A stretch of 64,000 bases of DNA, from positions 1 to 64,000 of IMG/VR virus record IMGVR_UViG_3300047160_005525. One strand, written 5' to 3'. The translations under genes were made by a program, and so were the position numbers. This DNA is from a virus (taxonomy: Duplodnaviria > Caudoviricetes). The notes under the pieces were generated by a model, which saw nothing but the letters and a program-made list of their open reading frames with translations, was not told the DNA's origin and made no database searches. This document shows positions 1-64,000 of the stretch, piece after piece (positions within the stretch are counted from its first letter, which is position 1; each line of letters begins with the position of its first letter).

Positions 1-13
1 TAAAGACTAGCTT

Positions 14-1045
14 ATGACTGCACCCTTCGCCATGCCAGACACCAGCTTGCGCCCGTCCGTGCGCTCGCTCGTACGCGCCTGCGCGGGCGCAGCGCTGTTT
101 GCTTGCGGCGGCATTCCCAAGAGAAAAACCGATGAATGGCGCGCTGACGCAGGCGCATGGTACTTGTTGCGTGGCGCAGTACCGCCGGCCTTAACGACCG
201 ACGCCGAGGCGCTGGTGCGGACAGTCGTGTCGGATTTGATTTCGACATTGGCACCGCAAAGCGTGGCGGCAAAAATTTTCGCTAGGGGTCTGCAGCTGAC
301 GTTCGGCCAGGCCGGGCAGATCAGCGTGCCGACGTTGCTTGGTGATCCGAGCTTGGCGAGCTTCGTGGCCGAGGGCTGGCCGATCCCCGTCGTCCAATCG
401 GCGCTGGTCGAGCCGCTCGTGACACTCGTGCCGACGAAGCTCGCCTGCATCGTCGTGCTGACCACGGAGATGGTGCAGTCATCGAACGTCGAGGCGCTCG
501 TCCTCGACGCCTTGACCAGATCGGCTGCGCTGGCGCTGGACTCAGCGCTCCTCGACGCCAATCCAGCTAGCAGCGCGCGTCCTCCTGGCTTGCGCTACGG
601 CATCGCGGCGATCGCCGCCGATTCATCGCCTGAGCCGCTCTCGGCGTTGGTTAATGATATTGGTGCTTTATATGCCGCCGTTGCGGCGACGGCGGCACGG
701 GCGCCAGTCTATGTGATGTCATCGTCGCGTGCGTTCAGCACGCGTTATCTGCTTCCGCCCGGTTGGGCACCGGCCGATTCGCTCGGCAGTTTTGCCTTGC
801 ACGGGACGACGGACATGATTGCGATGGCACCGAATGCGATCGCATCGGCCTACGGAAGCAATGTGGAAATCTCGGCTAGCCGTGAGAGCGCGCTGCAGAT
901 GGAGACCGCGCCGACGGATTTAGCCACGGGACCGACTCGGTCGACCTGGCAAACGGATTGCGTTGCGATCCGGCTGAAGCTCCCGGTGGCGTGGGCGCTA
1001 CGCACGCCAAGGGCTGTAAGTTGGCTTACCGCGACGAATTGGTGA
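14..1045 (+). CDS. HK97-fold major capsid protein paralog (second capsid-like gene)
   Basis: Aligns by eye along its length with the capsid half of 8289-10967 (GLQLTFG/GLSLSFG, SFVAEG/SFVGEG, RPPGL, WQTDCVAIRL/WQTDSIALRM, ends TNW/ITW). Confidence 0.85.
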   Translation: MTAPFAMPDTSLRPSVRSLVRACAGAALFACGGIPKRKTDEWRADAGAWYLLRGAVPPALTTDAEALVRTVVSDLISTLAPQSVAAKIFARGLQLTFGQAGQISVPTLLGDPSLASFVAEGWPIPVVQSALVEPLVTLVPTKLACIVVLTTEMVQSSNVEALVLDALTRSAALALDSALLDANPASSARPPGLRYGIAAIAADSSPEPLSALVNDIGALYAAVAATAARAPVYVMSSSRAFSTRYLLPPGWAPADSLGSFALHGTTDMIAMAPNAIASAYGSNVEISASRESALQMETAPTDLATGPTRSTWQTDCVAIRLKLPVAWALRTPRAVSWLTATNW

Positions 1046-1058
1046 CAGGAGGTTGATC

Positions 1059-1259
1059 ATGATGAAGCTCGGCATGCTTATCGTTGGCGTCGCGTTGTTG
1101 ACCGCGGTGCCGTTCTCGCTGCAATGGTCGCACGAAAAGAACGTGGTGGTGGTGTCGCTTGACCGCGCCGACAGTCGAGTCGGACGGCCGGCAACTGCGA
1201 CCAGCGTCGCCGGCGTTCATCGAAGAGCTTATCGAAGAGCTTATCGCCGCGGATACTGA
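1059..1259 (+). CDS. small exported/membrane peptide
   Basis: AGGAGG RBS at 1047-1052; hydrophobic N-terminus; basic C-terminal RRAYRRAY repeat. Confidence 0.7.
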   Translation: MMKLGMLIVGVALLTAVPFSLQWSHEKNVVVVSLDRADSRVGRPATATSVAGVHRRAYRRAYRRGY

Positions 1260-1260
1260 C

Positions 1261-1443
1261 ATGTGTCCAGGGCATTCGACGATAAGCGAATTCGAAGCGA
1301 TGGAACGTTGTTATGAGATGGTGAAAGAATTTTCGCCTGCAGTTCAATTACGAATCTGGCAGTGGCTCGGAAGTCGATTGCGGGAAGAGGATTGCGCTTG
1401 GTGGGATAGGCTTGGGCCAACTGGGCCGATAGGACCATCATGA
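1261..1443 (+). CDS. hypothetical protein
   Basis: ATG directly after the upstream stop; ATGA overlap with the next gene. Confidence 0.5.
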   Translation: MCPGHSTISEFEAMERCYEMVKEFSPAVQLRIWQWLGSRLREEDCAWWDRLGPTGPIGPS

Positions 1444-2585
1444 CTGAATATCTCGTTGTCGACTATGACACCGGCGCGCCGCCCAATCAGGTGGAGAGCG
1501 ACCTGAACACGTACGGCCTCGACGGCTGGGAAGTCCGAACAGTTGACCTGACCAAGAGCAATAAGCGTCGCGTCATCTTCACGAAGAGCAGCATGGCATA
1601 CGCACCCGAAGCGCCGGCCGATGGCGTAACGTACGGCCGCAAGGACCTGAACTGGAATCCGGTCTTGCCGCTCACCGGTGGCGCGATGACGGGTGCGATC
1701 ACACTGCCCGGTGATCCAGTCAATCCTACTGACGCTGCCGACAAGAATTACATCGATGCGCAAATTTCCAGCCTTGGTGCCATTTATCTGAACTGGGTGC
1801 CTTATATCGGACCGCCGCAATCATTCGCCGCGCAGGATATGACGCGTGATGGCGATTGGACGATGGTTAGTAAGGTTGCTACCAGCGACCGTCCAGCGCC
1901 GCAGCCCAGTGGCGCAGAGATGGACTTGCTGCAGAACTGGAATCCAGCGCAGCAAAATATCCGCGCCAGCTTCTCGGTAGCCAATGAATTCACCACCAAC
2001 ACGGCTGGGTGGATCGATCAGTACGGCGTCGACATCAACGCGCAAAACGTTGGCGCTCCGCACGCGATTGCGCTGATGATCAACGGCGTTACGCGGGACA
2101 CCTTCTCGGCGACGCCGACCGCAGCCGGTATGAAGTGGATCAATATCACGCCGCTGCTGGTGCCGTCCGGAACGGTGATCCGTGTCACCGTGAACGTGAC
2201 GCAATTGGCTAACAACTTGATGTTTTACGATCAGCAAGTGGGCTTGTTCGCGACGCCGCCGACTTACTGCTCGCTGGCGCAGGGGTCGTTCAATGGTGGT
2301 CCGTTTAACTCAAACGCCTACGACTGCCATTGCATGTTCATCCCTGGCGCATACAGCGCAGACTGGGATGTGGTGGCCTTTGGCGGAACGGCAGCGGCTG
2401 GCGGCGGTGCTGTCACGACGATCGGCACTACGCCGGTCACAGTTGCGGGGTTGCCAGCTGGCGAAGCTGGCATGCGCGCTTTCGTCACCGATGCTATGAC
2501 CGCAGTGTTCAACGACATCGTCGCCGGCGGCGGAACGAACGGTGTGCCCGTATTTAGTGATGGTGTAGCCTGGAGAGTTGGATAA
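1440..2585 (+). CDS. fibre/decoration-like structural protein with foldon-like motif
   Basis: PEAPADGVTYGRKDLNW motif; LPLTGGAMTG..AADKNYID fibre repeat; beta-rich C-terminus. Confidence 0.65.
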   Translation: MTEYLVVDYDTGAPPNQVESDLNTYGLDGWEVRTVDLTKSNKRRVIFTKSSMAYAPEAPADGVTYGRKDLNWNPVLPLTGGAMTGAITLPGDPVNPTDAADKNYIDAQISSLGAIYLNWVPYIGPPQSFAAQDMTRDGDWTMVSKVATSDRPAPQPSGAEMDLLQNWNPAQQNIRASFSVANEFTTNTAGWIDQYGVDINAQNVGAPHAIALMINGVTRDTFSATPTAAGMKWINITPLLVPSGTVIRVTVNVTQLANNLMFYDQQVGLFATPPTYCSLAQGSFNGGPFNSNAYDCHCMFIPGAYSADWDVVAFGGTAAAGGGAVTTIGTTPVTVAGLPAGEAGMRAFVTDAMTAVFNDIVAGGGTNGVPVFSDGVAWRVG

Positions 2586-2586
2586 T

Positions 2587-2695
2587 GGCCGCCCCCTCCG
2601 GAGAGAGGGCGGCCCCCTGCCATGCCTTGCCCTACCCGGCCAGACCCGACCATGCCGAGCCAGACCTTGCCCTGCCGCAAGACTAAAAGTTTCAC
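2587..2695 (-). ncRNA. GGY/NN pentamer-array cassette A (12 units + hairpin + putative antisense promoter)
   Basis: 12 RCC-NN units at 2619-2678; hairpin GGCCGCCC/GGGCGGCC at 2587-2615; GTGAAA-N4-TAGTCT on - strand at 2680-2695. Confidence 0.75.
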
Positions 2696-3931
2696 ATGAC
2701 TGCAAAGCCGGAAGCAAAAGAATTGGAAGGAAAATGGACGGGTTTCGGTGATTTGCCGCAACTCGATTCAATCATTGCGTATGAATCCACCGATGATGGC
2801 TGGCGTGCTTTAACCGCGAATGGCGAGCTTTTCGAAATCCATGGTCAGGACGGCCGTAGGGCCGAGGTGCCCGATGACAACAATATCCTAGTCGTGCGCG
2901 CGGGCAAAGCGATCGGTCGCCGCGCTATCGAGCAGCGTGGCTTCAAGATCGACGATTACATCACGCATTTCGATCAGGCGGCGGCGCTATTTCGCAGCGG
3001 CAAGACGCAAGAAGCATTGGCTGAAAGCGACGCGGTCATAGCGCTGGCACCGACGCTGCGCGCGCGGTTCAATCGTGCGTTCGTTCTGCTGACGCTGGGT
3101 CAATGGACCGAGGGCTTGGCTGAATACGAGATATGCGAGCGTGACTCGCCGTTCCTGCGGCCGAAGACACGCGAAGCATTGCAAGCTGGCATCAAGCCGT
3201 GGCGCGGCGAAGACCTAACCGGTAAACGATTATTGCTTCTCCATGATCATGGCTTGGGCGATACGATCCAGATGCTGCGTTATGTGCCGGCACTGCAGGT
3301 CATGGGCGCCGATGTAGTGATGATGGTGCCGCCAGAGCTAATGCGGTTGGCCATGCAGGTAGGGACGGTGATAGCCAACACGATGCGGGTCATCGAAGCG
3401 GATTATGTCTGCTCGTTCCTGCATCTGCTGCATTGGCTGCGGGTAATGCCGGGGATGGTGGTTGGCAGTTCATATCTCAAAGTCGATCCGATGCTGCGAC
3501 ACAAGTGGGTCGAGCGGCTCGGTGGCAGCAAGCAGCTGCGCATCGGTCTCGCGTGGTCAGTCGGTGTGATTTATCAGGATGATTATCCGCGCGCGATTCC
3601 ATTCGATGAGCTTTTCGATAGCCTCGATGTCGAGACCGAGCTTTACAGCCTGCAGACGCAATCGCCGCCGGCGTTTTGGGAACAGGGCATCTATAGTTTC
3701 AAGTTCGAAGACTTCGCCGACTGTGCTGCGCTCATGACATGCATGGACAAAATCATCAGCGTCGATACCGCAGCATTGCATCTCGCGGGCGCGATCGGCC
3801 ATCCGCAGGTCTACGGACTGCTCTCGCATTGGCATAGCTGGAGATGGTTGGCAAATTGGTACTCAAACGTCAAACTATGCCGACAGACGACGCCGGGCGA
3901 TTGGAACAGCGCATTGGAGCAGATCAAGTGA
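2696..3931 (+). CDS. TPR + glycosyltransferase (GT9/heptosyltransferase-like) protein
   Basis: TPR helices (ARFNRAFVLLTLGQWTEG), PWRGEDLTGKRLLLLHDHGLGDTIQMLRY, ISVDTAALHLAGAIG. Confidence 0.85.
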   Translation: MTAKPEAKELEGKWTGFGDLPQLDSIIAYESTDDGWRALTANGELFEIHGQDGRRAEVPDDNNILVVRAGKAIGRRAIEQRGFKIDDYITHFDQAAALFRSGKTQEALAESDAVIALAPTLRARFNRAFVLLTLGQWTEGLAEYEICERDSPFLRPKTREALQAGIKPWRGEDLTGKRLLLLHDHGLGDTIQMLRYVPALQVMGADVVMMVPPELMRLAMQVGTVIANTMRVIEADYVCSFLHLLHWLRVMPGMVVGSSYLKVDPMLRHKWVERLGGSKQLRIGLAWSVGVIYQDDYPRAIPFDELFDSLDVETELYSLQTQSPPAFWEQGIYSFKFEDFADCAALMTCMDKIISVDTAALHLAGAIGHPQVYGLLSHWHSWRWLANWYSNVKLCRQTTPGDWNSALEQIK

Positions 3932-4095
3932 CATCACGGCAGTTGCTTGACTTGCTGGATAACGTACTCACGCGCACTCCGCGCGATAAGCTTATCCGCG
4001 ATTGGTGCAAGGCAAGAGACAGCGGCGATATCGATGCATGGGAAGAAATTGAATTAGAGCTTGAGGAATTTGAAGAACGCGAGGATGCATCATGA
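3928..4095 (+). CDS. hypothetical protein
   Basis: GTGA overlap with the upstream stop; acidic C-terminus. Confidence 0.55.
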   Translation: MTSRQLLDLLDNVLTRTPRDKLIRDWCKARDSGDIDAWEEIELELEEFEEREDAS

Positions 4096-4358
4096 GCGAC
4101 CTAGAGGATCGAAGTGGTCAGCCTAAGCGGCTGACGGTTCGTGACTTGATCTCAGCGGCGCAGTCGGGCGATGCGAACACGCGCAAGCAGGCGTTCGCGG
4201 CGTATCTAGCTTGGAAGAAAGCAGCGCCGCAGATTCCTGATGCCAATCGACTCTCACAAATGGAATGCGACCTCTTGAACAAACTTTTTGTCGCAAAAGG
4301 GTTCAATGTCCCTGGCTACAAGCCGCCAGCGCCGCCTCGGCCTCGCCCGGCATACTGA
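4092..4358 (+). CDS. hypothetical protein
   Basis: ATGA overlap; open frame of 88 aa. Confidence 0.6.
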   Translation: MSDLEDRSGQPKRLTVRDLISAAQSGDANTRKQAFAAYLAWKKAAPQIPDANRLSQMECDLLNKLFVAKGFNVPGYKPPAPPRPRPAY

Positions 4359-7300
4359 CTTCATCCCGATCCGACCGCGTGACTGCTGGACGCAATGGCT
4401 CGACGAAATTATCTGGCCAGGGCGAGCGGCGCGCACGGAAAGCTTGCTGCAGCGGTGGGATGAAGACAAGCATCCGCGTGAGCCCGCGGGTAGCTCAGAA
4501 GGCGGGCAGTTCACGTCGGATGGTGGTGGTGAAGAAAGGGAAACGCATTCGTCTGTTCAGGCTGCGGTAGATGCTGCGCCGAAAGATGGCAATCTGGCAA
4601 TCTCTAATGTGAAAGGCACGCTTGATCAGGTGCGAGCACAGGCTAACCAAGCTGTTATCGATACCGGAAACCAGAAAGGAAAAGAATACGAAGTTGGTGC
4701 GGTGATCCACGTTGGTGATGAGTTGAAACATGGAACGGTAAAAGTTGGGATCGTTCACGGTACGAGCGAACAAATTCAGGAAGGTGAGCACGCTGGCAAA
4801 ATTCGGCATCATATCAAGTTTACTCACCTGGCTCCGGTCTTAAAACAATTTGGCGCTCATGAGTTAACGCATAATCATCCCAGTCTCTCTGTTGCGTCGA
4901 TGGGCGACATTGACGCGATGAATCGAACTCCAACAATGGTCTCCTTGCGTGCACATCATAGGGAAGATAGTTCATCGGTAATATCAATTCCGGGGCGAAG
5001 CGCTGATAATTTTCAACAATGGCGCGCGGAATTTAAGGGTCGGGAAGATTTGGGGAGCAATCCCGTACACTTTAAACAGTTTCTTCACGATGCTGGGGTA
5101 GGGATAATGAAGGCGCTGGGGGAGCGATTGTCGCTGGACGATAGAAAAAAGCTAGGAAATTTTGTTTCGGAAATATCCGAAAGATATAAGGATGATCCTG
5201 ACGCTGGTAAGAATTTTTTGTCAGGATATATTTTCCTTTCGGCTCTAGTGAAGGCAGGGATTGTTGAACACAACCATAAGATACCTAAAGAGCTAAAGCC
5301 AATTCTGAATAAATATAACGGATTGCTTTCGAAAGTTTTAAGAATTGGCAATAGCGTTATCGCTGATGCGCGTCGCGAAGATGTTAATCTGACCAAACAC
5401 GAGTGGAAGCCTGAGGAAGACAAGAAGGATTTTGATGAGAACGAATATTCACACTTTGACTGGGGCGACATGGAATGGATGTTTCGTTGGGACGAGTCGC
5501 AACACCCGCGCGAGCCGGGAGGTAGTCCAGAGGGCGGCCAGTTCAGTTCAGGCGGCGGTGGTGCAGGTGCCGAAGGTGGGTTCGAGTTCGTCTCGCCGAA
5601 CGTCTCCAACATTGGACTCGCGGTCGCGCACAATGCGCTTGGCGGAGAACGACAGAGCGCGCTGAAGCAGGCCTCGGGCGAGGTCGATCGGACGCTCGGT
5701 ATCACGAGCGAAGATCACGACATCATCGGCGCATGGAAGGATGGTGCCGAAAACTCGCTGATGTCGGTCTCGAAGGGAACGAGTTGGGATAAGCTCCGCG
5801 TTAGCGGAGCGATGAAGGGATGGCTCGGAGATCAGAAGCAGGTCCTGCTGTTTCGCGATGAGAAGGATGGGCCGGCTACGCTCTACAAGTTCGAATCTCC
5901 GGATGACGTTCAGAAAACTCATGAAAGAATGCTGGCCAATGGGCTTGCATTCCATACGCTGGTCCCGCACAAGGGTGGCACAACGGTTTTAGTCGCGGAT
6001 TTGGATGGATCGCTGCATCATGACACAATCGCAAAAGCCGCTGGCAAATCCCCCGTCGAATATCGGCAGGGAAAAGGCGAGTTCATCGGCACTCAGCAAG
6101 AAACCGGTGACGACCGAGCGCAGCGTGATGACGCGCGAAAAGCCTACGAAAAAATTATCAGACAATCCCCAGTTCAAGGAAGTAACGCAGCCTGGAACCG
6201 GATTCATAATCGGTGGGGTGAAACGCTAACCAAGCCGCATCCGCTCACAGCGGATAGCATCATGATCGAGGCCCCAGCGGTCAAGCGTAATTCGCTCAAA
6301 ATCAAGGACGTCGCCAAACAACTCAATGCCAGAGCAGGACACATCCTGCAGCAGCAGTTCGGCAAACCGTCCATCGAGGAATCCAGTCCGCAGACCGATG
6401 ACTATTTGGCTAGCTCTATCGCGGACGGCCTCAAGGCCGCGTTGACCAACGGCCACGCTTCACCGACATGGTACAGCGACAAGATGAAAGCGGCGATGAA
6501 CATCGCCGAGAGCATGCATCCCGAGATCGCGAAGAATCCCGACAAGCGATTCGGCTATATCGCAGCAATGGCGATTACCAGCCAGGGCGAGACGGTCGAT
6601 AGCAATGTTCGTCTTGCAGAGGAGGCTTACAAACAGTTCAATGAAACTGGAAAATTTCCAACCAATCTGGAAGTGAAGAATTCCGGCATCAATGGCAACA
6701 TGGAGAAGATGAACAAGCTGATCGAACGTTTTGGCGTCAAAGGCACGCATGAGTTCTTCGATAAGGAAATGACGGTGCGTGAACTCAAAGACATGACTGG
6801 TTACAAGGTCGGCCGCAGTTCGATGGATGATGTCGTCAACGGCTCGGCAGTGCTCGGCCCCAAGATCGGACTCGGGTTCTATCAAAACCTCAATGGCAAT
6901 TTCAAACCGTTGACGGCCGACATCTGGTTCATGCGCGCATGGGGGCGCATGACTAACACCGGCATTGGCCAGCCCGATATGAAACCGATTGCCGATCGTT
7001 TGCGCAATGCACTGAAAGAAGAGGGTCGCCCCGCGCCGGCTGATCTGGATAAGCTCGACAAGATTGCGACTGAAGTATTCGACCAGCACGAGCGTGATTT
7101 TGCCAAGCATGGCGACGAATACAAATCCGGCAAGCGCAGCAAGAGCGAATTGGTCTATGCGTCGGAGCGATTTGTCGATAGCTACGGCGGCAAGATGGTG
7201 GAAGCGCCGCGCGGGGCAGAGCATCGGCAATTCATCACCAGTGTATTCAACAAGGCGCTAGACAAGCTCAAGGCACAGGGCATCAATCTTTCGCCTGCAG

Positions 7301-7449
7301 CAGCGCAGGCGACGTGGTGGAATCCCGAGAAGGTGCTATACCAGCACCTCGGCGGTCGCACCAAAGACGTCTTCACCGATTACGAAAAGTCCTTGTCGAA
7401 ATACGAAAAGGAACATGGCCCCGCGTCGCAAGAAAGAAGTGCCGCTTGA
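4288..7449 (+). CDS. large multidomain head-associated (polyvalent) protein: JAB/MPN-like domain + unknown domain + HhH-glycosylase-like domain
   Basis: Two RWDExxHPREPxGSxEGGQFxS motifs; THNHPSLSVASMGD (JAB-like); GPKIGLGFYQNLNGNFKPLTADIWFMRAWGR (HhH-like); start codon uncertain. Confidence 0.7.
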   Translation: MSQKGSMSLATSRQRRLGLARHTDFIPIRPRDCWTQWLDEIIWPGRAARTESLLQRWDEDKHPREPAGSSEGGQFTSDGGGEERETHSSVQAAVDAAPKDGNLAISNVKGTLDQVRAQANQAVIDTGNQKGKEYEVGAVIHVGDELKHGTVKVGIVHGTSEQIQEGEHAGKIRHHIKFTHLAPVLKQFGAHELTHNHPSLSVASMGDIDAMNRTPTMVSLRAHHREDSSSVISIPGRSADNFQQWRAEFKGREDLGSNPVHFKQFLHDAGVGIMKALGERLSLDDRKKLGNFVSEISERYKDDPDAGKNFLSGYIFLSALVKAGIVEHNHKIPKELKPILNKYNGLLSKVLRIGNSVIADARREDVNLTKHEWKPEEDKKDFDENEYSHFDWGDMEWMFRWDESQHPREPGGSPEGGQFSSGGGGAGAEGGFEFVSPNVSNIGLAVAHNALGGERQSALKQASGEVDRTLGITSEDHDIIGAWKDGAENSLMSVSKGTSWDKLRVSGAMKGWLGDQKQVLLFRDEKDGPATLYKFESPDDVQKTHERMLANGLAFHTLVPHKGGTTVLVADLDGSLHHDTIAKAAGKSPVEYRQGKGEFIGTQQETGDDRAQRDDARKAYEKIIRQSPVQGSNAAWNRIHNRWGETLTKPHPLTADSIMIEAPAVKRNSLKIKDVAKQLNARAGHILQQQFGKPSIEESSPQTDDYLASSIADGLKAALTNGHASPTWYSDKMKAAMNIAESMHPEIAKNPDKRFGYIAAMAITSQGETVDSNVRLAEEAYKQFNETGKFPTNLEVKNSGINGNMEKMNKLIERFGVKGTHEFFDKEMTVRELKDMTGYKVGRSSMDDVVNGSAVLGPKIGLGFYQNLNGNFKPLTADIWFMRAWGRMTNTGIGQPDMKPIADRLRNALKEEGRPAPADLDKLDKIATEVFDQHERDFAKHGDEYKSGKRSKSELVYASERFVDSYGGKMVEAPRGAEHRQFITSVFNKALDKLKAQGINLSPAAAQATWWNPEKVLYQHLGGRTKDVFTDYEKSLSKYEKEHGPASQERSAA

Positions 7450-7714
7450 GACTGCGTCCTGGCTCGAAGACCCGGATGAGCCAGATCGTATGACCGACGT
7501 CGAGATGGACCGTATGGTCGAGGGCATCGCCAAGCGCTTCCCCGAACTGGTCGTCAAGCAAGAGTCACTGGCTGGCAAAGAGCAATGGCCGCGCGCCGGC
7601 GAGAGCCGCGAGGACTTTGTCGATCGCTGCATGACCGGCCTGATGGCTGGCGGCATGAGCAAGGACAAGGCGCGTGATGTCTGCTCAGCCAAGTGGAACG
7701 ATCACAAAAGCTGA
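7415..7714 (+). CDS. small head-cluster protein with PxxGESxxDFxxRC..C..W module
   Basis: Same motif occurs twice in the N-terminus of 8289-10967. Confidence 0.65.
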   Translation: MAPRRKKEVPLETASWLEDPDEPDRMTDVEMDRMVEGIAKRFPELVVKQESLAGKEQWPRAGESREDFVDRCMTGLMAGGMSKDKARDVCSAKWNDHKS

Positions 7715-8279
7715 TCTCAATTTCCTCTGGCCGATCAATTGGCTCGGTCTTCATCGCGAATATTTGCAAGCCGGCGAGATGGAGATCATCGCGGCGCTGC
7801 TGCGTGAGATCGAAGCCAAAGCCATCGTTGAAATAGGCTGCCGCGATGGAAGAACTGCTCGCGTGTTACTGCACAACGTGTCGTCTCTGGTCCATTACCT
7901 CGGGATCGATGTCCCGATGTCCTATGTGCCCGCCTTGGTTCACCAGCGCGCCGAGATGGTTCGTGATCCGGGGGCACTCGTCATCGATGACACGCGTTTC
8001 GAGCTAATGCTTCGCGAGCGCGGCTCGCTCGATCTCAAGCCTGAAGATTTCAATTTCAGATACGACGGAGTTTTTATTGACGGGGATCATTCTTTGAATG
8101 CTGTCCTGCATGACAGCGAGCTTGCAGGGACGATTGTACGCAAAGGCGGGATCGTGATTTGGCACGACTACAATCAGAGTCCGCATGTTGATGTGAAGCG
8201 TGCGCTTGATCGACTGATCGCTGAAGGTTGGCCGATCCAAGTTGTGGAAGGAACCTGGCTGGCATTTTGCAGAATGTAG
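7674..8279 (+). CDS. class I SAM-dependent methyltransferase (Methyltransf_24-like)
   Basis: IVEIGCRDGRT motif I; FIDGDHSLNAVLHD; GGIVIWHDY. Confidence 0.85.
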   Translation: MMSAQPSGTITKADLNFLWPINWLGLHREYLQAGEMEIIAALLREIEAKAIVEIGCRDGRTARVLLHNVSSLVHYLGIDVPMSYVPALVHQRAEMVRDPGALVIDDTRFELMLRERGSLDLKPEDFNFRYDGVFIDGDHSLNAVLHDSELAGTIVRKGGIVIWHDYNQSPHVDVKRALDRLIAEGWPIQVVEGTWLAFCRM

Positions 8280-8288
8280 GAGGCAGAG

Positions 8289-10967
8289 ATGCCATTACCC
8301 AAACCGCGTAAAGGGCAGAGTCAATCAGACTTCATGGCCGCCTGCATGCACGAAGCCTTTGGTTCTGACGCGCCGAAGGATCGTACACAACAGCAAGCGA
8401 TTGCAATGTGTATGGGGGCTTGGCGCGAAGCGCATCCATCGGCACCTCCGCCACCGAAGAAAGCCGATGACGACAAAGGCAAAGCCAAGAAACCTTACGG
8501 CGAGGTCGAGTACGCAGACCCTGGATATCAAGAGGACAAAAAGAAAAGATATCCGATCGACACCGAAGCTCACATCAGGGCCGCCTGGAACTATATTAAT
8601 AAGCCGAAGAATGCCGCGAAGTATTCGAGCGAAAATCTGGCAAAGGTTAAAGCCAAAATCGTTGCCGCTTGGAAGAAGGTGATCGACAAAGAGGGGCCGC
8701 CATCGGCTGCGGATAACAAGAAGCAGCAAATCGAACGCGTCATCAGGCGCTGGCATGACAAGTTCGGCCGTGATCCATCGGTGGCAATACTCGCACGTTT
8801 CAGTGCTGACGACATCCCTGAGCCGGATGACGATGAGAGCAAGTCGGATTTTCTTGACCGCTGCCAAGATGAAATCGGCGATGGTGACGATGACGACGAT
8901 GCCGAAGAAGCTTGCGAGCAGGCTTGGGAAGATGCGCAGGATGGCGATGACGAGGACGAAGAGCGGCGCGCGCCCGAGCTTGTACACAAGGCGCACAGCG
9001 GCGAGGTGGATGGCGTCGAGTTTGTGCTCTCGGACGACAGCATAGATCGCATGGGCGATGTAATTGTGAGTGAAGGATGGGACCTAGCTTCGTTCAAGCG
9101 CAATCCCGTCTGTCTCTTCAACCACTCTGCGATGCTGCCGATAGGTAAATGGGAAAATCTTCGCGTCGAAAAGGGTGAGTTGCGCGGTCATCTCCAACTT
9201 GCGCCCGAGGGTACGTCGCCGCGGATCGATGAAATTCGCAGGTTAGTCGATGCCGGCATTCTTCGTGCCGTCAGCGTTGGCTTCCGTCCGCTCGAAAGCG
9301 GTCCGCGACACGAAAACGGAAAAACGCTGGGAATGGTTTTTACGAAATCGGAACTGGTCGAGACATCTCTCGTATCGGTTCCGGCGAATCGCAATGCTCT
9401 CGCGGTTGCGAAGTCATTGCGTATTTCTCCTGCAACGCAGGACCTCGTCTTCGGCGGGAAAGCCTACAAAGACGAGACCACCGTGCGGCGCGGGCTAACT
9501 GGCGGGCATGCCAAAACTGCTCGAAGCGATGGAGGCGGCGTCATGTCGCTCACCCAACGAATCTCCGACTTGCAGACCTTGATGGTCGACAAGCGGGACG
9601 AACTGGAGTCGCACCTGGAAAAACAGGACGACTCGAATATCAGTGATAGTGATCTTGAGAAGACCCAAACGCTCAACGCCGAGATCGCGCAGCTGGAGAA
9701 GCAACACGCTGCGCTGGTCGAGGCGGAGAAGCGGTTGGCGAAGACGGCCGATGGCGGCGGCAATAGTGGTAGTCGCAGCCGGGCGCTGGCGACGACGGCG
9801 TTCACGCAGCCGAAGAACGACGGCGGTGTGACTGCTCCGCTCATCATTCCGAACGCGCGCAAGAAGGACCTCGATCCGATCGATCTGCTCGTGCGAGCGG
9901 GTACGATCAGCTACGTGTCGAAAGTCTGGAATCAGACCACGGAGAATACGCGGCTGAAGATCTATGGCGATGACGAGGGCACAAAGATCGTGTCCGACAT
10001 CATCTTACGCGCGCCATCGGCACCAGCAATGACGAACGTAGTTTCCTGGGCACAGGAACTCGTACAAGTTGTATATTCTGATCTGCTCAACCTGCTGTTA
10101 GCCAAGAGTATCTACACCAGACTTGCAGCGAAGGGGCTTTCGTTGAGCTTCGGCCGTGCGGGCAAGATCAACATTCCTGCTCGCTCGCGTACGCCGACTA
10201 TAGCTGGGAGCTTTGTGGGTGAGGGGCAGGCCATTCCAGTTCGAATGGGCGCTTTTACAACGCAGACTCTCGTTCCGAAGAAAATGGCCGTCATCAGCGT
10301 GTGGTCTCGTGAGATGGACGAGCATAGCATTCCTGCGATTGAAGGCGTGCTACGCGAAGCAGTGCAAGAAGATACCAGCGTCGCGCTCGACAGTGTACTC
10401 ATTGATACGAATGCGGCGACTGCGATCCGGCCGCCTGGTCTGCTCAATGGCGTAACGGCTACAACTGCGACGGCGGGCGGTGGCCTCGACGCGTTGATCG
10501 GTGACATCAAGGCGCTGGTCGGTGCGTTGTCGACGAATACCTATGGCAATGTTCGCAGTCCGGTATGGATCGCAAATCAAGTCGACATGCTGTCGGCTGG
10601 GTTGGCCATGGCGGCGAATACCGGTATCTTCCCGTTCCGTGACGAAGTTGCGGCCGGGCGGCTGGCGAATATACCTATTATCGACAGCGCGACGGTTCCG
10701 GCTAAAACCCTTATCTTGGTTGACGCTGCGGACTTTGTCGCGGTGGGCGGGGAAGCTCCCCGATTCGAGTTAAGCGATCAAGCGACTCTTCATATGGACG
10801 ATTCCGCGCCTGCAGAACTTGTTGGCACGGGCAGTCCTGGAGCGGTTGCTTCACCGCAGCGCTCGCTCTGGCAAACCGACTCGATCGCGCTTCGGATGAT
10901 CATGCCAATGAATTGGTGGCAGCGCCGTCCGGGTACGATTGCCTACACGACCGGAATCACCTGGTAA
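8289..10967 (+). CDS. HK97-type prohead protease - major capsid fusion with N-terminal accessory domains (DUF6582-like)
   Basis: Protease motifs DRMGDVI, LFNHS, LRAVSVGFRP, ELVETSLVSVPAN; C-terminal HK97 capsid; YADPGYQEDKKKRYPIDTEAHIRAAWNYIN recalled as DUF6582-like. Confidence 0.92.
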   Translation: MPLPKPRKGQSQSDFMAACMHEAFGSDAPKDRTQQQAIAMCMGAWREAHPSAPPPPKKADDDKGKAKKPYGEVEYADPGYQEDKKKRYPIDTEAHIRAAWNYINKPKNAAKYSSENLAKVKAKIVAAWKKVIDKEGPPSAADNKKQQIERVIRRWHDKFGRDPSVAILARFSADDIPEPDDDESKSDFLDRCQDEIGDGDDDDDAEEACEQAWEDAQDGDDEDEERRAPELVHKAHSGEVDGVEFVLSDDSIDRMGDVIVSEGWDLASFKRNPVCLFNHSAMLPIGKWENLRVEKGELRGHLQLAPEGTSPRIDEIRRLVDAGILRAVSVGFRPLESGPRHENGKTLGMVFTKSELVETSLVSVPANRNALAVAKSLRISPATQDLVFGGKAYKDETTVRRGLTGGHAKTARSDGGGVMSLTQRISDLQTLMVDKRDELESHLEKQDDSNISDSDLEKTQTLNAEIAQLEKQHAALVEAEKRLAKTADGGGNSGSRSRALATTAFTQPKNDGGVTAPLIIPNARKKDLDPIDLLVRAGTISYVSKVWNQTTENTRLKIYGDDEGTKIVSDIILRAPSAPAMTNVVSWAQELVQVVYSDLLNLLLAKSIYTRLAAKGLSLSFGRAGKINIPARSRTPTIAGSFVGEGQAIPVRMGAFTTQTLVPKKMAVISVWSREMDEHSIPAIEGVLREAVQEDTSVALDSVLIDTNAATAIRPPGLLNGVTATTATAGGGLDALIGDIKALVGALSTNTYGNVRSPVWIANQVDMLSAGLAMAANTGIFPFRDEVAAGRLANIPIIDSATVPAKTLILVDAADFVAVGGEAPRFELSDQATLHMDDSAPAELVGTGSPGAVASPQRSLWQTDSIALRMIMPMNWWQRRPGTIAYTTGITW

Positions 10968-11031
10968 TCTTACGAACTGAGTGTGGGCGATTCACTTCGC
11001 CCACGTTGCTTCTCACCACAGGAGGAAAGCC

Positions 11032-11229
11032 ATGTCGACTCCTACGCCTACACAAGCAGAATGCGACGCCGCCGCACTTGGCCAGAATACTCTCACACAC
11101 GATGACGACGGCAGCGGGCCGGACCCATATGCCGTGAAGACATCAGAGGCGAAGAAGCCAACGGCGACTGGTGCCTACCAGACGCGGCAGGCAACACCAG
11201 CGCGTTCGACCACACATAGCGCAAGCTAA
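11032..11229 (+). CDS. small hypothetical head protein
   Basis: AGGAGG RBS; follows the capsid gene. Confidence 0.65.
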   Translation: MSTPTPTQAECDAAALGQNTLTHDDDGSGPDPYAVKTSEAKKPTATGAYQTRQATPARSTTHSAS

Positions 11230-11244
11230 ATCCTCCCGGAACCT

Positions 11245-11303
11245 CGGAGTCTCTGTTCGCTCCCGTCAGTGCCCAAACACCGGCCAGAGGCTCCGCTTTT
11301 TTT
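11245..11303 (+). terminator. intrinsic terminator after capsid operon
   Basis: CGGAGTCTCTG/CAGAGGCTCCG stem followed by T7; the loop is long. Confidence 0.5.
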
Positions 11304-11324
11304 CCTGTTTAGAAGTTATGACGA

Positions 11325-12773
11325 ATGGCAGCACGCGCGCTTTTGGCTCGTGGTTTGCGAACGGTCGCCCGTGCGATTGAAGGACAGTATCGACCAGGAC
11401 CCTATAATCTTCCGATAACCGGCGGCTGGTTGCCCGATGGGGCGCCGATCAATTGGTGGCAAACGGGCATGATCCCGGTCACTGGTTATCGTAATGCCAT
11501 GGTCGAAGCATGCGTTTCCGCATATTCGCAAACAACTGCAATGCTCCCCGGCGATCACTGGAGAACGAACACTAAGGGCGGGCGCGAGCGGGTCAAGAAC
11601 AGTGCGTTGTCACGCATACTGCGCCATCCGAATGCATACCAGAGCATCTCCGATTTCATGCTCAACGCGACACGGCAACTTTATTTGGACGGCAATGCTT
11701 ATGCACTCGCGCTGCGCAACGATAGGTTCGAGGTTACTGAACTTCATCTGATGGACAGCCGGGTTTCCCGCCCGGAGCTTGCTGTCGACGGTTCGGTTTT
11801 TTACCAACTCGCTGGCAACATGGTGATCCAGCAGCAGGTCGGAGACAGTGCTCGGTTGATGGTGCCACAGCGTGACGTGCTGCATATTCGATTGCATGCA
11901 GATCGGCGCTGGCCTTATCCGATCTTCGGCGAGTCACCGTTGCTCGCGGCGTTGGGCGACATCGAGACAGGCTCGGCGATCACCGATCAGCAAATCCAAT
12001 TCTATCGCAATCAGGCGCGACCGAGCGCGGTGCTGTCGACCGACTTGCAACTCGACAAAGATCAAGTGCAGTTTCTACGTGACCGCTGGGACGAGCAGGC
12101 GCGCGGGCTTAATCAAGGTAAGACGCCGATCTTGACTGCGGGCTTGAAGGTGCAGCCATGGACGGTGGGCGGGCGCGACGCGCAGATCGCGGAGATGCTG
12201 AAGATCAGCGAATCGCACATTGCGCTGGTGTATCGCATTCCATTGCCTTTGCTTGGATTGACAAGCGGATCAGCCGGCGGCACGGAAGCACTCATACAAT
12301 TATGGCTGGCCTCAGGGCTCGGTTTTTGTCTCAATCATATCGAGGAATCTTTTGGCTTACTCTTTCAGCTTAAAGGTCAGCCCGATGAGTATTGCGAGTT
12401 TGATACGTCTGCCCTTTTACGCTCGCTGTTCAAAGATAGGATTGAAGGCTTAACCCGCGCAGTACAAGGCGGTGTTTATAGTCCTAATGAAGCCAGGGCG
12501 GAAGAAGGTTTAGAGAAAACACCCTATGGCGACGAGCCGCGTGTTCAGCAACAGGTCGTGCCACTTTCTGCCGCCGCAGGAATCCCGCACGCGCCGGGGC
12601 CGCACGCACCGCCGAGCGCGGCTGGACAACCGGCACCAGGTGCTCCGCAGCCAAAGCCGCCGACAGCGGAAACGCCAACAGCGGTAAAGGATCATCGCGA
12701 TGACATACGACGAGAAGCACAACGGCTCCACGCCGTCGTCAGTCGGATCGGAAGAAACCGATCTGTTAACTGA
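11325..12773 (+). CDS. HK97-family portal protein
   Basis: LRHPNAYQSISDF, LYLDGNAYA, VLHIRL, FYRNQARPSAVL, GVYSPNEARAEEGL. Confidence 0.93.
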   Translation: MAARALLARGLRTVARAIEGQYRPGPYNLPITGGWLPDGAPINWWQTGMIPVTGYRNAMVEACVSAYSQTTAMLPGDHWRTNTKGGRERVKNSALSRILRHPNAYQSISDFMLNATRQLYLDGNAYALALRNDRFEVTELHLMDSRVSRPELAVDGSVFYQLAGNMVIQQQVGDSARLMVPQRDVLHIRLHADRRWPYPIFGESPLLAALGDIETGSAITDQQIQFYRNQARPSAVLSTDLQLDKDQVQFLRDRWDEQARGLNQGKTPILTAGLKVQPWTVGGRDAQIAEMLKISESHIALVYRIPLPLLGLTSGSAGGTEALIQLWLASGLGFCLNHIEESFGLLFQLKGQPDEYCEFDTSALLRSLFKDRIEGLTRAVQGGVYSPNEARAEEGLEKTPYGDEPRVQQQVVPLSAAAGIPHAPGPHAPPSAAGQPAPGAPQPKPPTAETPTAVKDHRDDIRREAQRLHAVVSRIGRNRSVN

Positions 12774-14445
12774 AGTTACGCGCGAGGTTCTTGGCGAAGT
12801 CATTGTACAAGAGCGCGAGAAAGCGCAGCGCGACTGGCAACGCGACCGCGAATTGATAACAGCGCAAGCTGAGGAGGCAATTGCCCGTGCTGAATCCAAA
12901 GCGGAAACGGCAATCGCTCGTGCTGATGCTAGAGCAGAAACAGCCATCGCTCGCGCTGATGCCGTAGCGGAGGCGACCGCGCGTGAGGCTGCCGAGATGC
13001 GCGCGCAGATGAGCGAGATGCGCTCGGAGATCGAGCGGATGATGTCGATCCGCTTGGCCGAGCTTCGTGATGGAGCGGTCGGGCCGAAAGGAGAAAAGGG
13101 CGATCAGGGTCTGATGGGGCCGCAGGGGGAACGCGGTGTCGCTGTCATGGGCGAAACGGGGCCGCCAGGACTGAAGGGCGAGCCTGGAATCGCTGGCCGC
13201 GACGGCCGCGACGGCGCTCCGGGGCCAGCAGGGCCGCAGGGCGAACGCGGAAGCGATGGCATCAGCATTAAAGGTCCGATTGGTCCCGAGGGTCCTCCAG
13301 GGCGCGACGGTGCTCAAGGCCCTCCTGGAGAGAGCATCGTAGGTCCGCAAGGTGAGCGGGGATTACCAGGTGAAGCGATTGTTGGGCCGCAGGGTGAACC
13401 GGGTTTGAAGGGTGATAAGGGCGACGTAGGCGAGCGCGGTTTGCCTGGAGAAGCGATTGTAGGGCCGCAAGGTGAGCAAGGCGTTGCTGGCGTACAGGGT
13501 GAACGCGGTGAAGCAGGAGAGAAAGGCGATGTCGGCGAGCGAGGTATCCAAGGCGAAGCCGGGCCGTCCGGCTCGGCCGGTCCAAAGGGCGATCCAGGAG
13601 AGCGCGGCGAGCAAGGCCCGCAAGGTGAGGTCGGACCCATTGGTGCCAAAGGCGACGTCGGAGAAAAAGGCAATGCCGGTGATCCCGGTGTGCCAGGAAT
13701 ACGAGGAGAAAAAGGAGAAAGAGGCGAGCGAGGACTGGACGGAGCAATTGGCTCTCAGGGTGTGCCTGGAAGCGTGGGAGAACGCGGAGAAAAAGGGATT
13801 GACGGCGCCCGCGGCGAAAGGGGCGAGCGCGGCGAGCAGGGAGCGCGCGGCGAGAAAGGCGATCAGGGCATTCCTGGTGGAGTTGGACCTGCTGGTCAAC
13901 GAGGTGAACGCGGCGAGCGCGGCGAGCAAGGTTCGCCTGGTAAATTGACGATCTGCAAAGTCTGGCAGAAGGACGAGATCGTCTACGAATCTCAATTGCG
14001 CACGCACGAAGGTTCGTTATGGCAGGCGCTGAAAGATACAGCGCAGCTTCCCGGTCACGCTGATTGGATTTGTCTCGCCACGGCTGGCATCGATGGCGCT
14101 GGCATCAACCCGTGCGGGCTCTATCAGGAAAATCATGTGTACCGTCGTCTCGACTTGGTCACTGTCAACGGGTCAACCTTCGTTGCTAAGCGCGATGCTC
14201 CTGGCATATGCCCCGGCGAGCATTGGCAGCTTACTGCTAGCCAAGGCAAACGTGGTATTGCCGGCGAAAAGGGCGAGCGTGGTCCGATTGGGCCAAAGGG
14301 TGAAGCCGGTCAAGCCGCTCCGCGCATTACAGGCTTCCGTCTTGATCCGAAAAATTATCGTGCCGTTGCACGAATGTCTGATGGCTCAGAACTGCCGCTA
14401 GAACTGCGCGAACTATTCGAGCAGTTCAATGATGAGACTCGATGA
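12700..14445 (+). CDS. collagen-like head-associated protein
   Basis: N-terminal coiled coil, long Gly-X-Y tract, C-terminal W-rich modules (VWQKDEIVY...GSLWQALKDT). Confidence 0.85.
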   Translation: MTYDEKHNGSTPSSVGSEETDLLTEVTREVLGEVIVQEREKAQRDWQRDRELITAQAEEAIARAESKAETAIARADARAETAIARADAVAEATAREAAEMRAQMSEMRSEIERMMSIRLAELRDGAVGPKGEKGDQGLMGPQGERGVAVMGETGPPGLKGEPGIAGRDGRDGAPGPAGPQGERGSDGISIKGPIGPEGPPGRDGAQGPPGESIVGPQGERGLPGEAIVGPQGEPGLKGDKGDVGERGLPGEAIVGPQGEQGVAGVQGERGEAGEKGDVGERGIQGEAGPSGSAGPKGDPGERGEQGPQGEVGPIGAKGDVGEKGNAGDPGVPGIRGEKGERGERGLDGAIGSQGVPGSVGERGEKGIDGARGERGERGEQGARGEKGDQGIPGGVGPAGQRGERGERGEQGSPGKLTICKVWQKDEIVYESQLRTHEGSLWQALKDTAQLPGHADWICLATAGIDGAGINPCGLYQENHVYRRLDLVTVNGSTFVAKRDAPGICPGEHWQLTASQGKRGIAGEKGERGPIGPKGEAGQAAPRITGFRLDPKNYRAVARMSDGSELPLELRELFEQFNDETR

Positions 14446-14447
14446 AA

Positions 14448-14571
14448 GAGGGCCGACTCTTCGGATGAAAAGTCAGCCCTCACCTCGCCATGCCTTGCCT
14501 AGCCTCGCCGTGCCTCGCCCTGCCTGGCCAAGCCTGGCCTCGCCAAGACCATGTTAGTCTAGCATTTTCAC
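14448..14571 (-). ncRNA. GGY/NN pentamer-array cassette B (13 units)
   Basis: Hairpin 14448-14481; RCC-NN units 14482-14546; GTGAAA-N4-TAGACT on - strand at 14556-14571; NN code matches 14416-14445. Confidence 0.8.
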
Positions 14572-14590
14572 TTGTTAAAGGAAGCTTCTC

Positions 14591-15241
14591 GTGGCCGATA
14601 TGAGTGTCACAAATACTGTTGTCGCGGCGACAATGCACGATTTGGTGACGCTGGCTGAAGCTAAGCAATATCTTGGGATGAATCTGACTGATACGACTGA
14701 GGACGCTCAGCTTCAGCTTTTTATCACTACAAATTCTCACATCATTGCTCGTGAGTGCGATCGCATTTTTGCGAAAGAGACGATCGAGGAAACATGGCGC
14801 GAGGTTTACGACGGCCGCGTGTTTTTGATGCATTGGCCGGTAGTCAAGACAGATATCACAAGCGTCGTCGCCGCTGGCACTGGTGTAACGATCGATGAAT
14901 ACGAATTAGAGGAATCTTCAGGCAAGCTTTCATACGTGAAGGTGAACGATCCGGCATCAGCGCCATGGCCGCAAAGCGTGATCATCAATTACACCGGCGG
15001 CTACAATCTTCCAGACGAAGCGCCGTATCCGCTGAAGCATGCTTGCATCTTGATGGTCCGCGAAGATCAGATACGGCAGCGACAAGCCCAGACCGCAGGC
15101 ATTCGGCAAATCTCGCATCACGAGGCGCGTGTTTCGTTCTTCGATCCTAATGCGCTCTTGATACGAACTGCTGGCATGGGTTCGCCGGCGATGCAGACGG
15201 TCGCGAAGATTCTCTACAAGTACACGCGGAACTGGGTGTGA
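14591..15241 (+). CDS. head-tail connector (HK97 gp6-like adaptor)
   Basis: LVTLAEAKQYLG, YTGGYNLPDEAPYPLKHACILMV; position after the portal. Confidence 0.8.
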   Translation: MADMSVTNTVVAATMHDLVTLAEAKQYLGMNLTDTTEDAQLQLFITTNSHIIARECDRIFAKETIEETWREVYDGRVFLMHWPVVKTDITSVVAAGTGVTIDEYELEESSGKLSYVKVNDPASAPWPQSVIINYTGGYNLPDEAPYPLKHACILMVREDQIRQRQAQTAGIRQISHHEARVSFFDPNALLIRTAGMGSPAMQTVAKILYKYTRNWV

Positions 15242-15618
15242 TGCTTCACATCGAAATCGTCAATCTGGCGGAGGTCGAAGAGACGATCGCCAACATGAAG
15301 GACGAGATCGACAAGTTTGCGTCGACCGAGATGACGCAGGAATTTATCGATTGGCAGACTGAAGACATGAAGCGGACTTATCCCAACACGACTGATGAAG
15401 GCGCGTCGTCGATCTTTACTTTGATCTGGCCGCGCTCGCGCAAAGCGCGACCGTATAAACCGCGTGTGCGGCGAACGATGAAATCGCCGCTGCCACGGTT
15501 GGTGCGCGCGCCGGGCGAGCGGCCGATCTTGCGACCTGAATTGTTCGAGCAACTGTGTGAACGAATGCTTGCAGCTATGGCGAAAGCGCTGCAATGGCAA
15601 TCAACTTCTCAACCCTAG
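15238..15618 (+). CDS. hypothetical neck protein
   Basis: Coupled ORF in the neck cluster. Confidence 0.6.
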   Translation: MMLHIEIVNLAEVEETIANMKDEIDKFASTEMTQEFIDWQTEDMKRTYPNTTDEGASSIFTLIWPRSRKARPYKPRVRRTMKSPLPRLVRAPGERPILRPELFEQLCERMLAAMAKALQWQSTSQP

Positions 15619-15956
15619 TTTACCAACCCTGTCAGGACACGTTCGGCCGCACGGTGACAGTGACGCCTGTCGCCTCGCAGCCGGGCGGTGCTGCCTATAC
15701 CCGTCGCGGCATTTTCGGCACGCGGCCAGTCAACATCGAGACTGCTATCGGCATGGCTGTGCTTTCAGATCAGGAAACGGTCTTCTACATCCGCGAAGTC
15801 GAATACCCGACGCTGCCGCAGCAAGGTGATCTGCTGTCCATTCCAGTAGACGATGCGGGCAATCCTGCAGAGGACAATTGGATCGTCACCGATTCGTCGC
15901 GCAACGGCGGCGGTGAAACGACGCTGACGCTCCAGAAAGTCGTGCCAGCATCATGA
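15594..15956 (+). CDS. head closure/head-tail joining protein
   Basis: Size, synteny and motif TLPQQGDLLSI...WIVTDSSRNGGGETTLTL. Confidence 0.7.
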   Translation: MAINFSTLVYQPCQDTFGRTVTVTPVASQPGGAAYTRRGIFGTRPVNIETAIGMAVLSDQETVFYIREVEYPTLPQQGDLLSIPVDDAGNPAEDNWIVTDSSRNGGGETTLTLQKVVPAS

Positions 15957-16624
15957 CTGATCTCGTCTATACCGATACGCACAAGGTCCAAAGTCCTGGC
16001 TTCATTGTGCTGAATGCGATCTTTGATCGCTTGTCGACCACCTCGGTATTTTCGAATTACAGCGTTCGGCGCATCGCCAGCGCATTGCCAGTCGAAGGTA
16101 AACTGCAGATTCCATTTCTCGGTGTGTTCCGTGCCAATGAAGATTTCAACGGTCAGAGTCCAAGGCAGACGGCCATCAGTTGTGATTATACGTTCGATAT
16201 CGGAATCCAGATTATCGTTGCGAATAACGACGCGGTTGAAATGCAAGCCGAGCTTGATCGCGCGTCTTGGTTCATCATGAACCAAATTCTTCGCGACAAC
16301 ACGCTGACAAACCGGAAATATACGACGCTAAAAGACGGAACAGCTATTAACGGTTTGAAGCGTATCCGTGTCCCGCCGGATAAGTGGGGACGCTCGGGGA
16401 CGAGTAATGAAACGCCGGTTGGCATTCGCGTTGTCAACGTATCGTTTGATCTCGGCGAGGTAATTTTCTTCCCGACTGAATTTCCTGATCTCGAACGCAT
16501 CACGATAACGACATCGTGGCCGCCCGGCTCGGCACCGGAACAGCAGCAGCAAGTTCAGCAGGTCAAGATGGTCTACATGTTCGAGCCGGATTACGTGCCG
16601 CCACCGCTGCCCAATATCCCCTAG
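15953..16624 (+). CDS. putative tail terminator
   Basis: Synteny upstream of the sheath; coupled start. Confidence 0.55.
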   Translation: MTDLVYTDTHKVQSPGFIVLNAIFDRLSTTSVFSNYSVRRIASALPVEGKLQIPFLGVFRANEDFNGQSPRQTAISCDYTFDIGIQIIVANNDAVEMQAELDRASWFIMNQILRDNTLTNRKYTTLKDGTAINGLKRIRVPPDKWGRSGTSNETPVGIRVVNVSFDLGEVIFFPTEFPDLERITITTSWPPGSAPEQQQQVQQVKMVYMFEPDYVPPPLPNIP

Positions 16625-16642
16625 CAAACGAGGAGAATCGAT

Positions 16643-16960
16643 ATGCCGATCGAAGGCGAAAAGAGCCTACGCTTCAAACAGCGCCAGGAGCGCATGAGGC
16701 GCATCGCTGAGCAAAACAAGCCCAGGCGTGTGCGCGTGCTGCCGAAGAACGATGTCATTCGTCGCGACATTGTTCACCCTACGAACAAGCTCGCTTTCCC
16801 GCCGCAAGGCGGATCGGTCGAATGGCCGCTCGATCAATTCACCATGCGGCGCATCCGCGATGGCGATGTCACGGTCGAAGAAGAAAAGAAAGAAGAAAAA
16901 CCAGCGCCGGCACCAGAGCCGACACGGCGACCAAGCCGGACATACACGCCGACAAGCTAA
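16643..16960 (+). CDS. small pre-sheath protein (Mu gp38/DUF2635-like)
   Basis: GGAG RBS; WPLDQFTMRRIRDGDV motif just before the sheath. Confidence 0.6.
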   Translation: MPIEGEKSLRFKQRQERMRRIAEQNKPRRVRVLPKNDVIRRDIVHPTNKLAFPPQGGSVEWPLDQFTMRRIRDGDVTVEEEKKEEKPAPAPEPTRRPSRTYTPTS

Positions 16961-17037
16961 CAGGCACCCGCGCCTGCATTTCGAAACAGCCTAAGCGGGA
17001 CACGGCTGCTCGGCCCGTCGTGAGACGCGCCATTCCC

Positions 17038-17790
17038 CTAGATGGAGTCTCGCATGATCTGGCGCTTGCGGTCATATCGCAGTTTTGCGTTGATACGATC
17101 GCAAGCGTGGCAACGTTTCCCTGGTTCTTTTGGATGGCCTCTCACGCAAACGCTGCAAGATCGAATAGCGCGTAAATGGGCTTTGGTTTTTTCAGAATGA
17201 TGTCTTCCAAAGAAGCCATTGCGTTCGCCGTTCTGATCTTTGCCCAGTCGTGGATTGGTAATTCTCATTGGCTTGCCAAATGCATGGTGTTGCTCGCCGT
17301 GAGGCGTATTTGCGATTTGGCGAGCGCGTTGTTCCGCCGTCATTGGACCGGCGGCTTTGGTGCCAGCGCTGATTGTTGCTCTTTCTGCTTCTGTGCGCTG
17401 AGTGCCTTTAGGGACTGGATTTACGATGCCGCCACGTTCGATGATTTTGGCGCGAATCTTGTTCTTCTCTTTTTCTGACATATGCGTGCCAAATCGAAAG
17501 TTATGTACGCCATGTCGCTTTAATGAATGCGAACCACCGGCGAGAACATTCCAACCGATGAATTTGTGAGGTCGTAAAGCTTCTTCTAGAAACTCACATT
17601 CTTCAACTGATCCTTGGAAGAGAATGAGGCTTCGAAACTTTTTCGGCACTCTTCGATAAATGCCAGTCGCGTATTGATGTTGAGAAAATCGTTTTGGTGG
17701 TCGTTGAGCAGTGAATCCGATGTAGCCGTCTGTACGCGGATCAACACAAGTCTCGTCGTATAGCCAATAGACACTCGTCGTCTTATCCAT
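17038..17790 (-). mobile_element. free-standing GIY-YIG homing endonuclease with NUMOD3-like repeats
   Basis: VYWLY...GYIGFT..PPKRFSQH, GWNVLAGG, FFGRHHSEKTKAHL; antisense to the late operon. Confidence 0.8.
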
Positions 17791-17937
17791 GGAAGACCTC
17801 CTAGAAGGTTTTTCGTGGCTAGAGCCGGGGCGACGAGGGCAAACGCCGTCTCGGCTCGCTGTAACTCTAGCGTAACTGGTGATTTCACCCAAGAGCCCAG
17901 TCTGAAATCTGGCCTCACAACCTATGGAGTAACTACC

Positions 17938-20031
17938 ATGCCTATCTCTTTCGCAAACATTCCATCTAATATTAAGGTCCCTTTATATTGGGTGGAAGTG
18001 GATAACGCGAATCAAGCGTAGGTCCCTTTGTCGAGCAATCGACATCGAACATCGGGTGAACTCGGGGAAACTCCAGATCGGACAATCCCGAGCCAAGCTG
18101 CCGCAACGGCAGAAGGTGTAACGACTAGAGCGCAAGCTCGTAGGATCAAGCGATCCGAAGCGCCCGACGCCCCAAGTGGGCGGTGATATAGTCTCCTCCA
18201 CATAGGAATATGTGGCAGTCCGCAAAAGGACGGTAGCGAGAGTAGCGAACTCGCTGCGAAGATTAGGCCCTCAATGGCAGGTTTGCCGACGCTCAATCTG
18301 CGAGCGTTGCTGATCGGCACGATGAATGCTGACGGCACTGGCACTCAAGACATCCCGGTTGCCATAGGCACGCAAGCATCAGCCGACGAGAAGTTCGGCG
18401 TAGGCTCTGAACTCGCGCAGATGTTCAAAGCCTACTTTAAAAATAATTTTGCCAATGAGGTGTGGGCGGGGCCCGTGGCTCCGTCTACTAACTCGCAAGC
18501 AGCAAGTGGCACGATCACGGTGACGACGCCGCCGAGCGAGGCCGGAACGATCAATCTCTACATCGCCGGTCATCATGTGGCGGTCAACGTCGGCATGAGT
18601 GATACGGCTGAGCAGGTTGCGCTTGAAATCGCTAACGCGATTAATGCAATCGAACCCGCTTTGCCGGTGACAGCGGCAGCAGGGACCGGAGCGACAACTA
18701 CGGGAACTGGCACCGGCAATTCGACGGGCACGACCAGTCTGACCGTCTCGTCGTCAACCGGTACCATCGCGATCGGCGCGACCGTGACTGGCACCGGCGT
18801 TCCTGCCAACACGACGATTGCGAGTCAGACCTCGGGCACGATCGGCGGCGATGGCGTGTACGTCACCAGTAACCCGACGACGCTGTCGGCGGCAGCGATC
18901 ACGACCACGCTGACCAGCAATACGAACGTGGTCACGGTGACTTGCACCTTCCTGGGCGTCAACGGCAACGAGATTCGCATCGAGCAGGACTACTACGGAA
19001 TGCTCGGCGGCGAACGGCCGGTGACGGGGCTGGTGCTGACGTTGCCGGCGACAAACTTCTTGACCGGCGGTGTCGGCACGCCGGACTTTACCAACTTGAT
19101 CATAGCCATGGGCGAGACGCCGTTTGAGTATCTCTGCGTGCCTTACTGGGATTCCAACACCTTGCTCGCGTTTGAGGAGGAGATGGGATTCGGAGATTCG
19201 GGTCGCTGGGGATGGCAGCGTCAGCTGTTCGGCCATGTGTTCCTTGCCAAGCGCGGTCAATACTCGGACCTCGTCACCTGGGGCTTGACCCGCAACAGCG
19301 GATTGATCTCGGTGCTGGCGTTCGAGAATCCCACGCCGACGCCGATGTACGAGATGGCGGCGGCTTACACGGCGAAGGCGCAGCGCGCGCTCAGCAACGA
19401 CCCGGCCAGGCCGCTGCAGACCTTGCAACTCAACGGCACGCTGCCGGCGAAGCTGCACGATCGCTTCAACTTCGTCGAACTCAACTCCCTCGCCTCAAGC
19501 GGCCTTGCCATCCAGAAGTGTTGGGAAGGCTCGGGCATGTCGCAAATCGCCCGCGAGCAAACAACCTACCAACTTAATCTTTATGGCCAGGGCGATGACG
19601 CGTACGAACTCGTCACGACGCTCGCGACGTTGGCGAAGATTCTCCGCAATCAACGTCACGCGATCACGAGCAAGTATCCCAGACACAAACTTGCGAATGA
19701 CGGAACACGCTTCGGGCCAGGGCAGGCGATTGTGACCCCGGCTATTATCAAAGCCGAATTAGTCGCACAATACCGGATGGATATGTGGGACGGCCTCGTC
19801 GAGGACGTCGCCGACTTCAAGCGCTTCCTCCTGGTGGAAAGGGACCCGGATAACCCTAATAGGTTAAACGTGCTTTATCCGCCTGACTTGATAAATCAGC
19901 TGCGAATCTTCGCCGTGCTCGCACAATTTAGACTCCAGTACGATCGTGGGATCGATGTTGCCATTATCGGCTATACGGGACTCGCAGGAATCGCTGGACC
20001 TGGTGGTGCCTTAACTGGTACTGGTGGCTAA
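17938..20031 (+). CDS. contractile tail sheath (Mu gpL-like), interrupted by a group I intron at 18004-18267
   Basis: Exon 1 MPISFANIPSNIKVPLYWVEVD + exon 2 PSMAGLPTL...; sheath motifs YTAKAQRALSNDPARPLQTL, VERDPDNPNRLNVLYPPDLINQLRIFA. Confidence 0.92.
18004..18267 (+). mobile_element. ORF-less group I intron (264 nt)
   Basis: U at 5' splice site pairs with IGS GGUCC; P3 TCGGGTG/CGCCCGA; P4 CTCGGG/CCCGAG; P7 GACTA/TAGTC; P9 CCACATA-GGAA-TATGTGG; terminal G; in-frame TAG removed by splicing. Confidence 0.9.
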
Positions 20032-20708
20032 TGGTAGCAAGGGCCGAACGCGCAGCAGCGAAGGCGGCAGGGCTTATTCAATACTTTACGGGTAAGCCCT
20101 GCATCAATGGACATATTGGTCCGCGAAACACTGCTGGTGGCTATTGTCTTCAATGCATCAATGAACTGAGACAGTGTAAGCGTGCGAAGAAGAAAGGCTA
20201 TCGCACACGCGCTGAGATCGCTGCTGATACGAACAAGCCGATGCGTCGCTGCAAGGCGTGTAAGAAGGAATTTCCGGCAACATCGGAATTCTTTGTGACG
20301 CTGCGAAAGATTCAGCCAAGCGGCACGGTTACGCTTGGTTTTGCGCGTGAATGTCGAGACTGTCGGAATAAGCGCTTCACTACTTTCTATGCAGATAACC
20401 GTGAAGCGATGATTCTGCGAGTTACGGAATATACGCGCGATAATCCGGCACCGAAACGCAATCGGGATGCAATTCGTTACATGCGCCGTAAGAAGCGCAA
20501 TGGTTGTCCGCCGTGGGCTGATCAGAAGAAGCTCGAAACGATTTACGCGATTGCCGACTATCTGACGAAGAAGACCGGCATCCCGCATGAGGTGGATCAC
20601 TATTATCCACTCATGCACAAGAAGTGCTGCGGTCTGCATGTGCCGTGGAATCTACGCGTGATTACGCAGGCGGCGAACCAAGCCAAAGGCAATCGCTTGC
20701 CTGAGTAA
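20031..20708 (+). mobile_element. free-standing HNH endonuclease
   Basis: YFTGKPCINGH, PPWAD...EVDHYYPL..CCGLHVPWNLRVI...N..KGN. Confidence 0.85.
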
Positions 20709-20765
20709 GCCTACCTCTGCCCCGTCGTGACGACGCGGCCCAATCCCAACTGATGGAGAACTACA

Positions 20766-21131
20766 ATGGCAATTAAGTTTGCTGGAATTGCGTTCCTTAT
20801 GATTGACGCGCAACAGTATCGCTTGCGTGGAAATCTCACGGTTTCGCCCAGTCCCTTGGAACGCACGATGATCGCAGGTCAAGATTTCGTGCACGGGTAC
20901 CAAGAACTACCGCGAGTCCCGTACATTGAATGTGACCTCAGCGCGATGCCCGATCTCTCGCTTGAGGAACTGCTCGACCAGACCGATGTCACGGTTGTCG
21001 CCGAGCTTGCGAACGGTCTCGCCTACTCGCTACACAACGCCACCGTCAAAGGCGCGTTCGAAGAGAACACGCGCGATGGCCAATTGAGGGTGCGTTGGGA
21101 GGGCGTTTGGTGTGAAGAGTTGACTTGGTAA
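20766..21131 (+). CDS. tail tube protein (Mu gpM-like)
   Basis: FAGIAFLMID, ERTMIAGQDFVHGYQE, VVAELANG, VRWEG. Confidence 0.88.
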   Translation: MAIKFAGIAFLMIDAQQYRLRGNLTVSPSPLERTMIAGQDFVHGYQELPRVPYIECDLSAMPDLSLEELLDQTDVTVVAELANGLAYSLHNATVKGAFEENTRDGQLRVRWEGVWCEELTW

Positions 21132-21182
21132 GATATGAGCAATAACAAGGCGAGAGTAGCGGTATGGTTGTACGCAGCCTTC

Positions 21183-21914
21183 TCAAGTCTTACGCGACTT
21201 GCGGATGGCATGCATAAGCAATCGGGCTTGCCGGTTTCTCTCTCGTTGCTTGAGTCGTTCGTGCCGCTTGGTGATCGTGTTCTGGTGAGAATCCAGCTTC
21301 GCTTGGACTGCCTCATCAGGAGAACGCTTATCTCGCTCAGCGATAGCCTTTCGGTGAGATTCCAACTTTGCTCGCACTCTTTCGTCAGGTGATGGATCGA
21401 GTTTTGCGTATGGTCCAAAGTACTCTTCGGCTGCGATGCAGTAAGCGGTGTGAGCGTCTTCTACCGTGAAATAGACACCAAGACTAATGCTCCGTCCGTT
21501 GACTTTGATCCGGGCTACGTATCGTTGAATGCCTTTGTGCCAGGTGACTCCTTTTGGAAGAGTCTTTCCTTCGATTAGCTTACGATTTCTAGCTTGTTCT
21601 GTATCATTTCCCGGACGAAGATTTGACCAACGGTTATCGCTGGGGTCGCCGTTCTTATGATCTACTTCGGGTTTGTCCCAAGCTTCGGTCTTTCCTGGCC
21701 AGTCGCCGGTCATATAGAGAACGGCCAAGCGGCTAGCCTGATAGAGTTTACCGTCGATCTTGATTTCTAGACGCCCGTCTTTCTTAGGCGTGCCTGCAAC
21801 GCTACCCACGAGGACGCGGCCGTTCGGCTGTATGCGCCAGGTGAAGACGCCGGTGTCAGGATCGTAGTTGAGGATTTCGTCGAGACGAGCTTGCGTTAAG
21901 ATGTCATCAGCCAT
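21183..21914 (-). mobile_element. HNH-AP2 homing endonuclease
   Basis: LDEILNYDPDTGVFTW, VDHKNGDPSDNRWSNLR, AP2-like GVTWHK..RYVARIKVNG..LGVY. Confidence 0.88.
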
Positions 21915-22011
21915 TGGCGATGCTCCTACATCGTTGGTGGTTAGGGACTCGCGGGTGAGTGACACCATCCGTGAGTCCCGCTCAGACTATCACAAGGCAA
22001 TGAGGTGAACC

Positions 22012-22473
22012 ATGCCTGAAGTAAGGAAGATGCGCGAGGGTTTCGTCCAAGGCGACGAGCCCGAGCCTGTTGATGAAGGCGTTAAGAAACTCGAAGCGCC
22101 GGCGACGGAAGAAGCCGATGCCGAGGTGGTGCCGTTCGAAGCTCCAGCGGATGAGTGGCCACTGACGATCAAGCTGCTGCACAAGCCGTTGCAGATCAAG
22201 AAGGGCGAGGAGATCAAGGAACTGACGTTCCGCGAGCCGACGGCGGGCGATCTCATGCGTGCGGGTGGCAATCCATGTCGGGTGGAGGTTATCGACGTGG
22301 GTGGCGGCATGGTGACGTGGCAGCCGATCATCGATGACATGAAGATGATTCGGTTGATGGCGTCGCTGTGTGGCGTGCATGAGCCGGTGTTGCAGAGGAT
22401 GGACACGCGCGATTATTCGTCGTGTTCCCACAAGCTACGCAAATTTTTTCTCCCCGAACAAGGCATTTGGTAG
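22012..22473 (+). CDS. tail assembly chaperone (Mu gp41-like)
   Basis: ELTFREPTAGDL motif; lies between tube and tape measure. Confidence 0.8.
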   Translation: MPEVRKMREGFVQGDEPEPVDEGVKKLEAPATEEADAEVVPFEAPADEWPLTIKLLHKPLQIKKGEEIKELTFREPTAGDLMRAGGNPCRVEVIDVGGGMVTWQPIIDDMKMIRLMASLCGVHEPVLQRMDTRDYSSCSHKLRKFFLPEQGIW

Positions 22474-22480
22474 GGGTGCA

Positions 22481-22666
22481 TTGTTTGAGGATGTCAACGC
22501 CGACGAAGTGATTTTGAACTGCTATCGGCTAGCGGATCGTTTCCATCAAAATCCGGAAGTGTTTCTTGACATGGGGCTAAGCCGTGTCAATTGGCACATC
22601 CATTTTACCATCAAGTTGATTGAGGCGCAGAACAAGGCGCGCGCGGTGCAGAGTGATGAAGATTGA
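22481..22666 (+). CDS. second chaperone segment (GpE'/GT-like; TTG start or frameshift product)
   Basis: Short ORF ILNCYRLADRFHQNPEVFL between the chaperone and the tape measure. Confidence 0.6.
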   Translation: MFEDVNADEVILNCYRLADRFHQNPEVFLDMGLSRVNWHIHFTIKLIEAQNKARAVQSDED

Positions 22667-25600
22667 TGCCTGAAAATCAAGACCAAGAACTTAAACTTAG
22701 CGTGTCGCTTGACGATCAAGCGTCGGCGGAGCTTTCGCGTTTGGAAGCGCAGCTTCGCAGGCTTGGTTCGGCGAGTGGGCCGGCAGCATCAGGGCTTGGC
22801 AGTCTAGGCAAGCAATTAGGCGAGACAGGAGAACACGCAAAGCTATTAGAAGGAAGTTTGACCGGCATGGCGGCGAAGGCTGGCCTTGTCGGCGGGTTCT
22901 TTGCGGGGATTGGGACTGAAGTCGCCAAGATGGGCGCGCAGTTCATTTCGGCGACAACCGATCTCAAAGCCTACTCTGACGCGATGGTGAAGCTCGATCA
23001 GCAGTCGCGCGCAGCCGCGATGAGCATGGGGCAATTTCGTGCCGACGTTGCTGCGTTTCGCGAATCTGGTGTTGGCGCTGACCAAGCCGGCAAGATGATT
23101 CAGGGCTATGCTGATGCCCTGGCCAACTTGCAACAGCAGCACAGCGGCATTCGTCAGCAATTGCTTGCGGGGCAAACGGGTGCCTACCGCGAGCGGATGC
23201 AAGAGCTATTGCAGACTATTGCGACGTCTGATCGCGAGACTTCTGTCAATGCTATTCGCCAAGCCGGTTTAGCAATACGCGCGGAATGGGAACAGCGCGG
23301 GCAAGCGGAGCGAGGCGCGGCGGCGCAGCGCTCATTCTATGCGCGTCTGGGCATGCCTGGCCTGGAAAACGTGACCACCGAGTTGCGCAGGATTGGTGCT
23401 GAAGAACGTCTGATGGTCGAGCGACGTAAGGTCGATGCCCAACGATATCAGGTTGCACTTGAGCAACAAGTTGATGCCCGTCAGCGTTCGCTTGAATCGT
23501 TACAATCGATTGCATTTCAAATATTGCCGATTGCGAGCACAGCCGAGAAGATTGCGGAATGGACTAAAGAGATTGCTGATTGGTTTGAGAAATGGGAACG
23601 ACAGATTCCTCAGAGAATAGAGCGAGCCGAAGCGGCCCCGGCTTCAGGGCGCGCATGGTACGATCCGCGAGCCATATGGGACCCGCGCAACGTCGAGCGT
23701 GAACGGCGCGCGCGTCCCGAATTGCATGGTGAGGAATGGATACCGCTACCGCAAGCGCGGCCGGGCACTGCGCCAGGAGCGAGACCTGCGGCAGCAGCGC
23801 CATCACCGGAGGCGGAGCTACTGGGACGAACGCCGATAGTCGGCGGCGAGTATACGCGACAGTATTTTATGGGAGGTGAGCAGCAGCAACCTTATCCTGA
23901 GTCGCGGCAGTATTTCATGCAGCCTGGACAGCCGGCTCGTCCTGCAGGCACGCCGGGCAGTCAATTTCCGGGTCCGGAATCGATGGGTCGCGCGGCTCCA
24001 ATCTTTACCGACGAGCAATGGGCCAATTGGATTGTCGGCATGATCCCCAGTGTAGGTCCTTTAGTTGGGGCAATAAAATTGGCGCGGTGGGCTCGCACGG
24101 TACCGCAGGAACAGATCACAAGAATGGAGAGGCATCAGCAAGCGCAACACGAGTCCAAACTGAAGCAAGAGGCACTCGGTCAATATGCTGGCATTCCTCC
24201 AATTGGACAAGCTCTAGCTGCCAAGCCTGAAGAAGAAGGTGCTGCTCCTGAGAGTGCTGGAGAGCGCGCCGGCGAATTAATCGAACATGGTTTGCATGGT
24301 CTAGAATCTGCTGCGGGATTCTCTGGCTTTGATCAGGCTCAGCCGCAACAAAAAGAACACATCGATGCGGTGACTGAACTCACGACTGAGATGAAGCGGC
24401 TTAACGATTATCTGACCAGGGGAATAGGCGCGCCACGTGGCGCGCTTGGTTTTCTTGGGACGCAGATGGGCGGGCTCGCGCCGGGGCTAGGTGCGGGCAC
24501 TGGCACAGCGGGCGCGCTCGGCGGGCCGATGGGTGCGTTACCCGGTTTCCCCACGGGTGGTGGAGGCGGCGGCGGAGGTGGCGGTGGAGGTTTGCCAACA
24601 GGTGCTCGACCAACAGGTGCTCCACCGACTGGCGTTCCACCGACCGGTGCTCCACCGACAGGTGCTCCGCCCACGATAGGCACGCCGTTTGGCCCGCAAG
24701 CAGGAGCATTGACGCGCGGTGCTGCGGTGCCGCCGACTGCTGCAAAGCCCGGCGCTCCTGTTGAGGTGGGCACATTGAAGGCTCAGGCCAATGGTCGTGT
24801 CGATCCCACGCAATTGTATAATTATTTGCGGACCAAGTTCGCCAACTCGTCTCTCAATGGGTTTGTGCCGCCTGATGGTGCGAAATTTGGGATCAGAACA
24901 GGGTCTCCTGAAGAGTGGGCGACTCTTGGCGTAGCTGTAGCGAAGCAAGAATCTGAGTTTAAGGCAGGAGAAGTTAATACTCGTGATAAAGGTGGATCAG
25001 TAGGTCTCTTTCAGTTTGGGCAAGGCCAAAAAATATTTACAAAAGGTGGTGACCAACGTGATCCGCAACAGTCTGCGGATGCATTTGTCAGATCGTTTGA
25101 ACATTACATTAAAGGTCCTGGTGGTCAGTGGGGCAAAGGCAATATTCATGCGCTTAGCGAGACTTTTGGTTCGATCAGGCGTCCTTGGGAAACGACTCAA
25201 CATCTTCCGTTCGCGCGGGACATTGCTGCGAAGGCGGGACCTACTTCAGTCACGGCCGGCTCTCCCACTGAACTCAAGATCGAGAACGCGCGCGTTAGAG
25301 CGAACAGCGGCAACCCTGATCTTTCCGGGATGCTTGATCGCAACGTAACCAAGACTCAGTTGGCTGGAGGTGGTGGAGGGCTTCCTGCCGATGTTCCAGT
25401 CATTGGGCCGCATGCTCCGCATAACCTCTACCAGAAAGCGGGAATGCAGCCGATTACTGACGAAAGTAAATTGGCGACAGTCGATACTCCATATGGACCC
25501 GTGAAAAGTTATCCACCGGCAGCAAAAGATTTTCTTCATTTCACACAAGCTCTCAAAGCCGCTGGTGCTCCGGTTCATGGGTTTGGCAGCTACAACGTCC

Positions 25601-26988
25601 GCCCGATGCGGAAAAGCAGCGTATGGTCATCGCACTCATGGGCCGGTGCTTACGACATTGACGACGAGCCAAGTCTATCGCCTGCGATGAGGTCGTGGAT
25701 CAAGACTCATCCGAAGGAGTGGGAGTCGGCTCTTCGTTCGAGCAACATGACTCAGCCATATCCAGGCTGGGATGCGCCTCACATCGAGTGGGCTGGATTA
25801 GACAAAAGGGCGGGTTCTGGAGGGCCGACTGAATCTGAAAAGCTCACGATGCTCAAGACCAAGCCAGCCAAGCCCGATATGGCAGTCAAAGAGGCGGCGA
25901 AGAAAGCTACTGAAGAAACCAAGGTTGCTGTTGCTGAAAAGAAGCCAGACGCTGAAAGCAAGAGCGCTGCGTCTGCCGAGGCGCAAGCTGCCGTTAAGAA
26001 GGCAGCGACGTTCCATCACAACCGACCGCAAGGCGGCGCGCATGGTGAAAGCCATCCGATGAAGCTGCCTCGTGGTCATCCGCTGCCCGGTGGTGGAGCG
26101 GCAGCAGAATCCAAAGAACCAGAAATACAACCACTTGTGCCTATACCTAAAGGAGGTTGGGACCCTGCAACATTAAAAAGGGTTGCCGGAAAATGGCATG
26201 GTGCTGCTGAAGGTACAGGGAAAGGTTCGGTGTATGGAAGCTATGGCAAGTATGTTGATATCGTTCCAAAGACTGGCAAGTGGCAGGATGAACCCGGCAG
26301 CGCCTCGCTAGGCCAAATGTACGGGATGAAATATTTCCCCGAAAAGAGACAGGGTATCGCGCTTCCTAGTGCGAGAACGCTTGGACACATGTTTAGAGTC
26401 CATTGGCCAGATGGTAGGACAACTATCGAGCAACATACTGATATCGGTCCAAAGAAAAGTTTGCATAGGCAAGTTGATATTTCTGCGGCTGCGGCTACAC
26501 GGGCGGGCGTTGATGATCCGAAACAATTTCCAACTGATGCACCATTCACAACTGAGGAAGTACCGGAACTTGCTGAAGAAGGGCGAAGACGCATCAGAGC
26601 CGCCATGGCTGAATCCGCGTCTATGACCGACGCGCAGATCGCCGCGCTGCGCACCAAACCGACTCCCGAGGAGGTCGCTGCGTTGCGTGCTGGCACGACT
26701 GGCACGGCAGTCGGATTTGGGGGTGGGGGTGCGCCTGCAAGAAGAAGCCGCATGCCACTCGCGCAGCAAGGAGCATTAGCCAGCGCGGCTGACGGAGCCG
26801 CGCTCGATCGCCCGCGAAGAATTGATATCAGCAGCAGCGGCAAGCTTTCGGTCGACGTGAAAGCTCCCGAAGGCACAAAGGTCGCTGCTGAGGGTAAAGG
26901 CGTATTCAAGAAAACTGAAGTCGCGCGACAACATGTGCCTGCTGAGCGCGCCTCGTTCAAAGAACGTTGGCAAGGCCAGCGAGCTTGA
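22663..26988 (+). CDS. tape measure protein 1 with lysozyme-like, peptidase M15-like and DPBB-like cell-wall hydrolase domains
   Basis: Helical N-terminus; AKQESEF...SVGLFQF; SYNVRP..SSHSWAGAYDID..PHIEW; HTDIGP..RQVDIS; C-terminal GKLSVDVKAP. Confidence 0.85.
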   Translation: MMPENQDQELKLSVSLDDQASAELSRLEAQLRRLGSASGPAASGLGSLGKQLGETGEHAKLLEGSLTGMAAKAGLVGGFFAGIGTEVAKMGAQFISATTDLKAYSDAMVKLDQQSRAAAMSMGQFRADVAAFRESGVGADQAGKMIQGYADALANLQQQHSGIRQQLLAGQTGAYRERMQELLQTIATSDRETSVNAIRQAGLAIRAEWEQRGQAERGAAAQRSFYARLGMPGLENVTTELRRIGAEERLMVERRKVDAQRYQVALEQQVDARQRSLESLQSIAFQILPIASTAEKIAEWTKEIADWFEKWERQIPQRIERAEAAPASGRAWYDPRAIWDPRNVERERRARPELHGEEWIPLPQARPGTAPGARPAAAAPSPEAELLGRTPIVGGEYTRQYFMGGEQQQPYPESRQYFMQPGQPARPAGTPGSQFPGPESMGRAAPIFTDEQWANWIVGMIPSVGPLVGAIKLARWARTVPQEQITRMERHQQAQHESKLKQEALGQYAGIPPIGQALAAKPEEEGAAPESAGERAGELIEHGLHGLESAAGFSGFDQAQPQQKEHIDAVTELTTEMKRLNDYLTRGIGAPRGALGFLGTQMGGLAPGLGAGTGTAGALGGPMGALPGFPTGGGGGGGGGGGGLPTGARPTGAPPTGVPPTGAPPTGAPPTIGTPFGPQAGALTRGAAVPPTAAKPGAPVEVGTLKAQANGRVDPTQLYNYLRTKFANSSLNGFVPPDGAKFGIRTGSPEEWATLGVAVAKQESEFKAGEVNTRDKGGSVGLFQFGQGQKIFTKGGDQRDPQQSADAFVRSFEHYIKGPGGQWGKGNIHALSETFGSIRRPWETTQHLPFARDIAAKAGPTSVTAGSPTELKIENARVRANSGNPDLSGMLDRNVTKTQLAGGGGGLPADVPVIGPHAPHNLYQKAGMQPITDESKLATVDTPYGPVKSYPPAAKDFLHFTQALKAAGAPVHGFGSYNVRPMRKSSVWSSHSWAGAYDIDDEPSLSPAMRSWIKTHPKEWESALRSSNMTQPYPGWDAPHIEWAGLDKRAGSGGPTESEKLTMLKTKPAKPDMAVKEAAKKATEETKVAVAEKKPDAESKSAASAEAQAAVKKAATFHHNRPQGGAHGESHPMKLPRGHPLPGGGAAAESKEPEIQPLVPIPKGGWDPATLKRVAGKWHGAAEGTGKGSVYGSYGKYVDIVPKTGKWQDEPGSASLGQMYGMKYFPEKRQGIALPSARTLGHMFRVHWPDGRTTIEQHTDIGPKKSLHRQVDISAAAATRAGVDDPKQFPTDAPFTTEEVPELAEEGRRRIRAAMAESASMTDAQIAALRTKPTPEEVAALRAGTTGTAVGFGGGGAPARRSRMPLAQQGALASAADGAALDRPRRIDISSSGKLSVDVKAPEGTKVAAEGKGVFKKTEVARQHVPAERASFKERWQGQRA

Positions 26989-26994
26989 TTCCAA

Positions 26995-29900
26995 ATGGCC
27001 GATCAAGAGCAAGAACTAAAACTAAAAGTGACGCTTGACGATCAGGCGTCGGCGCAACTTGCACGCTTGCAGTCGTCGCTTGGAAACATTGGTGGAAGCA
27101 GCGGGCCTGCAGCGTCGGGTTTGCGCAATCTTGGCAACGAACTAAAGACGGCGGGAGCAGGCGCGAAAGTATTTCAAGGCAGCCTGACTGAGATGGCGGC
27201 GACTGGTGGTTTTGTCGCCGGCTTCTTTGGAGCGATCGGTGTCGAAGTTGCAAAACTGGGGGCGCAATTTGTTTCGGCTGTCACCGATCTGGAGGCGTAC
27301 TCCGATGCCATGGTCAAGCTCGACCAGCATGCGCGTGCAGCCGCGACGAGCATGGGCCAATTCCGCGCCAACGTCGCGGTGTTTCGCGAATCTGGCATCA
27401 GTGCGCAACAAGCCACCAGCATGCTTGAGGGATATTCCAATGCCTTAGCAGACTTGCAGCGACAAGACAGCCGTCTTCGACAGCAACTACTCGCTGGCCA
27501 GCGCGGTGAGTACCGGGAGCGTATGCAGCAACTACTGCAGACCATTGCGACGTCGGACCAACAGACCGGCATCAACGCGATTCGGCAGGCTGGCCGTTTG
27601 ATTCGTGAGGAATGGGAGCGACAAGGTCAAAGAGAAAGAGGCGCTGCTGCTGAGCGATCGTTCTTCGCGCGTCTGGGAATGCAGGGCCTCGAAAATGTGA
27701 GCGGCGAGGTACGTACTATCAGCGCCCAAGAGCAGGCGATGTACGACGCGCGCAGAGCCGATGCTCAGCGCTATCAGAAAGCTCTAGCAGATCAAGCTGA
27801 TGCTTGGGATCGCTCGGTCAAGTCAGTGCAGTCAATCGCGTTCCAGATTTTGCCGATTGCGACTGCAACCGAAAAGATAGCGGGATGGGCAAAGGAATAT
27901 GCGGATCATCTTGAGCGAGCGGAGAGGGCTAACAGGAGACAGAAGGAAGCAGGCGAGGCAGCGGTAAAGCCGGGGATGAACTGGCTCCAGCGCCAGTGGG
28001 CGCGATCGAGAGCTATCGCTGCAGAGGAACGAAGACAGCGAGAGACCGGCATAATAGACGTGCCGTTGCCGACTCCGCGGCCAGGACCTCAGACAGCAGC
28101 ACAAGAAAATATTGGGCCTCGCGTTCAAGACATGCTGCCGCGTGTTGGCGGGCAATACACACGCGGCGGCGAGGAAGCCGGTGTGCGTATAGCTGCGCCA
28201 GCGGCAGCGCCTGCGCCAGCAGCAGCGCCAGCAGCAGCGCCAGCAGCGGCGGCAATCGCTGAGCAAGCCATTCATCCAGCAGGAGCAACAGCGCCAACAG
28301 CACCAGCGCCACCAACGCATCCCTCCTTACTGGGGCGGATTCGCGAGCGGCTTCATGGATGGTTCTCACACACTGCTCGTCAGTCTTTCGAGGAAGGTGC
28401 TGGTCAGGCTGTGCCGTCTGGCGTCGGCGCGATGCGAGCGATCAGCAGCGAGATTCGCGTCAATGAAAATTGGAACAGGATGATCCGCGATCCTGAACTG
28501 ATCAGGAGGGGTCGGGCTCACATCCTTGATTTACGCAAGCCGGGCGTCACTGGTCCGCCGGTTGGTGGTCAAGTTGGGTTTGGCGGTGAAAGCGCTCAAG
28601 GCGCGTTGGCCGCCAACACGGCCGAACTCAAGCGGCTCAACGATATTTTGACTGGGACCGCAGGCGGTGGCGCGGTGGGCTTTACGGGTATGGGTGGCGG
28701 CGCTCGCGGTGCTGGCCTTTGGGGTGCGGGGACTGGCGGAGTCGGTGCTGGCGGCGGCATGGGTGGCTTACCAGGATTTGGCGGCGGTGGCGGAGGTGGA
28801 GGCGGAGGTGGAGGTGGTGGTGGCGGAGGAGGTGGAGGTGGAGGTGGAGGTTATCCCACAGGTCCGACAGGCGCTCCGCCGACTGGACCGGGCGCTCCGC
28901 CAGCTGGTCCACCAACAGCCGTTCCGCCTGGTGCTCCGCCAACAGGTGCTCCACCGACTGGGCCGGGAGCGCCAGCAGCGCCAGCACGACCAGGAGGAGC
29001 GGCAGCGGGTGTCGCTGGATTGCCGGGCGGTCCATCTGGACCTGCTGTGGCACCGCCAGCAGCGGCAGCACCATCTGCGGCTGGCATACCTGGATTACCG
29101 GGCGGTCCATCTGGTCCAGCGGTAGCTCCACCAGCAGCGCCAGCGGCGTTGACGCCTTGGGGCGGTGCGGCTGGCATACCTGGATTAGCGGGTGGTCCAT
29201 CTGGGGTTGCGGTAGGACCGCCGGGGGCAGCGCCAGCAGTCAGCGCGGCGGGTATAACTGGACTACCGGGCGGCCCATCCGGCGGACCTGCAGCGGCACG
29301 TCCGTCAGCGGGACCAGTGCAAGCTGGCGCGGCGGGTATCGCTGGATTACCGGGCGGGCCTTCTGGACCTGCGGTGCATCGTCCTGCAGCCGCACTGCCT
29401 GGGACGGGTCCCGAACAGCGTGCCGGTGGTGGTCCTTTGCCGGGTGGCTCTGGTAGCTCAGCCATTTACCATAAGTTGCTCGCTGCATACCAAAATTCAA
29501 GCGTAGTCGGCACCATCCCTTCCGACGGTGCGAGGTATGGGTTCAAAACGGGTTCGGCACAGGAGTGGGCTCGCTTTGGGATGATAATTGCGGCTTCCGA
29601 ATCGGACTATGACCCAAAATCACGAGGTCCAAAGGGAGAGAAGTCTTATGGGATTTTCCAATACGATCACCCGCAAGTTCCGGGCGGGGATGCAACTAAC
29701 GTAGATGCATCGGTCAAAGCGTTCGTTCGTGATTCTGAATCTTCGATGAAGACGCATGGCGGTTTTACAGGCAGTGGTCGAGGTGCACACGCGTCAGGAT
29801 CAATACTTTACCGAAGGTTCTCGACAATCCAAAGCACGCCTCCTGCGTACCGCGCTCAACAAGCTGACGCAGCAATAGCGGCGGCTCAACGTCAAGGAGC

Positions 29901-31041
29901 GCAACCTCCAAGTGCACTGCCGACAGTGGCACCTCCAGGTGCGCCAATGCCAGCGGCTGCGGCACCGCCGACAGGAGTAGCAGCAGCACCGCCGACCGGA
30001 GAGCCACGGCTTCCAGGCGCGGGGGTCGGTGCTGTCGTCATGGCGAAAACTGTGCCAGCAGGAGCGCCGCATGCGGGCGAGCCTGGGCACGGTCAAATGG
30101 TGGGGCCGGGACTGCAGGATGTTCTTTCCTATGCCGGTCAGCAATCTGGCGTGCAGGTAGAAGTCTATGCAGGCCGCGAACGAGGTCATCATAGGCATGA
30201 ACCAGGGACCTATTTGGGTGGCCCGCTCGGGGCGGCCGATGTTGAACTGCGCGATCCGACTGATGGCCATCTCTTGACTGCGACCAATCCGGCCGATCGT
30301 GAAAAGATGGCGACTTTCATTACGGCTAGCAGAGCCGCGGGGGCAACCGGGATTGGTCATGCCGGCCCTAGCGAGAAGGGCGGCAACTACATGGGCAGCA
30401 GCGGCATCCACGTCGGCACGGGGCCTGAAGCTGTCTGGGGCAAAAAGGGAAAGACCAAATACGTTCCAGACTGGGTATCTAAAGCCTACTACCAAGGAGA
30501 AACCCGGCAGGCGCAGGCGCTAGCGCAGCAGGAGCTAGTCAAGATACGTGAGGCGCGCTTGCGACCGCAGCCGATCCCGCAGCAGCCTACTGCTGTTGCT
30601 GCTGTAGCGCCTCAGCCTCCCGCCGCACCGCCGCCTACTGCTGTTGCTGCCGCAGCGCCGCCTCTTGGCGCTGGTACCGCAGCGCCCAGTCTCTTTTCTC
30701 CTGAATCGCTAGCGACGCAACGTCCGTTGGCAGCGCCAGAAGTGACGACACCTCCACCGGGCAAGATCGCTGGCGGCACGCCGCTCATTTCTCCTGATGG
30801 CAAGCCTCCAGCGCCAGCGGCAGCGCAAGTTGCCGCGTTGGACACTGCCAAGATCGATCGCGCTGCAGCACAGCGTGTCGAGGTCAACGGTAGTGGCAAA
30901 CTCTCGGTCGACGTGAAAGCGCCAGCGAAGGAAGTCGCGAAAGAGGACAAAGGGTTATTCAAGAAGACCGAGCTTTCGCCGCAGAAGTCGATGGAAGCGG
31001 CGGCTCCGACGCGTGCAGCGGCGCATGGTGGAGAAGAGTAA
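26995..31041 (+). CDS. tape measure protein 2 (paralog of TMP1) with different hydrolase domains
   Basis: Paralogous N-terminal ~300 aa and C-terminal GKLSVDVKAP; AASESDY..SYGIFQY; HRHEPG..AADVEL..YMGSSGIHVG. Confidence 0.85.
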   Translation: MADQEQELKLKVTLDDQASAQLARLQSSLGNIGGSSGPAASGLRNLGNELKTAGAGAKVFQGSLTEMAATGGFVAGFFGAIGVEVAKLGAQFVSAVTDLEAYSDAMVKLDQHARAAATSMGQFRANVAVFRESGISAQQATSMLEGYSNALADLQRQDSRLRQQLLAGQRGEYRERMQQLLQTIATSDQQTGINAIRQAGRLIREEWERQGQRERGAAAERSFFARLGMQGLENVSGEVRTISAQEQAMYDARRADAQRYQKALADQADAWDRSVKSVQSIAFQILPIATATEKIAGWAKEYADHLERAERANRRQKEAGEAAVKPGMNWLQRQWARSRAIAAEERRQRETGIIDVPLPTPRPGPQTAAQENIGPRVQDMLPRVGGQYTRGGEEAGVRIAAPAAAPAPAAAPAAAPAAAAIAEQAIHPAGATAPTAPAPPTHPSLLGRIRERLHGWFSHTARQSFEEGAGQAVPSGVGAMRAISSEIRVNENWNRMIRDPELIRRGRAHILDLRKPGVTGPPVGGQVGFGGESAQGALAANTAELKRLNDILTGTAGGGAVGFTGMGGGARGAGLWGAGTGGVGAGGGMGGLPGFGGGGGGGGGGGGGGGGGGGGGGGGYPTGPTGAPPTGPGAPPAGPPTAVPPGAPPTGAPPTGPGAPAAPARPGGAAAGVAGLPGGPSGPAVAPPAAAAPSAAGIPGLPGGPSGPAVAPPAAPAALTPWGGAAGIPGLAGGPSGVAVGPPGAAPAVSAAGITGLPGGPSGGPAAARPSAGPVQAGAAGIAGLPGGPSGPAVHRPAAALPGTGPEQRAGGGPLPGGSGSSAIYHKLLAAYQNSSVVGTIPSDGARYGFKTGSAQEWARFGMIIAASESDYDPKSRGPKGEKSYGIFQYDHPQVPGGDATNVDASVKAFVRDSESSMKTHGGFTGSGRGAHASGSILYRRFSTIQSTPPAYRAQQADAAIAAAQRQGAQPPSALPTVAPPGAPMPAAAAPPTGVAAAPPTGEPRLPGAGVGAVVMAKTVPAGAPHAGEPGHGQMVGPGLQDVLSYAGQQSGVQVEVYAGRERGHHRHEPGTYLGGPLGAADVELRDPTDGHLLTATNPADREKMATFITASRAAGATGIGHAGPSEKGGNYMGSSGIHVGTGPEAVWGKKGKTKYVPDWVSKAYYQGETRQAQALAQQELVKIREARLRPQPIPQQPTAVAAVAPQPPAAPPPTAVAAAAPPLGAGTAAPSLFSPESLATQRPLAAPEVTTPPPGKIAGGTPLISPDGKPPAPAAAQVAALDTAKIDRAAAQRVEVNGSGKLSVDVKAPAKEVAKEDKGLFKKTELSPQKSMEAAAPTRAAAHGGEE
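29000..29400 (+). repeat. intragenic imperfect tandem repeat (AAGIxGLPGGPSGPAV) in TMP2
   Basis: About 5 copies of GGATTRCCGGGCGGYCCATC-like units. Confidence 0.7.
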
Positions 31042-31749
31042 TTGGCCCGCGTTACTCAAATAAAGGATGTCAGCTTTACGCCATGGCGTGACGCGCTTTT
31101 GCCCGCGCACTTCGATGGCAATTTGTTTCACGTGGAAAGCGGATCACGACAGTCCGGTCGGCGAATTGTTACCCATGAATTTCCGAAGAAGGACCTGCCG
31201 TACAGCGAAGACATGGGGCGCATAGCAGTCGAGTGGTCGGTGCGCGGCTATACCATCACCTTTCCCGTGAATACGCTTGAGCCGCTTTGGTCGCGGGACT
31301 ATCGCGCCGCGCGCGATCTGCTGCAGCAACGGCTCGACGAAGGTGGACCAGGTACGTTGCAGCTTCCGACCATGTTGCCGATGACGGTCGTTTGCAAAGG
31401 CTATCGGCTGACTGAAGAAGAGCGCTTCGGCGGCTATTGCACCTTCGACATGCAATTCGTCGAGTATGGTGCGCCGCCATTCCGCATGCGGCCGAAGACC
31501 GATGAGCAACTTTACGCGGAAAGTGTGGCGGTGCGTGCGCGCGTGTTGGAGAATCTTGGTAGGTATGGATTATTTCAGAAATTAGCCATTCGACCGCCGA
31601 CGCCAAGGCTTAGGCCGCCGGAAGCCGCTCCGCCGGGAGGAGTTCCGCTACCACCGATCGGTCCAGGTAGACCACCGGGCACTCCGCCGGGAGGAAGCCC
31701 TCCCATACCACCGATTGGTCCGGGCGAGCCGCAGCCGCGTCTAAGGTGA
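31042..31749 (+). CDS. DNA circularisation protein N-terminal domain (Mu gp43-like)
   Basis: WRDALLPAHFDG..F.VES...GRRIVTHEFPKKDLPYSEDMGR; TTG start. Confidence 0.88.
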   Translation: MARVTQIKDVSFTPWRDALLPAHFDGNLFHVESGSRQSGRRIVTHEFPKKDLPYSEDMGRIAVEWSVRGYTITFPVNTLEPLWSRDYRAARDLLQQRLDEGGPGTLQLPTMLPMTVVCKGYRLTEEERFGGYCTFDMQFVEYGAPPFRMRPKTDEQLYAESVAVRARVLENLGRYGLFQKLAIRPPTPRLRPPEAAPPGGVPLPPIGPGRPPGTPPGGSPPIPPIGPGEPQPRLR

Positions 31750-31752
31750 GCG

Positions 31753-32421
31753 ATGGAAAAAGCCGATGCAATCGAGGCCGAACCGATCGTCAATGCGACG
31801 CTCGATGAGTTGCTGTTATTGGTGCCGATGCGCGGGCGCGAAGGCGCTGATTTGCGTAGTGCGGTCGGAGATTTGAAAGTGAACCTCCGGGTTCTCTTGC
31901 GAACTGACACTGTCGGCCCGCCGTTGGTCAACTGTTTTGATCTTGCTATCAGGGCAGGAGTTACCTTGCCGCAGATTTTGCAGGTTCGTGAGGTGGCATG
32001 GGACGCATACCCGCAGACGGTCGGAGCGATCATCATCCAAGATTCGTTGGTCGAGTTGTGTCTCGTCGATGCCGGCAAGATCATTACCAAGACGATCTTC
32101 GAGAGTCGCGAACAGGTCGAAAAGATCAAGGACCGAATGAGCACAGCTTTTTCGGAGATCGAGGAAGAAGTTGCCGATCATATGGATTCGATGACGTACC
32201 AGGACCTTGTCGGATTGCACGCCGCGATGATCGCGCACCTGGTCGAGACGGCGCGGCCATTGCCGCAGATGTTGAATTTTCGGTTTGGCTTTTCGCAGCC
32301 GACACTGGTCATGGCCTACAAGCTCTACAGCGATGCTGGTCGCGCCGACGAGCTAAGACAGGAAAATTCTGTCGTTCATCCAGCCTTCGCAAGACCGTAT
32401 GGAAGAGCGCTGTCGTTATGA
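31753..32421 (+). CDS. Mu gp43 C-terminal-like baseplate protein
   Basis: PTLVMAYKLYSDAGRADELRQENSVVHPAF. Confidence 0.75.
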   Translation: MEKADAIEAEPIVNATLDELLLLVPMRGREGADLRSAVGDLKVNLRVLLRTDTVGPPLVNCFDLAIRAGVTLPQILQVREVAWDAYPQTVGAIIIQDSLVELCLVDAGKIITKTIFESREQVEKIKDRMSTAFSEIEEEVADHMDSMTYQDLVGLHAAMIAHLVETARPLPQMLNFRFGFSQPTLVMAYKLYSDAGRADELRQENSVVHPAFARPYGRALSL

Positions 32422-33770
32422 CCAATGGAGTAACTGCAAATCCTGGCGCTGCTCGTCAGACCGGCACCTCGACCGAGTCTATCTCGGGAGATTATTGGAA
32501 GGTGCAAGCACCGCTGATTGTCCGGCCGCGCACGGTGATGCATCGGCAAGTCTTTCCAGCGGCCCCGACTGAAGAAGTCGCGACGCTCGTTGTCAACGGC
32601 ATGATCTATCAAGACTGGGAGACCGTGTGGGTCCAGTGGGATTTGCAACAGCCATGGGCGCAATTCAAATTCACGGCGACTGAAGATTATCCGCCGACTA
32701 TTCAGTTTGGGCCGGGTGATAAGTGTCAGGTTTATCTCGGCGGATATCCGGTCATCAGCGGGACTGTTCTGATCCGACAAGTTGCCTATGACAAGAATAA
32801 TAAAGGCATCACCATCCAAGGCGTGAGCACGAGTTGGTACACCGCGCGCGCGAGTGTTGTCGATGCGACACAAGAATATAAGGGCGACTTCTTAACCATC
32901 GCGGCAAAGGTTCTGGCACCGACCTGCTCAGGCTGGCATCCGATGGGCAACATCTCGGGATTGCCGTTCCCGACGCCGGTCCAAGCCAATTCAGGCGAGA
33001 CCATCTTTCAATTCTTGGAGACGCTCGGGCGCATGCGCAACGTCTTTGTCGTGAGTGATCCTTACGGCGACTTTGTCTTCATTGGTGACCACGTAGGCCA
33101 GGTGATCGCCAGCCTGACCGAAGGCGAAAACATTCTCAAGATGCAGTGTCTCATTGAAGATTTGCAGCCTTACTCGGAATACATTATTCGCGGTCAGAGC
33201 CCCGCTAATGATGAGCACAACATGGGCGCTGCCGCGCATATGGAAGCATATCGCACAGGCACCGCGAAATGCTATTCGCCAGACTTGGTTGCTGCGGAAT
33301 TTCCGGCGTGGACGGTTCCTGAATTGCAGCTTCGTGCCAATCATGAATATGATTGGAAACAGCGGATAGTCGAAGCGCACATCACGGTGCAGGGTTGGTT
33401 CAACCCGATCACCGGTCAGCGCTGGGACCCTGCTCAAACAGTTTGGGTCTATTCGCCGATGGCCATGTTGAACATGACGATGGTCATCGAAGCAGTGACG
33501 TTTACGCAAGACTCGAGCAGTGGGTCGCTGACCGAGTTGAAGTGCGTCGCGCCATGGAACTGGAACGATAACAACTGGCAGATCGGTCCAGGCAATCATC
33601 CTCTCATCCAGCCTCCACCAACTCAAGGCGCTATCGCGATTCCAGAAGATAAGCCCGCTCAATCGCCGCCGGTTCAATTGCCGGACTCGGTCGAGCCAAA
33701 GCCGTGGCAATCGTCGGCACAGGCGGTGAGCGAGGCGGCGGGCGCAGGCGGCATTAGTTTTCCGGAGTAG
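32418..33770 (+). CDS. baseplate hub (Mu gp44/gpP-like)
   Basis: ATLVVNG..YQDWETVWV, GETIFQFLETL, ITVQGWF; ATG at 32418 overlaps the upstream stop. Confidence 0.85.
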   Translation: MTNGVTANPGAARQTGTSTESISGDYWKVQAPLIVRPRTVMHRQVFPAAPTEEVATLVVNGMIYQDWETVWVQWDLQQPWAQFKFTATEDYPPTIQFGPGDKCQVYLGGYPVISGTVLIRQVAYDKNNKGITIQGVSTSWYTARASVVDATQEYKGDFLTIAAKVLAPTCSGWHPMGNISGLPFPTPVQANSGETIFQFLETLGRMRNVFVVSDPYGDFVFIGDHVGQVIASLTEGENILKMQCLIEDLQPYSEYIIRGQSPANDEHNMGAAAHMEAYRTGTAKCYSPDLVAAEFPAWTVPELQLRANHEYDWKQRIVEAHITVQGWFNPITGQRWDPAQTVWVYSPMAMLNMTMVIEAVTFTQDSSSGSLTELKCVAPWNWNDNNWQIGPGNHPLIQPPPTQGAIAIPEDKPAQSPPVQLPDSVEPKPWQSSAQAVSEAAGAGGISFPE

Positions 33771-33773
33771 AAC

Positions 33774-35225
33774 ATGCACATTTCGAATCCAGCGGCAACG
33801 AACTTCCGCGGCTACGCTGCCGGCGGTTCTCGCTCGATGATCGGCGAAGTCGATGACTCCTCGCTCATGCAAACGCTGGGCAAAGGCGGCGGCATGAAGG
33901 GCGAAAGCTTCTCTCAGGGAGGTGGCGGCGGCGCAGATTGGAAGGGTCCGGAATCGCCGCAGAATTACGGCTTCACCAGCGTGGTCGGCGACGCGATGAA
34001 AGGCGCGATGGGATCGATCAAGCAGGGTGCCGAAGGCTTCATGAGCTACATCGGAGGCAACCGTTCTTTCCCGGTCATGGGCATGATGGACGATCGCCGA
34101 CATCGCCTGAAGAATTTGGCGAAGGACGCAGCCAAGGGCGCGGTCGCTCTATTCGGCCAGAAGGAATGGGGCCAGCAATTTTTGAATACCGAAGACGGGA
34201 TGTTCATGACCGGTAACATGGAGAAGAAAATACGCCACGCATTGACGCAAAATCAAAATGGCCAAAAGCAACAAGCTGGCGGCTCGGCACCACAAGGTGC
34301 AGTGAGAGCAGAAGATGGTCGCTTGGTCATTCGCTCGAAGTCTGGCGTTGAGTTTGAGGTTGAAGAATTCTTTTGGTCAGATGAACAAGGAAGGCGTCTT
34401 GAACCGCAACCGCTGGCTGGCGGCGGCGGAGGTGGTGGAGGTGGCGGTGGCGGAGGTGGCGGCGAATCTAACAGTAAGCCGACAGGACAGAAGACACTGC
34501 ACAAAGAGGACAGCGACACGTTCACCGACATGAGCAAGCAAGAGATTCGCTCACGTCGCGGCAACGGTTACATGAATATCAAGGACGACATCTCGCAAAC
34601 CTATCATAAGGACCCGACGCACGACACGCGCTGCGACGATTCTCACGTCCACATCGGCTGGGGTGGCGGCAAGATATGGGTCGATGGCGGCTGCTGGTCG
34701 ACGGTGCCGATCCGGATCAGGAATTGCAACGACAGGGATCAGAGCCAAAGCAGCAAACCTCCTGCCGGTGGAGGCGGCGGCGGTACGCCAAGAGACGTTC
34801 CAGAAGCTCCGTTGGTACATCCACCACCCACGTCTGGGCCGCCCGCTTACTTCACCGGTTCACCGCTATCGATCGATGACAATGCGACGCTGGCATTGGC
34901 ATTCAGCGATCCGCTCGCGGTCTCTACTGTAGTCGCAGATGTGCGTCGGCTTGAGCCTCCGACTATAACGCAACTGGCCGTCTCTCCTCTGATAATCAAA
35001 TACGTCGATCCGATTTACATCGATACCACTCAAAATAACTCGCTCGCGTTGAAGTTCAAAGACCCGCTCTATCTCGATGTCGATGGCTCTCTGACGTCGA
35101 CCGGCGGCGGCGTGAGCGGCGTTCCCGAGGCACCAAATGATGGGCTCATGTATGGAAGGCAAAGTTTAAACTGGGCGCGCGCGCTGGCGATTACCAATGA
35201 TATTCTAGATGGGGGCAACTTTTAG
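33774..35225 (+). CDS. baseplate spike (Mu gp45-like) with C-terminal extension and foldon-like motif
   Basis: VDDSSLMQT, PQNYGFTSV, DDRRHRLKNL..GAVALF; PEAPNDGLMYGRQSLNW. Confidence 0.8.
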   Translation: MHISNPAATNFRGYAAGGSRSMIGEVDDSSLMQTLGKGGGMKGESFSQGGGGGADWKGPESPQNYGFTSVVGDAMKGAMGSIKQGAEGFMSYIGGNRSFPVMGMMDDRRHRLKNLAKDAAKGAVALFGQKEWGQQFLNTEDGMFMTGNMEKKIRHALTQNQNGQKQQAGGSAPQGAVRAEDGRLVIRSKSGVEFEVEEFFWSDEQGRRLEPQPLAGGGGGGGGGGGGGGGESNSKPTGQKTLHKEDSDTFTDMSKQEIRSRRGNGYMNIKDDISQTYHKDPTHDTRCDDSHVHIGWGGGKIWVDGGCWSTVPIRIRNCNDRDQSQSSKPPAGGGGGGTPRDVPEAPLVHPPPTSGPPAYFTGSPLSIDDNATLALAFSDPLAVSTVVADVRRLEPPTITQLAVSPLIIKYVDPIYIDTTQNNSLALKFKDPLYLDVDGSLTSTGGGVSGVPEAPNDGLMYGRQSLNWARALAITNDILDGGNF

Positions 35226-35227
35226 AA

Positions 35228-36751
35228 ATGGCTGACGTCGTAAGAATCAAGCGCCGCGTATCGCCTGGCGCGGTTGGTGCGCCCTCGACCTTGGCGAATG
35301 CCGAGCTTGCCTACAATGAAAACGACCAGACTCTCTATGTTGGCGAGGGCACGGGTGGTGCGGGCGGCAGCGCTTCGGTGATCCGCGCCATTGGTGGACC
35401 CGGTACATTCGCGCCCTTGAATTCACCTGCGTTTACCGGCACGCCGACAGCGCCGACCGTTACGCCCGGCACGGATAGCACGACGAAGATCGCGACGACG
35501 GCCTTCGTGCAGTCTGCCGTCAGCGCTGTCTCATCCGGCGTCACGAACATCACTGTGCAGGACGGCTTGTCCGGTGGTGGCTCTGGCGCAGTCATGATCG
35601 GAATTACAGACAGCGGCATTGCGAACAGTAAGCTCGCGCAGATGCCGGCGACCACGATGAAGGGTAACAACAGTGGCGTGGCGGCTTCGGTCATTGATCT
35701 TACTGTCTCGCAAATCATGACGATGCTCGCGGCAGCGCCCTTGCTGTCGCCCGCCTTCACTGGAACGCCGACCGCGCCAACTGCCGTGAATGGCGTCAAT
35801 ACGACGCAACTGGCGACGACGCAGTACGTCCTCGCGACGCGTCTCGATCAGTTCCAGCCGCCGAATATCGATGTCGGATGGAACAGTCACCGCATCACCG
35901 GCTTGCTCGACCCCGCGAGTGCGCAAGATGCCGCGACGAAGAACTACGTCGATGCCACGGTGCAAGGGCTCGATGCGAAGGAAACGGCGCGGCTAGCAAC
36001 GGCCACAGCGCTGCCAGCCAATACCTACAATAACGGCGCAGCTGGTGCTGGCGCGACCCTGACAGCAACGGCAAATGGCGCGCTCGTGGTCGACGGCGTT
36101 GGCGTCGCTGCAAACGATGTCATTCTGGTCAAGGACGAGGCTGCGGCGGCAAACAACGGTTTGTACGTCGTAACGACTGCGGGCGATGCGGCTACAGCGT
36201 ATGTCCTTACTCGTCACGTCAACATGGACTTGGCTAATGAATATTCTGGGGCATTCGTTCCGGTCGGTGCAGGCGGCAGTGTCAATGCGAATACGCTGTG
36301 GCTGGCGAATCCGAGCACGCCGGTTACGGTCGGCACGACCGCGATCCCATTCACGCAACTCAACAGCGCGACGAGCTACGTGCCCGGCAACGGCATCGGC
36401 ATTACTGGCAACGTCATCAGCGCGCTTGGCACGCTGGACCGGATCATCGTCGGCACCGGCATTGATATCGATCCAGCCTATGCCGGGCAGGCGTCGATCA
36501 CCACGCTCGGCACGATCGTTACTGGGACATGGAACGGCGCAGCAATCGGTGTCGCCTATGGCGGGACGGGCGCGATCACTTTCCCTGCGGGCTATTTGAA
36601 AGCGAGCGCGGCAACGCCGTTCATGACGGTTGCAACGATCCCCAACACGGACATCACTGGCCTTGGCACGATGGCGACACAGAACGCAGCCGCAGTCGCG
36701 ATTACAGGCGGCACGATCGACAATGTGGTCATCGATGGTGGCGTCTTTTGA
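35228..36751 (+). CDS. tail fibre-like protein
   Basis: RIKRR..GAPSTLANAELAYNE N-terminus; SPAFTGTPTAPT repeats; AATKNYVD. Confidence 0.75.
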   Translation: MADVVRIKRRVSPGAVGAPSTLANAELAYNENDQTLYVGEGTGGAGGSASVIRAIGGPGTFAPLNSPAFTGTPTAPTVTPGTDSTTKIATTAFVQSAVSAVSSGVTNITVQDGLSGGGSGAVMIGITDSGIANSKLAQMPATTMKGNNSGVAASVIDLTVSQIMTMLAAAPLLSPAFTGTPTAPTAVNGVNTTQLATTQYVLATRLDQFQPPNIDVGWNSHRITGLLDPASAQDAATKNYVDATVQGLDAKETARLATATALPANTYNNGAAGAGATLTATANGALVVDGVGVAANDVILVKDEAAAANNGLYVVTTAGDAATAYVLTRHVNMDLANEYSGAFVPVGAGGSVNANTLWLANPSTPVTVGTTAIPFTQLNSATSYVPGNGIGITGNVISALGTLDRIIVGTGIDIDPAYAGQASITTLGTIVTGTWNGAAIGVAYGGTGAITFPAGYLKASAATPFMTVATIPNTDITGLGTMATQNAAAVAITGGTIDNVVIDGGVF

Positions 36752-37939
36752 ATGACTGATATTCTTCGCATCAAGCGGCGCGCATTGGGCGGCTCGGCTG
36801 GCGCTCCTGTCAGCTTGGCGGTTGGCGAACTTGCGTTCAATGAGGTTGATGGTGGACTTTATATTGGCCGCAGTGATGCGAACATTGTTCAGGTGAACGC
36901 CCCAGGTGCAGGCGGTATCCGTTATGACATCAGTCAAAGCCTCACAACTCCACAACAAGCCGTCGCGCTGCAAAATATTGGCGCACCGCAACTCAATCTA
37001 ATCAACGGTAAGCTGGTTGAGAGCAACGCAGCCAATGCCGCCACGTTTGCGATCAAAACGCTCGCCGGGACTGATGCCTCTGCGAGCGATCCGGTTGGAG
37101 TCATATTCTCGGATGCGTCAGTGCTGTGGATCACGGCAGCGCTGTCGCTCACGCTCCCATCGGGCTTCACGATGGGAACGATTGACGCTTGGTCGTTCCG
37201 GCTCTGGTTTGCGGTTGGCAACAATGCTGGCACGCCGCAACTGGTCGTGCGCAATTGTTGCTCATACACTGCCGCGAATCTTCATGCGACGAGTATCAGC
37301 GGCTTTGATCCCAGAGGTTCTGAACTAGCGAATGGCATAGCGGCTCCGGGTGCAGCGCTCACGAGCTATTCAAATATTGCATTTTCAGGCCAGATGCGCG
37401 TGATTGGCTTCGCCGACTATGATGGTGGGCTGGCTACGGCAGGGGCGTGGGCAGCTTCGCCGACGCGTATCGTGCTTTCGTCTCCGAGTTCACCGTTGCC
37501 AGGGTCCATCGTTCAAAATGTTGCGCAAAGTTGGAATATTACAAGCACCGCTAATACTGGAACGGTATTTGCATGGTCAGATATTCAGTTATATTTTACC
37601 CCAATAAGCCCTTGCGACCCGGTTCAACTTACCATTAACACGGATGTGATTAATGCTAATGCGGACGCCGCCGGTTCATATGTGCTGTTGCAGCTAGCGC
37701 GAACTCCATGGGCGGGCACTCCGGTCACAAACCTTGGAGGTGTTACTTATGGTCCTTATGCTGCATCCGGTTATCCAGGAGTTGCATCGTATGTCGGCCA
37801 AGTCACTGACTATCATCACGCAACAACGGATTATCCATTGATCTACGGCGTTCAGTGGGCGAATAGCGCCGCGGTGACAGGCGGTTCGTATTGCCCTTAT
37901 GACTATGCTTACGCACAGGCTGTGGAGTTAATGGGGTAA
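36752..37939 (+). CDS. tail fibre-like protein sharing an N-terminal module with the upstream gene
   Basis: RIKRRALGGSAGAPVSLAVGELAFNE. Confidence 0.7.
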   Translation: MTDILRIKRRALGGSAGAPVSLAVGELAFNEVDGGLYIGRSDANIVQVNAPGAGGIRYDISQSLTTPQQAVALQNIGAPQLNLINGKLVESNAANAATFAIKTLAGTDASASDPVGVIFSDASVLWITAALSLTLPSGFTMGTIDAWSFRLWFAVGNNAGTPQLVVRNCCSYTAANLHATSISGFDPRGSELANGIAAPGAALTSYSNIAFSGQMRVIGFADYDGGLATAGAWAASPTRIVLSSPSSPLPGSIVQNVAQSWNITSTANTGTVFAWSDIQLYFTPISPCDPVQLTINTDVINANADAAGSYVLLQLARTPWAGTPVTNLGGVTYGPYAASGYPGVASYVGQVTDYHHATTDYPLIYGVQWANSAAVTGGSYCPYDYAYAQAVELMG

Positions 37940-37943
37940 TACC

Positions 37944-38486
37944 ATTCCTGATATCCGGCTCGTCCAGAACACACTGTTTCCCCGGACCGGCGTCACGGTC
38001 GATTGGCTGTTGCTTGACGACGGCACGCTCGATGACACGCAGGCATTGGCGACATCTGTCATCGTCGCGCTCGGCACCGATCGATTAGCACAGCCGGATG
38101 ATCTTTTGCCCGATCCCGACTCGACCGATCGCCGCGGCTGGTGGGGCGACCTTGACGCCGAGTTGATCTGGGACGGGTGGCCGATCGGAAGTCGCCTGTG
38201 GCTATTGCAGCGGGATAAGATCGAGGGACCAGGCTCACGGCGCGGCCCGACGACAGTGCGTGTCGAGCATTATATCCGCGAAGCGGTCCAGCCGTTCATC
38301 GATCGCCGCATTGGTTCGCATATGCAGGTCCAGGCGACACGCATTGGTAAGGAACAGATCAATGCATTGGTTCGCATTTTTCGTGGGCCACAGTTGGAAA
38401 TCGAACTTAGGTATCAAGTGATCTGGACTGGCATGGTCGTCGAAGGCGGCGGCTACGACATCGGCAAACTGATCAACCCGCTCTGA
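37944..38486 (+). CDS. baseplate wedge protein (Mu gp46-like), apparent ATT start
   Basis: LATSVIVALGTD, RRGWWGD, GSRLWLLQR; in-frame TAA at 37929; ATT-CCT-GAT-ATC-CGG after GGGG. Confidence 0.85.
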   Translation: MPDIRLVQNTLFPRTGVTVDWLLLDDGTLDDTQALATSVIVALGTDRLAQPDDLLPDPDSTDRRGWWGDLDAELIWDGWPIGSRLWLLQRDKIEGPGSRRGPTTVRVEHYIREAVQPFIDRRIGSHMQVQATRIGKEQINALVRIFRGPQLEIELRYQVIWTGMVVEGGGYDIGKLINPL

Positions 38487-38516
38487 CTTCTTCTCGAAAC
38501 ACAATCGGGTGTAACT

Positions 38517-39602
38517 ATTCCTTGGGCAACTCCCACGCTCAGGACTGTTCGCAGCCTTGTTCGCGACTCCATTCGCGGCAACCTGCCAGGCGCGGATGCG
38601 AGTATTCCGAACAGCGTCCTTCGCGTCATGTCGGATGCGATGGGAGCGCTGTGTCACCTCACGCTTCAATTCATTGATTGGTTGGCGCTGCAGTTACTTC
38701 CAGACACTGCAGAACATGAGTGGCTAGATAGACACGGAGACATTTGGTTAACCAACTCCGATGGCACCACCGGTCGCAAGCTTGCAACGTTGGCGCAGGG
38801 GTCTGTTTCGCTCACTGGTCTTGGCGGCACGGTTGTTCCGATAGCCACACGGATGATGGCCTCAACGGGGGTCGAATATGAGACGGTGCAGCTAACCGTC
38901 ATTCTAGCTGATGCGCCGATTACTGTAGGCGCACGCGCGCTTGATCCAGGTTTGCTGGGCAATCTTAATCCTGGTGACCCTCTATCACTTTCAACTCCAA
39001 TTCCAGGTGTGGATAGCGCTGTGACCGTCGTGGAGATGGACGGCGGCACTGATGAGGAAACAGATGACGAGCTTCGCTTTCGTGTGCTCAAGAGAATTCG
39101 GCAGCCGCCTCAAGGTGGAGACAAAACGGACTATGAACAGTGGTGCCTCGCGGTGCCGGGCTGTACGAGAGCATGGGCAAGTCCATTAGAAATGGGGATG
39201 GGTACAGTCACGGTACGCGTGATGTTCGACGATCTGCGTGCTGCCTCAGGTGGCTTTCCGCTTCAGAGCGATTTGCTCACGGTGCAAAATTATCTCGACA
39301 CGGTGCGCCCGGTTTGCGTCAAGGATTATTGGGTGCTCTCACCGATCCCGCAGCGCGTTGATGTTCATATCAGCCGACTCGATCCCGACACGACGGCAGT
39401 ACGTGGCGCGATTGAGGAAAGCGTGCAGCAGATGCTGTTCGACAAAGCGATACCGGGGCAAACGATTTACGCGGCATGGAAGTCTTACGCCATCATGTCG
39501 GCACCTGCCGTCATCGCGTTCGACTTGGTGAACAATATCGATGACGTGATGCAATCGCCCGGCCACATGGCGGTGCTTGGCGATATTAATTACACAGTAT
39601 GA
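38517..39602 (+). CDS. baseplate J-like protein (Mu gp47), apparent ATT start
   Basis: ATT-CCT-TGG (xPWATPTLR); QLLPDTAEHEWLDRHG; DEETDDELRFRVLKRIRQPPQGGDKTDYEQW. Confidence 0.9.
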   Translation: MPWATPTLRTVRSLVRDSIRGNLPGADASIPNSVLRVMSDAMGALCHLTLQFIDWLALQLLPDTAEHEWLDRHGDIWLTNSDGTTGRKLATLAQGSVSLTGLGGTVVPIATRMMASTGVEYETVQLTVILADAPITVGARALDPGLLGNLNPGDPLSLSTPIPGVDSAVTVVEMDGGTDEETDDELRFRVLKRIRQPPQGGDKTDYEQWCLAVPGCTRAWASPLEMGMGTVTVRVMFDDLRAASGGFPLQSDLLTVQNYLDTVRPVCVKDYWVLSPIPQRVDVHISRLDPDTTAVRGAIEESVQQMLFDKAIPGQTIYAAWKSYAIMSAPAVIAFDLVNNIDDVMQSPGHMAVLGDINYTV

Positions 39603-40315
39603 CTACACAGCAACATAATTGGGATCATTACGTTCGGCGATCGGGCGCAGACTATGCACAGCAATTCTTAAGATTGCTGCCGACTGGGCAAGCATGGCCG
39701 AAAACGCCGGGTTCGATTCTAGAGCGTGTTTGCTATGGGCTCGCCGAGTATTGGGGCTTCGTCGATGCGCGCGCTGGCGATCTGCTAGAGCGCGAGAGCG
39801 ATCCACGCAAGACGATAGAGCTTCTGCCTGATTGGGAGAAAGCTTGGGGCCTGCCAGACCCATGCTTCCCGTCAGCGACGACGATCGGCGAACGTCAAAA
39901 AATGCTTGTCCTGTTCATGACGTGGATGGGAGGGCAAAGTCGAGATTATTTTAAGAGCGTCGCCGAGTTCGTCGGCTACACGATCGAGATCAAAGAATTC
40001 GCACCGTTCATGTGCGGGATTTCTCGCGCTGGTGATACACGCACGCCGCCGCCGGATTCGCCGATCACAGATCAGAATTTCCGTTGGTATATCGGAGGAC
40101 CCGAGCAGCGGTTCTACTGGGAAGTCAGCGTCGGCCAAGTTGGCTTGATTTGGTTTCGTGCATCGGCAGGGCAAGCCGGCGTTGATCATCACTTGGAGTT
40201 CGCTGTCCCGACAGAGTTCATCTGTCTGCTCGATCGCTGGAAGCCAGCGCACACTGTCATCGTTCCAGACTTCAGCAAACTTGCCTTTGGCGGGCCGATG
40301 CAGGGAACGCCATAA
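39599..40315 (+). CDS. baseplate/tail protein (Mu gp48, DUF2313-like)
   Basis: LLPTGQAWP, ESDPRKTIELLPDWEKAWGLPDPC, CLLDRWKPAHT. Confidence 0.88.
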   Translation: MTTQQHNWDHYVRRSGADYAQQFLRLLPTGQAWPKTPGSILERVCYGLAEYWGFVDARAGDLLERESDPRKTIELLPDWEKAWGLPDPCFPSATTIGERQKMLVLFMTWMGGQSRDYFKSVAEFVGYTIEIKEFAPFMCGISRAGDTRTPPPDSPITDQNFRWYIGGPEQRFYWEVSVGQVGLIWFRASAGQAGVDHHLEFAVPTEFICLLDRWKPAHTVIVPDFSKLAFGGPMQGTP

Positions 40316-40959
40316 TGAAGAAAGCGTATGTCTACGCGATCATTGTTGATGGAGTGATCCGCTACTTCGGCAAAGGTAGCGGCAACCGAAAACTCGCGCA
40401 TATGCGAATGGTGCGAAGCATCGCCCGTCGTCGCGCCGCTGGCGAAACAGTGCGTACTTCACATTTTTACAATCGATTGACAAAAGCATGGCTCGAAGGA
40501 GCAGAGATTGCAGAGATCATTCTCGTCGAAGGCTTGACTAATGAAGAGGCGTACGCGCGGGAGATCGCCGAGATAGCGGCTGCGCCACAAGGACAATTAT
40601 GGAATACGTGGCCCGGTGGAGAAGGTGGCGGCAAAGGTCATTCGCTATCGCTCGAACATAGACAGAAAATTGCTGAATCAAATCGAAAGACTTGGTCTGA
40701 TCCTGAAGTTTTGGCCAAACAATCTGAGCAGAAGAAAATACATTGGTTGCGACCGGAGTATCAAGCGCAATTAGTCGGTCGAAAATGGACGCCGGAAATG
40801 AAGCAAGAACTTTCTGATACACGAAAAGCGCAATGGGCTGATCCGGAATTCGAAGCGCGAATGCAGGCAAGCAAGCGATCAGCGCCAGAATTCCACGCAA
40901 AGCGCAGCGAAGAGCGGCGACGAAGCTGGGAAACTCGGCGTAAATCGAAAACAACATGA
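40315..40959 (+). mobile_element. GIY-YIG-like homing endonuclease with NUMOD3-like tail
   Basis: YVYAI...RYFGKGSGNR, LWNTWPGGEG, HSLSLEHRQKIAES. Confidence 0.7.
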
Positions 40960-40966
40960 GGATGAC

Positions 40967-42676
40967 ATGCGTTACGTTCAGCCGTGGGGAATAAGTGATC
41001 CCAATGCTAGCTACATAAACGGCGACCCATCCGTCGCGCGTCAAGGTTCGATTCCGCCAGCAGCTGCTTTCGAAAATCCGCAGCGGGAGTTGGTCTCGGT
41101 TATTACCAACAGCCAGATCGTGCCCGACGATGGCGATCTGCAGCAGGTGTCGAAGGGCACGCGCTCGCAGCGCATGAACTACTGCGAGGATACCGGATCG
41201 GTCGACAATCTATCGGTTGCGCTCGACCCTCCGCTCGCGGGCTACACCTTTGGTCTTCCGCTTCGCGTCAAGGTTCGCAACACGAACACCGGAGCGGCGA
41301 CAATTGACGCGGGCGCTGGTCGAGTGCCGATCAGGAAGCCAACCGGTGCCGAACTGAATGCCGGTGATGCTCCTGCTTTTGGTCTCATTGAGTTGGTCTA
41401 TGACGGTACTGTCTTTCAGATGATCAATTTCACTGGGGCTGTGCCCAGTGGTCCTCCTCAAACTTTTCTCTACAACATCCCATACTGCGTTGACGCATCG
41501 GTCACGCCGAATAGCGTCATCGCTAATTTCAGTCCGGCCATAACGGCGCTGTCGGCCGGCACGATCTTCATGGTCAAGATTGCCAATACCAGCAATGGAG
41601 CTACTGCAACCATCAACGTCAACGCTCTCGGCGACAAGCCGATCTTCGCTCAAGGCTGCAACGTGAATTGGCCGCTCCTCCCCGGTGATATGCAAGCGGG
41701 CGATGTTTTGATCTTCACGTACGACGGAACGCAATTTTGGGTCTATGGTAATCCGACTATCACCGAAAATGTCACGCTCAACGTATCAACTCTTGATCAG
41801 GCTAGAGACCTCTTCAGCGCGCTTGGTCGCAAGAGGGTTTCACTATCGGGTACCTTAACGATACTCCTGGCGACGGGTGCCTATCAGGGTTTCGATGCCA
41901 ACGGCGCTATTCTTACGACTTATCATCCTGATTCCGATCGCATCACGCTTGCCGGCACGATGCTGGGTGGTCAGGTCCCGCCGCCTGACGCCAGTGTCTT
42001 TCAGCGCAGCGGTTCTTCCGCCGCGGCGCGGGCAAACGATTCTGCGTACAACATCCAGATGCTGCGTGCGAGATACGGGACCGAATTCATGCTTGGCCCA
42101 AGTAGAGGCTATGGCATCACGCATGTCGGCCCTGGGACGATCAACGTAAGCAATATCTTGATCACCGGGCCGAACTACGAAGTTACGGGACAGTGTGGCT
42201 TCGGTGCTCTTTCAAATATGGCACCTAACGGTTGCAGCGTTTGGGGCATAGGCGACATTGGATTCGGCGCTTACGGCCCGGCGATCATGAATTGCACGAA
42301 TTGTCACGCAAGTTCGGTCGCCAATCGAGGCTTTGCGGCGACCGGAAATTCTCAGGTATTTCTTTCAGGCGGTAGTTCGCAAGGAAATGTCGCATCGGGC
42401 GTCGAGATTTCACACGGTGCCAGGGGCAGTAGTCATGCCATGGATTTGGTGAGCCTATCTCAAGGCTTTCAGGCCAGTTGCAACGGCAGTTATGGAATCA
42501 GTGTTCAATCCGGCTTCATGTTGGCGGTCTATGCTACGGTTGTCGCCAACGGATCAATCGACATGTACGCGTTTAATGGAGGGACGGCTGCAGAGTTGTA
42601 CTGCACTATCGGCACTGTGTCGCCGGCCTGGGGTGCTGAAGGCAACCTGAACTCGATCGCAATATACTACGGCTAA
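40967..42676 (+). CDS. tail fibre protein
   Basis: YINGDPSVARQGSIPPAAAFENPQRE N-terminus; beta-helix-like C-terminus. Confidence 0.8.
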   Translation: MRYVQPWGISDPNASYINGDPSVARQGSIPPAAAFENPQRELVSVITNSQIVPDDGDLQQVSKGTRSQRMNYCEDTGSVDNLSVALDPPLAGYTFGLPLRVKVRNTNTGAATIDAGAGRVPIRKPTGAELNAGDAPAFGLIELVYDGTVFQMINFTGAVPSGPPQTFLYNIPYCVDASVTPNSVIANFSPAITALSAGTIFMVKIANTSNGATATINVNALGDKPIFAQGCNVNWPLLPGDMQAGDVLIFTYDGTQFWVYGNPTITENVTLNVSTLDQARDLFSALGRKRVSLSGTLTILLATGAYQGFDANGAILTTYHPDSDRITLAGTMLGGQVPPPDASVFQRSGSSAAARANDSAYNIQMLRARYGTEFMLGPSRGYGITHVGPGTINVSNILITGPNYEVTGQCGFGALSNMAPNGCSVWGIGDIGFGAYGPAIMNCTNCHASSVANRGFAATGNSQVFLSGGSSQGNVASGVEISHGARGSSHAMDLVSLSQGFQASCNGSYGISVQSGFMLAVYATVVANGSIDMYAFNGGTAAELYCTIGTVSPAWGAEGNLNSIAIYYG

Positions 42677-42679
42677 TAG

Positions 42680-43177
42680 GTGAAGGAAGATCAAATGCAG
42701 AATGTCCAGGTCTTCATCAAATCGGAAGAACTCGGTGCCGCTAATCCGTCAGTGATTGCTTATTATCCTACAGATCGCGCGGTTCCGAAGAATACGCATG
42801 GCGAGGGGATGTCCGTTTATGTTCTGCCAAGTGAAGCAATAAAGCAGCCTTCGTATGGTGGTGGCGGGCCGACGCTGGTCGACAATTGGCAGAACTATCT
42901 TCCGGTGTCGTTGACCAGCGAGGCGGCATTACGGATCGAGGGGACGTTTCCGCTTTCGGAGCAAGTTGCCAGTCTTCATCAGACAATCGAGTACATGCAG
43001 AAATACGGCGCTGATCCATCGAAGTGGCCGCTTGATGCGAGGCAGCAAGAGGCCGCGCTCGATCCGAAGTGGGACTACGTCGATGCCGTAAACGAAAGCG
43101 CAAAAAAATACGCTACGGCGCGCCCGTATGATTTATCTAGCGACAAAGTCTGGCCGACTCCGCCGCCGAAGAAATGA
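42680..43177 (+). CDS. tail fibre-associated protein
   Basis: Synteny; probable ATG at 42695. Confidence 0.55.
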   Translation: MKEDQMQNVQVFIKSEELGAANPSVIAYYPTDRAVPKNTHGEGMSVYVLPSEAIKQPSYGGGGPTLVDNWQNYLPVSLTSEAALRIEGTFPLSEQVASLHQTIEYMQKYGADPSKWPLDARQQEAALDPKWDYVDAVNESAKKYATARPYDLSSDKVWPTPPPKK

Positions 43178-43186
43178 GTTGTCGCG

Positions 43187-43594
43187 ATGACTAACATTCT
43201 AGCGATGCCGCTGGTCGATCTTAAGGTCCAAACCAGCAACAACGAGGATTGGATCGATTCGATTGTGTATTATGTCGATACTGGCGTCACTCCGCCAACT
43301 GACCAACTTGACATCCGGGGCATCATTTTCGAGATGGAGGTTCGTCGCTCAGCGACCGACCATGAGGTTGTATTATCGGCATCAACCGAGAACGGCACGA
43401 TCGAAGTTGGGATGCCGCCGGACTTCGGCTTTTTTCTGTTCCAAATTCCGGTTACGCAGATGGTCAATTTGCCCGCTGCTGACACCTATGTCGGCGACAT
43501 CGTCGGCAGAGACATGTTTTTCACACGCCAGATCATGACGATCGAACTAACCATCATCGAAGGCATAACCAAGCAACCGGTTGTGTTAGATTAA
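43187..43594 (+). CDS. BppU-N-like adaptor protein
   Basis: LDIRGIIFEMEVRRS..VVLSASTENG..YVGDIV pattern. Confidence 0.55.
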   Translation: MTNILAMPLVDLKVQTSNNEDWIDSIVYYVDTGVTPPTDQLDIRGIIFEMEVRRSATDHEVVLSASTENGTIEVGMPPDFGFFLFQIPVTQMVNLPAADTYVGDIVGRDMFFTRQIMTIELTIIEGITKQPVVLD

Positions 43595-43595
43595 G

Positions 43596-45593
43596 ATGGC
43601 AACTAAGAGCACGATTACTCCTGCCCCAACGCCAGCGACGATTGTTGTCGCAGCGCCCTATGGCGCGGAGGGTCCGCTCATCGCGGGCACGAGCCAGACG
43701 CCGAATCCGGTTGATACGCTCTCAGCCAAGTCGTTCACGATCAATGAGTACAATCGTAGTTTCTATCTCAACACACGACTGCGCGCGACCGCGGTCGGCT
43801 TCAGCGATACTTTCTTTGAAGGGCTGGTGACAGCTTGGGACGGTCAGATTGTTACCATCCTTCCTGATCTCGCACACAATCCGAGCGCCACGATCTATTC
43901 GAACTGGAACCTCAACGTCGCTGGTCAACCGGGCATACAGGGGATACAGGGACCGGTTGGAGCGGAAGGACCGTCGGGCGGACCAGTGGGGCCGCAGGGA
44001 CCTCCTGGAGTGCCAGGCGCGGTTTGGCGCAATGGCACTGGTGCGCCTGCCAACTCGCTCGGTGCGGATGGTGATTATTATTTGCAAGACGACACTGGCG
44101 ACGTCTGGCTGCGAGCAGTGTCGATCTATTCGATCGTCGCCAACATTCATGGTGCCGCTGGCGCAACTGGTGCCGTGGGTCCGATTGGACCGCAGGGACC
44201 GCAAGGCATCATCGAGGAGGCTCCGACCGATGGTGGCTTCTACGCTCGGCAGAATGCCAAATGGGCGTCGCCACCCGGTGGTGGCAACGTCAGCGCAGGT
44301 GGCACGCCGACCGCTGGGCAGCTTGCGCAGTGGAGCAGTCCCAACACAATCATCGGCATCACGTCGACCTACGGCAACGTCTCGGCCACTGGCACGCCAA
44401 CGGTCAATCAATGGGCGCAGTGGACCGACGCGACGCATGTTCAAGGTGTAGCTACGGGCGCAACGCCATGGGTGCAAAAAGCCGGCGACTCGATGTCCGG
44501 CGATCTCGTCATCTCAAAAGCTAATCCTCTGCTGGACTTGAGAAAGACTGCGGCGGGGCAAACTTGTCAGATTTTCGGTCGAAACGGCACCAGCTTACGA
44601 TGGAATCTCAATTTTGCAGACGTTACGGCAGAGAGCGGCGGTAACGCCGGCTCCGATTTCACGCTTAATGCTTATGACGACACCGGAAATTATTTGTCGA
44701 GTCCGCTGCAGATCATGCGCAGCAATGGCTTCGCTCAGGTCGTCGGCGATCCCATTTGGCCACTCGGCATAGCCACCAAGCAATATGTTGATTCTGTCAG
44801 GCAATATTATGATTCTGCACCGCATTGCGGGCTTCTGACTCTTTTCAGCATCACGCAACTCAAATTTGCGCCGTTCAACGGCAACAAGATTAAGATCAAC
44901 GGTACGATCTATGATATTCCGCCGACCGGTATCGCCGGTCTGACCATTACTGGCGTCTACCTCGACGGTATTGCAAACCAGGTTCTCGCGGCAAATACGA
45001 CATATCTGGTTTTTGCTTTTTTAGTCGGATCAACGATAACAGCAGATTTTCGCACTGCAGCTTCTCACGCAACTAGCCCGACAGCAGGCAACGTTGGCAC
45101 CGAGGTCATGTATTACAGTCCAAATTATTACGATACTGAGACTTTGATTGGCATCGTCCGAACTACTACAAGCCCAATCAATTTCGCTGATAGCCCAACT
45201 CAGCGCTTCGTGCGCTCTTGGTTTAATCGAAATAGATTGTATTGTGAAGGGGTGCCGCTAAGTGGTATGGCAACGTCTTATACCGTAGACTATAGTCCAC
45301 TGGGTAGCACTGTCGAATGGGTTAATTTCTCTGATGACGCAATCGAAATTAAATGTCCAGGATTTGCCGATAATAATAATACGGGTGGTGGCGTGGACTA
45401 CGTTTGTGCCTGGGTTGATGGCATTGTTCAGGGTCAAGCCATTTATGTCTTTAGTCGTGTTAATCAATGGGCAAGCTTTGCGCCAACTTTTATCGCTAAT
45501 CTTGCTGAAGGGTATCATTCGGGAGACTTGAGTGCTTTTGTCTCTGCGGGCACTGGGCGTTTCTATGGAACAACATATGTTACTATCGGATGA
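43596..45593 (+). CDS. fibre protein with short collagen tracts and foldon-like motif
   Basis: GPQGPPG, GADGDYYL, EEAPTDGGFYARQNAKW, WVQKAGDSMSGDL. Confidence 0.75.
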   Translation: MATKSTITPAPTPATIVVAAPYGAEGPLIAGTSQTPNPVDTLSAKSFTINEYNRSFYLNTRLRATAVGFSDTFFEGLVTAWDGQIVTILPDLAHNPSATIYSNWNLNVAGQPGIQGIQGPVGAEGPSGGPVGPQGPPGVPGAVWRNGTGAPANSLGADGDYYLQDDTGDVWLRAVSIYSIVANIHGAAGATGAVGPIGPQGPQGIIEEAPTDGGFYARQNAKWASPPGGGNVSAGGTPTAGQLAQWSSPNTIIGITSTYGNVSATGTPTVNQWAQWTDATHVQGVATGATPWVQKAGDSMSGDLVISKANPLLDLRKTAAGQTCQIFGRNGTSLRWNLNFADVTAESGGNAGSDFTLNAYDDTGNYLSSPLQIMRSNGFAQVVGDPIWPLGIATKQYVDSVRQYYDSAPHCGLLTLFSITQLKFAPFNGNKIKINGTIYDIPPTGIAGLTITGVYLDGIANQVLAANTTYLVFAFLVGSTITADFRTAASHATSPTAGNVGTEVMYYSPNYYDTETLIGIVRTTTSPINFADSPTQRFVRSWFNRNRLYCEGVPLSGMATSYTVDYSPLGSTVEWVNFSDDAIEIKCPGFADNNNTGGGVDYVCAWVDGIVQGQAIYVFSRVNQWASFAPTFIANLAEGYHSGDLSAFVSAGTGRFYGTTYVTIG

Positions 45594-45602
45594 TGCGCGC
45601 TG

Positions 45603-45980
45603 ATGCGCGACTGGATCGACAGTCATCCCTATGTCACGTTCTTCCTGCTTATCTGTGTGCTGCTTGCGGCCGGCGTGCTCGGCTATCTAGCGTCGACGTC
45701 AGGAGCGCGCGGGCAGGGAGCGGACAGTCCTAATATTCTTCCGCCGAGAGGGACCTTCATTGGCAAGCAGACGCCTTATGATCGGCATCTCATTGAATTG
45801 GATAAAGTTGCTTTAGATGCGGCCTACGTGGACCAACTTCAGAGACTCTTCTCAGTGTGGATGAAAGATGACTCGAACCAGCCCGACCGGGCGATCAAGG
45901 GTGCGCAACAAGCACGCAGGGCGTTTATTTTAGTTATGGAGCAGATAGAGAAACGCGAACGGGATTTGCCGCCGCCATGA
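45603..45980 (+). CDS. membrane-anchored protein of the lysis region
   Basis: Single N-terminal TM helix. Confidence 0.65.
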   Translation: MRDWIDSHPYVTFFLLICVLLAAGVLGYLASTSGARGQGADSPNILPPRGTFIGKQTPYDRHLIELDKVALDAAYVDQLQRLFSVWMKDDSNQPDRAIKGAQQARRAFILVMEQIEKRERDLPPP

Positions 45981-46005
45981 TCTCTTCCACCTAAGCTGCA
46001 AGTAG

Positions 46006-46197
46006 ATGCGTAAGCTTTTAGACGAAGCCTTGAATGACGCCTTCAAAGTGCAGTTCAATAACTTGTTCAATGTTCTTTGCGCAGCCCCAGATCATGATCC
46101 GGCAATTCAACGATTTCATCGCGGTTTAAAAAGGGCCGTTGAGATGCGCCGTCATGCCACGAGGGTTATCGAGCACATGCTTGAGGAAACCAAATGA
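46006..46197 (+). CDS. hypothetical protein
   Basis: Coupled to the endolysin; resembles the C-terminal half of the upstream gene. Confidence 0.55.
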   Translation: MRKLLDEALNDAFKVQFNNLFNVLCAAPDHDPAIQRFHRGLKRAVEMRRHATRVIEHMLEETK

Positions 46198-47798
46198 TCA
46201 TCGCGCTGAGTTCAGGCCATGCTCGTGATTGCCCAGGCGCTTCGGACATCATCGATGAGGTCACGGAGGCGCGACGCGTGGTCGAGCGTACAGCGCAATA
46301 TCTTCGCACCGCTGGCATCGATGTCCGCGTTTTCCATGACAACGAATCGACATCTCAGGACGAGAATCTAGACGCCATCATTGACTGGACGAATGCCCAA
46401 GATGCCGATCTCGCGGTCTCGATTCATTTCAATTCGAACGGGACCACGTCTCAGCCGGTCGGTACTGAATGTTGGTACAAGACGCAACGAGAGTTAGCGG
46501 CTGACGTCGCTGCCGAGATTGCTATATCTTCAGGGCTTATCGATCGAGGCGGCAAACAGACCGATTCTTTGGCATTTTTGAATGGGACCGAAGCTCCAGC
46601 GATCTTGGTAGAGGTCTGTTTCGTAAATTCACAGGCGGACTGCACAACCTATCGACAGAAATTCGATGACGTTTGTCGCGCTCTCGCCGGTGCGATATCG
46701 AGCGAGACAATCCCGCCGAGCGAGCCGGGTGAACGTGCCCCGCGTCCTGAATGGCCGCAATTCCCCGAAGCGCCAGAGGGACCACCATGGGACAGCAGAC
46801 CTGAAGAAGTTCCGATCGAGGATCGACCGACACTACGGCGCGGCGATGAAGGCCCTCATGTGCTCGACATGCAGCGCATGATCCCGCGGTTCACCGGTGA
46901 CTTCGACGGCGACTTTGGACCGACGACGGAAGACAATGTTCTGCGCTATCAGGACTCGCGCGGGCTCGATGCTGATGGCATCTGCGGGCCGATTATGTGG
47001 GAGGCGCTGTACACGCACAAGCTTCCTGTGCCGCCTCCGCCGGCTCCGCCTGGTGCGCTTACGCCCGAGCAGCAGGTCGTGATCATGCGGCTCGCGAACG
47101 ATTCTGCGATTGCTGATTACTATTGGCAGGATCGTGGTATTGCGCCAAACGGTTGGATCACTGGCATGGCATTGGCGTTCGGGCAAACTTACAAGAAATG
47201 GAAGGTTGGTCATCCGGCTGCACTCGAGATGGCGAAAGCGCGCATGGACACCGACAAGGACGTGCTCAATCTCTATCGCGATGAGTTCGAGCAGCTTGGT
47301 ATGCCAAATGAAGATGATGGGGCTGATACGTTGCGGCATCTCTTTGCCCTTCTTATCGGGCACGGCATGAGAGAGAGTTCGGGCGCCTACTGCGAAGGTC
47401 GAGACATGAGCGCCGACAATGTCGAAAGCGATACGGCTGAAGCTGGCGCCTTCCAGACTTCATACAACGCGCACACCGCGAGCGATCCGGAATTCGACAA
47501 CCTGATGGATGAATATCTGCACGGTCTATCGCCGGGTTATGAAGATGCTTTCTCGGAGGGCGTATCATGTTCGTCGGACGATTGGGAAAATTACGGCAGT
47601 CCAGAAGAGCGTGGCTATCAATTTCAGCGGCTGAGCAAAGACGCACCTGCGATGGCTGCCGAGCACTGCGCACTTACCTCACGAAATCTCGCGAATCATT
47701 ACGGGCCTTATCTGCGTCACGAGACCGAACTCAAGGAGGACGCAGATAACATGCTTGAGGCTGTGGCGGCTTATCTTGACGAAACCGAGCAAGCATGA
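46194..47798 (+). CDS. endolysin: N-acetylmuramoyl-L-alanine amidase (Amidase_3) + peptidoglycan-binding domain + C-terminal domain
   Basis: SSGH..DEVTE, VSIHFNS, ILVEVCFVNS; DGDFGPTTEDNVLRYQDSRGLDADGICG. Confidence 0.92.
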   Translation: MIIALSSGHARDCPGASDIIDEVTEARRVVERTAQYLRTAGIDVRVFHDNESTSQDENLDAIIDWTNAQDADLAVSIHFNSNGTTSQPVGTECWYKTQRELAADVAAEIAISSGLIDRGGKQTDSLAFLNGTEAPAILVEVCFVNSQADCTTYRQKFDDVCRALAGAISSETIPPSEPGERAPRPEWPQFPEAPEGPPWDSRPEEVPIEDRPTLRRGDEGPHVLDMQRMIPRFTGDFDGDFGPTTEDNVLRYQDSRGLDADGICGPIMWEALYTHKLPVPPPPAPPGALTPEQQVVIMRLANDSAIADYYWQDRGIAPNGWITGMALAFGQTYKKWKVGHPAALEMAKARMDTDKDVLNLYRDEFEQLGMPNEDDGADTLRHLFALLIGHGMRESSGAYCEGRDMSADNVESDTAEAGAFQTSYNAHTASDPEFDNLMDEYLHGLSPGYEDAFSEGVSCSSDDWENYGSPEERGYQFQRLSKDAPAMAAEHCALTSRNLANHYGPYLRHETELKEDADNMLEAVAAYLDETEQA

Positions 47799-47911
47799 GA
47801 AACGGCCGCCCATTTTGTGACGACCGTTTCTCCCCTGCCATGCCTTACCGGGCCATGCCGCGCCCCGCCAGACCGGACCTTGCCACGCCCAACCGGGCCA
47901 TGCCGCGCCCT
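47797..47911 (-). ncRNA. GGY/NN pentamer-array cassette C (15 units)
   Basis: Hairpin 47797-47832; units 47837-47911; NN code matches the endolysin at 47136-47174. Confidence 0.82.
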
Positions 47912-48231
47912 GGCTAGCGACCTGGCGTTTTAGCGCTCGGTCGCTGCGACATCTTATCATCATTTACGTTTTAGAAAGTGAGCCGCCGCCGAGTGAGCCG
48001 AAGGTGGGTTAGCGTCGAGTTCGCAATCACGCCGGCAATGCTTGCAGCAGCGACAGTTCTTTTTTGGCTTGAGCGGACACGAGCGCGGCAGCACCGAATT
48101 TCGGAGCTTGCATTGCGGGCAGGATTTCGCGACGGGCGGCATGGAAATGGCAATATCAGACATGCGCAACGACTGAATTATTTAACTTCGCAACTCAATT
48201 AAATAATTTCGTAATTCACAGGAGGGATCAA

Positions 48232-48333
48232 ATGACTGAAGAACAAATGAATGCCGCCAAGATCGCCGGCGTTGTTGCCTTGATTGTTATAGCGGTCGCG
48301 CTGTTTGGTTGGCTGATGGGCTGGTGGGGCTAA
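48232..48333 (+). CDS. 33-aa single-TM peptide
   Basis: AGGAGG RBS; MTEEQMNAAKIAGVVALIVIAVALFGWLMGWWG. Confidence 0.7.
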   Translation: MTEEQMNAAKIAGVVALIVIAVALFGWLMGWWG

Positions 48334-48334
48334 C

Positions 48335-48724
48335 ATGGCTCGCATACCGGCTCATCTGATTCGTCGTCTAAAACAAGAGGAGAGATGCATGAGCTATACG
48401 CTTCCAAGCGGGATGCAAGTTACTTGCCAAATTTCTTACGTTGATGCCGCGGGCAATCCCGCTGTCGTTGATGGTGATGTGGCGTGGTCATCGAGCGATG
48501 AAACTAAGCTCGTCGTCTTTGTCAACTCACAGGATTCGACAAAGGTCGTCCTGCGAACTGTCGGGCCAGTCGGCCTCGTTCAAGTCAAAGCAACGGCTGA
48601 TGCTGATTTAGGCGCGGGCGTTCGCGAACTTGTCACTACCGCCGATGTCGACATTATCGCCGGTGAGGCAGTTGCCGGCATGATTTCACCAATCGGTCCC
48701 GCCGAGCCAATCCCCGCGGCATAA
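48335..48724 (+). CDS. Ig-like beta-sandwich protein
   Basis: YVDAAGNPAVVDGDVAWSSSD..VQVKATADADLG. Confidence 0.65.
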   Translation: MARIPAHLIRRLKQEERCMSYTLPSGMQVTCQISYVDAAGNPAVVDGDVAWSSSDETKLVVFVNSQDSTKVVLRTVGPVGLVQVKATADADLGAGVRELVTTADVDIIAGEAVAGMISPIGPAEPIPAA

Positions 48725-48726
48725 AT

Positions 48727-48833
48727 GAGAGCGAGAGCTTTCGCTCCCGCTCTCCCCTACCTTGCCTCGCCGGGCCGTACCATACCATTCCTTGCCCGAC
48801 CACACCCCGCCGCGCCCCACCAGACCTCGCCGC
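48727..48833 (-). ncRNA. GGY/NN pentamer-array cassette D (15 units)
   Basis: Hairpin 48727-48754; units 48759-48833 (one TCC variant); NN code matches 48602-48640. Confidence 0.82.
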
Positions 48834-48850
48834 GGTTAATCTCTAGTATC

Positions 48851-48937
48851 ATGACCCAATCTTGGCGCCAAATTCTGATCTGGAGTGCGTTATTGGTCGC
48901 TGGTATTGCATTGATCATGCTAGCGTTCGGGGGCTGA
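48851..48937 (+). CDS. 28-aa single-TM peptide
   Basis: MTQSWRQILIWSALLVAGIALIMLAFGG. Confidence 0.5.
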   Translation: MTQSWRQILIWSALLVAGIALIMLAFGG

Positions 48938-48939
48938 TC

Positions 48940-49131
48940 ATGGCCGATGATCAGGGTTATGCAGCGACGCTTGAGGGTTTCGTTGCGCGCTTTGATGATC
49001 TCGCCATCAAATTGCGCGAGGCCGCAAACGCGCAGGACTATGATGAGGTCTCCGATCTGGTCGACGAGCTTCTCGAAGATCTCGAACGAGCGGCCGACTT
49101 CATCAAGAAAAAACGCGAGGAGCGGGGATAA
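48940..49131 (+). CDS. small helical hypothetical protein
   Basis: Last + strand ORF before the terminator. Confidence 0.6.
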   Translation: MADDQGYAATLEGFVARFDDLAIKLREAANAQDYDEVSDLVDELLEDLERAADFIKKKREERG

Positions 49132-49228
49132 TTCTGGGGATGTTTTGCGATTTGCTATTTCACAGGAGCGTGGATGCGATAGACTGATTCTGTAGCGTTG
49201 AGTCCTGTTCGTTACACTCGTCTAACTG

Positions 49229-49269
49229 AACCCGGTCGAGCTTGAAGTGGAGGCTCGGCCGGGTTTTTT
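49229..49269 (+). terminator. intrinsic terminator ending the late region
   Basis: AACCCGGTCGAGC/GCTCGGCCGGGTT stem + T tract at the convergent boundary. Confidence 0.8.
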
Positions 49270-49392
49270 ATTTAATCCTCGGTGGGGAGTAGATCGCCGA
49301 TTTCATCATCGGGATCGGGTGCGGCTGAAGGATTAAGCTGATCGAGCAGCTTACGTAACGCGCGGGCCGGTGACACTGCTTGACTTAATAAT

Positions 49393-49500
49393 GAGAGCGA
49401 GAGCTTTTGGCCCTCGCTCTCCCTTGCCTCGCCGCGCCGCGCCAAGCCTTGCCGTGCCTGGCCTAGCCACGCCCTACCCCGCCTAGCCGCGCCCCGCCAC
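49393..49500 (-). ncRNA. GGY/NN pentamer-array cassette E (15 units)
   Basis: Hairpin 49393-49421, nearly identical to that of D; units 49426-49500; NN code matches 49600-49635. Confidence 0.8.
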
Positions 49501-49515
49501 ATTAAAAATAAAATC

Positions 49516-49830
49516 TCATCGCTCTTTCCCCAGCCATCGATAAGCTTGATGCCGCAAACTACGTGGCACAGCACGCGCTTCGACGCGAATATATGAGCTT
49601 GTGGCTTTAGAAGGCAATCGATACCAAACGAGTTTACTCGATTTCCAGGTTCGGTGAGCAACGTAGACTTGGCCATTGCGCGGTCGGCTGACGAAGAGAC
49701 CGTGTAAAGCATGGCGAGAAGTGCGGGGAAGCGCAGCTGGTGGGGCTGTGTGTGCTACGCTCCCCCTGGCCGGCATCACGGGGGGCTGTTGCAATGCCGG
49801 GTCCAAATTGTAGTCGTTAGAGAAGTCCAT
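49516..49830 (-). CDS. hypothetical protein (its homolog is the apparent target of cassette E)
   Basis: ATG start; codon-register match with the cassette E code. Confidence 0.55.
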   Translation of the reverse strand: MDFSNDYNLDPALQQPPVMPARGSVAHTAPPAALPRTSRHALHGLFVSRPRNGQVYVAHRTWKSSKLVWYRLPSKATSSYIRVEARAVPRSLRHQAYRWLGKER

Positions 49831-49835
49831 TGGGA

Positions 49836-49982
49836 TCAGTCTTGTTCCGGTTTTTTATCGATTTCTGCCGGCACCTCACCTCTGCCCTGGCAATGTGTGC
49901 AGGGATCTCGCCGCGTGATCTGGCCTTTGTCGTCGTGCGTGACGAGCCAGCAAGTGCCGTGGCAGCAGGGACAGCTGACCAT
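49836..49982 (-). CDS. 48-aa DnaJ-type zinc-finger peptide
   Basis: MVSCPCCHGTCW...PCTHCQGRGEV (below the ORF-track size cut-off). Confidence 0.65.
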   Translation of the reverse strand: MVSCPCCHGTCWLVTHDDKGQITRRDPCTHCQGRGEVPAEIDKKPEQD

Positions 49983-49985
49983 GAT

Positions 49986-50306
49986 TCATCGCCGAGCTCC
50001 TCCGAAGTGCGACGGCGCCGGTCCAGACGCGTGGCCGGTGACGCTGCCGCGGGAATCGTAGAACGTCGTCGTGCCGCCCGGCGTGGTCGTTGTCGTGCCG
50101 AGCGAATTGCCACGGCTGTCGAAGTAACGCACGCTGCCGGCGCCCTGTGGCGCCGCGGTGCCGATCGAATTGCCACGAGAGTCATAGAAGCGGGTCTGTT
50201 CTTCGGCGTTTGCACGATGCAGCGATAAGCCTAACAATAAGAGTACGACTGCTGTGATTGTTGTGAGTATCCATGTGTGCAGGCGCAGTTCAAACATCAG
50301 AGACAT
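49986..50306 (-). CDS. secreted protein with three F(Y/F)DSRG repeats
   Basis: Signal peptide ending ANA; repeats RFYDSRGN/RYFDSRGN/TFYDSRGS. Confidence 0.7.
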   Translation of the reverse strand: MSLMFELRLHTWILTTITAVVLLLLGLSLHRANAEEQTRFYDSRGNSIGTAAPQGAGSVRYFDSRGNSLGTTTTTPGGTTTFYDSRGSVTGHASGPAPSHFGGARR

Positions 50307-50459
50307 TTCTGTTTTCCTTCTGGATGACGATGGTGATGGTTGGATTTTTGAGCACGACTAGGATGGTGGGCCGTGGAGCGCAGAGTTGTCGTAGCTCCTC
50401 GCGCGGCCACAGCCATCGCAGCAGCAGCCAGCCGATCGCCAGCATGATCAGCAGGTGGA

Positions 50460-50633
50460 TCATGAGACCATCAACTTGGTTTTGGGTGGCGGCTTCAGTT
50501 GCTTAATTTTGGCCTGCACAGATTCTGCGGCTTTTAGACGATCCTTCGAACAATCGATGTACATATCCATTGCAAGCTCGACTTCGAAGCATTCGTCGTC
50601 GGACAAAGTGAGCGTATGTTGCTTGTCGTTCAT
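50460..50633 (-). CDS. hypothetical protein
   Basis: 57-aa ORF MNDKQHTLTLSDDECF..., coupled to its neighbours. Confidence 0.5.
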   Translation of the reverse strand: MNDKQHTLTLSDDECFEVELAMDMYIDCSKDRLKAAESVQAKIKQLKPPPKTKLMVS

Positions 50634-50815
50634 TACTTAGTTCTCCTCACGGTCTGCATTGTTCGGGATTGCCGCCGCGACGCAGGCATTCTTCTTGCTG
50701 CTGCTGAAGCTGCTGCTGGCGCAGTGGGTCGAAGCGGTGCGGCTGCGCGCAACTCAACAGCAATGCGAGCAGTGCTCCGACGATGGGCGACAAATAAAGC
50801 CAAAAATCTTCCCAA
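50633..50815 (-). CDS. small lipoprotein-like protein
   Basis: Hydrophobic stretch followed by LLSC lipobox-like motif. Confidence 0.55.
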   Translation of the reverse strand: MGRFLALFVAHRRSTARIAVELRAAAPLRPTAPAAASAAARRMPASRRQSRTMQTVRRTK

Positions 50816-50819
50816 CGGT

Positions 50820-51035
50820 TCATGGCTTTTGCTCTATCAAAAATCTTGGCAGCAGCGACCGTGCGCAGTCGAGGCATAAATCCCAATCTCTCGGTCGCGA
50901 TGGATTGCTTGCCTTGGCGCCACGCTCGATATGCGCTTCGAGGATACGCTGGACATTGATTTGGAGACGAATCTCAACGCGATCTTCGTCGGTGATATCG
51001 CGATCGCATTTTTCGCAGAAATATTTCATGGTCAT
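50820..51035 (-). CDS. small CxxC zinc-finger protein
   Basis: FCEKCD...LCLDCAR. Confidence 0.65.
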   Translation of the reverse strand: MTMKYFCEKCDRDITDEDRVEIRLQINVQRILEAHIERGAKASNPSRPRDWDLCLDCARSLLPRFLIEQKP

Positions 51036-51286
51036 TTCAGGAAAGTCCCTATGAACATGCCGAGCCCGAAAATCAGCACGCCGACGAACGTACTGATGAT
51101 CATTGGAATGCGCGACGACGGAAGTTCGAATGGCGGCGGCACGCGGTCCTTGAGCGCTTGATCAATTCTCTCAAGGTGTTTGTGCAATTCAATATTTTGT
51201 GCATCAGTTCGCGCGGCCGGCGCAAAGCGCTCGTCGATCTTATGTTCGAGCGAAGCAAATAGCTCGCGCAGTTCGTTGTCTTTCAT
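51032..51286 (-). CDS. coiled-coil protein with C-terminal TM helix
   Basis: Heptad N-terminus; hydrophobic C-terminus. Confidence 0.6.
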   Translation of the reverse strand: MKDNELRELFASLEHKIDERFAPAARTDAQNIELHKHLERIDQALKDRVPPPFELPSSRIPMIISTFVGVLIFGLGMFIGTFLK

Positions 51287-51507
51287 GACAGTTCGCTCTC
51301 GTCGACCGGGTCGTAAGCATCCGGGAATGGCACGATCGGTTCGAGTCCATTCTTGATGCGCAGCGGATTGACGCGCTGGACGCAGTCAAGGCAGATCGGC
51401 TCTCTCGTGCCGGTTTTCGGACTCGTGATGCTCGGTACGCGCATTGGGTTGTAAGAGAAGATGCGATGACAGCCGAAACATTCCGATGTGCAGAGTGCGT
51501 AGCCCAT
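51283..51507 (-). CDS. small zinc-binding hypothetical protein
   Basis: CFGC...ICLDC. Confidence 0.6.
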   Translation of the reverse strand: MGYALCTSECFGCHRIFSYNPMRVPSITSPKTGTREPICLDCVQRVNPLRIKNGLEPIVPFPDAYDPVDESELS

Positions 51508-51508
51508 T

Positions 51509-52147
51509 TCAGTGTCCCTTCCCGCGCTTTGGCAGCATGCCGACCAGGCGGCCTGCGCTGTTGGTCCAGCGTTCGATTTCGAGCGGCCCAAGCGTCGGCT
51601 TATCGTCTTTGCGAATGATCTTGCGTATTCCTGTCAGTTCGCCTTCCCGCTCGCTCTCGGCCTGGATCAGTACAACTTCCTCGCGGTTCGGGCGATCTTT
51701 CGGCATGACATTTGGTCTACCTTCTTTCACTTCATCGTCTTTGTAGCTGGCAATCCATGCCTCGTCGCAGAACGCATAAGCGACTGCGTCAGCGACTTTA
51801 AGCAGCGCACGAATTTTTTGCGCGATCTCGTCTTTGTCTCCGATGGGATCGACGATCAAATGAAAGCCTTCCCGGCAGACGATGTGGTACATCGGCCTGA
51901 CGCAGCCGTTTCTGCTCATGAAATCATCACAGGCTTCGGAGACCTGGCGCATCAATTTTTCTAACTCGATATTCGGCGAAGCTTCGAGGATATAGACCGG
52001 GCCTAGGCCGAGATCGGAAAGTTTGTCGCTACGTCTCATTGGCCCTCCAGCTTTCGAGCCGCGCAGCGCTTGAAATGCCATCTTTCCATAGCGCTGCCCT
52101 TTCCTGTTTTTCCGCAATGTGGGCATGTACGCGTTGTCGGGCACCAC
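51509..52147 (-). CDS. hypothetical protein (true start probably downstream)
   Basis: AYAFCDEAWIA..DRPNREEVVLIQAES. Confidence 0.6.
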   Translation of the reverse strand: MVPDNAYMPTLRKNRKGQRYGKMAFQALRGSKAGGPMRRSDKLSDLGLGPVYILEASPNIELEKLMRQVSEACDDFMSRNGCVRPMYHIVCREGFHLIVDPIGDKDEIAQKIRALLKVADAVAYAFCDEAWIASYKDDEVKEGRPNVMPKDRPNREEVVLIQAESEREGELTGIRKIIRKDDKPTLGPLEIERWTNSAGRLVGMLPKRGKGH

Positions 52148-52163
52148 GGCGGCGGCGGGATGC

Positions 52164-52364
52164 TCATGAACTTCCCCTGATCACGTTGGCGACGACGTTG
52201 ATCCGGCTCTCGATATCCTCAAGCTCGGCAAGCAATTTGCCTGCGCCTTCGCTGACCGTAAGGTTTAATCCCTCGACAGCGCGTGCGAGTCGGACTATTG
52301 CGATCGCGATCGCATATTGGCCATTGCCTGCATCGGCAACTCTTTCCCATTCAGATTCGATCAT
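52164..52364 (-). CDS. hypothetical protein
   Basis: ORF in a coupled series. Confidence 0.55.
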   Translation of the reverse strand: MIESEWERVADAGNGQYAIAIAIVRLARAVEGLNLTVSEGAGKLLAELEDIESRINVVANVIRGSS

Positions 52365-52530
52365 GTTTCACCCTTGCTTAACTCTTCCGCGATTTTTTCC
52401 AGTGACTTCAAGGCGACATTCCACTGATAGCGGATTGTGCTGAGCCGATCTTTCAACGTCGTGATCGTCCTATGCTGATTGGCGATGGTCTTCACGGCGC
52501 GCTCAAGCGCGTCCTGCATTTCTTCCGGTG

Positions 52531-52905
52531 TCATGGCGGCGTCACCAGATCCTGCATGAGATCTTGCCAGCGGCGCTCAAATTCGCCGAGATCAGGAGCG
52601 GGGCGCACAGGAGGCTCAGACGTTTGCGGCGGACTGTCCTCGGGCTGCGGCCCCGCTCCCTTCCCCGCTGGCATTCCGGGCGACGGTTCTCGCCAGCGAA
52701 GTGTTGTTTTCGATCGGCCGGGGTGGCCGGGATACCAACAAGACTTATTTTCGATGAGTCGCCAAGACCAATATTCGCGCGCGCCCACAGGTTTGTGCTC
52801 ACGGCAGAAGATGATTGCCGGCGGCGGCATATCGGCGGCGATGAGTTGAGCCATGGTCATTCCGCTCGCGATGGCGGTGGCGAGCCCTCTAACAATTCGT
52901 AGCAT
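52531..52905 (-). CDS. hypothetical protein (YWSWR..CWYPG motif)
   Basis: Trp/Cys-rich motif. Confidence 0.55.
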   Translation of the reverse strand: MLRIVRGLATAIASGMTMAQLIAADMPPPAIIFCREHKPVGAREYWSWRLIENKSCWYPGHPGRSKTTLRWREPSPGMPAGKGAGPQPEDSPPQTSEPPVRPAPDLGEFERRWQDLMQDLVTPP

Positions 52906-53075
52906 CGGTCGTACCAGGCTTGGATGTCGTCTCGCAGTTCGCGCGGGATTGCTACTCGATCTTTGTCCGCTCTTTCGACCGTGACTTGCAGTATCAATCG
53001 AATGCCGTCGAAGAGTAGCCGTGTTACATCGCGGTCAGCCATTTCAGGCGCTTTCCTTTTGCTGGCATGCCACGC

Positions 53076-53498
53076 TCATGCTCCAATGATTTCCTTGAAG
53101 GACAAGATCGCTGCTTCGTTTGCGGCGATTTGTTCTTGCATGGCTCTTTTCTCTTGAAGTGCTTCAACAACTAGTTCTGCGCAATCCAGGCAGATGAAGT
53201 GCCGCCCCTCGCTGCACACGTAGACGTCTTCATGTAGACAGAATGAGCAGGCGCCTTCTTTCCGCAGCCGCCATTGGTCAGCATTGATGGCGACAAAATT
53301 TTCTGGGGAACTTTGGAGTACTCTGCGCACTATCTCTTGAACAGTTTTCGGTACATAGGGGGTGCCATCTCTTCTTTGCCATTCTTGCCTGTCTGAAACA
53401 TGTTCACATAGTTCATCGATCGAAACAGCCTTCTTATATCGCATGAAGTATTTTAGGCTTTTAAGCTGAGCTTCGTAGTCGCCATATTTCTGATTCAT
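53076..53498 (-). CDS. protein with ClpX-type C4 zinc finger and N-terminal winged-helix-like segment
   Basis: CSFC...HFICLDCAELV. Confidence 0.65.
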   Translation of the reverse strand: MNQKYGDYEAQLKSLKYFMRYKKAVSIDELCEHVSDRQEWQRRDGTPYVPKTVQEIVRRVLQSSPENFVAINADQWRLRKEGACSFCLHEDVYVCSEGRHFICLDCAELVVEALQEKRAMQEQIAANEAAILSFKEIIGA

Positions 53499-53519
53499 TG
53501 GGCAGACTTCCCCATCGGT

Positions 53520-53834
53520 TCAATCCATCCTTGCGATTTCGACTGAGCCATCGGGCTGAAAGATTCCAACCCAGGCGTGCTCGTAAAGTACAATGCGTTC
53601 ATCGCGCAACATCGTTACGGCGAGTGGATACATCGGCGGATCGCCGGGATAGCTTAGACTGCCGTCCAGATTGACGCGGTGGCCAATGAACGGCCGCCAA
53701 CCGCCGCCATGTTGGTAGTTTGCATCGAATTGCTCGCGTGCAGGTCTCGGGTCATCACTATCGAGCATCATCGGCAGCGAGCCGAGATGTTCAGGCGTGA
53801 CGTTGGAGTAAAGTCCTGTCCAGGTGGGCATCAT
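53520..53834 (-). CDS. hypothetical phage protein
   Basis: SYPGDPPMYPLA..YEHAWV. Confidence 0.65.
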   Translation of the reverse strand: MMPTWTGLYSNVTPEHLGSLPMMLDSDDPRPAREQFDANYQHGGGWRPFIGHRVNLDGSLSYPGDPPMYPLAVTMLRDERIVLYEHAWVGIFQPDGSVEIARMD

Positions 53835-53978
53835 TGGTCTTGTCCTCTTTCGATCCACTGATCGGCCGGCTCGGCGCGCGCTAAGATGGCGCGAAATATG
53901 AGTCCGATCCCGAGCACGATTGCGATCGCGACGATGAGTTCGATCAGCCAAGCGGGGATGCGATATTTGTATGGACGC

Positions 53979-54552
53979 CTAGCCATTCATCTCCTCGACT
54001 CTGAGCTTTAGCAACCTGACGCGTAGGGCGCGCATTCGGTTGGCCTTTTCGTCATGTTCGTAGCGAAAACGTCCGCGTGTGACGTGACCCATCGATTCAT
54101 GACGGCTCGCAGCCATTTCCAAAGCTTCTGCAAGCAGATCGATCTCGACGACTTTCAGGTTCATTGATCGTTCTCTGCTTTGGCGATGACGGCGCGGACC
54201 TGATGCAGCGTCGCATGTTCAGGTTTGAATGCATATTCAGCCAACGGCAATACGCTTTTCAGCGCCGCCAGCATTTCCGCGTTGAGTTTGCGCAGCTGGC
54301 GGTTCTCTTCTTGCATGTGCTTGAAGATCGGTAAGGGCATCACTGCACCTCGATCGGCACGGCACGGCCGTGCTCATTGAGCCTGTAATTGACCGGATCG
54401 TCGCTTTCAATTACGCGGGTGTCGATGACGAGCGTCCAACGCATGGCGAGATCGTCGACATACTGCATGGCCTCCTCGCGAGTGGCAAAGCGCAAGGTGT
54501 TGCTACAGAACTGGCCAGAATTATCGGCGATGACTTCGGCTTTGAAGCTCAT
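53979..54552 (-). other. three small coupled hypothetical genes (53979-54164, 54161-54343, 54340-54552)
   Basis: Overlapping stop/start codons. Confidence 0.55.
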
Positions 54553-55091
54553 GATGTCGTTTCCTTCAGTTCTGTATCGAGGGTGGCTAGGATTTCTGCT
54601 GCGTTGGGTTCATCTTCGCTGACGCGCGCAACCGCTTTGGCGACTGCCATGAGCATTGTGTCGCTTTTTGCAGAGCCATCGAGCTTTGCGAGCACGTTGA
54701 AGAGCACGAAGATTTCTGAAGCGGAGCAGGAATTGTCGATCCGCATGAGCGGCCTGCCCCAGCGCGTTCCCTCGCGGATCTCGATCGCTTTGTCTTTGTA
54801 CGCGAGGAAGTAAGGCCGCTCGTTGATGGAAAAGCGCAGCATGTTGATATCGCGCATGGCGCCGTCAGCTTCCGCATGCGGCCTTTGGCTGACTCGAATC
54901 GTGTCATCATCGGCGCAGAACACGAGGCAACCAGCGATCTGCATGATGACGTTGTCAACCTTCCCGGCATGTTGAATGCGGGGATAACGGTCGCCGGGGC
55001 GGCCGTGGAAAAGGCCGACGAGGTACTGCTTCAGGTCGGCGATGGTATGGATCGATCGTTGCATTGGGTTTGCCTCCTCATATGCAAACAC
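54549..55091 (-). CDS. hypothetical protein
   Basis: 180-aa ORF with GAGGAGG in the start region. Confidence 0.6.
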   Translation of the reverse strand: MFAYEEANPMQRSIHTIADLKQYLVGLFHGRPGDRYPRIQHAGKVDNVIMQIAGCLVFCADDDTIRVSQRPHAEADGAMRDINMLRFSINERPYFLAYKDKAIEIREGTRWGRPLMRIDNSCSASEIFVLFNVLAKLDGSAKSDTMLMAVAKAVARVSEDEPNAAEILATLDTELKETTS

Positions 55092-55647
55092 TCAGCGGAA
55101 CGCCGCCGGCTGTCACGCTGAAGGTGAATGTCGGCATGAGTGGGCACGGCACCGCGACTAAGATCCAGCCATCCGCTTGCTGCAGCGGGATGATGGGCGT
55201 TCCGTTCGCGAGCGCCGCGACGATTGGACCGTTCGGCACGGTGCGAATGTTCAAGCCGTCCGCGCCGACGCTGACGACGATTTGGCTGCACCCCGGCGGA
55301 TCGAGGCAAACCGTGTGACGGCCGAAGAGCCAACCGAGTGAAGGCAGTGGCGGTGCTGGTATCGATTCGTCAACAGGTGGCGGCAACGGTGCTGCATAAG
55401 CAGTCGGTAGCGCCGGAATCGAAACTCCGCCTGGATACATTATCGGGTATGGATTGCGGAAGCCGTTGTGAGCACTGACGGGCGCGCCGAGATATCCGGT
55501 TCGAGGTGAAAACACGAACGGAATGCCTTGCGGTGAGAGGTTCGGTCCCGGCTGGATTTGCGCATTTGCCGGCCGTAGCGCCATCGCGACGATGAAGATG
55601 ATGATGCAAATCAGCGTCATCAGGATCAGGTTGCCTGTCGTTTTCAT
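55078..55647 (-). CDS. exported protein with C-terminal bacterial SH3-like domain
   Basis: Signal/TM ending ANA; GLNIRTVPNGPIVAALANGTPI..DGWILV. Confidence 0.65.
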   Translation of the reverse strand: MKTTGNLILMTLICIIIFIVAMALRPANAQIQPGPNLSPQGIPFVFSPRTGYLGAPVSAHNGFRNPYPIMYPGGVSIPALPTAYAAPLPPPVDESIPAPPLPSLGWLFGRHTVCLDPPGCSQIVVSVGADGLNIRTVPNGPIVAALANGTPIIPLQQADGWILVAVPCPLMPTFTFSVTAGGVPLSVCI

Positions 55648-55934
55648 TGGTTCACCTCCGAGAATGCAGCGCGCAAGCAGCGCTCGAATTGTTTGTCGGT
55701 CACCTCGAATAGCGGTTCCTTCGGTCGATGGCGCTGCATGGTCGTTTTGAACGCGGTCCAATTACGCACATCGAGCAGTTCACGGGCATCGAGGTCGAAT
55801 GCGACCGTGACCAGGTGTTTGATGAGTCGAATCTCAGCGTGGGTCATCGGTGTATCTTTCGATCCACTTACGTCGCGCGCGCAGCGCGCCAGATACGGTG
55901 CGATGATAGGACAGCCGCTCGCCTTTGTGATCAT
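55644..55934 (-). CDS. hypothetical protein
   Basis: Coupled ORF; start uncertain. Confidence 0.45.
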   Translation of the reverse strand: MITKASGCPIIAPYLARCARDVSGSKDTPMTHAEIRLIKHLVTVAFDLDARELLDVRNWTAFKTTMQRHRPKEPLFEVTDKQFERCLRAAFSEVNQ

Positions 55935-56000
55935 AAAGCGCGAACCAGGCAGGTCGCAGCTGCACGATCGGAAAGCGGGACAGGTGGCGCGTATTGTCGG

Positions 56001-56195
56001 TCATGACGTTTTCTCTGCCATCGCGATTACTGCGGCCAATGTCTCGGGCGGAATCTGGTTGATGCCAGATTCGTATTTCATCACGGTGCAGCGCTTGACG
56101 CCTAACTGCTGAGCGAATTCAGCTTGTGTGAGTTCAAGCCGCATCCGCACGAGGCGCAAGTATTCGTCAGGATAAACTTCGACTTTGATCCTCAT
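56001..56195 (-). CDS. XRE/Cro-like HTH regulator
   Basis: RMRLELTQAEFAQQLGVKRCTVMKYESG. Confidence 0.85.
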   Translation of the reverse strand: MRIKVEVYPDEYLRLVRMRLELTQAEFAQQLGVKRCTVMKYESGINQIPPETLAAVIAMAEKTS

Positions 56196-56199
56196 GGTC

Positions 56200-56403
56200 T
56201 CATTTCTTATCGATCAGCCGGTAGGCACGGACAACTTTGATTTTGCCGGCGTTGCGCAGATTCCAACGCGCAAACGTGCTCGGGTTGATGCCCTTCTTGC
56301 GCATTGCCTCATCAAGTTCGCGACCGCTGGCGATAGGATGTTTCCGCAGATATTTTTCTATGACTCGCTCGGCGCCTTTGTGATCGGTGCGTAGACGTGG
56401 CAT
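56200..56403 (-). CDS. small basic, possibly DNA-binding protein
   Basis: Helical, K/R-rich. Confidence 0.5.
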   Translation of the reverse strand: MPRLRTDHKGAERVIEKYLRKHPIASGRELDEAMRKKGINPSTFARWNLRNAGKIKVVRAYRLIDKK

Positions 56404-56517
56404 TTTGTGTTACCTCCTCATTCGGTATGAATGGAGTGGGGAGCGCTGCGCTGACTTGGCGAGACTTCACAGCGCTCCCCGGCGGGGCCGGGGACGACTT
56501 AGTCCCCGGCAAAAACC

Positions 56518-56835
56518 TCATCCTTTTCGTCTCCGTCGCACTTTTGACTTTGGTAGCTCGCGCAGCGGCCAGCCGATCGTGTCGACGATGTACTGCCCAT
56601 AGGCAATCGCTTCGGCTTTGGTCGCGAAGAAGGGGCTGCTGATCTCCGTGTTGTCGATGGTCGCCAGCCACGGGTGACGACGCGGCACCTTTCCTGTGAG
56701 GCTATTGACCGGCCGCAACACCGCACCCGCTCGCTGGGACCTGATGTTCATTTGCTCGACGTTTGCCAGGTTACAGGCGTTTCTGGCGCTGGCTGGATTT
56801 ACAACCATTGCCTGTGAAGGAGAATAGTTGTTCAT
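56518..56835 (-). CDS. hypothetical protein
   Basis: First ORF of the leftward operon. Confidence 0.5.
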   Translation of the reverse strand: MNNYSPSQAMVVNPASARNACNLANVEQMNIRSQRAGAVLRPVNSLTGKVPRRHPWLATIDNTEISSPFFATKAEAIAYGQYIVDTIGWPLRELPKSKVRRRRKG

Positions 56836-57117
56836 GACGCTTCATGCAAGTGCATGACGCTATTTCCTGGCCAGGCCATCGGCAGGCCATCGCCTCGGCA
56901 GATTTTGCAAGAAACCCGCATGGAATGGGCAGAAGTCGAAAAGATCACCCTCCCCACAAGGGGGAGGGGCGATCATATGGCATGATATGGGATGATACTT
57001 GGTTGTCAACTAAGTACTTGACTTTCCGAGGCGAAAGTCCACATCTATCAATGACGCTTCATGGAGCTTCATGGCTCGCCTGGCCATGGACAGGCCACCA
57101 GAGAGAAGGATCGGAAG

Positions 57118-58389
57118 ATGACCAGCTTCAAGCCCAAGGATCTGCAGACGCCCGGAGGGCGCCGCGGATTACTCCCTCGCCCCAAATGCTACTTCGTCTC
57201 GCTGTGCCCCGGTGTCTCGCTTGGTTACCGTCGCCTCGCGGATGTAGCCGGCGCGCCGCGCGCGGGCGCCTGGACGCTGCGCAAGGCTGACGGCAAGGGT
57301 GGCGGCTGCCCCAAGGGTTTCGCCGTCGCCGACGACGTCGTGCAGGCCAACGGCAACGAGATCCTGACCTACAAGCAGGCCGTCGCCAAGGCGCTGGCTT
57401 TCGCCGGCGGCACCACTGCCCAGGATGATCCCCCGATCACCGTCGCTATGGCCATCCTCGACTACACCAAGTCGCTGATCGAACGCGGCCGCCGTCCCTA
57501 CAACGCGACCCGCCTTTGGCGCCTCGACAAGGACGGCAATCCAATTCCCGGTCTGGTTCCGGCCTGGCTAGCTGATCGCCAAGTCGGCGCCCTAACGATC
57601 AAGGAGCTTGAGCGGTGGCGCGAGAGTCTCGGCTACAAGCACAAGGGCACCCTCAATCGCACCATCAAGCCGCTCAAGAAGGCGCTGAACCGCGCTGCCG
57701 CGCGCGATCACCGTATCACCAACACGCATGTGTGGAGCGGTGCGGAAAGCGGCTTGCCGCTCATTCCCAAGGCTGACGGCGTGCGCCGCGTCTTTCTTGA
57801 GCCGGCTCAGGTGAATGCGCTGATCGATGCTGCATACGCGTATGAGGCCGATCGCGGCTTTGGCTTGTTCGTGGAAACTGGCGCCGAAACTGGCGCGCGC
57901 CCGAGCCAGCTATGGAAACTCAAGGTCTCCAGCCTCAACGGCAACCGCGTGATGATGCCGCCGTCCAAGAAGGGGCCAGATGGCAAGGATCTGCCTCCAG
58001 TCGCGGTCCCCATCACTCCGGTCCTGGCCGCCAAGCTTCGCGAGGCGGCGGGGCGCCGCAGCCCCAGCGAGCCGCTCCTGCTTCGCGATGAGCGCTTCGA
58101 GCAGCGTGAATGGGTGAGCGACAACGGCGCTTGGATAGATCCCTTCAACGCAATCGTCGCCAAAGTCCGCGAGCAGATGGAGTTGCCCGCGGACGTCACC
58201 TACTACGCGCTTCGCCACTCCACCGCGAAGCGACAGATCCGGGCTGGCATTGATCTGGTCACCATCGCCCAGCGCCTGGAGACCAGCGTGGCCACGTTGC
58301 AGAAGCACTACGCTGCCGCCATCAGCGAAATCGCCGGCGATGACACGGTCGGGCTACTCGAACGCCCCGCGCTCCGCGTAGTCGCATGA
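57118..58389 (+). CDS. int: tyrosine integrase
   Basis: N-terminal arm-binding segment (SLGYRR..GAWTLR); ETGARPSQL, YALRHS, TSVATLQKHY catalytic motifs. Confidence 0.92.
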   Translation: MTSFKPKDLQTPGGRRGLLPRPKCYFVSLCPGVSLGYRRLADVAGAPRAGAWTLRKADGKGGGCPKGFAVADDVVQANGNEILTYKQAVAKALAFAGGTTAQDDPPITVAMAILDYTKSLIERGRRPYNATRLWRLDKDGNPIPGLVPAWLADRQVGALTIKELERWRESLGYKHKGTLNRTIKPLKKALNRAAARDHRITNTHVWSGAESGLPLIPKADGVRRVFLEPAQVNALIDAAYAYEADRGFGLFVETGAETGARPSQLWKLKVSSLNGNRVMMPPSKKGPDGKDLPPVAVPITPVLAAKLREAAGRRSPSEPLLLRDERFEQREWVSDNGAWIDPFNAIVAKVREQMELPADVTYYALRHSTAKRQIRAGIDLVTIAQRLETSVATLQKHYAAAISEIAGDDTVGLLERPALRVVA

Positions 58390-58525
58390 CTCCACTGCGG
58401 AGCACGGTGCATAACCATGATGAATGCAGTTGAATGTGACATCACTCTGCGTCACTCTGATGGATGTTCCGAATCGACGACGAGACCGGTTCGGGATGTC
58501 TCTTCATTGTTCAACGGAGTTTCCC

Positions 58526-58732
58526 ATGCCGGGACGCAAGCATGGGCCGCGGACGGCTACGCCGTCAGCTGCTTATACGATTCAAGAATTCTGCGACGCT
58601 TACAGGATCTCGACAGGCTTCTACTACAAGCTTCGGGACAGCGGTCGCGGGCCAAAAGAGATGCGCCTCGGCAAGCGGATCTTGATTTCGGTCGAGGCCG
58701 CCCAAGCTTGGCGACGGGCGCAGGAGCGTTGA
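58526..58732 (+). CDS. excisionase/AlpA-like HTH protein
   Basis: YTIQEFCDAYRISTGFYYKLRDSGRGP..RLGKRILIS. Confidence 0.8.
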   Translation: MPGRKHGPRTATPSAAYTIQEFCDAYRISTGFYYKLRDSGRGPKEMRLGKRILISVEAAQAWRRAQER

Positions 58733-58759
58733 CCCACGGCGCCGTCATACGACACTGCT

Positions 58760-58954
58760 TCAAACTCGATCTTCCGGGCTTCGCCTATAGCGGCCAACGC
58801 CGTACTTCGGAACGCGCAGCCCTTCCTCGGTCAGGATTTGGGCTACTCGCTGGGGCGAGACCCCGAGCTTTCTGGCGATGTCTGAGGCCGTCAATTTGGT
58901 GTCGGCATTGATCAGATCGATGATTTTCTGCCTTGTCGTAAGTTGCTGTTTCAT
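58760..58954 (-). CDS. winged-HTH regulator
   Basis: LTASDIARKLGVSPQRVAQIL. Confidence 0.8.
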   Translation of the reverse strand: MKQQLTTRQKIIDLINADTKLTASDIARKLGVSPQRVAQILTEEGLRVPKYGVGRYRRSPEDRV

Positions 58955-58979
58955 AATGGAATTATCCTCTTTTGACCCC

Positions 58980-59008
58980 CTTGAAAGTTTCAAGATCTAG
59001 CCTATATA
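58980..59008 (+). promoter_or_regulatory. sigma70-type promoter with overlapping palindromic operator
   Basis: CTTGAA-N17-CTATAT (rhizobial consensus CTTGAC-N17-CTATAT); perfect inverted repeat CTTGAAA-GT-TTTCAAG. Confidence 0.7.
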
Positions 59009-59014
59009 TAGGGT

Positions 59015-59870
59015 GCAGGGAGAGATGGCGAAAGCCCCCTCCCCTCCTTTCGGCCCCGCCAGCGGCAAGAGGTCCAGGTGCTGGCACGGTAGAGCCCGGC
59101 TCCCTTGGGACGAAGCGGAACACCGCCGCCCTCGCTGAGACACCCCGGTAACGGCCGTCGATCTCCCAGAAAGATCATGCGTGAACGCGCTGGCTGGGTG
59201 ACCGCTGAAGGCGAGAGCCTCGGCAAGGATAACAGAGAGAAACGCCCCGGAGCGAATGCCGGGGCTTTCTTCATTGGCGACCAGCAGTAATCAAACATCT
59301 CGCCCTAACCGGCGAGCTTGGGCGGATTAAAGCGCACCACGGCCGTGGACGACCGCCACCGCTGGTCACCAATGAAGAGCTTTACTGAAAGCCTGAAGCA
59401 ACCGGAGAAAACGAAAGGCCCGGCGGGTTCCAACTCCGCCCAAGAGGTCGCGTGAACGGTGATTGCCCGAGGCTTTCGGACGTGCTCAGAGCGCCCCTCT
59501 GAGAGCCGTTGGCGCGGGAATTCAAAGGCCCGCTCGCGAACGGCACAGAAAACCGCAAATGCACTGGCCGCGATGACCAAATGGATATCCCATCGCGCGC
59601 GGAACACGCCAGTCGAGAGCAAAGTCGCTCCCCCGGTAGCATCGCGCCGGACACCCCGAGACGATGACGTGAGCGGGACACGTAAGAGCCCGTCGGTTCT
59701 ATCGCCCGAGGCTAATCGGGTCCGATGACAGGTTAGCAGGTAGCGTGACAGGTCCCGACCTCCGAGAGTGGGCGGGACATTCCCAAGCAGCGGCGAGCGT
59801 CATTGCCCTTGGCACGGCCAGCGATGGCCGATGGCGTGCTCCGCTGTGAGACACCGCTGCTTCGGAATCG
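59015..59870 (+). ncRNA. candidate large structured non-coding RNA/leader (~850 nt)
   Basis: No convincing ORF; dense nested hairpins, GNRA loops and long-range helices. Confidence 0.55.
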
Positions 59871-59884
59871 AAAGGAGAACTTCA

Positions 59885-60055
59885 ATGACTCAACGCAAGA
59901 AGCAGCATCCATTGCTGGCTCGCGCTCGCGCTTACTATCGGTTGGCGTGGCGGCGCGGCGTCAGCGCTCAACAAGCCGAAACGTATCAGCGGATCGCTGA
60001 TCAATTGGTACGCGAGGCTCGACGTCAACGTGAACGGCAAGCTCACATGAAGTGA
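59885..60055 (+). CDS. small basic hypothetical protein
   Basis: AAGGAG RBS. Confidence 0.6.
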   Translation: MTQRKKQHPLLARARAYYRLAWRRGVSAQQAETYQRIADQLVREARRQRERQAHMK

Positions 60056-60139
60056 TTGCAGATCATGCCGCAGTAAGCGCTTCGTCCCCCAACAGCGCCT
60101 CTGCCGCGGCATGCACGGCAATCAAGCCGATGGAAGGAA

Positions 60140-60511
60140 ATGACAATGGACCTCTTGAATCATGCTCGCACCCCGGCCGAGTTTGCAAAGCTGTGGGAAA
60201 CTGCGAAGACCGCCGGCCAGGCGGCTGCCGAAGAGCAGGACCGCAAGCTCGGCAATGAGAATTGCCGCGGTCTCGACTGCGGCTTTGCTTGGGTGACGAT
60301 GCCCGGAAATATCCCGTTTGCTCGATGGGCAAAGAAGATGGGCATTGCCAGCAAGTCGTATCCGAGTGGCTTGTCTATTTGGTACAGCAAGCTGCACAGC
60401 TTGCCCACGCAATCGGTCAGCGTTCACGAAGCTGCCGCGCGCGCTGCACGCGACGTGCTCGCGCACGGTTTGCAATCCTCGCTGATCGGCATGGGCTCGC
60501 GGCTCGACTGA
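60140..60511 (+). CDS. hypothetical early protein
   Basis: GAAGGA RBS; CGFAWV motif. Confidence 0.7.
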   Translation: MTMDLLNHARTPAEFAKLWETAKTAGQAAAEEQDRKLGNENCRGLDCGFAWVTMPGNIPFARWAKKMGIASKSYPSGLSIWYSKLHSLPTQSVSVHEAAARAARDVLAHGLQSSLIGMGSRLD

Positions 60512-60514
60512 ATA

Positions 60515-60903
60515 AAGCGCCGCCTACGGGCGGCGTCATTGTTCAGCACGAAGGAGAAAGCAATGATCAGTTTGATTGTGAAAGGTAACCGCTACGAAGC
60601 CGGCTATGCAGCCGCGCAGCATGGCGTCCCGTTCGCGTTCCGGCGTGAAGTAGTGCGAGCAGGTAGCAAGACTGGCGAGACAGTCGGTCTTACTGCCTCC
60701 GAGAATCGCGACAACGTCGTCAAATGGTTTGGCGATGGCTCGCGCATTGCGCCGTTTCCTGTCGGTACGTTGTTGCTGTTTACCGAGTTGTGAACGGAGC
60801 GCTCCGCCTCGCCCTCGGCGGAGATCGCGAGACTACGGGCACGTAAGCACTAAGCGCCCTCTTCGGAGGGCGTCATAGTGTTTATGAAAGGAGAAAGCAA
60901 TGA
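60515..60903 (+). repeat. two copies of hairpin+RBS intergenic module (60515-60566, 60852-60903)
   Basis: AAGCGCC..loop..GGCGTCATWGT..AAGGAGAAAGCAATGA. Confidence 0.75.
60563..60793 (+). CDS. hypothetical protein
   Basis: AAGGAG RBS. Confidence 0.65.
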   Translation: MISLIVKGNRYEAGYAAAQHGVPFAFRREVVRAGSKTGETVGLTASENRDNVVKWFGDGSRIAPFPVGTLLLFTEL

Positions 60904-61136
60904 CCAGAGATGCAAAGCAGATTGTGAAACGGTTCGCCTCTGCGATCGCAGCGGCGTCCATGTTCACTCCAGAAGACATGCGCCAAGCGGCGGCTCATAT
61001 CCGCAGCCTTGAGTTCTCCGCCGATGATAATGACGCAGAGCGCTCAGCGATCAATACCTTCGCGCACTTTTTGGAAAAACGCGCCGAAGAACGAGAGCGG
61101 TCGTACCGCGCCGCTTTCGGAAAGGAGAGCGCATGA
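60900..61136 (+). CDS. hypothetical protein
   Basis: AAGGAG RBS. Confidence 0.65.
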   Translation: MTRDAKQIVKRFASAIAAASMFTPEDMRQAAAHIRSLEFSADDNDAERSAINTFAHFLEKRAEERERSYRAAFGKESA

Positions 61137-61305
61137 CCATCAAAATCCCCAAGGGCCGTTGGCGCAAACGCATCAGCGATGAACGCATGCTTGAGGTTGG
61201 CACGGCGTATCGCGAGCGGGCCAAGAAACTGCAAAGCCGGCCAGCAACCGTCGTCGAGTCACCGAAAGCAAAGCTGCAACGTGAACTCAAAGAAAGGAAA
61301 AGCAC

Positions 61306-61866
61306 ATGACAACCCGATATCTCAGTTGCGCCGAGACTGCCAAGCTGATCCGCGTGGCACTCAAGAAGGCGTTCCCTGGCGTCAAGTTCTCCGTGCGATC
61401 GAGCACCTATTCCATGGGCGCCTCGATCCGCGTCGGCTGGACCGATGGCCCGACCACTAAGGCGGTCGACGCTGTCGTCCAGGTCTACAGCGGCGCCGGC
61501 TTCGACGGCATGATCGACCTGAAGTATCACAAGTCGGCATGGCTGATGCCGGATGGCAGCGCGACGTTTGCGAAAACGTCCGGGACCGCCGGCTCGATGG
61601 GCACTGTCGAAAGTGCTCAAGAGATGCAGCCTTCGTCGAAGGCCGAGCAAGTCCACTTCGGCGCCGATTACGTGTTCACCGAGCGGCGTCATTCATTGCC
61701 AGTCTACACCGCGGCAGTGAAGCAACTCTGCGACGACTACGGCCAGCCAATGCCAGAAATCGTCAACGGCCACTGCGGCCCGTACATCAAAACCAACGAC
61801 TGGCGCTTTGCCGACACCGGCCAAGACCTGTCGACGCTTGTTCACCGCGCGTTGCAAGACGCGTGA
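61306..61866 (+). CDS. LPD29-like domain protein
   Basis: AKLIRVALKKAFPGVKFSVRSSTYSMGASIRVGWTDGPT..GFDGMID, recalled as large polyvalent protein-associated domain 29. Confidence 0.7.
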   Translation: MTTRYLSCAETAKLIRVALKKAFPGVKFSVRSSTYSMGASIRVGWTDGPTTKAVDAVVQVYSGAGFDGMIDLKYHKSAWLMPDGSATFAKTSGTAGSMGTVESAQEMQPSSKAEQVHFGADYVFTERRHSLPVYTAAVKQLCDDYGQPMPEIVNGHCGPYIKTNDWRFADTGQDLSTLVHRALQDA

Positions 61867-61930
61867 ATACCGCAGAGCCCGTCATGTTGGCGGGCTCGAC
61901 GGTGTTCATTCGAACATCACCAAGTAAGAG

Positions 61931-62176
61931 GTGTTGATAATGATCCACGATAAATACGACGGCCGCAAGGTTCGCATCCCGCAACCGAAAAGCGGTTGGG
62001 TAAATCCGTTCGCTGGAAAGATCGGCGACGTCAAATACGCGGGCTGGGATGATTGGTATTACGTCTTCGTCGACGGCAAGTACCTCGTCAAAGCTCAGGC
62101 CCACGAGATAGCACGCGATCTCTTATCAGAAAGAGAAGGAGAAAATGACACGACGATCAAGGAGAAAGGACTATGA
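61931..62176 (+). CDS. hypothetical protein
   Basis: Coupled ORF. Confidence 0.6.
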   Translation: MLIMIHDKYDGRKVRIPQPKSGWVNPFAGKIGDVKYAGWDDWYYVFVDGKYLVKAQAHEIARDLLSEREGENDTTIKEKGL

Positions 62177-62706
62177 ACATCACAATCGAGCACGCCTATG
62201 GCATTGGCATCAATGGCATCTATCACGTCTTTCGGGACGGAAAGCAGGTTGCCTACATGCAGCGGAGTGGGCGCTCAACTTGGATAATCTACAGCCTGCA
62301 CTATAACGAGCGCCTTGCATCTGCAGGGTCTATCGATCTCGCCCGCGCCCGTGCAATGGAGCTTAATTATCCGTCAGCATGGGAAGTTTACGAGCGCCTT
62401 TGCGAGCGCGTTGCCGTAAGACGCAAGGAAGAATTGGAAGCTGCTCACGCCCATGATCTTGCTCGCCTCGCGCGGGAGATCATCAATGGCTCGAACTTTG
62501 CGCATGATGAACTCGCACGGTTAATGCATCGCATCGATACGCTGACGGCGGATCGTAGCGATAACGGGCCGCGCGATTCATCCGGCAATTGGATCAAGAA
62601 CTACAATCGTCCTCACGACTACGGCATTCAGTTGTATCCGGTGCCGCCTGCCGTGAAGACCGAAGAGACACATCGGCCTTATGGCGAAAGCTATGCATCA
62701 CCGTGA
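62173..62706 (+). CDS. hypothetical protein
   Basis: GGAG RBS, coupled. Confidence 0.65.
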   Translation: MNITIEHAYGIGINGIYHVFRDGKQVAYMQRSGRSTWIIYSLHYNERLASAGSIDLARARAMELNYPSAWEVYERLCERVAVRRKEELEAAHAHDLARLAREIINGSNFAHDELARLMHRIDTLTADRSDNGPRDSSGNWIKNYNRPHDYGIQLYPVPPAVKTEETHRPYGESYASP

Positions 62707-62770
62707 ATACCGCAGAAGCCCATCGCGTTGATGGGCTCGACGGTGTTCATCGCAACCGAAGGAGAATGAA

Positions 62771-63031
62771 ATGACCCGCAAAGACAGAGTTACCGAGCTT
62801 GCGGCGATCAATCTCGCCGCTGGCGCCGAGGCCGAGCAGATCGGCACGCGCAATCTCACCGCCGCGCTCGAAACTCTCATCGATCGGCATAGCGTCAAGG
62901 CTGTGCTGCTCGATCTGGCTTTCATCTGCCATGACAAGGCAGAAGCCTTTCCGCACGACAAGCGTCAGCGCCTGCGTTGGCGTCTGGCTAGCATGCTCTG
63001 CGACAAGGCCCAACTCAAAGTGGAGGTGTAA
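62771..63031 (+). CDS. hypothetical protein
   Basis: AAGGAG RBS. Confidence 0.65.
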   Translation: MTRKDRVTELAAINLAAGAEAEQIGTRNLTAALETLIDRHSVKAVLLDLAFICHDKAEAFPHDKRQRLRWRLASMLCDKAQLKVEV

Positions 63032-63032
63032 C

Positions 63033-63302
63033 ATGGGACAATTCAAAAAGGTTGAGCCGTCCGGCGAGGCCTTCATCATCGGTGGAGGTGGCGTCGAGAA
63101 AAATACGGTCGACGTTCGCATCATCAACCAAGGCAGCATGGTGGGTTTCGTGCCGATCACTACTGCGGCCCAAGCGTGGTTTGACGAGCACGTTCATTCG
63201 GAAGGCTGGCAATGGCTCGGCAATGCGCTTTGGGTCGACCATCGGTATGCCCGCGATCTCACTGCCGGGCTCGCTGATGCCGGCATGGAGTTGCGGTCAT
63301 GA
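63033..63302 (+). CDS. hypothetical protein
   Basis: GGAGG RBS; WQWLGNALWVDHRY motif. Confidence 0.65.
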   Translation: MGQFKKVEPSGEAFIIGGGGVEKNTVDVRIINQGSMVGFVPITTAAQAWFDEHVHSEGWQWLGNALWVDHRYARDLTAGLADAGMELRS

Positions 63303-63547
63303 GGCACCTGCGATTCGTTCTTGGCATAATCGGCATTTGGGTGCTCATGATCGGAGCAGTCGTCGCCTTCGTGATGATCCCAGACAAATGGGAACGCGCG
63401 GGATGGCGTGAGGCAGTTCTGATTAAAATTTGTCCTGGTCGTATCCCCATCGTGCGATTGCCCAATGGCGAAGTGTGGGCGCGAATGAGTTGGTCGCTAC
63501 GGTACAAAATCGAAGATGAAGCCAAGATATGCAGGACAAGAACATGA
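63299..63547 (+). CDS. small membrane protein
   Basis: N-terminal TM helix. Confidence 0.6.
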   Translation: MRHLRFVLGIIGIWVLMIGAVVAFVMIPDKWERAGWREAVLIKICPGRIPIVRLPNGEVWARMSWSLRYKIEDEAKICRTRT

Positions 63548-63783
63548 AACTCAAACACCAGCACGAACCGTTCACCGCCCAGGAGGCCGCCCAACAAGCG
63601 GCCTTCGAGGCGGGGGTCGACCATTTTCGCGAGGACCCCGAAGCCGACATGACGACAATTCACCGCCGGGCTTCGAGCATCTATCCCGACAGCAAGGACG
63701 ATGCCCTCGCCTATGCCTATGGCTATCTCGCGGCGCGACTTAAGCGTGAGGAATTCCTTCGCGAGAAGCGTGGCGCTTCCTAG
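63544..63783 (+). CDS. hypothetical protein
   Basis: Coupled ORF. Confidence 0.6.
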   Translation: MKLKHQHEPFTAQEAAQQAAFEAGVDHFREDPEADMTTIHRRASSIYPDSKDDALAYAYGYLAARLKREEFLREKRGAS

Positions 63784-63998
63784 ATTTTTTCCTTCAGCGC
63801 CTCGAACGGTGACCGCGGCGTATCATCACCAGCTACAAGCGCGGATTTGTCGTGACGCTTGGTGATGTGGTCATGGCGCCCATTGTTGCACTCACGGCAC
63901 GCGGCGACGATGTTTCCCATCTCGGTCTTGCCGCCGGCGTGCTCGGGAACGAGGTGATCGGCGGTGCAGAACCGCGGGTGCGTGGGCTCAACGTCGGT
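63780..63998 (-). CDS. HNH endonuclease, C-terminal part (gene runs off the window end)
   Basis: Manual translation: TADHLVPEHAGGKTEMGNIVAACRECNNGRH. Confidence 0.8.
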   Translation of the reverse strand, partial: TDVEPTHPRFCTADHLVPEHAGGKTEMGNIVAACRECNNGRHDHITKRHDKSALVAGDDTPRSPFEALKEKI

Positions 63999-64000
63999 GC

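Follow-up and report, generated by a model that had tools for sequence, protein, structure and literature searches.

The 3' end of a small phage gene, ORF104, runs into a tract of regularly spaced pentamers (cassette E) whose variable dinucleotides partly spell the codons of that same gene, which raises the question of what kind of element this is and against which sequence it is directed. The stretch of DNA analysed here, hereafter the window, is the initial 64 kb of a phage record of 76,776 bp (IMGVR_UViG_3300047160_005525). Judged by its sequence, cassette E is a solo vrRNA that fits the RNA definition of the VIPR system in all testable respects. We consider it likely that this vrRNA is directed against the ORF104 allele of sibling phages and lies beside the phage's own, mismatched allele.

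VIPR, described in 2026, consists of the RAMP protein Vipr, a vrRNA and vap, and its experimental exemplars are the type II system of Escherichia phage SUSP1 and the system of a Pseudomonas fulva prophage (bioRxiv 10.64898/2026.04.26.720920). The vrRNA has 9-16 YNNGG repeats, in which GGY is conserved and NN is hypervariable, and it ends in a structured 3' tail. Its NN pairs read double-stranded DNA and pass over a single base between one pair and the next, usually the one at the codon wobble position (10.64898/2026.04.26.720920). Natural targets are called at an NN match of at least 80%, a level above which no self-targets occur; silencing in the published assays was abolished once the NN pairing was perturbed, and no adaptation machinery is known (10.64898/2026.04.26.720920). 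In the structures, Vipr protomers coat the GGY motifs (10.64898/2026.04.26.720927). Solo vrRNAs without a nearby Vipr are known from VIPR-null SUSP1-like phages, which have deleted vipr-vap1 but kept solo vrRNAs with predicted competitor targets, and from F5 satellites, whose solo vrRNAs work with the Vipr of another element; a guide that matches a competitor better than its own genome is read as autoimmunity avoidance (10.64898/2026.10.15.759431). The known natural VIPR targets are satellites, prophage regulators, vipr genes and other vrRNAs.

The features of the locus, all on the - strand, are as follows.

49393-49421, - strand: 3' tail hairpin of vrRNA E, with a 12-bp stem and a 5-nt loop, beginning inside the final GGG unit
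49421-49500, - strand: guide tract of vrRNA E, 16 pentamers NN-GGY (RCC-NN on the + strand), every GG intact
49501-49515, - strand: AU-rich spacer of 15 nt between the ORF104 stop codon and the first guide unit, read from the sequence
49516-49830, - strand: ORF104, the phage's own allele of the presumed target gene, encoding a 104-aa protein conserved in the homolog P0001
49588-49617, - strand: promoter-like site TTGCCT-N18-TATATT from a consensus scan, inside ORF104 and overlapping the footprint
49601-49647, - strand: self footprint, codons 62-77 of ORF104, matched by guide E at 18/32 positions (16/26 over units 4-16)

On the + strand, cassette E opens with the stem GAGAGCGAGAGC (49393-49404), the loop TTTTG and the stem GCCCTCGCTCTC (49410-49421), continues with 16 pentamers whose NN order is TT TC GC GC AA TT GT TG TA AC CT CC TA GC CC AC, and is bordered beyond them by an AT-rich flank. 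Read on the - strand, it consists of NN-GGY units followed by a hairpin at the 3' end. As a - strand RNA the hairpin folds at -23 kcal/mol (z -5.1, and z -4.4 for the whole element) and contains one G.U pair, at which the + strand would have an A.C mismatch. Hairpin and pentamers were re-read, and their coordinates and sequence are those given in the first-pass annotation. Units 1-2, adjacent to the tail (GA-GGC and AA-GGG), resemble the constant units of other vrRNAs (GAGGC/AGGGA) and are probably scaffold, and units 4-16 are the part that matches the rival allele described below. An Rfam search returned no family at cassette E, and megablast of the region against named phages returned no match.

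The guide begins 15 nt past the ORF104 stop codon and is thus part of the 3' untranslated sequence of the very gene that it matches, which makes the ORF104 transcript the probable source of vrRNA E; we infer that the two are co-transcribed. The units of the main array, 26 kb away, are likewise separated by AU-rich spacers, ending in GAUU. In addition, the promoter-like site inside ORF104 (one found versus 0.5 expected in the consensus scan) is a weak, possible candidate for a promoter of vrRNA E itself.

Guide E, its own gene and the rival allele

The match between guide E and ORF104 is real, yet by itself it stands at background level. Recounting the last 12 units against the - strand at 49635-49601 reproduced the values reported earlier, namely 16/24 nucleotides and 6/12 exact dinucleotides, with two swaps between Leu codon families. 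The footprint is in frame with ORF104, so that the skipped base is the wobble base, and the wobble-skipping rule that had been read from the letters alone is the published one-base-skip rule of VIPR vrRNAs (bioRxiv 10.64898/2026.04.26.720920). Leaving out the two tail-proximal units, the guide scores 17/28 on its own gene, which ties the best score in the 76.8-kb genome; over all units, the highest score in the 76.8-kb record is 20/32, compared to 18/32 at the adjoining ORF104 site. In a block test, the self-match score was reached by 18% of genome blocks of equal size. Moreover, 12-unit sub-windows of guide E match 14 genome sites at 16/24 or better, with 0.22 expected within 600 nt, so the self-match is not significant alone. 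No self-target reaches 80%, and by the published criterion of at least 80% the ORF104 site is not a target.

A search of 5.8 billion proteins, in which the guide was not part of the query, revealed one full-length family of ORF104 homologs. P0001 (99 aa, from a JGI metagenome) shares 67% identity with ORF104 over the full length (E 7e-35), and P0002, from a second source (ENA), equals P0001 except for one residue. The full-length homolog shows that ORF104 is a real gene, and it overturned our earlier assessment of this Arg/Pro/Ser-rich frame as non-coding from its negative codon score, a score that is uninformative for ORF104. The gene is single-copy in the genome, where P0001 has no second copy; searches for longer forms of ORF104 found none, and no match was found in Pfam, PHROG or NCBIfam.

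At the aligned site, where P0001/P0002 read ..AKFIWYTLPYAPT, the phage's own protein has S-S-K-L-V-W-Y-R-L-P-S-K-A-T versus L-A-K-F-I-W-Y-T-L-P-Y-A-P-T in the homologs, and guide E decodes to A-A-K/N-F/L-V-W-Y-T-L-P-Y-A-P-T. The first-pass annotation had predicted that homologs would carry an LVWYTLPYAPT allele, and this was borne out, as P0001/P0002 carry KFIWYTLPYAPT, agreeing with 11/12 decoded residues (12/13 once the preceding Ala unit is counted). Read back from the protein at codon positions 1 and 2, with the Leu codon family as the sole ambiguity, the guide would match P0001/P0002 in frame at 24-25/26 nucleotides over units 4-16 and at 26-27/32 (81-84%) overall. On this protein-derived count, the match exceeds the published 80% NN threshold, for a rival allele represented by two near-identical metagenomic protein sequences.

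Two controls bear on this match. On P0001, none of the phage's 13 other guides exceeds 62% in either orientation, and 5000 unit-shuffles of guide E scored on it gave a mean of 16.4 and a maximum of 23/32, compared to the observed 26-27; chance is thereby effectively refuted. Furthermore, ORF104 and P0001 are identical at only 6/16 residues within the footprint versus 62/83 elsewhere (Fisher p = 0.005), and the minimum of sliding-window identity between the two proteins coincides with the footprint. Protein-seeded scans for relatives of ORF104/P0001 found none in the metagenome, genome or viral contigs scanned, and the exact guide E pattern had no match in the viral contigs scanned. A distant C-terminal relative of ORF104 in a related phage, G003 (48% identity over 40 aa), was rejected as a target, guide E scoring only 9/24 on it.

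Sister cassettes in the genome and in related phages

Cassette E belongs to a family of arrays far beyond chance. The RCC-NN array pattern occurs 42 times in the window versus 1.06 expected by chance, and it is one-stranded across the whole record, with 127 matches on the forward and 0 on the reverse strand. The genome holds at least 14 guide arrays, the 14 arrays compared differing in their NN strings. Besides cassette E, they include the following.

2587-2678, - strand: cassette A, a solo vrRNA with the architecture of E
14448-14546, - strand: cassette B, a solo vrRNA with the architecture of E
47797-47911, - strand: cassette C, a solo vrRNA after the endolysin gene
48727-48833, - strand: cassette D, a solo vrRNA with a tail near-identical to that of E, adjoining an Ig-like gene
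record 71357-71441 (L009 8357-8441): cassette F, 17 units, without a hairpin
record 75993-76776 (L009 12993-13776), - strand: main array of at least nine units with the spacer AGGGA-UAUUUCGAUGAUU, without hairpin tails

Cassettes A-D have hairpins at the same position, with differing sequences. The tails of D and E, described earlier as nearly identical, are ~86% identical over ~36 nt in an alignment, and their NN strings agree at 13/32 positions; a conserved tail and scaffold with near-random NN identity would fit the recent duplication and NN reprogramming proposed for this pair.

Several sister guides also relate to a neighbouring gene. Guide C scores 24/28 at the homologous site in the endolysins of four related phages (L013, L014, L015 and L017) and 20/28 in the phage's own endolysin (47133-47173). 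Guide D reaches 23/28 on the Ig-like gene's L010 homolog and 22/28 on the phage's own copy at 48602-48642, its best match genome-wide. Cassette F ends 4 nt ahead of the ATG of a YqaJ-like exonuclease gene, and its genome-best match (22/30) lies ~450 nt inside that same gene. For guides C, D and F the genome-best match falls less than 700 nt from the cassette (each p ~0.02), E ties for best, and the cassette-proximity tests give a Fisher combined p of 0.008. The orientation of guide to target varies, being inverted for D and E and direct for C and F, which fits targeting of either DNA strand and speaks against one simple copying mechanism. For cassettes A and B no target above background was found, and neither shows a relation to a neighbour gene.

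The record terminus falls within the main array. At the other end, window positions 1-30 (AAGACTA..ATGACTGCA) resemble the flank after cassette A (2676-2705), which makes an assembly break in an array likely; the record start probably adjoins an array, within whose repeats the assembly broke. Beyond the main array lies a strong sigma-70-like promoter (TTGACG-N17-TAATAT), with a ParB/DUF6551-like gene after it. The spacer motif of the main array had no match in the viral contigs scanned.

Among related phages, G003 (IMGVR_UViG_3300005764_000021) carries five vrRNA arrays, including those at 7262-7351, 8359-8423, 40922-41129 and 51015-51089. Three of its arrays follow paralogs of the major-capsid-like gene found at 14-1045 of the window, and the array at 51015-51089 has a joint-best match of 20/26 only 30 nt away. 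The complete relatives G001 and G002 are without arrays.

Proposed action and competing explanations

The likely reading of cassette E as a solo vrRNA against the sibling allele suggests the following course, in which transcription, Vipr loading, DNA binding and a competitive benefit are steps that we infer. The vrRNA would be read from the - strand, either forming the last part of the ORF104 transcript or starting at a promoter within ORF104. By analogy with the published system, Vipr protomers would coat its GGY motifs and expose the NN pairs, which would bind double-stranded DNA with each third base skipped. The 13 informative units would spell codons 61-73 of a P0001-type allele in frame, skipping the wobble base, and the RNA would pair with the coding strand of the rival ORF104, where, again by analogy, transcription would be blocked. 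Binding would spare the phage's own allele, which lies 100 nt upstream on the strand of the guide and differs at 10/26 positions. The most likely function is then the silencing of ORF104 or its operon in sibling phages that co-infect the cell or already reside in it. Being less than 150 bp apart, guide and resistant footprint would be inherited together and rarely split by recombination.

In most respects this layout follows VIPR. Cassette E is phage-borne and has 16 tandem GGY/NN pentamers, within the published 9-16, together with a structured 3' tail; its target is apparently set by NN pairs with one base skipped at the codon wobble; and it scores, on the protein-derived count, above 80% on the gene of a competing phage, with no self-target at 80%. 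Unlike the exemplars, its record contains no detected Vipr and no recognisable vap, its tail is a plain 12-bp hairpin rather than the pseudoknot of SUSP1, six vrRNAs are scattered over the early and late regions at a distance from the main array, and the apparent target is the homologous allele of the adjoining gene rather than a satellite or a prophage regulator. A vrRNA counts as solo when its contig, or the 20 kb around it, contains no Vipr. Like the published solo vrRNAs, E stands alone without a Vipr nearby, none having been detected on the record, and would match a competitor better than itself. However, those published guides lie at the former vipr-vap1 locus or in satellites and target vipr, other vrRNAs, satellites or host REP decoys, whereas E lies at the 3' end of an ordinary phage gene and appears to be aimed at a rival allele of that neighbour.

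Two other kinds of system invite comparison. Phage-encoded CRISPR arrays and mini-arrays are virus-borne programmable guides against competing phages or satellites, and their spacers are contiguous, lie between repeats and work with Cas effectors and, as a rule, a PAM; of the two, only E-type guides interleave fixed GGY triplets and sit beside a self allele. The homing endonucleases of T-even phages (Seg, I-Tev) bring about marker exclusion through a protein nuclease, with cleavage and repair. The analogy is that a selfish determinant beside a resistant allele would attack the sensitive allele of a co-infecting relative, so that the linked region is favoured. In cassette E, by contrast, the agent would be an RNA guide acting through presumed transcriptional silencing, and no nuclease was identified.

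Several other explanations have to be weighed against a guide aimed at sibling phages. That the adjacency of guide and gene merely reflects origin, the guides having been made from or moved with a copy of the neighbouring gene by duplication or recombination, with the linkage unselected, seems unlikely to us, though far from negligible. It would account for the four of six dispersed guides (C, D, E and F) that relate to a gene less than 700 nt away; the common tail and unrelated NN strings of D and E suggest that cassettes are duplicated and rewritten, and VIPR has no known adaptation machinery that would otherwise write them. However, a copying origin would not predict the inconstant orientation of guide to target (D and E inverted, C and F direct), nor a guide that fits the rival allele while the adjoining allele is most diverged in exactly the footprint, as selection for escape predicts. 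We regard it as rather improbable that cassette E is a relic of a lost VIPR system, an orphan now non-functional whose likeness to P0001 is historical. Vipr is not detectable in the 76.8-kb record, and VIPR-null phages that keep solo vrRNAs after deletion of vipr-vap1 are documented (10.64898/2026.10.15.759431). Yet all 16 GGY units and the 12-bp tail of E are intact, at least 14 well-formed vrRNAs are kept, including a nine-unit array, and the locus of the main array, in which the record ends, is incompletely assembled. Moreover, the solo vrRNAs of the VIPR-null phages have predicted competitor targets, and those of satellites use a foreign Vipr (10.64898/2026.10.15.759431).

The location of the self site, joint-best in the genome, 100 nt away, in the same transcription unit and overlapping the promoter-like site, would also suit an autoregulatory RNA that tunes the transcription of its own ORF104 through partial complementarity. 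We give this little credence, because only 56% of the NN positions fit the phage's own site (62% over units 4-16) and the mismatches are distributed over the length of the guide, whereas natural targets match at 80% or more and silencing is abolished by perturbed NN pairing (10.64898/2026.04.26.720920); besides, the rival allele matches far better. Least credible of all is chance, in which the pentamers form a vrRNA or some other repeat with an NN string unrelated to ORF104. The self-match alone, with its 14 equals in the genome and 0.22 expected nearby, is indeed at background, but a score of 26-27/32 at the homologous in-frame site of P0001, which neither the shuffles (at most 23/32) nor the other guides (at most 62%) approach, effectively refutes it, unless the P0001/P0002 records are artefacts.

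The VIPR system, solo vrRNAs and guides that fit competitors better than self have already been published. Those parts of the VIPR discovery and solo-vrRNA preprints that a search by term brings up describe no guide in or beside its own recoded target allele at multiple loci. What cassette E would add is a guide in the 3' end of an ordinary gene, aimed at that gene's allele in relatives, with the phage's own copy recoded under the footprint. If this is general, VIPR would also act in allele-level competition among sibling phages, with guide and immunity inherited as a unit, and scattered solo vrRNAs could point to the genes and rivals that count in natural phage populations. Such a layout is also relevant to the origin of new vrRNA guides, given that no adaptation machinery is known. 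More tentatively, and with more doubt than belief, we suggest that scattered vrRNAs and the adjacent recoded alleles form linked poison-antidote modules that are driven through a recombining phage population. Were this the case, recombinants would survive only with the guide-linked resistant allele, and hitch-hikers would spread as well; such modules would parallel homing-endonuclease marker exclusion, with an RNA guide as the agent, and might use a Vipr supplied in trans.

The search for Vipr and other genes of the record

The Vipr sought is a minimal RAMP protein of ~20 kDa. The Vipr of SUSP1 (YP_009199429; phmmer) found no match in the six frames of this phage and of G003, nor did a profile of 34 Vipr sequences (hmmsearch --max, hhalign) in the same frames, and the Pfam RAMPs family (PF03787) had no match in six frames. 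Vipr types are very divergent and the record ends in the main array, so these searches do not prove absence; its gene may be missing from the assembly, the protein may have diverged beyond recognition, or it may be supplied in trans.

Individual ORFs were also considered as Vipr and set aside. A 265-aa ORF near the main array (L009 10890-11687, - strand) is predicted to fold like RlmJ (pLDDT 91). The predicted fold is that of an RlmJ-like N6-adenine methyltransferase, and the protein has the motifs AGDGxG and DPCGP, matches no Pfam model and represents a family of 117 clusters at 50% identity; its gene shares an operon with those of a ParB-like and a ParB_N-DUF5131 protein. The 399-aa ORF directly downstream of the main array is ParB/DUF6551-like, a putative DNA-binding protein. 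The array-adjacent ORF at 14-1045 and its three paralogs in G003 are major-capsid-like capsid proteins. The 1053-aa ORF at 4288-7449 (+ strand), 71% identical in array-bearing G003 and absent from the array-less relatives, was considered as a gene shared only with G003 and yielded nothing, with no family or structure match.

At 51509-52039 (- strand), a 176-aa ORF has a homolog in array-less G001, with which it shares a Gly-rich C-terminal motif, GR(L/M)VG(M/L)LP. Its elements are predicted in the order beta-alpha-beta-beta-alpha-beta, in a model (pLDDT 41) too poor to judge RAMP-likeness.

Elsewhere in the window, a group I catalytic intron (Rfam RF00028, 65 bits, E 3e-14) lies at 17958-18215 (+ strand) in the structural region, closely upstream of a 585-aa ORF at 18274-20031. 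The G+C content of the phage is 57%. A tyrosine-integrase-like gene at 57061-58389 (+ strand; Pfam Phage_integrase, E 7e-6, slightly below the cut-off) suggests a temperate phage.

Follow-up and report, generated by a model that had tools for sequence, protein, structure and literature searches.

In the lysis-lysogeny switch of temperate phages, the gene immediately 3' of the rightward promoter is normally cro-like. The lambda pL leader of gene N contains nutL and an RNase III-sensitive hairpin that controls translation of N, and known boxB sites carry pentaloops. The lambda 6S transcript is a short terminated RNA from a phage promoter. GOLLD and ROOL are widespread families, commonly found near tRNA genes, and the giant phage-associated ncRNAs described so far are thought to be released and to act in trans.

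In the phage described here, the usual position of the cro-like gene is occupied by ~870 nt of well-folding RNA. The DNA analysed (the window, 64,000 nt) comprises positions 1 to 64,000 of an IMG/VR virus record of 76.8 kb, which has been rated as complete. A preliminary description had singled out positions 59015-59870 as an ORF-poor, ornately structured RNA downstream of a strong promoter, and had likened it to the GOLLD/ROOL class or, failing that, to an antitermination leader of the early operon. This proposal is partly confirmed: the stretch is truly gene-poor, biased to the plus strand and unusually well-folding, its assignment to a giant-ncRNA family is rejected, and a leader is favoured though unproven.

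Genome context and coding content of the gap

The source is a contractile-tailed phage. Among its genes are those for the portal (11325-12773) and the tail sheath (18274-20031), together with a prohead protease fusion and Mu gpP-like baseplate genes. Its portal protein is at most ~32% identical to those of cultured phages and has ~170 uncultivated relatives with identities of up to 76% (59-76% for the best 80); the phage is an uncultivated soil myovirus, and a singleton. Directly 3' of the portal gene, a 581-aa protein (12700-14445, plus strand) contains long collagen triple-helix repeats (Pfam Collagen, E = 1e-45). A group I intron at 17958-18215 on the plus strand (Rfam RF00028, 65 bits, model matched full-length) lies just 5' of the sheath ORF, and since a short ORF at 17815-18021 matches the sheath regions of kin phages with 70-92% identity, the intron seems to interrupt the sheath gene; beside the intron region, an ORF of 284 aa runs on the minus strand (17038-17892). 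The record also contains runs of GGYNN pentamers (5 to 15 units) of the type described for VIPR vrRNAs in 2026 preprints. All are on the minus strand, as one array at the right end of the record and six orphan sites (record positions 75996-76776 and 71360-71439; window positions 49424-49498, 48757-48831, 47835-47909, 14480-14544 and 2617-2676). There are no GGY/NN units inside the leader region, and naive decoding of the units of this phage gave only chance-level matches to it.

The stretch is located in the lysogeny module, the relevant features of which are as follows.

57061-58389, plus strand: tyrosine integrase (Pfam/PHROG searches of ORFs)
58424-58732, plus strand: HTH_17 excisionase-like gene (Pfam/PHROG searches of ORFs)
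58760-58954, minus strand: 64-aa winged-HTH regulator (Pfam HTH_24 and PF0610-like_N)
58980-59012, plus strand: promoter-like TTGAAA (58981-86), N16 and TATATA (59003-08), read from the sequence
59177-59290, plus strand: orphan 37-aa ORF of the public annotation, overlapping a terminator-like hairpin; its sole match is itself
59804-59884, plus strand: open frame continuous with ORF 59885, with a weak likeness to the protein P0110 and a non-coding-like codon score of -0.31 bits/codon
59885-60055, plus strand: first early ORF, 56 aa, Arg-rich, with the motif ARAYYRLAWRR and four relatives among 1.84 billion representatives

The gap spans 58955-59884, between the start of the leftward HTH gene and the ATG at 59885, where a rightward series of small early genes begins. 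The HTH gene, which has GAGGA upstream of its ATG at 58954, is divergent from the leader, and its 64-aa winged-HTH product is likely the switch protein. As described previously, the first ORF bearing a ribosome binding site is the one at 59885, with AAAGGAG at a spacing of 7 nt to the ATG (8 nt downstream of the GGAG core). The promoter, which had been called strong and consensus, is only plausible: its hexamers match at 5/6 and 4/6 positions, and it was not picked up by the sigma-70 scan. It is embedded in two perfect palindromes, CTTGAAAGTTTCAAG (58980-94) and CCTATATATAGG (59001-12), which look like candidate operators for the neighbouring HTH regulator; the palindrome at 58980-58994 has no second copy within the window.

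Several other features were observed. The segment 56800-57000, just 5' of the integrase gene, has z = -3.6 on the plus strand and -2.8 on the minus strand as a 200-nt window and could be an attP site or a regulatory element. On the other side of the gap, the 123-aa early protein (60140-60511, plus strand) belongs to a large uncharacterised family (105 clusters; DCGFAW and TQSxSxH motifs invariant), whose members are found beside unrelated genes in phage contexts of 42-61% G+C and behave in a moron-like manner. Three G+C-rich stable hairpins lie between early genes on the plus strand (60509-60545, 60850-60876 and 61866-61910). UACG and UUCG loops cap two of them, and two of the three begin at the TGA stop of the upstream gene; they have no U-tract and are therefore not intrinsic terminators.

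The earlier claim that the stretch is poor in ORFs holds. None of its ORFs has a family or a homolog, and the public caller placed only the one orphan ORF of 37 aa there. GC3 periodicity, the mark of real genes in this genome, is flat across most of the stretch, and codon-usage log-odds trained on 18 long genes are negative or near zero for most ORFs of the region. More positive scores were obtained for three short plus-strand ORFs, 59105-59290, the nested 59177-59290 (+0.34 bits/codon, which places it at the upper end of the null distribution) and 59318-59455, all of which are in the frame of ORF 59885; this frame contains 6 stops per 296 codons, compared with 11 in each other plus-strand frame. 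Plus-strand frame 2 (59093-60052) was translated through its stops and submitted to a full HMMER search against the 1.84 billion representatives, which returned only its own 56-aa and 37-aa ORFs and the four relatives of the 56-aa ORF. A minus-strand read-through spanning the 98-aa and 105-aa ORFs had no relative in a word-indexed protein search, and neither Pfam and PHROG searches of the region's ORFs nor six-frame tblastn gave any match. These negatives indicate that the stretch contains no conserved coding signal, the finding in its overlapping ORFs that the preliminary description had named as one that would speak against it. The product of the 56-aa ORF has no Pfam or PHROG match either, and the protein atlas gave nothing usable for it. 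The neighbouring proteins of the leader are all singletons in a collection of ~15 billion proteins, in which the 56-aa, 37-aa and 64-aa proteins are each found on one contig. One relative of the 56-aa protein, P0110, has an N-terminal CxxC..CxxC zinc ribbon that is weakly aligned by BLASTP to the 27 codons 5' of ATG 59885, and for this reason the 3'-terminal ~80 nt of the leader may be left over from a coding sequence.

Predicted fold of the stretch

Compared with shuffled sequences, the fold of the whole region has z ~ -4 on both strands. Among 200-nt windows of the stretch only 59200-59400 stands out, since the partition function attributes the bulk of the stability to long-range helices. 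On the plus strand the stretch is predicted to form three long-range-closed domains enclosed by a 10-bp helix (P1), and the elements discussed below are the following.

59018-59043, plus strand: 5'-terminal hairpin with a GAAA cap; pair probability 0.93, -14.8 kcal/mol
59044-59053, plus strand: anti-Shine-Dalgarno strand CUCCUUUCGG, CCUCC-type, of closing helix P1
59100-59448, plus strand: Domain I, closed by 59104-59127 / 59422-59444; pair probability 1.00, z = -6.07 on the plus and -5.78 on the minus strand
59244-59275, plus strand: intrinsic-terminator-like hairpin (stem-loop 59244-59265) from the terminator scan; -16.2 kcal/mol
59268-59378, plus strand: long hairpin found as an inverted repeat, with a 21-bp stem (59268-59288 / 59358-59378) and a three-way junction on top; -53.9 kcal/mol
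59317-59326, plus strand: 5' arm of a perfect 10-bp pair with 59435-59444, from the inverted-repeat search; duplex -20.7 kcal/mol
59446-59578, plus strand: Domain II, closed by 59446-59461 / 59562-59578; probability 0.96, z = -2.97 on the plus and -0.98 on the minus strand
59594-59848, plus strand: Domain III, a long irregular stem 59594-59630 / 59795-59848; probability 0.86-0.98, z = -2.89 on the plus and -0.99 on the minus strand
59868-59877, plus strand: Shine-Dalgarno strand UCGAAAGGAG of closing helix P1 (ribosome binding site of ORF 59885)

The background for these z-scores came from a genome-wide set of 60 windows, each 350 nt long (mean -0.62, sd 1.22, minimum -4.07), and the minimum is the window that holds the Rfam-confirmed group I intron. 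Domain I, to which the GUAA, GAGA, terminator-like and long hairpins all belong, lies beyond all 60 background windows and is thus more extreme than a known ribozyme of the same genome. Domains II and III, the latter including the GCGA hairpin at 59815-59830, are ~2 sd from background. Domain I folds equally well on the minus strand, where three positions are G.U that are C.A or A.C on the plus strand, and for Domains II and III only the plus strand is more stable than its shuffles. The high GNRA density noted previously was borne out, with four GNRA-capped hairpins on the plus strand, where 0.74 are expected (P ~ 0.007), and a minus strand that has none, and the plus-strand count ties for the highest in the genome among windows of equal size. 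The strand-specific z-scores of Domains II and III and this GNRA bias favour a plus-strand RNA. The G+C content of the leader region exceeds the genome average.

The terminator-like hairpin was overlooked in the preliminary description. It comprises 7 bp, all G-C, and an 8-nt loop followed by the U-tract UUUCUUCAUU, so that a G+C-rich hairpin with a U-tract, as expected of an attenuator, is present between the promoter and the first gene, ~250 nt downstream of the former. In the terminator scan 59244-59265 is the only terminator-like site on the plus strand between the promoter and ORF 59885. Since its 5' flank is A-rich and its 3' flank U-rich, the hairpin is bidirectional, and a second minus-strand terminator-like site is found at 59316-59299. 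The U-tract doubles as the 5' arm of the 21-bp stem, which contains one C.A on the plus strand (G.U on the minus strand) and is flanked by GCTT on both sides. The 3' arm of this stem, 59363-59378, is also an exact 16-nt complement to 33076-33091 in a gpP-like baseplate gene, for which ~0.01-0.03 occurrences are expected in this genome and which may be due to chance.

Every helix listed in the preliminary description was found at or near its reported position, and its long-range pair 59317-59326 / 59435-59444 is indeed perfect over 10 bp. The picture of one ornately structured RNA stands insofar as the plus strand folds better than chance, and has to be qualified insofar as the local signal is confined to a single 200-nt window and several of the listed helices compete, so that all of them cannot form simultaneously. 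The 10-bp pair competes with the closing stem of Domain I and would thus belong to an alternative fold or a pseudoknot; AGCAGCGG/CCGCTGCT clashes with the Domain III stem, as does the hairpin 59779-93/59854-68. The 3' half of the terminator-like hairpin likewise has an energetically feasible alternative partner (59023-59039 / 59259-59276, -21.6 kcal/mol), at a size where pairs are common by chance. In the modelled structures such competing helices are consistent with switching, but pairings of that length can also be fortuitous.

Closing helix P1 consists of 10 bp (59044-59053 / 59868-59877) with a pair probability of 0.98 and a duplex energy of -16.2 kcal/mol. Its anti-Shine-Dalgarno strand sits just 3' of the GAAA-capped 5' hairpin, and its two strands, separated by 815 nt, bracket the three domains. 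A 9-bp Watson-Crick complement to the Shine-Dalgarno region was seen in 1.6% of shuffled upstream sequences. A masking helix acting over a range of 830 nt is kinetically demanding.

Known families and the search for relatives

At gathering score, the Rfam scan of the whole window found no family match to the leader region, and a scan of 58800-60200 at E <= 10 with permissive filters gave two chance matches only (mir-532 and L31 leader). The Infernal scan that had been proposed as a check therefore provides no family, and membership in the GOLLD/ROOL class of giant ncRNAs fails with it, as no covariance-model match was obtained. On the same grounds we rejected group II introns (ORF-less forms included; Domain V/VI and D1-D4 models), the C4 / P4 CI antisense RNAs (no Rfam C4 match at E <= 10) and known riboswitch or T-box leaders, for which there is no Rfam aptamer match despite the terminator-like hairpin. 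A boxA consensus allowing up to 3 mismatches has no match on the plus strand in 59010-59885, which speaks against a lambda-type nut antitermination leader, where boxA lies upstream of the boxB hairpin. As to the other components of such a leader, four predicted plus-strand hairpins have GNRA tetraloops and might or might not correspond to boxB, and the 56-aa ORF is Arg-rich but matches no family.

Homologs for an analysis of covariation, the second check proposed, were sought in phages, plasmids, IMG/VR kin and metagenome loci, and no relative was found. Blastn of the region against phage and plasmid collections gave no match; 40 loci obtained via the downstream 123-aa gene share nothing with the region by blastn or nhmmer; no useful loci were obtained via the integrase, the HTH gene or the 56-aa ORF, used singly and as an alignment; and a scan of genome contigs gave one match, in an unrelated MAG. 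The DNA search of the 19 longest of the 80 portal-kin records found only a 24-nt hairpin-level match (E = 0.004), and synteny with the portal kin is limited to structural genes. A covariance model of 59238-59386 searched against 48 records had its best match, with E 0.145, inside a portal gene. The inverted-repeat element (59268-59378) has 0 other copies in IMG/VR, its own genome and the phage or plasmid collections. The kin phage G002, the closest one with a related integrase and excisionase, leads straight into small genes with no gap.

Proposed leader mechanism, rival explanations and known systems

Our preferred reading, held tentatively and at somewhat less than even odds, is that the stretch is a long structured cis-acting 5' leader of the rightward early operon, with an attenuator and sequestration of the Shine-Dalgarno sequence. 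It is favoured because there is a plausible promoter at its 5' side, a terminator-like hairpin inside it, no other plus-strand terminator before the ORF and a predicted helix covering the Shine-Dalgarno sequence. The lack of coding support, the fold excess, the plus-strand bias of Domains II and III, the GNRA hairpins and the feasible alternative partner of the terminator's 3' half also speak for it. Transcription would start near 59015, from a promoter overlapping the two palindromes beside the divergent HTH regulator. The RNA would first make the GAAA-capped 5' hairpin and ~250 nt further on meet the terminator-like hairpin at 59244-59275, where by default many transcripts would stop as a ~255-nt RNA. 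RNA reading through, presumably under control, would adopt the three domains, and 59044-59053 would then pair with the Shine-Dalgarno sequence at 59868-59877, so that ORF 59885 would remain untranslated until the leader is remodelled or cleaved. The 21-bp stem in 59268-59378 is a plausible site for processing by a double-strand-specific nuclease. The points that count against a leader are that it has no homolog, that the promoter is below the criteria of the sigma-70 scan, that Domain I is equally good on the minus strand, that the long-range masking helix is kinetically demanding, that G002 has no gap and that the plus strand has no boxA-like element.

The same features can be read in other ways. 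The gap may be mostly non-functional DNA made of decayed early genes, to which a short inverted repeat with GCTT on either side (59268-59378) was perhaps added by insertion, and its G+C-rich sequence would then fold well by accident. The low number of stops in the frame of ORF 59885, the coding-like scores of two short ORFs in that frame, the weak alignment of the 27 preceding codons to the zinc ribbon of a homolog, the kin phages without a gap and the singleton status of the phage all point in this direction. We nevertheless consider it unlikely, as the frame-2 read-through has no protein homolog upstream of ~59800 and neither does the main minus-strand frame, no further copy of the inverted repeat was found in the collections searched, and a strand-specific fold excess with a GNRA bias is unexpected for decayed coding DNA. 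The presence on both strands of terminator-like signals, including the second minus-strand site, and the minus-strand stability of Domain I, with G.U where the plus strand has mismatches, would also suit a composite locus, in which a ~255-nt RNA ending at 59244-59275, comparable to short terminated phage RNAs such as lambda 6S, and maybe a minus-strand antisense RNA with its end at the same terminator are combined with a separate early promoter and a shorter leader. Such an arrangement is quite unlikely given that the sigma-70 scan finds no promoter-like site on either strand in 59280-59885, that the minus strand has no GNRA hairpins and that long-range helices spanning the terminator are predicted at a probability of ~1.0.

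A large structured ncRNA of ~830-860 nt that stands alone, acts in trans and is processed out of the early transcript would account for the multi-domain architecture with its 5'-3' closing helix, the GNRA enrichment on the plus strand, a fold z-score beyond that of the group I intron window and a G+C content above the genome average. Before the ORF there is no 3' terminator and instead an internal terminator-like site; the RNA has no Rfam family and no relatives in any collection searched, whereas large ncRNA classes are normally widespread; and Domains II and III are only ~2 sd off background. We regard this new class as improbable to a similar degree as the composite locus, and its more specific form, a new ~850-nt three-domain trans-acting RNA class so far present in one soil myovirus with VIPR-type guide arrays, as somewhat more doubtful. 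Least probable, and by our estimate very much so, is a nut leader of the lambda N type, in which boxB-like GNRA hairpins would be bound by the Arg-rich 56-aa protein to drive read-through of the internal terminator and of those downstream. The order of promoter, GNRA hairpins, long stem and small Arg-rich first gene agrees with it, as does the internal terminator-like site, but the plus strand lacks a boxA-like sequence, the 56-aa protein matches no family, its conserved motif is to our knowledge not among the recognised arginine-rich RNA-binding motifs, and tetraloops are found here in place of the pentaloops of known boxB. Of the two readings offered in the preliminary description, an antitermination or regulatory leader fits the anatomy better than a giant ncRNA.

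If the stretch is a true leader, attenuation together with very long-range masking of the ribosome binding site would constitute an unusually elaborate RNA layer on the lysis-lysogeny switch, and if it truly is a free RNA, the large ncRNAs would gain a new class; the value of the finding is limited because this is a singleton with no host assigned.

Returning to the leader reading, the stretch can be compared with four kinds of known RNA. It shares with GOLLD and ROOL the size class, a multi-domain fold, GNRA-capped hairpins and a phage location, and differs from them in matching no covariance model and in being a singleton at the position of an operon leader. Like the P4 CI and P1/P7 C4 RNAs, it would be an untranslated early-operon leader in which repeated short segments are complementary to one internal segment, as 59435-59444 can pair with 59317-59326 or 59102-59110; unlike them, it has no Rfam C4 match and an adjacent gene for a protein regulator, and processing of the C4 type is only hypothetical here. 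With leaders of the rpoS type it has in common a length of several hundred nucleotides and an upstream pyrimidine-rich strand predicted to pair with the ribosome binding site, whereas its pairing strands are 815 nt apart around three domains and it has no known partner small RNA. The lambda N leader is similar in that an early-promoter leader with small GNRA-type hairpins and a long double-stranded stem precedes a small basic first gene, and, at the level of functions predicted here, in translational control via leader structure and in terminators to be read through; the leader of this phage is ~4 times longer and has no boxA, no N homolog, tetraloops and an internal terminator-like hairpin before the first gene. 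On these analogies the best-supported reading of its functional class is that the stretch, although a member of no described family, would work like the lambda N leader or like long 5' UTRs that mask the Shine-Dalgarno sequence.
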